A stretch of 13,388 bases of DNA. Origin: a virus. The stretch is taken from the IMG/VR virus record IMGVR_UViG_3300045988_103977, one strand, 5' to 3'. This document shows, piece after piece, positions 1 through 13,388 of this stretch (position 1 is the first letter of the stretch; the number at the start of each line of letters is the position of its first letter). A program made the translations under genes and the position numbers. The notes under the pieces were generated by a model. That model saw only the letters and a program-made list of their open reading frames with translations. It was not told the origin of the DNA and made no database searches.

Positions 1-43
1 AAAGTATATACATATCCGTGTGTCACGGACATTTTCCCCAATT

Positions 44-117
44 TGTCCGCCAGTGACGGACACAGTTCTCTCCGTCTGTCCGCCGCCGACAAACACAAAC
101 CGCCCGATTTGTCCGCC
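44..117. repeat. Phased TGTCCGCC boxes inside the ITR (mirrored at 13272..13345)
   Basis: TGTCCGCC occurs at 44-51, 77-84 and 110-117, exactly 33 bp apart. Two of the copies extend to ATTTGTCCGCC. Inverted copies of the core, CGGACA, lie at 26-31 and 57-62. A short palindrome, TCCGTG-TGT-CACGGA, lies at 15-29. Confidence 0.85.
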
Positions 118-153
118 GTCGAAGAACACATAAACCAAACATATGTTCGAAAT

Positions 154-234
154 GTGGCTCCCTCGCTCCGCTCGGTCGCCCGTGGCTCCCTCCGCTCGGT
201 CGCTTACCGCTCCGCTCCCTCCGGTCGCTCCGCC
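154..234. repeat. GC-rich degenerate tandem repeat inside the ITR (mirrored at 13155..13235)
   Basis: GTGGCTCCCTCGCTCCGCTCGGTCGC (154-179) is followed by GTGGCTCCCTCCGCTCGGTCGC (182-203), the same unit minus CGCT. A permuted third unit (207-234) is built from the same CCGCTC / GCTCCCT / CGGTCGC blocks. I counted 62 G+C in these 81 nt, with a single A on the top strand, in an otherwise AT-rich genome. Confidence 0.85.
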
Positions 235-294
235 ATGAGTTAGTCCTGATTAACTACTAGGGAACAAAGTTAATCCTAACTAACTCACCCACTC

Positions 295-321
295 AAAAAG
301 AGGGCAACCTTAGTCACCCTC
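295..321 (-). terminator. Rho-independent terminator closing the minus-strand late operon
   Basis: The minus strand reads GAGGGTGAC-TAAG-GTTGCCCTC followed by TTTTT. That is a 9-bp stem including two G-U pairs and a 4-nt loop. It lies 11 nt after the stop of the 332..1618 gene and just outside the ITR. Confidence 0.75.
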
Positions 322-331
322 TCATACCTCA

Positions 332-1618
332 TTAATAAGGTCTGTTGAAATCATAACCTAAAAATGGAATGTCAAAACTCAGATACATTTTTGCAGAACT
401 GAATGAGATAGCATTCATGTCCGCACCGTAAATGAATATCTTACCATTAGATGCAATCGTAGCCTTGCAAGTAATAGCCGCACCTGTACTACTAACACCA
501 CCCTCTTGTACTGCTAATGTAAACATATAACTTGTGGACGGTCTGAACACTTCCGGCACAGTACATACTTCAACCCAACGTCCCGTATTGTTTGTTGGTT
601 TAAAAGTGCCGAATAGCCTAATAATAATTCTGTCTGTACCGTAGTTTACAAAACATCCTGACGCATCTGCTGTAAATTCCGGTTTAAATGTGAACCCGCT
701 AACTACATTAGCACCTGGAACTTGTTCATAATATCTACCAATGTCCATGTTCTCACCTACTGACAGAATGTGCAAGAACCACTGTGCGAGAATAGGTGCG
801 TATTCCGCTGTGTAATGTAAGTTCGGTGTATCCTGAAAGCACCACTCTGTAGTGGTAGCATCTGACACATTAATAATAGGTGCTTTTCCGAATCCGTCAA
901 TATAGTTCCATCCATATTTAACGCAATAGGTGCTGTATAACCGCCAGTATGCAATCTGAGGAATAATCCAATTATCGGGCATATGACGTTTGTTTTTATA
1001 TGTACTCACCAGATACACCTGTGCTTTTGGGTTGATAGATTCTGCATGGGCACGAATCTTATCAAGACTCGCTGTCATATCTGCAATGGTACGCTGTTTC
1101 GCAAGGTCATTAATTCCGCACCAGATTAACAGAATATCAAATTTCGTGGTAATACCCTCAAACCTCGTAGCCTGCTGTTCAAGTGTTTCGCCCGCTACTG
1201 CATGGTTAGTCACTGTCATATTAATGTTAGCAACAAGTTTTCTGAACTCAGTCACCCATGCGCATTTTTTAGGGTCTGATAAGCTATCACCTAAAATCAA
1301 TAATGACTTGTTTTGTAACGTATTGAGATAACTTACCGCCCCATATGTAGATTCTATAATTTCGCTGAAAGTTCCGTCAGCCCGATATCTGTCTAACTGT
1401 TCGTAAGTATTTACTTGTACAAGCCGTGGTATATCATTTACTTTTTTCGTGTAATCCTCAACAAAAGTATTAACTTTTTTATCCTGTGCTTCAATCTTTT
1501 TTGTTATGTCGGTTGTGAAATCATTATATCCAGTTAATAAGTCTTTCATGGTACTAATCAACCAGTCAAGATTCATTTCGTGAAAATTGGTGAATGGAAA
1601 CTTATTCCAAAATGCCAT
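332..1618 (-). CDS. Tail fibre / receptor-binding protein with a central SGNH (GDSL) esterase domain
   Basis: 428-aa ORF with AAGGAGG 8 nt upstream of the ATG. SGNH blocks are visible: LLILGDSLSD (block I), HAVAGET (II), LLIWCGINDL (III) and NLHYT (V-like). The N-terminus FWNKFPFTNFHEMNLDWLI plus a Lys/Asp-rich helical stretch looks like a fibre anchor. The C-terminal ~130 aa are beta-rich. It is the last gene of the structural operon. Confidence 0.65.
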   Translation of the reverse strand: MAFWNKFPFTNFHEMNLDWLISTMKDLLTGYNDFTTDITKKIEAQDKKVNTFVEDYTKKVNDIPRLVQVNTYEQLDRYRADGTFSEIIESTYGAVSYLNTLQNKSLLILGDSLSDPKKCAWVTEFRKLVANINMTVTNHAVAGETLEQQATRFEGITTKFDILLIWCGINDLAKQRTIADMTASLDKIRAHAESINPKAQVYLVSTYKNKRHMPDNWIIPQIAYWRLYSTYCVKYGWNYIDGFGKAPIINVSDATTTEWCFQDTPNLHYTAEYAPILAQWFLHILSVGENMDIGRYYEQVPGANVVSGFTFKPEFTADASGCFVNYGTDRIIIRLFGTFKPTNNTGRWVEVCTVPEVFRPSTSYMFTLAVQEGGVSSTGAAITCKATIASNGKIFIYGADMNAISFSSAKMYLSFDIPFLGYDFNRPY

Positions 1619-1630
1619 AATTATACCTCC

Positions 1631-2296
1631 TTAATATACGCTTAAACAGAACCTATCTCTAAAATCATACACAATCTTATTGATAACATTCATTTCTGCA
1701 ACCATATTCAATCTACTTGCAGAATCGAAAAATTTCCCATAATCTGTGAATGTTTTTGTCTGATTTCTGTTCACGTTATTTTCTGTGGATTCATCATCGG
1801 TAAGATTAACACTATTGTATGTCGTAGTGTTATTGAATGAGTCAGTATTATCTTTTGGTTTTGCTTCACTCTCATTAAATCCATACACTGAGTTATTAAT
1901 ACTACCACTTTCATTATAACTGGTATTAGTACTACCACCACGGTGTAATGACCTAACGCTTGTAGCATCATCTTTCCCTGTCAACACTTCTTGCGAACTA
2001 CCCAGTAAAATGTTACTCACATCAACTTCTACAGCCTGTTGTGCGGAATAGTACGCTTTCCACACTCCTGTCTGGTTATCAGCCCAACTTTTCACAATTT
2101 TCTTAAAGAACGTAGGGTTCGGCAGTGTGACTTCCAGTTCACCACATTCATATACCAGTAAATCCTCTAAACGTTCCAACATATTTACCGCAATCGTTTC
2201 GGTCTTGAACAAAGCAATAAATACATCAAGGAACGTATTGTCAATGATATTTTCATCCCAGTATATTAACCCGACTATAGATACATAAGCACTCAC
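1631..2296 (-). CDS. Putative lower collar (phi29 gp11-like) protein
   Basis: 221-aa ORF with a GTG start and GAGGTGA 4 nt upstream. It lies downstream of the portal gene, as in phi29 (gp10 then gp11). It has an Asn/Ser/Thr-rich central region. The assignment is mostly positional. Confidence 0.4.
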   Translation of the reverse strand: MSAYVSIVGLIYWDENIIDNTFLDVFIALFKTETIAVNMLERLEDLLVYECGELEVTLPNPTFFKKIVKSWADNQTGVWKAYYSAQQAVEVDVSNILLGSSQEVLTGKDDATSVRSLHRGGSTNTSYNESGSINNSVYGFNESEAKPKDNTDSFNNTTTYNSVNLTDDESTENNVNRNQTKTFTDYGKFFDSASRLNMVAEMNVINKIVYDFRDRFCLSVY

Positions 2297-2305
2297 ATTA
2301 TCACC

Positions 2306-2374
2306 TCATTTCGTAAAATCTGCCCACACCACAATAGCAACAGCAACCAGAAAAGCAATCGTTATCTTAACCAT
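2306..2374 (-). CDS. Possible 22-aa hydrophobic micro-ORF (MVKITIAFLVAVAIVVWADFTK)
   Basis: Not in the ORF track because it is under 60 aa. Its ATG overlaps the portal stop codon (ATGGTTAA). It fills the otherwise non-coding 70-nt gap between the portal and collar genes. It encodes one transmembrane-like segment. Confidence 0.3.
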   Translation of the reverse strand: MVKITIAFLVAVAIVVWADFTK

Positions 2375-3287
2375 CTTCCCTACCTTTCCGCCAGTCAACC
2401 CACACGGCACTACTCAGTTTGTCGCCAAACATAGCATTGATTCTGTTACAACTTTTCTGTAATTCTTCTAACCACAAGTCACATTTACTATGTGTCTCAA
2501 AGTCGTTGCTTTCAGCCTCAGCCGTGATTAACCTTTCTTTCTTGTCTGACCTCACGTTAGGAATACCAACGTCATTACAGAACATTTCTTCCCAACGTCT
2601 GAGTGTGTCCTGTAAATCGGGTGCGATGAAATTTTCTCGCAACTTATTTGCAAACGTTGTCCACGGGTCTGTAGTATTTCCCATAGAATCCCTACGTCTG
2701 AGATTATTACCATAATATACTGCGGTATTTCCGGACATAATCTGGTCAAACGTTTTTTTCAATGCCTCAGCTTGTACTTTTCCATCCACACCAAACATAT
2801 AAGTCAACTTACTGTTAGCAATATTAATCTCACAGGTTTCTGCTGTCAGTGCCATGTTATCCGCATAGTAAGAACATATGTCCATAACACCACACCAGTC
2901 TGGCTGTAATCTGAGAATCACACAATCTTTGTTGATTCTTTTTATGTTAATACCTCTCAACAATGGGTTTGCAATATTAACCTCTGTCGGTTGATAAAAA
3001 ATATTGTAACCCTGTAAACCACAAGCCTGCGGAATCACGCCGTATTTGTCAGTTTCGAAAACACATAGGAATCCCCAACAGTATAACGTATATAAGAAGT
3101 AATTTTTGTCCCACTCTTCCGGTAATTCCCACTTGAATACCGACATACATTTCTGTATAAGATACCTCAGAAAATAGGAATATAACTGAGTGTTCTTGCA
3201 ATGTAATGTCGACGGGGAATAACTGGAAGTGTACAAATTAATCATATCATAACTAACAGGTACATTAGTATCAAAAACCGTCATCAT
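2367..3287 (-). CDS. Portal / upper collar connector (phi29 gp10-like)
   Basis: 306-aa ORF. FLRYLIQKCMSVFKWELPEEW resembles phi29 gp10 YLNYLQSLAYQLFEWENLP. DKKERLITAEAESNDFETHS...CNRINAMFG resembles gp10 EKKERMVTDEVSSNDEQ...CEKINELYG. Both phi29 sequences are recalled from memory. AAGGGGTGA lies upstream of two adjacent ATGs (3287 or 3284). Confidence 0.8.
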   Translation of the reverse strand: MMTVFDTNVPVSYDMINLYTSSYSPSTLHCKNTQLYSYFLRYLIQKCMSVFKWELPEEWDKNYFLYTLYCWGFLCVFETDKYGVIPQACGLQGYNIFYQPTEVNIANPLLRGINIKRINKDCVILRLQPDWCGVMDICSYYADNMALTAETCEINIANSKLTYMFGVDGKVQAEALKKTFDQIMSGNTAVYYGNNLRRRDSMGNTTDPWTTFANKLRENFIAPDLQDTLRRWEEMFCNDVGIPNVRSDKKERLITAEAESNDFETHSKCDLWLEELQKSCNRINAMFGDKLSSAVWVDWRKGREDG

Positions 3288-3288
3288 A

Positions 3289-3948
3289 TCACCCCTTTAA
3301 GAAATAATCGAGCCACTGTCTTGTGTATTCAACTCTTCGTGGCTGTTCAACAACTGCCGGACGTAAGTAATTTGCGGCAAAAGCATAGGTCAATTTTTCC
3401 AAGTCATAGTTGAGCTGATTAAAAGCCCACTGACGGAAATCACATGGATATTTCGTGGTCTTATACCACTGAGGTTCAATCCCTCTGTGTGCTTCACCAA
3501 CACTCTCTTGATACTCAGCATAGATTACACCAAGCTGTTTGTTTCCGTCATACCAGTCAGAGTGACCCCCATACAGAACGTCAAGAACTTTGTAGAGGTC
3601 GGATGCGGGTGTCCACTGTACCAGTCCATGTCCTGCGCCTGCTGATGTAGTACCACCACCAACTTCAATAAGACCCGGATTCAGTGTACTCTCACCTTGC
3701 ATATTTCCAAGGAGTGCCGCAACGCTATTAACATTCCATCCCAATTTCTGATAGAAGTAATCCCATATGATTGTGGCGTTGCTCTTCATGTCGGCATCGT
3801 TAAGATATCCTGCTGATGTATCAGTAACTACAGTTTTCCATTCCCCTGCGGGTGTGATAGGTGGTACTATTCCGCCACCACCTTGCTGTTTTCCGAGAAT
3901 GTAGAATATTAGAGCTAATCCATTACCCTCATTGTAATAACTACGCAT
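3289..3948 (-). CDS. Lysozyme-like peptidoglycan hydrolase (phage tail lysozyme type), probably virion-associated
   Basis: I place the start at ATG 3948 (MRSYYNEG...), which overlaps the tail-knob stop by 8 nt. The track start at 4008 lies deep inside the upstream gene. The motif AALLGNMQGESTLNPGLIEVGGG...GHGLVQWTP matches the signature of phage tail lysozymes (GN.q.ES..np followed by G.GL.QWT). The N-terminus has a short hydrophobic stretch (GLALIFYILG) followed by GGGG and a Pro-rich linker. Confidence 0.6.
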   Translation of the reverse strand: MRSYYNEGNGLALIFYILGKQQGGGGIVPPITPAGEWKTVVTDTSAGYLNDADMKSNATIIWDYFYQKLGWNVNSVAALLGNMQGESTLNPGLIEVGGGTTSAGAGHGLVQWTPASDLYKVLDVLYGGHSDWYDGNKQLGVIYAEYQESVGEAHRGIEPQWYKTTKYPCDFRQWAFNQLNYDLEKLTYAFAANYLRPAVVEQPRRVEYTRQWLDYFLKG

Positions 3949-5341
3949 AATACACCCCACTTTCCAGAAAATTCTTAACCTCATCAATTTCAGCTTCATA
4001 TGCCCCACTTATAGGTGTGCTACCATTCTCAACCTCATAATAACCAACCCCAAGTGCTGAGAATTTACCGTTTTTGCAATAAGGTCTACCATTATCCGCC
4101 CTGTCCTCATCAACTAATAACATACAGTCAATATAACAATACACATCAGAAGTCAATCCGATAGTTGACCCTTGTCCACCTTTTGTAGATACTTCCGACG
4201 AACCTACAGCCATGACACTATCTGCAACTCCCTTTGCAAAGCCGCCAATATCGAGCTTAAATAACGAACCTAATGCGTTACTTACACCCGTTGATACGTT
4301 TGAATAATTGGTTTTTATGTCACTTGTTGCAATGGAAACACCAACATTAGAGTACATGATACCAAGTAGCTCATTTCCACCACCAGTATTTTTAACTAAT
4401 AGACGGCATACCGCATGACCTGTACGCGGGTCTATATCTGCAAATATGTTAATACTCTCCCCATCTCTTATTTTACCACTGTCAACAGTAAGGCAACCAA
4501 AAGGCGGAATATATACTCTGATATATCTATATGGTTGACAGTTAAGATAATTACCACGTTCTAACTGTGGATGTGATGTAGGAGTGACAGAGGTTGCTTT
4601 TGTTTTCCACAAATCATCATCCAATTTATATAATGTCAGTCCTGTTACATCCCACCAGCCGATAGAAATACCCGACATTTCTGTGCCGCCAAGTGTGAAT
4701 GGAAACCATGTTACTGATGTAATATACTGAGCCGGATTTACTGCTATCTGTATCAGATTGTCAGATATTCCTGAGATTCCCTCACCAGTCATCCACTTTA
4801 TATTGCTGAATATTGCACTTGCAAGTTTCTTAAAGTTTGGGGGATTCATTGCATAATAGTTGCAAAGTCCCTGTTTGTTCACAACACCTACTACATAAGA
4901 CCCTGCCACATCAAAACCCTGTTCAATCTGCCATAGAGGTTCCCCAGTTACAGCTTGCCTGTTAACCTGCGGCTTTTTTGGATAAAGAGCGTCAGCAATA
5001 CCACCATCAAAAGAAGTAGAAGACCTTACCACATAGTAGTTATAGTCTTTAATAGTATCTTTATATGTCGCAAGAACATCAACCCGAAGAGAACAAGTCC
5101 ACATATTATCTTCATTTTTCCAGTCCGTAATCCAATACCACCGTGAAAACGCTTCAATATATGCCATGTTATAGATTGACGGATTAAAAGTTTCCGCACT
5201 GTTAGCAATCGTAATAACAGGAGTCAGCACCCCTGTTCCCTCTTTAACGACACAGTTCAAGGTTCGTCCTGCTTCACCCTCAGGTACATACATACTGTTT
5301 TTTCGTTTTGCAACCTTGTATAATTTAACCTCAAAACTCAT
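3941..5341 (-). CDS. Tail knob / distal tube protein (phi29 gp9-like)
   Basis: 466-aa ORF with AAGGGGA 7 nt upstream of the ATG. In the N-terminal third, YNMAYIEAFSRWYWITDW...CSLRVDVLATY resembles phi29 gp9 YNASYIMFQ...NKWFYAFVTE...FEIDVLQTW (from memory). Its position directly after the capsid gene matches phi29. Confidence 0.6.
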   Translation of the reverse strand: MSFEVKLYKVAKRKNSMYVPEGEAGRTLNCVVKEGTGVLTPVITIANSAETFNPSIYNMAYIEAFSRWYWITDWKNEDNMWTCSLRVDVLATYKDTIKDYNYYVVRSSTSFDGGIADALYPKKPQVNRQAVTGEPLWQIEQGFDVAGSYVVGVVNKQGLCNYYAMNPPNFKKLASAIFSNIKWMTGEGISGISDNLIQIAVNPAQYITSVTWFPFTLGGTEMSGISIGWWDVTGLTLYKLDDDLWKTKATSVTPTSHPQLERGNYLNCQPYRYIRVYIPPFGCLTVDSGKIRDGESINIFADIDPRTGHAVCRLLVKNTGGGNELLGIMYSNVGVSIATSDIKTNYSNVSTGVSNALGSLFKLDIGGFAKGVADSVMAVGSSEVSTKGGQGSTIGLTSDVYCYIDCMLLVDEDRADNGRPYCKNGKFSALGVGYYEVENGSTPISGAYEAEIDEVKNFLESGVYYA

Positions 5342-5356
5342 AACATTTCCCCTTAA

Positions 5357-5376
5357 AATGTTTCACGTGAAACATT
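5357..5376. promoter_or_regulatory. Perfect 20-bp palindrome AATGTTTCACGTGAAACATT (operator-like site 1)
   Basis: Self-complementary over 5357..5376. The 14-bp core GTTTCACGTGAAAC is at 5360..5373. It abuts and partly overlaps the minus-strand TATAAT at 5379..5374, so it covers the predicted transcription start. Confidence 0.55.
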
Positions 5377-5401
5377 ATAATAACGTCCCACGTGAAACCA
5401 A
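5374..5401 (-). promoter_or_regulatory. Predicted sigma-A type promoter for the tail/portal operon
   Basis: The minus strand reads TTGGTT (5401..5396), a 16-nt spacer, then TATAAT (5379..5374). It lies in the 64-bp gap between the capsid gene and the tail-knob gene. Confidence 0.5.
5385..5398. promoter_or_regulatory. Degenerate copy of the palindrome (GTCCCACGTGAAAC, 12/14 match; site 2)
   Basis: It shares CACGTGAAAC with the core. Its centre lies 25 bp from the centre of site 1. It overlaps the spacer and -35 of the predicted promoter. Confidence 0.45.
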
Positions 5402-5405
5402 AATA

Positions 5406-6602
5406 TCAATCTAACAGGAAAACAACCGCATTTTCTGTGAAGTCATTCCAGTACCTATCGTTAAAGTGCCACCAAACGTTCATGTATTCGCCCCTTGCAT
5501 TGTAAGGAGTAGTAGCAGTTCTTGCCCCATAGGTTGTGATTCCTGCCGCCTCTTCGTCCATAAGAATACCGAAAATGTTTGATGTAGCTGTTCCAGTTCC
5601 ATCTTCTGCTATAGAGCCATCTTCACCGATATATCGTGCTTTAACATTAATTCCCATTGGTGTTTTAATGGACTGCCAGAAATTAACGCCCTCGTAGTCC
5701 ATCATCTTGAGGTACTGTTCGTTAAACACACTGGAAAATACAGAACTTTCAACGTTGTTCATTTCTGGCGTGTAGAGATATAATCTCTGATTCTGAACAG
5801 GGGTGTGCCGCATGACATTGTGACCTGTAATATTGACATGATACTGTAATGACCTTTCTGTTAAAAATCCGGAAATCGTTTTAATTCTGGAAAATGCCCA
5901 CTTATAGAACGGCACGAAATTTTCTGGTTTCTTAACGGTAGCACTGTCAAGTGTAAGCCCTGTCACGTCGTTATACTCAGTGACAAGATGAATAACGTTG
6001 GATGTATCACCTTTAACTTTTCCACCAATTAAGTTGCAAATAGTTGCCCTCGCGGTATTCTCGTGGCACTGTTCAATCATGTCCATAGTGTTCTGGACAA
6101 GCATCGTGTAAAATCTCTCAAACTCTTCTTCATTCTGCAAAGCGATATTCAACTGGTCACGGAAAATAGTGTAGTGCTTACTGTATACACACTGTCCATA
6201 AAAATTGGTCTGTAAAATGTCTGGCTTGCTTACAATGTCAGCATCAATACTCTCACCATCGGTTAAGTCATAAGAAACATTTTGCTCCCAATCTTTATCC
6301 CCGATGTTAATTTTTCGGACATGGTTTCCCCATTTCATGTTATCCACAAAAAGTCCTGCAAACTTACGATTGTATGGACGAATGGAAAAAATAGTTCTTG
6401 AAATAACCTGTGATATAGCATTAAGTAATGCATCTGGTGCAATACCTAATGCCACGTTAGCTACAGTCACAAAATGCGAACCAGATATAGCAGTTATGGC
6501 ATCTACCCCAGTAGCTTGCTTAACAATAGAATTAAGTGTAGCGATAGAGTTAAATGAACTTACATTTGGTTTACCTGCATCAATATAACCGTTAGTTCCC
6601 AT
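5406..6602 (-). CDS. Major capsid protein (phi29 gp8-like, HK97 fold expected)
   Basis: 398-aa ORF. The C-terminal [24 protein letters not shown] resembles phi29 gp8 [37 protein letters not shown] resembles VLVDKDWFMVY. Both phi29 sequences are from memory. The gene follows a scaffold-like gene, as in phi29. Confidence 0.8.
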   Translation of the reverse strand: [398 protein letters not shown]

Positions 6603-6608
6603 ACTCCA

Positions 6609-7172
6609 TTACCCCCTTGTCATAATTTCTGGTGGATTAATAATAGCCGCTGTCATTTCATCAACAGTCGGAACATGATTCCCGCCAGATAAATCCTGTG
6701 CAATCCCATTCGCCTGTACCGCTCTAGTCAGTGCATTGATGGAATTGGTCAACTGGTCATTGTTTGGGAACTGTCGGTTCACAATGCTCTGAGTCGGCAT
6801 CCCACTGTAATTTCCCTGCTGAAAAGCATAGTCTACCATCTGACTCTGTGCCTGTCCTGCCATTGCCGGATTCGTAAGCTGTCCCTGTAATAATTCCGGT
6901 GGTGTGACCATCTGCTGTGTCATTGCTCCCACTGGAACTGGCGGCATTCCCATGTTTGGCTGTGGTGCTGGTGCTGGTGCTGGTGCTGGTGCTGGTGCTG
7001 GTGCTGGTGCTGGTGATGGTGCTGGTGCTGGTGCTGGTGCTGGTGCTGGTGCTGGTGCTGGTGCTGGTGCTGGCTGATTATAAGCGACTGTAGTCTGGCT
7101 GTTCACAAGAGACAGAATGTCGGCTTTTGTAAAGCCTGCCCCGGCTAATGCGATAATGTCATTCATTGTCAT
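6609..7172 (-). CDS. Putative scaffolding protein with a 40-residue (X-Pro)20 tract
   Basis: 187-aa ORF with AAAGGAG 9 nt upstream of the ATG. It lies immediately upstream of the capsid gene, the phi29 gp7 position. It has a short helical N-terminus, then QP(AP)9SP(AP)8QP, then a Gln/Met/Pro-rich region and a C-terminal helical part. The function is positional inference. Confidence 0.45.
   Translation of the reverse strand: MTMNDIIALAGAGFTKADILSLVNSQTTVAYNQPAPAPAPAPAPAPAPAPAPSPAPAPAPAPAPAPAPAPQPNMGMPPVPVGAMTQQMVTPPELLQGQLTNPAMAGQAQSQMVDYAFQQGNYSGMPTQSIVNRQFPNNDQLTNSINALTRAVQANGIAQDLSGGNHVPTVDEMTAAIINPPEIMTRG
6957..7076. repeat. Hexanucleotide tandem repeat (TGGTGC)n, 20 units, coding
   Basis: There are 17 perfect TGGTGC units plus one TGGTGA (7011..7016) across 6963..7070. 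These are flanked by TGGCTG variants at 6957 and 7071. The repeat encodes the Pro-Ala tract on the minus strand. Confidence 0.95.
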
Positions 7173-7194
7173 AGCTTTGTTTCTCCTTTTAATT

Positions 7195-7506
7195 TTAATT
7201 TTTAATCTTAATCAGATAATCAATGTGAGCGAATCCTGCAATCATTTTTCCGTCTGGCATGGTATACTGTCCAAGTACCCATTTGAGGGTCGAGTCGGTA
7301 AAGCCGTAACCGAAAAATGTGCTACCTTTTGGCATGGATGCAATTACATTGCTGTCGTATGTTGGTGCGTCACGTAACATCAAGTCAAGGTTTTTGGTGT
7401 CTACTTTCATCTCCCCGTATACATCTGTGTGGGGGTGTAGCATGTAACCTTTTGTGTGTTCTGATGTTTTTGCGATGATTTCTGCTGATATGTTCAATGT
7501 GTTCAC
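7195..7506 (-). CDS. Small stand-alone SH3b-like domain protein
   Basis: 103-aa ORF. LMLRDAPTYDSNVIASMPKGSTFFGYGF...WVLGQYTMPDGKMIAGFAHIDYL follows the bacterial SH3 (SH3_3) pattern L.VR..P...S.VI..l.KG....v...GW......G..GwvhssYL. The GTG start overlaps the holin stop (GTGA). An in-frame TTG 9 nt downstream has better spacing to the GGTGA ribosome-binding site, so the start is uncertain. Confidence 0.5.
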   Translation of the reverse strand: MNTLNISAEIIAKTSEHTKGYMLHPHTDVYGEMKVDTKNLDLMLRDAPTYDSNVIASMPKGSTFFGYGFTDSTLKWVLGQYTMPDGKMIAGFAHIDYLIKIKN

Positions 7507-7691
7507 CCCTCTTCCATTCGGTCAAGAAGTTTTTGCAATACCAGTGTGTTGTTATTAAGTGCGTCCTGTAGTTTGTTTACCTCTTCTTTGTGCGACTGCA
7601 TCTCCTGATACCACAAATAGAACGTCACAGCAAGGCAAGCTACTGGCACTCCCAGATTTGCGAAAATAGTACTGATTGTGTTTAAGTCCAT
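7503..7691 (-). CDS. Holin-like protein (BhlA/UviB-type architecture)
   Basis: 62-aa ORF with AGGTGA 5 nt upstream of the ATG. It has one N-terminal transmembrane segment (ISTIFANLGVPVACLAVTFYLW) and a charged coiled-coil tail (HKEEVNKLQDALNNNTLVLQKLLDRMEEG). Size and layout match the BhlA/UviB holin-like family. Confidence 0.5.
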   Translation of the reverse strand: MDLNTISTIFANLGVPVACLAVTFYLWYQEMQSHKEEVNKLQDALNNNTLVLQKLLDRMEEG

Positions 7692-7735
7692 TCGTTCACC
7701 TACTTTCTTTCGGAACTCCGTGCAATCGTGTCATA

Positions 7736-7826
7736 TGTGAGGGAAGTCCGAGTCGTGAGTTGGACGAACTCATGCACTACAGTTCCGCTGTATGTCCTTG
7801 TGCTACGGACTTTTGTTTCCCTCACA
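7736..7826 (-). ncRNA. Candidate structured RNA (three-way junction): pRNA-like element or stabilising 5' leader
   Basis: The outer helix pairs 7736..7745 with 7817..7826 (10 perfect bp) and 7746..7750 with 7806..7810 (5 bp), separated by a 6-nt bulge at 7811..7816. The first inner hairpin pairs 7756..7761 with 7767..7772 and has its loop at 7762..7766. The second pairs 7778..7782 with 7788..7792 and has its loop at 7783..7787. The first loop (minus-strand CGUCC) is complementary to GGAC in the junction strand (7795..7798). The structure lies in a 146-bp non-coding gap, and a promoter is positioned to start transcription at the base of the helix. Confidence 0.4.
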
Positions 7827-7831
7827 CATAC

Positions 7832-7860
7832 AGTGTACTACATGTGAAAATAACTGTCAA
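7832..7860 (-). promoter_or_regulatory. Predicted strong promoter embedded in the 3' end of the ATPase gene
   Basis: The minus strand reads TTGACA (7860..7855), a 17-nt spacer, then TACACT (7837..7832), preceded by the AT-rich AAATTTCTTC. The predicted start at about 7825-7829 coincides with the first pairs of the 7736..7826 helix. Confidence 0.55.
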
Positions 7861-8902
7861 GAAGAAATTTCGATTCTATGTCCTCAAAATAGATTTTATC
7901 CTCAAGGTAGTTGATGTTCCATATCCATGCATAGTACCGTTTAAAAGCCTTAATGTTCTTTTCATTGATTCCGGTAAAGGTTCGGATAGGGACTCCCTGT
8001 TTGTGTTTACAGACGTAAAGCATATCTGAGGACTTGTGTTCGTATATCGCGATTTCTTCAAAGAATACCAGTGGGAGATATTCTGAGAGGTTTTGGGTTC
8101 TTACGTCTGAGTAATCCGTGTCGTAGAACTCATTTCCTAGAGCCATCTGAGAAAAGCCGCTGTGCTCACCTACCATTTTATAGAGTGCTGTTTCTTTCTT
8201 GGCTTGTGAGATAGGACTGTTACACAGGTTATAGAGTGCTATTCCCCTTGACTTGAGAAAAGCTGTTTCCTGCCGCTTCCGTGACATATCCGCAACTTTA
8301 CGGATGAGTCCCAGACTGGCAAACAGTTCACAACCCACATTATCAGAGTTTGAAAAACATAACACCTGTAACGGTGGAAGTCCTTTTAGTTCTCTATTAC
8401 GGTTCATAGTTTCATAACCATGCAAGAATGATTCTGCAATGCCGCGTGGAACCCTGTCCCCTTTTTGTGGGATGAATTCGTCCCAAAACCACAATGATAC
8501 ATCCTCAGCAGAGAATCCACGCAAGTTAGATAATGTTGTGATAGCAGAGCCATATCCTACGGGTTTTCCGACTGGTGTCATCTTTCCATCTTCATCTTCC
8601 TCCGTGTGATAATATCCTGCAATATTATTAATGGAATAAGGCTGTATGTTATATCCTAAATCACTATTAATAGGTTTAAATGGGGACAGTTCTTTATTTT
8701 TGATTTTGTCAAGCTGTGTCTGTTTCGTTCGGGAATACATAAAGGTCTTGTGTTCTTCCAAGGCATATTTCAAACCACCATATGTCTTTCCTGTACCTCT
8801 GCCGCCCCAGATAAAATTAAAAGGATAGCCGTTGTCGACTATCCTCTTAATGTTCAAATATCCTTGTGGTGTGTACAGTTCGGATTTTTTCTTACTTGAC
8901 AT
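7838..8902 (-). CDS. DNA encapsidation ATPase (phi29 gp16-like)
   Basis: I place the start at ATG 8902 (MSSKKKSELYTPQGYL...), giving 354 aa. The 46 upstream codons of the track ORF overlap the preceding gene. ELYTPQGYL...NFIWGGRGTGKTY resembles phi29 gp16 LFYNPQKML...NFVIGARGIGKSY (Walker A). LWFWDEFIPQK resembles IVFDEFIREK (Walker B). METMNRNRE...VLCFSNS resembles MDTVFRNRE...CICLSNA. The phi29 sequences are from memory. Confidence 0.9.
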   Translation of the reverse strand: MSSKKKSELYTPQGYLNIKRIVDNGYPFNFIWGGRGTGKTYGGLKYALEEHKTFMYSRTKQTQLDKIKNKELSPFKPINSDLGYNIQPYSINNIAGYYHTEEDEDGKMTPVGKPVGYGSAITTLSNLRGFSAEDVSLWFWDEFIPQKGDRVPRGIAESFLHGYETMNRNRELKGLPPLQVLCFSNSDNVGCELFASLGLIRKVADMSRKRQETAFLKSRGIALYNLCNSPISQAKKETALYKMVGEHSGFSQMALGNEFYDTDYSDVRTQNLSEYLPLVFFEEIAIYEHKSSDMLYVCKHKQGVPIRTFTGINEKNIKAFKRYYAWIWNINYLEDKIYFEDIESKFLLDSYFHM

Positions 8903-9245
8903 ATTTTGCCGTGATATATTCACGGTTGTTCTTGCTACGTTCTGACACAATTTCGATACATACGTCTGCGACTTTGCACTTATTAGCAAGTTCCATAATT
9001 CTGTCAAAGGTACGAATAAATGCCGCTGATGTCGTTGCAAATACCTGACCCTCAGTTGTTAATACAGTAAGGATTCTTACCATTTCGCTGTATGCATTGA
9101 ACTCTTCATAGAGGCAATATTTGTCAACGTGTACCTGCTGACCTTTAAGGTCTGCTCCGCGTAAACGGTCTGGCGACTCGAACATGTCATAAGATAAATC
9201 CATTGTCCACTCATTGTCCATAATATTTGTTTTTACAATATCCAT
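8892..9245 (-). CDS. Early protein, possibly a phi29 p5-like ssDNA-binding protein
   Basis: 117-aa ORF with AAGGAG 8 nt upstream of the ATG. ILTVLTTEGQVFATTSAAFIRTF...CIEIVSERSKNNREYITAKY resembles recalled phi29 p5 TVTTIFAADGSLYSAISKTV...KVKVVQGTSSKGNVFFSLQL. The functional call rests on that weak, memory-based similarity. Confidence 0.4.
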   Translation of the reverse strand: MDIVKTNIMDNEWTMDLSYDMFESPDRLRGADLKGQQVHVDKYCLYEEFNAYSEMVRILTVLTTEGQVFATTSAAFIRTFDRIMELANKCKVADVCIEIVSERSKNNREYITAKYVK

Positions 9246-9271
9246 GTTATTTTCTCCTTTTCATGTTTCAT

Positions 9272-9285
9272 GTTTCACGTGAAAC
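9272..9285. promoter_or_regulatory. Palindrome GTTTCACGTGAAAC (site 3)
   Basis: Perfect 14-bp palindrome. It shares the 17-mer TGTTTCACGTGAAACGT with site 4. It is preceded by a tandem TGTTTCA half-repeat (9264..9277). It lies 27 nt upstream of the 9245 start codon. Confidence 0.5.
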
Positions 9286-9320
9286 GTAACACTTATATAT
9301 GAGGAGTTGCGTTTTTTAAT

Positions 9321-9334
9321 GTTTCACGTGAAAC
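9321..9334. promoter_or_regulatory. Palindrome GTTTCACGTGAAAC (site 4)
   Basis: Perfect 14-bp palindrome, 49 bp centre to centre from site 3. A TATATAAG -10-like element (minus strand, 9299..9292) lies between the two sites. I found no good -35 for it. Confidence 0.5.
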
Positions 9335-9396
9335 GTTGTATAGTTAGTGATTAGAATAGCGAATCGAAAGTTTTTAATATGTTATTGGTGTAGTGT

Positions 9397-9705
9397 TTAG
9401 TCCACTACTGGTTTCATTTCTTCAAGTGGTTCTGTTGACACACCACCAGATGCTTCGAGTTCCGCGATAGCGGCTCTGATGAAGTTTTCATCTGACAGGT
9501 GGTAAGTACAGAATTTGGTTTCTGTAGTGATGTTTTCTACAGTTGCACCAGACGGGATAAGTACCTCATCTTTCTTCATGTCATTATACATCTTGGTCTG
9601 TGTCCATGATGTACCAACAAATTCTCTTGTTGCTGTTTTGATTTCCTCAGAACCCTGTTCCTTATAGTACAGAGTCATTACTGTAGTTGTGATAGTTCTA
9701 ACCAA
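9397..9705 (-). CDS. Early protein, possibly a phi29 p6-like dsDNA-binding (histone-like) protein
   Basis: The track ORF starts at GTG 9714, but that GTG overlaps the GGAG of the ribosome-binding site AAAGGAG. The in-frame TTG at 9705 lies 8 nt downstream of it, giving 102 aa. RTITTTV...REFVGT...YHLSDENFIRAAIAE plus the acidic tail resembles recalled phi29 p6 REITKTTV...ETFVGN...YELPVEKFLEVATV plus its acidic tail. It is the first gene behind a strong early-type promoter. Confidence 0.4.
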   Translation of the reverse strand: MVRTITTTVMTLYYKEQGSEEIKTATREFVGTSWTQTKMYNDMKKDEVLIPSGATVENITTETKFCTYHLSDENFIRAAIAELEASGGVSTEPLEEMKPVVD

Positions 9706-9743
9706 CTTTCTCACTCCTTTCTTATTATAATGTCGTTTCGGAT

Positions 9744-9758
9744 GTACTTCCTAAGTAC
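9744..9758. promoter_or_regulatory. Palindrome GTACTT-CCT-AAGTAC at the predicted +1 of the leftward early promoter
   Basis: Two 6-bp arms with a 3-nt centre. It begins about 7 nt downstream of the minus-strand -10. It could be an operator or the 5'-terminal hairpin of the transcript. It is flanked by two direct TATTATAAT copies (9723..9731 and 9761..9769). Confidence 0.4.
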
Positions 9759-9764
9759 GATATT

Positions 9765-9793
9765 ATAATAGCATAATATTTTTTGGTTTTCAA
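9765..9793 (-). promoter_or_regulatory. Leftward early promoter
   Basis: The minus strand reads TTGAAA (9793..9788), a 17-nt spacer, then TGC-TATTAT (extended -10, hexamer 9770..9765). Confidence 0.6.
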
Positions 9794-9814
9794 TAATTTT
9801 TTTCAAATTGGTTG

Positions 9815-9843
9815 TTGACATTCAACAGGAAGTGCGCTATTAT
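9815..9843 (+). promoter_or_regulatory. Rightward early promoter for the replication operon
   Basis: TTGACA (9815..9820), a 17-nt spacer, then TATTAT (9838..9843). It lies about 43 nt upstream of the ATG at 9886. Confidence 0.7.
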
Positions 9844-9885
9844 ATACTTGTAACAAATATAAGGTTTCAAGAAAAGGAGTTTAAA

Positions 9886-10128
9886 ATGACTACTGAAAAA
9901 GCAAAATCTGTGTTAGAAAAATTAAAAAAAGGAAATTTTGAGAGAGGTATTGTAATTGTTAATGATAACTCATTTAACATCAATGTTATGCCGGGTATTA
10001 CTCGCTTACATATCAGTGAAAATTGGCTAGAATTAATTGATATTAGAACAAAGATAACATTGACAACGGTTGACATTTCTACAATATCTTCCATCTGGGG
10101 ATATATGGACGGCGAACTTATTTGCTAA
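9886..10128 (+). CDS. Hypothetical early protein (80 aa)
   Basis: ATG at 9886 with AAAGGAG 7 nt upstream. The track start at 9808 would lie upstream of the promoter. I recognise no motif in the product. Confidence 0.6.
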   Translation: MTTEKAKSVLEKLKKGNFERGIVIVNDNSFNINVMPGITRLHISENWLELIDIRTKITLTTVDISTISSIWGYMDGELIC

Positions 10129-10143
10129 TAAAGGAGATTAACA

Positions 10144-10227
10144 ATGAGTCTGCTGATATTAGGTTTTATCATGGGTTATATGGTAGGAATGATAATGTTT
10201 GGTCTGGATGAGAGGAAAAAGAAATGA
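10144..10227 (+). CDS. 27-aa membrane micro-protein (MSLLILGFIMGYMVGMIMFGLDERKKK)
   Basis: Not in the ORF track. AAAGGAG lies 7 nt upstream of the ATG. It has a single hydrophobic helix and a basic tail. Its stop overlaps the next start (ATGA). Confidence 0.5.
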   Translation: MSLLILGFIMGYMVGMIMFGLDERKKK

Positions 10228-10397
10228 AAACTGTGAGTATCAATTTTGACGAGCGGATATTGAGCAACCTTGATTCCCTAGCTGAAAAGTTAGGGACTTC
10301 AAGGAGTAACACGTTAATGATCGTGTTGAGGGAGAACGTTATACTCTCCCTCTTAAATAAGGAGGACGGTAAATATGGCAAAGAAATCTGCAAGTAG
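10224..10397 (+). CDS. Ribbon-helix-helix (CopG/Arc/MetJ-type) DNA-binding protein, 57 aa
   Basis: Not in the ORF track. MKTVSINFDERILSNLDSLAEKLGTSRSNTLMIVLRE has the pattern of a beta-strand, helix A, a G-x-S/T turn and helix B. It is coupled to the upstream ORF by ATGA and overlaps the next gene by 23 nt. Confidence 0.65.
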   Translation: MKTVSINFDERILSNLDSLAEKLGTSRSNTLMIVLRENVILSLLNKEDGKYGKEICK

Positions 10398-10881
10398 GGT
10401 ACAGCTTGAAGTCAAGTACAGAGAGTTAAGAAAGAAACTGGTGGGACAGATTGAGAAAGTATCTAAAAGTGCTTACGCGAAAGATGTAGAAAAGGCTAAA
10501 AGGTATATTGAGCCTAGAATACCAAGCGCATCTAATATCAGTTCAAAGAGAAATTTAGAAATGGCTATCCGTGAAGCGGAAGCCGCATTGAAGAATAAAA
10601 CGTTTGTAATCTCAGAGCGTAAACGTATGAGAAAAAAGGCTATTGAGAGGTTAAATAAAACATTCGGAACTGACTACTTCAAGAACTATAGACAAGCAAC
10701 TAAATTCTATGATTTTATGGAATTGGTTCGAACTCATTCCGAAGATATCATCTATGATAGTGATAAAGCGGCAGAGATTTTTCTTGAACATAGTAAAGAA
10801 CCATTACAAAAAATTTTAAAGAGATATAGAGAGTATGAAGCAGAGTTTAGTAAAAGAAGTCCAAAAAGAGTATCTTTCTGA
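10375..10881 (+). CDS. Putative terminal protein (replication primer), 168 aa
   Basis: AAGGAGG lies 7 nt upstream of the ATG. The gene is immediately upstream of, and overlaps, the protein-primed polymerase gene, as phi29 gene 3 precedes gene 2. The product is very basic. Its N-terminus MAKKSASRV...YRELRKK resembles phi29 TP MARSPRIRI...YARLVKN. The IIYDSDK...QKILKRYREY...F-end resembles phi29 EEFDSEG...YKILSYLEQY...F-end (from memory). Confidence 0.5.
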   Translation: MAKKSASRVQLEVKYRELRKKLVGQIEKVSKSAYAKDVEKAKRYIEPRIPSASNISSKRNLEMAIREAEAALKNKTFVISERKRMRKKAIERLNKTFGTDYFKNYRQATKFYDFMELVRTHSEDIIYDSDKAAEIFLEHSKEPLQKILKRYREYEAEFSKRSPKRVSF

Positions 10882-12925
10882 TATTATCAGAGGTATTCCG
10901 ATTGCCAGAAACTACAACAGGAGAAAGAAAATTGATAAAACACTTTTCCGAAACTGTATGTGTGCTTTTGACATTGAAACTACTTATCTGGATGAGATTG
11001 AACAGAGTATCATGTATATTTGGCAATTCGCCGTCATGGATTTGAGGACGGAAAATATATGGTACTGTTTCGGTAGAACATGGTATGAGTTTATTGAACT
11101 GTTGAATAGCTTCTACCATGAGGGTATTACCGTTATGATATGGGTTCATAACTTGAGTTATGAATTTCAGTTTATGCGGCATTGGCTACCCTTTATGAAA
11201 GACAAGATATTTGCTCTCAAGTCGAGAAAAGTTGTGAGAGCGGATATTGACGGAGTACAGTTCAGGTGTTCGTATATACAGACAAATAAGAGTCTGGACG
11301 CATTCACAAAGGACATGGGTGTGAAGCATCAAAAGCTCAGTGGGGTTGAATTTGACTACTCGAAGAAGCGTTATCCATGGACTAAAATGTCAGAGTATGA
11401 ATTAGCATATGGATGTAATGATGTTGTCGGTCTACTCGAAGCTATGAAAGTTAGAATGGATATGGAACATGACACGTTATATTCTATACCACTCACCTCT
11501 ACGGGGTATGTCAGACGGCTTGCCAAGAATGCAATGAAGTCATTCAATCATAATCAGCTACAGGCTATGATGTGTAATACCGATGTGTATAGACTATTAA
11601 GACTCGAATTCCGTGGTGGTGACACACACGCAAACAGGTATCATGTTAATCAGATACTTGAAAACGTGGCAAGTTTTGACCGGGCAAGCAGTTATCCAGA
11701 TGTTATGTTAAATTATAGGTTTCCTATGAGTGCATTCACCCCTAGAATGATAACTGACATAGAAGAACTTGAACGAAAATGTAAAGTCAGAGATTGCTGT
11801 TTCATTGCTGTGTTCACTATCACCCATTTACAACAGAGGGATATATATTATGGGGCGCCGTACCTCAGTCTTGACAAGTCTATAGAGATAGGCGGTCAAG
11901 TAGTTGACAATGGACGGGTACTGAGTGCTGACAAGGCTGTGTATGTGTTCAATGATATTGATTGGAAGATAGTCAAGAGTGAGTACGTTGGTGAAGTTGA
12001 GATAAGTCAAGTATATATTGCCAAATATGGGTATTTACCACAAGCATTTAGGAATCTAGTCATTGACTTGTTCCACAAGAAAACATCACTCAAGAACGTT
12101 GAGGGGGAGGAATTGAACTATATGAGAAGTAAGGAATTAATCAACTCACTGTATGGGATGTGTGCTCAGAACCCTGTTAAGCCGGATGTAATATACATGG
12201 ATGAACCAGAACAGGCTTTTAAACTAGAAGAGATCGCGGACATAGGAGAAAAACTTGAGAAATACAACAAGAAAGCATTTCTTCTTTATGCATGGGGTTG
12301 TTGGGTAACTGCATGGGCGAGGTTAAAACTCAAGGAGATGATAAACATTGTGGGAGATAATTTTGTATATTGTGATACTGACTCTGTCAAGTTCCTTGTT
12401 CGTAATGATTATGATGGAATTATTCAGAAGATAGAAGAGTACAACAAGGGACTGAGAGAACTCAGTATTTCTAATAAGGGATTTGCTGATGATAAGAAAG
12501 GCATTACACACTACTTAGGTGTATATGAATACGAAGAAACATATAAACAGTTTAAGACGTTAGGAGCTAAGAAGTATGCATATGTTAGAGAAGATGGAAC
12601 ATTCAAAATTACGATTGCAGGTGTCCCCAAGAAAGCAGGGGCGAAAGAAATGGAAAGAATCGAGAACTTCAATGTTGGTTTCATATTCCGTAATACGGGT
12701 AAGTTGGAATCAGTCTACAATGACAGTGATTATGGAACTTACTATCCAGATGATTCACCAGAACATAACGTTGAGATTCGTTCAAATGTTGTGCTACGAG
12801 AATCAACGTATGAAATCGGTCTATCGGCTGAGTATATGTACATTCTGGCATCAGTTGGAAATTGGGACAGATTTATGACACAAGAAAGGATGAAAAGATA
12901 TGAACTTGAGAGTTTACGACGCTAA
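10835..12925 (+). CDS. Protein-primed family-B DNA polymerase (phi29 gp2-like)
   Basis: 696-aa ORF with all hallmark motifs: ExoI FDIETT, ExoII HNLSYEFQF, ExoIII YGCNDVVGL, motif A FDRASSYPDVM (Dx2SLYP type), motif B KELINSLYGMCAQ, motif C YCDTDS and KxY LGAKKYAY. Confidence 0.95.
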   Translation: MKQSLVKEVQKEYLSDIIRGIPIARNYNRRKKIDKTLFRNCMCAFDIETTYLDEIEQSIMYIWQFAVMDLRTENIWYCFGRTWYEFIELLNSFYHEGITVMIWVHNLSYEFQFMRHWLPFMKDKIFALKSRKVVRADIDGVQFRCSYIQTNKSLDAFTKDMGVKHQKLSGVEFDYSKKRYPWTKMSEYELAYGCNDVVGLLEAMKVRMDMEHDTLYSIPLTSTGYVRRLAKNAMKSFNHNQLQAMMCNTDVYRLLRLEFRGGDTHANRYHVNQILENVASFDRASSYPDVMLNYRFPMSAFTPRMITDIEELERKCKVRDCCFIAVFTITHLQQRDIYYGAPYLSLDKSIEIGGQVVDNGRVLSADKAVYVFNDIDWKIVKSEYVGEVEISQVYIAKYGYLPQAFRNLVIDLFHKKTSLKNVEGEELNYMRSKELINSLYGMCAQNPVKPDVIYMDEPEQAFKLEEIADIGEKLEKYNKKAFLLYAWGCWVTAWARLKLKEMINIVGDNFVYCDTDSVKFLVRNDYDGIIQKIEEYNKGLRELSISNKGFADDKKGITHYLGVYEYEETYKQFKTLGAKKYAYVREDGTFKITIAGVPKKAGAKEMERIENFNVGFIFRNTGKLESVYNDSDYGTYYPDDSPEHNVEIRSNVVLRESTYEIGLSAEYMYILASVGNWDRFMTQERMKRYELESLRR

Positions 12926-13058
12926 AGACAAACTGAGAGAAACTATTGACGCTATGACATATGTCCAGTCTAAGGAAAAGTTGGATGAACTGTTTGAGGA
13001 GTCTATAGCTAAACTTATTATTTATCGAGTAGAATTGAAAAGAAAATTAAAAAAGTGA
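12900..13058 (+). CDS. Possible 52-aa helical protein (MNLRVYDAKDKLRETIDAMTYVQSKEKLDELFEESIAKLIIYRVELKRKLKK)
   Basis: Not in the ORF track. Its ATG overlaps the last 26 nt of the polymerase gene, and AAAGGA lies 9 nt upstream. It fills the 140-nt space between the polymerase stop and the terminator. Confidence 0.4.
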   Translation: MNLRVYDAKDKLRETIDAMTYVQSKEKLDELFEESIAKLIIYRVELKRKLKK

Positions 13059-13067
13059 TTTCTAATA

Positions 13068-13096
13068 AGAGGATGGCTTCGGCTGTCCTCTTTTTT
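13068..13096 (+). terminator. Rho-independent terminator closing the plus-strand early operon
   Basis: AGAGGATGGC-TTCG-GCTGTCCTCT, a 10-bp stem with two G-U pairs and a UUCG loop, runs into TTTTTT. It ends 7 nt before the ITR begins. Confidence 0.8.
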
Positions 13097-13103
13097 CGCG
13101 GGT

Positions 13104-13388
13104 AGTTAGTTAGGATTAACTTTGTTCCCTAGTAGTTAATCAGGACTAACTCATGGCGGAGCGACCGGAGGGAGCGGAGCGGTAAGCGACCGAGCGGAGG
13201 GAGCCACGGGCGACCGAGCGGAGCGAGGGAGCCACATTTCGAACATATGTTTGGTTTATGTGTTCTTCGACGGCGGACAAATCGGGCGGTTTGTGTTTGT
13301 CGGCGGCGGACAGACGGAGAGAACTGTGTCCGTCACTGGCGGACAAATTGGGGAAAATGTCCGTGACACACGGATATGTATATACTTT
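13104..13388. repeat. Right inverted terminal repeat (ITR-R), 285 bp
   Basis: Exact reverse complement of 1..285. The window ends ...GTATATACTTT-3', so the bottom strand also starts 5'-AAAGTA. Confidence 0.95.

Follow-up and report, generated by a model that had tools for sequence, protein, structure and literature searches.

What do the two identical ends of this small linear gut phage genome do, and which parts of them matter? The window (the whole stretch of DNA analysed, 13,388 bp with 40.1% G+C) is a complete linear phi29-like genome carrying genes of phi29 type (connector, capsid and gp16-type ATPase). Its left end is the reverse complement of its right end over exactly 285 nt, with the first mismatch at position 286, and both ends begin 5'-AAA, each inverted terminal repeat (ITR) starting AAAGTA. 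Identical inverted ends, the 5'-AAA reiteration and a protein-primed family-B polymerase, here 22–24% identical to the polymerases of phi29 and PZA, are features of a protein-primed linear replicon, and the 285-bp ends are most likely its replication origins.

1–285, plus strand: left ITR, exact reverse-complement identity with 13104–13388
13104–13388, minus strand: right ITR, mirroring all left-ITR elements at 13389 minus x
10835–12925, plus strand: family-B DNA polymerase of the protein-primed type (PF03175 DNA_pol_B_2, E = 7e-14)

Our preferred reading, to which we give a probability of roughly 0.6, is that each ITR is a modular protein-primed origin in which a dimeric, sequence-specific factor reads sites at a fixed offset from the tip, and in which a GC-rich block further in is dispensable. 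An initial annotation had listed the parts of the ITR, and on recheck every sub-element, coordinate and count was borne out: AAAGTATATACATAT is present at the tip, TCCGTGTGTCACGGA lies at 15–29, and five cores fall within 1–117 (TGTCCG at 44, 77 and 110; CGGACA at 26 and 57). Recounting also agreed on three TGTCCGCC boxes at 44, 77 and 110, exactly 33 bp apart, which sit inside 28-nt repeats at 37–64, 70–97 and 103–130. What changes is the unit. The cores are arranged as 19-bp dyads, TGTCCG-N7-CGGACA, at 13–31 and 44–62, with half-degenerate copies at 77–95 and 110–128, and this dyad, instead of the TGTCCGCC direct repeat first proposed, appears to be the functional unit; the CC of TGTCCGCC is not conserved in relatives.

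1–12, unstranded: AT-rich tip AAAGTATATACA, 11 of 12 columns invariant in the clade
13–31, unstranded: dyad site 1, TATCCG-TGTGTCA-CGGACA; all relatives have TGTCCG for TATCCG
32–43, unstranded: spacer TTTTCCCCAATT, partially conserved as YTTCCCCAAWTT
44–62, unstranded: dyad site 2, perfect, TGTCCG-CCAGTGA-CGGACA, 31 bp from site 1
77–102, unstranded: dyad site 3, TGTCCG-N7-CAAACA, its weak right half running into invariant ACAAACACAAACC
110–128, unstranded: dyad site 4, TGTCCG-N7-AGAACA, weak right half
13358–13376, 13327–13345, 13294–13312 and 13261–13279: right-ITR dyads, mirror copies

These sites are concentrated at the ends. The 12.8-kb non-ITR part holds only four TGTCCG/CGGACA cores, both strands counted, and with up to three mismatches allowed the 19-bp dyad pattern has 16 matches in the whole window, of which the two ITRs account for 10, while shuffled controls give 3.0 +/- 1.6 matches and none of 200 shuffles reaches 16. 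One two-mismatch "dyad" at 7793–7811 is not of the ITR type; it is the hairpin of a structured RNA. The ITR is real and not an assembly artefact, because a second, independent ENA assembly (99.95% identical) agrees, even having the expanded GC block, and because the first dyad begins 12 nt from the contig end in many independent contigs. An Rfam scan gave no ITR match and no pRNA, its sole match being a chance hairpin-ribozyme (E = 0.37). The ORF at 43–243 within the ITR was rejected as coding: it has a stop in relative L136 and spans the variable block, and its tblastn matches reflect DNA conservation only. A host search of GTDB genomes and PLSDB returned only MAG-binned phage contigs and distant plasmids.

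In the preferred reading, a complex of terminal protein (TP) and polymerase would initiate at the 12-nt tip, where the terminal AAA would allow sliding-back; the phi29 ITR is AAAGTA, and terminal reiteration is required for sliding-back there (PMC11476376, PMC4974454). From nt 13 onwards, the four dyads, two strong and two with weak right halves, spaced 31, 33 and 33 bp (about three helical turns), would be read by a sequence-specific dimeric factor assembling on approximately one DNA face, at a constant distance from the protein-linked end. We infer that such a factor, once bound, marks or opens the origin, much as the p6 complex does in phi29 or the core and auxiliary sites do in adenovirus.

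Relatives were compared in two ways: those selected by their polymerase are the unbiased set for conservation, and a wide survey scanned viral contigs with the dyad-pair pattern itself. Among the polymerase-selected relatives, half-sites are 94–100% identical, the 7-nt centres 49–63% and the spacers 60–80%, and no relative with 53% identity or more and a contig extending into the terminal 60 nt lacks the dyad pair. At site 3 the left half is 100% conserved, and 11 of the 13 columns at 90–102 are invariant. The wide survey, whose enrichment figures are partly circular because it was seeded with the dyad pattern, gave 51 matches out of 95 starting no more than 12 nt from a contig end, and found the dyad pair terminally in about 50 non-redundant contigs. 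Dyad-bearing contigs are 12.6–17.3 kb long, and their polymerases range from 94% to about 35% identity with the one here. Wherever a contig end is complete, dyad 1 is always preceded by 12 nt. Of 50 non-redundant ends, 22 have site 1 beginning at nt 13, another 25 are truncated and three have it later (nt 20 or 24). Dyad-to-dyad spacing is 31–34 bp in 46 of 48 intervals (31 bp 30 times, 32 bp 12 times, 34 bp four times), with single cases of 21 and 40 bp. The pattern is specific; roughly 30 of its internal matches are unrelated GC-rich hairpins, e.g., TGTCCGGGGGGGCCGGACA. A scan for TGTCCGCC-N25-TGTCCGCC was unspecific, and its 120 chance matches in unrelated large contigs (L002–L121) were left out.

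The alignment of related ITRs that the initial annotation had proposed thus shows the boxes kept, with position and spacing conserved. Half-sites that are retained while centres and spacers drift support its view that the boxes behave as protein-binding sites of an origin, as far as sequence can tell; the gene products it named as binders cannot be assigned to them. Position and spacing fit binding on roughly one DNA face, where "same face" is approximate because two successive 33-bp steps add up to a rotation of about 100 degrees. The dyads are patchily distributed on a rough polymerase tree, and lineages with other ITR repeats are interspersed.

Inverted repeats at such ends might instead work by folding into hairpins, either within a panhandle or on the displaced single strand, with no protein sites in the duplex. 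Each dyad can indeed form a 6–9-bp stem with a 3–7-nt loop, and sites 1 and 2 are hairpins in predicted single-strand folds, but the half-sites of sites 3 and 4 are unable to pair, and the 7-nt centre is not kept as a stem extension. We favour read-out of sequence over structure, because the half-site sequence is kept, the invariant stems show no compensatory changes and the single-strand fold of 1–153 has an ordinary energy (z -1.6). The hairpin reading is very improbable.

A second alternative takes the boxes as operators of a phage transcription regulator at promoters in or beside the ITR, leaving origin function to the terminal nucleotides only. Some relatives fit this: the 16–17-kb relatives and L218 have dyad pairs 40–100 nt upstream of strong early promoters, and the ITR of the cultured Clostridium phage HM2 contains a promoter. 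The 16–17-kb relatives also have extra dyad pairs that precede an early promoter, lying about 390 nt inward and 24 bp apart. Tip anchoring and strict phasing therefore do not describe all the sites, which may double as transcriptional operators. In the present genome, however, both terminal operons face outward and are terminated before the ITR, at terminators adjoining the inner edge of each repeat.

293–323, minus strand: intrinsic terminator ending the leftward late operon; stem of 11 bp with a tetraloop, followed by a U run, -16.6 kcal/mol, z -3.4; the stem covaries in relatives
13067–13098, plus strand: intrinsic terminator ending the rightward early (polymerase) operon, -18.5 kcal/mol, z -3.6

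Moreover, a promoter scan predicted none in 1–285 on either strand, and transcription would leave the fixed 12-nt tip offset across clades unexplained. We hold operators without an origin role to be improbable. Under the origin reading, the outward-facing terminators at each ITR would keep the origin free of transcription.

Which protein might read the dyads? Two candidates had been named, the products of 9397–9714 and 10375–10881, and neither can be assigned as binder. The first, considered as a p6-like protein, shows no similarity to p6 and occurs in only a few clades, nor did any other small early ORF of the genome give a p6-like match. The second is plausible as the terminal protein from its position; it has no match in Pfam, PHROG or PDB, and hhalign gives a probability of 0.9% against PZA gp3.

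10375–10881, plus strand: candidate terminal protein, 168 aa; overlaps the polymerase start, basic termini, invariant YDS motif in the family alignment, conserved in 9 of 15 groups
10224–10397, plus strand: ribbon-helix-helix (RHH)-like protein, 57 aa, a candidate sequence-specific DNA binder; best PDB sequence match CopG (E = 0.05), then NikR

Only the clades of this genome, L206, L219 and L223 have the small RHH-like ORF upstream of the TP candidate. It is an unlikely dyad binder because it is confined to these four clades, and the dyads are distributed much more widely. Replication proteins that can be traced through every dyad-bearing group are limited to the polymerase and, less strongly, the TP candidate; no small DNA-binding protein common to all of them was found. 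Among TnrA/GlnR, CRP/FNR, CcpA, Spo0A, parS and Noc, we know of no regulator or site that fits the TGTCCG-N7-CGGACA half-site or its spacing.

Beyond the dyads, the most conserved element is a second palindrome, which the initial annotation did not list.

136–149, unstranded: palindrome CAAACATATGTTCG, other strand CGAACATATGTTTG; matches the Firmicutes LexA operator GAAC-N4-GTTC/T
13240–13253: right-ITR GAAC box, mirror copy

It is 98% conserved, with 13 of 14 columns invariant, and together with site 4 it is the counterpart of a 54-nt unit tandemly repeated in 14-kb relatives. With one GTTT half tolerated, CGAACATATGTTTG (13240–13253, mirrored at 136–149) has the GAAC-N4-GTTC dyad form, and it is the best LexA-like match in the genome. 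In our model a factor other than the dyad reader would bind here. That factor could be the host's own LexA, with the palindrome a genuine operator and the dyads perhaps also binding a host protein; LexA near both ends would then restrain replication or early transcription until an SOS signal. Such a role complements the main explanation without excluding it, and has parallels in Spo0A at the ends of phi29 and in LexA on the linear tectivirus GIL01. The box is a 13/14 match to CGAAC-N4-GTTCG and has the same form as the GAAC....GTTT operators of C. difficile recA/lexA (Firmicutes consensus and examples in PMC4234289), and sister clades have a perfect GAACATATGTTC or GAACAGGTGTTC. In relatives GAAC-N4-GTTC is 220-fold enriched terminally (0.88 per kb versus 0.004 per kb internally), figures that come from the dyad-seeded survey and are partly circular; a relaxed version occurs at 34 of 50 ends. 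The 14-kb relatives place one to five tandem copies before the early promoter, the last 20–25 nt upstream of its -35 hexamer. Host-protein sites are documented at phi29 ends (PMC2731898), and other relatives have parS-consensus sites. Several observations point the other way: no sigma-70-like promoter was predicted to overlap the box in this genome's ITR; in L123 three additional copies, GAACATTTTGTTC, have a 5-nt centre and should not be recognised by LexA; the box is always joined to a TGTCCG half-site as one repeat unit, as expected of a phage-specific iteron; and a 16–17-kb dyad-bearing group lacks it. Any role of host LexA is speculative, and a genuine operator is on the unlikely side.

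The GC-rich block follows, and here the earlier count (81 bp, 62/81 G+C, a single A) held.

154–234, plus strand: GC-rich degenerate tandem repeat, 76.5% G+C (C41, G21, T18, A1); about three copies of a 24–28-nt unit, top strand rich in CTCCG/TCCGC
13155–13235: right-ITR GC block, mirror copy

TRF gives a period of 24, 2.7 copies and 75% matches, with repeat families spaced 24, 25 and 28 nt. It had been suggested that this island is itself functional, as a clamp against end fraying or a nucleation or packaging signal, and it could also be a landing pad made of low-affinity half-sites. By nearest-neighbour energy it is the genome's most stable 81-mer, five CTCCG cores within it point the same way as the boxes (P about 0.002 relative to dinucleotide shuffles, a value qualified by the non-independence of tandem copies), and in a distant group GC-rich blocks rich in TCCG and the GTCCG pentamer recur beside dyads, there following internal ones. 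Yet the block shrinks to 15–33 nt in clade relatives and is absent from the sister clade (66% polymerase identity), so that relatives are largely without it, the very pattern that the initial annotation had said would count against it. In the polymerase-selected relatives it has no invariant column and an identity of 0.28, and it differs by a 4-nt indel between this genome and the 99.95%-identical assembly. These findings oppose a required clamp, nucleation or packaging role, and we think a function of the island itself improbable, even if the block may not be wholly functionless. The origin model would treat it as a lineage-specific, slippage-prone expansion of a 25–30-nt GC-rich spacer, not required for origin function.

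Known systems resemble this arrangement in part. Adenovirus ITRs have a core origin at 9–18 and auxiliary sites for NFI and Oct-1, and the NFI dimer, on TGGC-N6-GCCAA, positions the TP-polymerase. The likeness lies in a long ITR whose tip varies more than a conserved element set at a constant distance from it, and in an adjoining dyad site; unlike here, adenovirus is a eukaryotic virus that uses host transcription factors, without sequence relationship, whereas this genome has four phased copies of one dyad type. Plasmid iteron arrays likewise set repeated, helically phased sites beside an easily melted AT-rich stretch, but there Rep monomers bind direct repeats at origins of theta type; here dyads stand at the end of a linear protein-primed replicon in which no Rep-like gene or initiator was found. 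Streptococcus Cp-1 (236 bp) and Clostridium HM2 (about 170 bp) are also small protein-primed podoviruses with long ITRs. We know of no phased TGTCCG dyads described for Cp-1. HM2 has degenerate TGT-N13-ACA dyads at 14–32 and 44–62 of its 170-bp ITR, the same positions as here, but its half-sites differ, being of a TGTGCA type that L147 and L148 also have, and its ITR has an inward promoter. The ITRs of C. perfringens picoviruses are just 25–30 bp (PMC3362512).

Another close comparison is phi29 (Salasmaviridae), which shares the linear genome, protein-primed family-B polymerase, first six bases AAAGTA and terminal AAA. There, initiation is aided by a nucleoprotein complex beside the ends, and sites for host proteins (Spo0A, parS) are close by (PMC4974454, PMC2731898). 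Its ITR, however, is 6 bp and its p6 binds without sequence specificity at a 24-bp periodicity, whereas this genome has a 285-bp ITR and specific 19-bp dyads 31–33 bp apart; no p6 homologue was found. For the LexA-like box, a parallel is GIL01, whose LexA boxes overlap promoters outside the 73–74-bp ITR and maintain lysogeny; the present box lies inside the ITR, away from predicted promoters. GIL01 too has a protein-primed linear genome with ITRs and Firmicutes-type LexA operators (for context, PMC8234876).

What is known of protein-primed replication comes mostly from phi29, PRD1 and adenovirus, and in phi29 the ends are recognised by parental terminal protein plus a non-specific DNA-wrapping protein, so the dyad array would be another kind of origin recognition. 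Common to phages with polymerases about 35% identical, it offers a defined minimal-origin candidate (nt 1–62 or 1–150) for work in vitro and flags the true genome termini of the clade in metagenomes, and half-site variants that co-vary with phage proteins could reveal the origin-binding protein. If real, the LexA-like box would extend the phi29 theme of end-located host-regulator sites (Spo0A, parS) to SOS sensing in gut phages. More broadly, a large group of uncultured phi29-like phages of the gut might share the dyad-pair module 12 nt from the tip, a sequence-specific system unlike the sequence-independent p6 of phi29, often coupled to ITR LexA operators and SOS-gated. We consider this generalisation doubtful, more so than the operator itself; if true, SOS would gate replication or early expression, and podoviruses of "strictly lytic type" would be capable of a dormant or carrier state released by SOS.

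The innermost part of the ITR has its own repeat.

236–287, unstranded: imperfect inverted repeat of AGTTAGT/AGTTAAT heptamers, with a conserved distal GTTAnTnnnAACTAACTCAC part

The direct repeats described earlier at 242–286 do exist (11/14 identical), but the segment is better described as an imperfect inverted repeat: its arms, 236–255 and 268–287, are complementary at 17 of 20 positions, with heptamers in both orientations. As speculation, the RHH-like protein might read these AGTTAGT heptamers instead of the dyads. The left arm is deleted in five relatives.

The window, 13,388 bp long, is the complete linear genome of a phi29-like podovirus, and conservation among its relatives supports reading its ends as a long-ITR, protein-primed origin with a clade-wide dyad signature. 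Its polymerase is a family-B enzyme of protein-primed type (PF03175, E = 7e-14), and there are also genes for a phi29-type connector, the major capsid protein, a packaging ATPase of the gp16 type, and a tail lysozyme. Late genes run leftward (~9.2 kb to 332) and early genes rightward (~9.8 kb to 13,058). The closest public records are human-faecal contigs without annotation. The cultured phages nearest by polymerase, Clostridium phage HM2 and Amedibacillus phages, reach only 34–37% identity, and a host search of the genome collection matched only MAG-binned phage contigs.

The ITR anatomy described in the initial annotation is confirmed as a whole. Both ends match exactly over 285 nt, TGTCCG cores lie at 44, 77, and 110 and CGGACA cores at 26 and 57 (the remaining 12.8 kb holds just four such hexamers on both strands), and TGTCCGCC boxes recur at 33-bp intervals within 28-nt repeats. 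The degenerate tandem repeat at 154–234 (the GC block; period ~24–28, G+C 62/81, one A) is the genome's most stable 81-mer. The direct repeats reported at 242–286 are present, but they are better described as an imperfect inverted repeat (236–255 versus 268–287) composed of AGTTAGT-type heptamers. Four AGTTAGT heptamers occur across the two ITRs and one more at 9342–9348, within a second long intergenic region (9246–9396, 151 nt, between an SSB-like ORF at 8892–9245 and an ORF at 9397–9714) of which more distant relatives keep only the first ~50 nt. The genome's second most stable stretch is a near-perfect (TGGTGC)x18.5 tandem repeat at 6963–7073 (98% matches), which codes for an (Ala-Pro)n linker in a 187-aa protein whose minus-strand gene (6609–7172) lies upstream of the capsid gene.

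The 19-bp pattern TGTCCG-N7-CGGACA describes four dyad sites in the left ITR:
13–31: dyad site 1, one mismatch
44–62: dyad site 2, perfect
77–95: dyad site 3, two mismatches, both in the right half
110–128: dyad site 4, two mismatches, both in the right half

The whole window contains 16 matches to this pattern versus 3.0 expected, a count reached in 0/200 shuffles. The left half of site 1 (13–18; 13371–13376) reads TATCCG in both window ITRs and TGTCCG in every relative examined.

Relatives were chosen via their polymerase, so the set is free of bias toward any ITR motif. The window ITR can be aligned with their right ends, and the alignment of related ITRs, which the initial annotation had proposed as a check, gives a footprint-like pattern of conservation.

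Mean pairwise identity of ITR segments among polymerase-selected relatives
Eight half-sites: 0.94–1.00 (weak right half of site 4: 0.81)
Dyad 7-nt centres: 0.49–0.63
Spacers: 0.6–0.8
136–149, CAAACATATGTTCG: 0.98
154–234, GC block: 0.28, zero invariant columns
235–267: 0.40
268–285, distal GTTAnT...AACTAACTCAC: 0.83

Among relatives whose polymerase is ≥53% identical, all those with a contig extending into the terminal 60 nt carry the dyad pair; they include L140 and L142 of the 66% clade and L144 of the 54% clade, where the pair is spaced 21 bp, not 31. Conservation thus supports the earlier proposal that the boxes would serve an origin protein. The half-site sequence is strictly kept without stem covariation, which favours recognition of duplex DNA by a dimer over a hairpin, and the single-strand fold of 1–153 is ordinary (z −1.6).

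When the viral collection was scanned for pairs of exact dyads lying 1–30 nt apart, 95 matches emerged, starting at most 12 nt from a contig end in 51 and at most 43 nt in 62. The contigs span 12.6–17.3 kb, and their polymerase identity to the window's ranges from 94% down to ~35%; that of the TP-like protein (TP, terminal protein) drops to 27% or is undetectable. Of the 50 non-redundant ends, 22 have site 1 beginning at nt 13 and three at nt 20 or 24, the other 25 being truncated contig ends, and the TGTCCG-to-TGTCCG distance is 33 bp in 20 cases. Dyad-to-dyad spacing is 31 bp (30 times), 32 (12), 34 (4), 21 (1), or 40 (1). The terminal 140 nt contain 37 half-sites per kb and internal sequence 0.24 per kb, a comparison with some circularity, the set having been seeded with the dyad pattern. 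The 12-nt tip varies by group (AAAGTATATACA, GCGWTTATCTCA, AAACATATATAC), and the dyads are therefore better conserved than the tip.

The cultured phage HM2, with a 170-bp ITR, has degenerate dyads (TGTGCA-N7-AGGACA at 14–32, TGTCTT-N7-AATACA at 44–62). On a rough polymerase tree, dyads are patchy and interspersed among lineages with other ITR repeats. The 16–17-kb relatives carry additional dyad pairs ~390 nt inside, 24 bp apart and upstream of the early promoter, where the putative dyad factor probably also serves to regulate transcription. As far as literature searches show, the clade-wide terminal signature is undescribed. The first 13 nt of one reverse-complemented contig end (L238) are an Illumina adapter remnant, GCTCTTCCGATCT, fused directly to the terminus of the phage, 10 nt ahead of dyad 1. 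This points to a physical end of the DNA in the library. ITR copies are non-identical in L179 (13,467 bp; 83%), L206 (12,611 bp; 78%), and L169 (93%), with indels in the first two, reflecting either true end-to-end divergence or strain-chimeric assemblies.

The 136–149 palindrome possibly recruits host LexA. Its other strand, CGAACATATGTTTG, is the genome's best match to the Firmicutes LexA operator CGAAC-N4-GTTCG and, like the recA and lexA operators of C. difficile, has the form GAAC....GTTT (PMC4234289). Host-regulator sites at genome ends have a precedent in phi29, whose Spo0A boxes block the p6 initiation complex and which has parS sites as well (PMC2731898). The palindrome is perfect in sister clades, as GAACATATGTTC or GAACAGGTGTTC, and GAAC-N4-GTTC reaches 0.88 per kb in terminal regions versus 0.004 per kb internally (~220-fold enriched). 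Counting against a simple LexA reading, no predicted promoter overlaps 136–149 in the window, and L123 holds three copies with a 5-nt centre. In L123, three GGAACATTTTGTTCTAAACCAA copies take the place of the GC block in the last ~130 nt before the terminator. The 14-kb group (including the L172 and L238 ends) has one to five tandem copies of a 54-nt unit, TGTCCG-N7-GAAACA plus GAACATATGTTC, the counterpart of window 110–149, and the −35 hexamer of the early promoter follows 20–25 nt downstream of the end of this array. The variable ITR part is thus remodelled differently in each lineage (L123; L172/L238).

Directly inside each ITR sits an outward-facing intrinsic terminator, with stems that covary in relatives:
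298–323, minus strand: left terminator, −16.6 kcal/mol, z −3.4
13067–13092, plus strand: right terminator, −18.5 kcal/mol, z −3.6

Because terminators stand on both flanks and no promoter was predicted within the ITR, the window ITR appears to be kept clear of transcription.

The GC block is real yet hypervariable, because an independent assembly (ERZ27272119, 99.95% identical) also has the expanded block, with a 4-nt indel that accounts for all four gaps between it and the window, and relatives vary. The contig breaks within the block in several of the closest contigs, and a Logan contig ends directly before it. The suggestion that it acts as a GC clamp is not borne out: close relatives have 15–33 GC-rich nt (core GGCTYCGCTCCCTCCGGTCGCTCCGCC), the 66% clade has no GC-rich stretch, and no column is invariant, so relatives do not need it. 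Its variation fits tandem-repeat slippage or unequal exchange, with both ends staying alike. It may contribute weakly by extending the binding array with low-affinity sites, given five CTCCG cores in box orientation on its top strand (P ~0.002 versus shuffles, the copies not being independent) and, in a distant group, GC blocks of GTCCG pentamers that adjoin internal dyads.

All 15 representative dyad-bearing genomes share the polymerase, the connector, a 221-aa structural protein, and tail and lysis proteins; no small DNA-binding protein common to all 15 was found. The TP candidate (168 aa, 10375–10881, plus strand) is detectable in 9/15. Another candidate adjoins it:
10224–10397, plus strand: 57-aa ribbon-helix-helix-like ORF (MKTVSINFDERILSNLDSLAEKLGTSRSNTLMIVLRE), directly upstream of the TP candidate

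Its top PDB sequence matches are CopG (E = 0.05) and then NikR. It is restricted to four clades, with positional equivalents in L206, L219, and L223, and the AGTTAGT heptamers could be its target. The TP-candidate family (alignment A3) has few invariant residues, among them a Tyr in the N-terminal region and an (I/F)(Y/F)DS motif (D128 and S129 in the window), and very basic C-terminal tails. Speculatively, Ser129 or the near-conserved Tyr127 could be the priming residue.

In the mechanism we propose, the TP/polymerase complex would start by sliding-back (PMC4974454) on the tip, which is AT-rich with a terminal AAA. The strong dyads at 13–31 and 44–62 would hold a dimeric factor that reads their sequence and would spread cooperatively to the weaker sites at 77–95 and 110–128, ~three helical turns apart. 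The resulting nucleoprotein complex would position or open the end, and the 136–149 palindrome would recruit a second factor, possibly host LexA. Functionally this would resemble the adenovirus core with its NFI sites or the phi29 p6 complex, but with sequence-specific dyads.

Elsewhere in the genome, 7733–7831 (minus strand) encodes a structured RNA (~99 nt) that is conserved and contains a three-way junction; it lies between the packaging ATPase stop (7838) and the start of a 62-aa ORF (7691). Rfam gave no match here. A covariance model built from eight relatives found 24 loci, down to L219 (67 bits), L145 (51), and L168 (42). Compensatory changes occur in 24/28 pairs, and 94.6% of cells are paired versus 31–46% with slid partners, in an alignment fitted to the model and so favouring structure. 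The hairpin loops CGGAA and GUCCA are both invariant in the 8-sequence seed alignment. Because it adjoins the packaging ATPase, the RNA could be a prohead (packaging) RNA analogue. The window has no parS-like site at the place where, just after this RNA, the sequence (T)GTTTCACGTGAAAC(A) is found in relatives and equals or nearly equals the parS consensus (Spo0J/ParB) of Firmicutes (L132 at ~6740–6760, homologous place in L139 and L142). Such sites also lie near the contig ends of L151, L153, and L155 and at ~285–305 in L168; phi29 itself makes use of parS sites (PMC2731898).

Follow-up and report, generated by a model that had tools for sequence, protein, structure and literature searches.

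The closest known system to the RNA described here is the packaging RNA (pRNA) of the phi29 family (Rfam RF00044), which includes phi29, PZA, M2/Nf, B103, SF5, GA-1 and the DLc1 group. This pRNA has long been seen as peculiar to phi29 and related Bacillus phages, and its restriction to Bacillus phages as well as its origin are standing questions (PMC5066667, PMC11476376). A preliminary description of the present locus had limited the established pRNAs to Bacillus phages, in agreement with the literature (PMC11476376, PMC12670572). For the Streptococcus phage Cp-1 a pRNA was proposed in 1996 (Martin et al., as cited in PMC6266182). A covariance model of the Bacillus pRNAs finds no Cp-1 pRNA (PMC6266182), and in the literature we found no report that confirms it. 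The RNA of the window, by which we mean the whole 13,388-nt stretch of viral DNA that was analysed (IMG/VR record IMGVR_UViG_3300045988_103977), is comparable to the Cp-1 proposal in that a pRNA is predicted outside the Bacillus phages from sequence alone, but the window family is backed by covariation over about 100 genomes.

Structured RNAs of other kinds also have to be considered. Three-way-junction aptamers, for example the purine riboswitch, and the loop/bulge contacts of hammerheads likewise bring together two arms with interacting loops, and they are the model for an intramolecular explanation of the window RNA. In RNAs of the purine-riboswitch and hammerhead type the arms that dock are separated by long junction strands, and the ligand-binding or catalytic core is conserved, whereas the window RNA has a linker of 1-3 nt and unconserved junction bases. 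The 5' stabilisers of mRNAs in Bacillota and their phages, such as the aprE and ermC leaders and the SP82 stabiliser, are simple stem-loops, and we know of none with conserved loops, a junction or a covarying tertiary pair. The window structure resembles them in that it starts at the predicted mRNA 5' end or a few nucleotides from it, before the first ribosome binding site (RBS).

The genome and its packaging motor

The window is bounded by terminal inverted repeats of 285 bp and represents the complete, linear, protein-primed genome of a small gut phage with relationship to phi29. In a profile search PF05352, PF05894, PF25622 and PF03175 were all matched by encoded proteins, and the proteins relevant to head assembly and packaging are the following:

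2367..3287, minus strand: phi29-type connector (portal), PF05352, E = 1e-19
5406..6602, minus strand: phi29-type major capsid protein, PF25622, E = 2e-16
7689..7700, minus strand: RBS (GGUGA) and ATG of the first head-operon gene, which encodes a 62-aa single-pass membrane protein ("holin-like")
7838..8902, minus strand: gp16-type packaging ATPase, 354 aa from the ATG at 8902, PF05894

The ATPase is similar to phi29 gp16 (BLASTP E = 5e-11), and its profile matches PDB 7jqq_A over residues 88-321, with the C-terminal domain included. The connector is similar to phi29 gp10 (BLASTP E = 2e-13). With its connector, capsid protein and gp16 ATPase homologous to those of phi29, the motor is, as predicted from these similarities, of the phi29 type. 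The N-terminal basic RKR segment of the phi29 connector is reported to bind pRNA (Xiao 2005, Atz 2007); inspection of the N-terminus of the window connector, MMTVFDTNVPVSYDMINLYTSSYSPSTLHC, for an RKR motif or a basic cluster revealed neither. A megablast search of the genome against GenBank phages gave a single unannotated faecal contig as the sole match.

Promoter and limits of the transcript

The 146-bp gap reported between the ATPase gene and the first head-operon gene was found as described, extending from the ATPase stop codon TAG (7840-7838) to the next ATG (7691). Also the near-consensus minus-strand promoter that had been seen at its upstream end was confirmed, with TTGACA at 7860-7855, a 17-nt spacer and TACACT at 7837-7832:

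7855..7860, minus strand: -35 hexamer TTGACA, within the final ATPase codons (Leu-Asp-Ser)
7832..7837, minus strand: -10 hexamer TACACT, directly 3' of the ATPase stop codon
7823..7827, minus strand: predicted transcription start, 5-9 nt past the -10 hexamer and at the first pairs of the closing helix

Of 45 distinct upstream sequences, 44 keep TTGAC, and this conservation extends to the third bases of the CTT and GAC codons, at which synonymous changes are possible; the -10 hexamer of the relatives is TACAAT, TATAAT or TATACT, frequently with an upstream TG. The closing helix starts 6-9 nt past the -10 hexamer in every clade, and the promoter geometry would place the transcription start at the base of this helix. 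A terminator scan of the window detected no intrinsic terminator after the RNA, which agrees with the earlier statement. As the RNA ends 15-45 nt upstream of the RBS, it is formally a 5' UTR.

Fold of the RNA

The RNA had been proposed to be a three-way junction with paired ends. Its 93-nt core folds with -33.7 kcal/mol (z = -3.8), and none of 200 shuffled sequences was as stable; for the whole 169 nt the z-score is -3.1. Covariance models built for the family match positions 7732-7829 with 106 bits (R1) and 94 bits (R2). The elements of the fold are listed in the 5' to 3' direction of the RNA, after the core as a whole:

7733..7829, minus strand: structured RNA core of about 91-97 nt, from folding and covariance-model matches
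7817..7829, minus strand: closing helix P1 (equivalent of the A helix), 5' strand AUGUGUGAGGGAA; double changes at all 8 modelled P1 pairs, in the model-fitted alignment
7811..7816, minus strand: 5'-side bulge ACAAAA between P1 and P2, with ACA conserved within the window clade
7806..7810, minus strand: helix P2, 5' strand GUCCG, pairing with 7750-7746; 100% paired, with 4 of 5 pairs covarying
7800..7803, minus strand: helix C, 5' strand GCAC, forming 4 bp with 7777-7774; 100% paired
7793..7799, minus strand: CE-type 5'-side bulge AAGGACA, in which GGAC (7797-7794) is one half of a loop-loop pair
7778..7792, minus strand: hairpin E, UACAG-CGGAA-CUGUA, with all 5 stem pairs covarying
7774..7777, minus strand: helix C, 3' strand GUGC, partner of GCAC
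7756..7772, minus strand: hairpin D, UGAGUU-CGUCC-AACUCA, whose loop supplies GUCC (7765-7762), the partner of GGAC in the loop-loop pair
7751..7755, minus strand: junction strand J(D/P2), CGACU, 4-6 nt in all clades
7746..7750, minus strand: helix P2, 3' strand CGGAC, partner of GUCCG
7733..7745, minus strand: closing helix P1, 3' strand UUCCCUCACAUAU, pairing with 7829-7817, one pair being G.U

The terminal helix had been described as 15 bp, made of 10 perfect pairs, a 6-nt bulge and 5 further pairs; the bulge and the 5-bp inner helix are present, but the outer part consists of 13 bp and not of 10. The pairing of the 5' segment, at the predicted start of the RNA, with the 3' segment is conserved and covaries in the relatives. 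The three-way junction with two hairpins and 5-nt loops also stands, its arms being the C-E arm and hairpin D. The complementarity of the loop CGUCC to GGAC holds as GGAC:GUCC, and it covaries in the relatives. The location given for GGAC, a single strand in the junction, had to be corrected: a 4-bp helix, here named C, had been overlooked, and because of it GGAC lies in the 5'-side internal bulge between helix C and the CGGAA hairpin. Across the relatives helix C occurs as GCAC/GUGC, GUUC/GAAC, GUAC/GUAC or GGGC/GCCC. In the small class the E loop CGGAA (7787-7783) hardly varies, and at the position of the P1/P2 bulge the large clade has CA or CAA.

Conservation and covariation

About 100 related phage contigs share the RNA. 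About 95 relatives were examined and nearly all carry it; the covariance models detected a single copy per genome and no off-target matches. Distant loci were found by means of these models, as scanning with minimum-free-energy windows picked over-long windows. In the relatives the helices are conserved and every helix covaries. When a structure-blind MAFFT alignment of 29 relatives was analysed with RNAalifold, four of the helices were recovered and 14 of 21 pairs covaried. Among 44 distinct sequences, 94% of the cells pair, compared with 31-43% if the partners are slid by 1-3 columns; double changes occur at 25 of 32 pairs, and none of 500 shuffles matched the observed covariation score. The MAFFT alignment places the closing helices of different sub-clades in different registers. 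The P1 statistics were therefore taken from a model-fitted alignment, and such an alignment tends to favour the structure. In helices P2, C, E and D, G.U pairs were counted 32 times and A.C pairs 0 times, a count that left out the misaligned P1 and the optional fifth pseudoknot pair; this large excess of G.U over A.C indicates that the pairing occurs in RNA of the window minus strand.

Although their sequences vary, Watson-Crick complementarity between the C-E bulge and the D loop is kept in each clade. At least 11 different complementary bulge/loop pairs occur across the relatives, including GGAC/GUCC, GAAC/GUUC, AACCAA/UUGGUU, GCACA/UGUGC and UUGCAU/AUGCAA, and the GC pairs of the alignment columns 37-73, 38-72 and 39-71 are replaced by AU, CG or UA in 12-14 sequences each. 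The GAAC/GUUC combination is that of L023. The bulge/loop pair was not part of the covariance model. Covariation alone fits an intramolecular pseudoknot equally well as an intermolecular pairing. The linker from C to D is 1-3 nt long in all clades, which would argue against a side-by-side arrangement of C and D and would favour pairing between molecules.

As modelled, the RNA family is confined to the lineage of the window phage. Among the cultured but weakly related Amedibacillus phages AD70P2/P3 (OP172638/9), AD70P3 scores no more than 13 bits, a weak form of the RNA, and R2 gave nothing credible in Cp-1, the Clostridium phages CI461P1 and CI644P6 or the Eggerthella phage LE1-1. An Rfam scan of the window reported no family at the gathering score, and no curated riboswitch or ribozyme family of Rfam matches the RNA. 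A search with the Rfam pRNA model had been suggested for the locus: RF00044, which scores phi29 itself at 145 bits, matched neither the window nor any of 8 distant relatives with E <= 10. Conversely, R1 and R2 did not match the phi29 genome at the pRNA locus.

Several other candidates were discarded in the course of these searches. A 14.9-bit covariance-model match at phi29 5034-5095 is regarded as noise, as are miRNA-like Rfam matches at E <= 10, and a tRNA/tmRNA scan found none of these RNAs. Hammerhead and other ribozymes were rejected for lack of conservation in the junction strands and of any model match. A possible coding ORF at 7700-7825 (41 aa, GTG start) was rejected since single-base indels among close relatives break any reading frame.

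Comparison with the phi29 packaging RNA

The setting and the topology of the window RNA correspond to those of phi29 pRNA in many respects. Both belong to protein-primed podoviruses with a gp10-type connector and a gp16-type ATPase, and both have a strong sigma-A promoter. In the Rfam structure of pRNA an A helix with a 5' bulge is followed by the C helix, a 5'-side bulge, the E hairpin, a short linker and the D hairpin with a loop of 5-7 nt, before the chain returns to A, and the same order of elements is found in the window RNA. In both families, 3-6 nt of the bulge are complementary to the D loop, and the two segments covary between phages as the sequence drifts.

The differences are also clear. 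The window family is 75-97 nt long, whereas domain I of phi29 pRNA has 117-120 nt; helices C and D have 4-6 bp compared with 9 and 6 bp in phi29; and the junction strands measure 2, 1-2 and 5 nt compared with 1, 3 and 0 nt, with J(D/P2) taking the place of the 0-nt strand of phi29. The covariance models of the two families fail to find each other in both directions. The window RNA is located 5' of the head operon, whereas phi29 pRNA is encoded at the left genome end. Unlike phi29 pRNA, it lacks a terminator in the window, it is accompanied in some clades by a complementary segment termed anti-E (see below), the connector of the phage has no N-terminal RKR, and the evidence for it comes entirely from sequence.

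Genomic position and the anti-E segment

The RNA lies directly 5' of the head operon, usually following the ATPase gene. In MT835998 it still precedes the head operon, with the ATPase gene 8 kb away on the opposite strand, so that its position follows the 5' start of this operon and not the ATPase gene. A large clade (L057-L098) has its own arrangement, consisting of a dedicated promoter, the RNA, a second hairpin with a conserved loop and a covarying stem, and then a U-run; separate operator palindromes stand between the RNA with its U-run and the late genes. Terminator-like hairpin, operator palindromes and 60-130 nt hence separate the RNA from the operon. A simple terminator scan misses the hairpin of the L062 clade because its loop has 11 nt. 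By analogy, this stand-alone layout of the larger relatives resembles the two-domain pRNA of phi29, which likewise carries a second hairpin domain on the 3' side.

A further element of the leader lies between the RNA and the RBS:

7711..7717, minus strand: anti-E segment AGUUCCG, just 5' of the RBS; shuffle p = 0.016 in the window

Anti-E is complementary to CGGAACU (7787-7781), that is, to the E loop and two stem bases. At least 6 clades have equivalents that covary with the E stem (p = 0.000-0.046 each), and about half of the clades lack one. An alternative pairing to the RBS itself was looked for across the clades and was not found. The E loop CGGAA is conserved also in L024, L045 and L102, which have no anti-E, so the loop must have another partner. 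Anti-E points to an added, or an alternative, cis role of the RNA, which comes close to the 5'-terminal mRNA structure that the preliminary description had named as its conservative alternative.

Function of the RNA

The preliminary description regarded the locus as a pRNA-like candidate, a view that is partly supported. The structure, covariation, closing helix, junction, complementary loops and phi29-type motor all agree with it; RF00044 does not match. We think that the element is probably a packaging RNA of a new, minimal class, made here as the 5'-terminal leader of the head-operon transcript. It would then be the functional counterpart of domain I of phi29 pRNA, and probably a diverged homologue. 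This reading is based on the covariation of every helix and of the loop pair, the match in topology to phi29, the homologous motor and the presence of the RNA in about 95 relatives; in addition, the RNA looks like a stand-alone gene in the large clade and the linker from C to D is short. Against it stand the mismatch of RF00044 and of R1/R2, the missing terminator, the gene order in MT835998, the connector without RKR, the junction strands unlike those of phi29, and the anti-E complementarity, which is not foreseen by a pRNA model.

Packaging function, ring formation and a discrete RNA species are what we infer from these data. In such a mechanism, the RNA would be made in the window as the 5' end of the head-operon transcript and could act while still attached, or after release by an endonuclease that cleaves immediately 3' of the closing helix. 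The bulge of one RNA would pair with the D loop of the next, resulting in a ring on the portal vertex of the prohead. The closing helix would point outward and dock the gp16-type ATPase, and the nearly invariant E loop would contact the prohead. In the precursor, anti-E may mask the E loop or may couple the state of the RNA to translation of the first gene.

The main alternative to a packaging RNA is a 5' leader of the head operon that acts only in cis and has a compact fold with an intramolecular pseudoknot of bulge and loop. Such a leader would shield the mRNA from 5'-exonuclease or set translation of the first gene via E loop and anti-E, and it would have no packaging role. We regard this as unlikely. 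The helix begins at the predicted 5' end and no terminator precedes the RBS, as a leader would require, but a hairpin suffices for a 5' stabiliser, and the junction and three conserved single-stranded elements would be superfluous. The RNA always stands before the head operon, even with the ATPase gene elsewhere; in the large clade, however, it is set apart from the operon by the terminator-like hairpin, the palindromes and 60-130 nt. A regulatory function is suggested by anti-E, which lies beside the RBS and in 6 clades or more changes together with the E stem, but the CGGAA loop is kept also in clades without anti-E (L024, L045 and L102), and no alternative pairing touches the RBS itself. 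Pairing within and between molecules leaves the same covariation, but a C/D linker of 1-3 nt would be ill suited to side-by-side docking, and it would have to be by coincidence that a phage with a phi29-type motor carries an RNA that corresponds to pRNA in topology point by point.

Very unlikely, in our view, is a trans-acting phage small RNA with a different task, such as a protein decoy or sponge, an anti-defence RNA or an antisense regulator of late mRNA acting through E-loop/anti-E sites. The strong and constitutive-looking promoter, the nearly invariant E-loop sequence and the stand-alone unit of the large clade would all suit such an RNA, and the E loop is complementary to a site in the mRNA leader; but no target was found beyond this own leader, no known RNA family matches, and the self-complementary bulge/loop pair and the pRNA-like topology would be left unexplained. 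Explanations without a functional RNA are effectively refuted, whether the region is taken as a DNA element (cruciform or inverted-repeat operator), as an inverted repeat that arose by chance or as the small ORF at 7700-7825. It is true that the 13-bp inverted repeat is also present in the DNA and that the 41-aa GTG ORF overlaps the region, but the G.U versus A.C count of 32 to 0 shows strand-specific RNA pairing, four nested helices and a pseudoknot covary, indels among close relatives disrupt the reading frames, and the true operator-like palindrome of this phage group has a different sequence.

Significance of a possible second class of packaging RNA

The interpretation as packaging RNA suggests that RNA-containing packaging motors extend beyond the Bacillus phages. 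It is possible, though on the doubtful side, that packaging with a pRNA is a general and perhaps ancestral mode of gp16-type motors, that a large lineage of 12-15-kb gut podoviruses employs a minimal pRNA of 75-97 nt missed by current models, and that in genomes like the window this RNA is also the head-operon leader, coupled by E loop and anti-E, and thus motor part and cis regulator at once.

If the packaging reading is correct, the family would be a second pRNA class, unrelated in sequence to that of phi29 and much smaller, and it would define a minimal pRNA architecture. Present pRNA searches (RF00044, or Infernal seeded on phi29, GA1 and DLc1) would then miss whole lineages. The roughly 100 gut-phage genomes with homologous connector and ATPase would make the questions of pRNA origin and restriction testable. 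Should the element instead be a cis-acting leader, it would still be a new, widespread and strongly covarying class of structured RNA in gut phages. As a packaging RNA, the family would moreover offer natural variation in ring-forming loop pairs as well as compact, self-assembling three-way-junction scaffolds for RNA nanotechnology.

The RNA locus and its fold

The candidate packaging RNA (7829..7733, minus strand) lies between the packaging ATPase gene and the head operon. The gap of 146 bp in which it had been placed is real, as the ATPase ORF stops on the minus strand at TAG 7840-7838 and the following gene begins with ATG at 7691. Also the proposed minus-strand promoter, TTGACA (7860-7855), a 17-nt spacer and TACACT (7837-7832), holds, scoring 10/12 in a promoter scan. 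TTGAC is kept in 44 of 45 distinct upstream sequences, also at the synonymous positions of the Leu and Asp codons that it overlaps, the -10 hexamer of relatives frequently has a TG extension, and the closing helix starts 6-9 nt past this hexamer in every clade. The 93-nt core has a folding energy of -33.7 kcal/mol (z = -3.8) and consists of the following elements, all on the minus strand:

7829-7817 with 7745-7733: closing helix P1, 13 bp, one G.U
between P1 and P2: 6-nt bulge ACAAAA
7810-7806 with 7750-7746: helix P2, GUCCG with CGGAC
7803-7800 with 7777-7774: helix C, 4 bp, GCAC with GUGC
after the 5' strand of C, before hairpin E: 5'-side bulge AAGGACA
hairpin E: UACAG-CGGAA-CUGUA
between the C-E arm and hairpin D: linker, 1 nt in the window
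hairpin D: UGAGUU-CGUCC-AACUCA
after hairpin D: junction strand CGACU, 5 nt

This fold amends the preliminary description in part. The 6-nt bulge and the 5 bp behind it were correct, but the adjoining helix is not a perfect one of 10 bp, having 13 bp with one G.U instead, and the inventory of two hairpins in the junction had missed helix C. Likewise, GGAC (7797-7794) is indeed complementary to GUCC (7765-7762), but it sits in the internal bulge of the C-E arm and not in the junction. As had been stated, no terminator follows the RNA in the window. The folded RNA ends about 35 nt ahead of the ribosome-binding site of a gene for a 62-aa membrane protein, after which scaffold, capsid and connector genes follow.

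Conservation and covariation

Two ATPase scans of IMG/VR yielded loci with ATPase identities from 95% to 41%, 29 of them close and 65 more distant; faecal GenBank contigs push this range to about 29%, and the same RNA architecture was seen in all these relatives. From a structure-blind MAFFT alignment, RNAalifold recovered P2, C, E and D, and covariation was seen in 14 of 21 pairs; when the full structure was imposed on this alignment, 93% of cells paired, versus 33-42% with slid partners. The covariance model R1, built from the window clade only, detected the RNA in distant clades at the homologous place and nowhere else. The resulting alignment of 44 distinct sequences, from which the P1 statistics come and which is biased towards the nested helices because it was fitted to them, has double changes in 25 of 32 pairs with 94% of cells pairing, and none of 500 shuffles reached the observed covariation score. 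The helices are thus kept and covary in relatives, as the packaging-RNA proposal had predicted. In P2, C, E and D, 32 G.U stand against 0 A.C, which places the pairing in the minus-strand RNA of the window and not in DNA; together with the helix covariation, this effectively excludes a DNA-level, coding or chance origin. Since many loci are related and were taken from a single large gut dataset, sequence counts overstate independent events; a count of the different loop-pair sequences, at least 11, is more robust.

These loop pairs connect the 5'-side bulge with the D loop. Their columns covary though they are outside the covariance model: 37-73, 38-72 and 39-71 switch from GC to AU, CG or UA, in 12-14 sequences each.

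Complementary bulge / D-loop sequences in the window and in related phage loci (L numbers)
Window: GGAC / GUCC
L023: GAAC / GUUC
L045 group: AACCAA / UUGGUU
L099, L100: GCACA / UGUGC
L107-109: AGUCA / UGACU
L102-104: UGCAC / GUGCA
L106: UUGCAU / AUGCAA
L105: CAGC / GCUG
L113: AAUCA / UGAUU
L115: GCUA / UAGC
Large clade: UGUAC / GUACA; UGUGC / GCACA; GGGUAA / UUACCC

Bacillus pRNAs are reported to vary in this way in their right-hand and left-hand loops (PMC12670572).

A further complementarity, not expected under the pRNA model, was found in at least six clades, in which the stretch from the RNA to the ribosome-binding site holds a 6-9-nt segment (anti-E) that is complementary to the E loop plus neighbouring stem bases and covaries with them across clades (shuffle p = 0.000-0.046 per locus):

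Window, 7717-7711, minus: AGUUCCG, pairing with CGGAACU
L107 (equivalent sites in L107-109): UCCGGCU
L100 and L106: UCCGGG
L113: GCUUCCGGC
L115: UCCGUCCGU
L004, L099: equivalent sites

This suggests that the RNA may be coupled in cis to the downstream message. Anti-E is missing in about half of the clades, and the CGGAA loop is still kept there.

Comparison with phi29 pRNA

In the consensus of the Rfam pRNA family RF00044, phi29 pRNA has an A helix with a 3-nt 5' bulge, a C helix, a 9-nt 5'-side bulge and the E hairpin, followed by a UUU linker and a D hairpin with a 5-nt loop that leads directly into A. Every element occurs in the same order and with the same asymmetry in the window-family RNA, which differs in size (75-97 nt versus about 118 nt), in its helices C and D of only 4-6 bp and in its junction strands (2, 1-2 and 5 nt versus 1, 3 and 0 nt). 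At E <= 10, RF00044, which scores 145 bits on phi29, gave no match to the window or to eight distant relatives; phi29 pRNA in turn was missed by R1 and by the broader covariance model R2. The proposed likeness to phi29 pRNA therefore stands for the architecture and fails for the Rfam model: the RNA is built like pRNA, is classed outside RF00044, and probably works like pRNA. The E loops of phi29 (L110 261-266, UUGAGU) and of the large clade L057-L098 (UUGGGAG, A6 columns 42-46) are faintly alike, a resemblance that may hint at common descent.

According to a 2024 review, pRNA is unique to phi29 and related Bacillus phages (PMC11476376), and a structure-based search of 2025 found further pRNAs in Bacillus phages only (PMC12670572). 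For Cp-1, a pRNA was proposed in 1996 that a Bacillus model does not detect (PMC6266182); R2 found no pRNA in Cp-1 either. Literature searches, whose coverage is incomplete and leaves an earlier description possible, turned up no pRNA described for gut, Guelinviridae or metagenomic phi29-like phages.

Genome and motor proteins

Perfect 285-bp terminal inverted repeats (1-285 and 13104-13388) identify the window as a complete linear genome, which presumably is protein-primed; within them, short repeats occur (37-64 with 103-130; 162-179 with 186-203). The genome encodes a protein-primed family-B polymerase (PF03175), a phi29-type major capsid protein (PF25622), a phi29-type connector (2367-3287, PF05352) and a Podovirus_Gp16 ATPase (PF05894). 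In direct BLASTP, the connector matches phi29 gp10 (E = 2e-13) and the ATPase phi29 gp16 (E = 5e-11), and the ATPase-family profile aligns with the phi29 motor structure 7jqq_A across residues 88-321, C-terminal domain included. All protein partners of phi29 pRNA are thus represented by homologues. In phi29, an RKR segment of the connector N-terminus binds pRNA; a basic RKR cluster looked for at the connector N-terminus here is absent. The ATPase ORF (7838-9040, TTG start, 400 aa) is over-extended, as homologues start at Met47 (ATG 8902, 354 aa), a start that overlaps the end of an SSB-like ORF (8892-9245). The scaffold-like protein (6609-7172) includes a long low-complexity (Pro-Ala)n run.

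Packaging RNA or leader

In the large clade, the core is about 115 nt long, its C arm bearing an additional hairpin, and a second hairpin ("domain II") follows about 150-190 nt past the ATPase stop (e.g. L062 2683-2712). Domain II has a covarying stem and a conserved loop, GUGUCA(A/C)AGC, and a U-run comes next, recalling domain II and terminator of phi29 pRNA; operator-like palindromes (GTTTCACGTGAAAC) separate the hairpin from the late genes. The large-clade RNA appears to form a gene of its own with two domains, like phi29 pRNA.

Promoter, fold, covarying bulge/loop complementarity and homologous motor proteins are the observed basis on which we consider a minimal packaging RNA the likely identity of this element. 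Pairing of bulge and D loop between molecules would arrange the RNAs as a ring on the portal vertex. The ATPase would be docked by the closing helix and the E loop may contact the prohead, the window RNA being either freed from the operon transcript or active while still attached. The main rival, a leader that acts only in cis and forms an intramolecular pseudoknot, is in keeping with the absence of a terminator in the window, with the operon linkage and with the anti-E segment, but does not account for the conserved E loop of clades that lack anti-E, for the stand-alone unit of the large clade or for a topology that coincides with that of pRNA; we regard it as rather unlikely. The C-to-D linker of 1-3 nt in all clades weakly disfavours side-by-side docking of the arms within one molecule. 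That the RNA acts in trans in some role other than packaging seems improbable to us.

Layouts in other phages

In MT835998.1 (L115), the RNA lies at 1040-1130 (E = 1e-13; E-values are rough, as calibration was shortened), before the head operon and roughly 1 kb from the end of the genome, while the ATPase gene (9375-10439) has moved into the early block of the opposite strand, at a distance of 8 kb. The conserved neighbour of the RNA is therefore the head operon and not the ATPase gene. UUUUUGU follows the closing helix in this phage. The cultured Amedibacillus phage AD70P3 (L111, OP172639.1, Guelinviridae) has a weak 65-nt version after the packaging gene (3387-3474), with a TTGACA promoter, the E loop CCGAA, a possible UAUCC/GGAUA pairing and an R2 score of only 13 bits; this phage might offer a starting point for experiments.

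A palindrome, (A)TGTTTCACGTGAAACA, is repeated in two intergenic gaps of the window (5354-5380 and 5386-5397; 9273-9284 and 9314-9340). It is probably an operator for a phage transcription regulator of middle or late promoters, and it is also found directly downstream of the RNA in several relatives (L011-L019, L020, L022, L023) and, in two copies about 190-260 nt past the ATPase, in the L062 clade.
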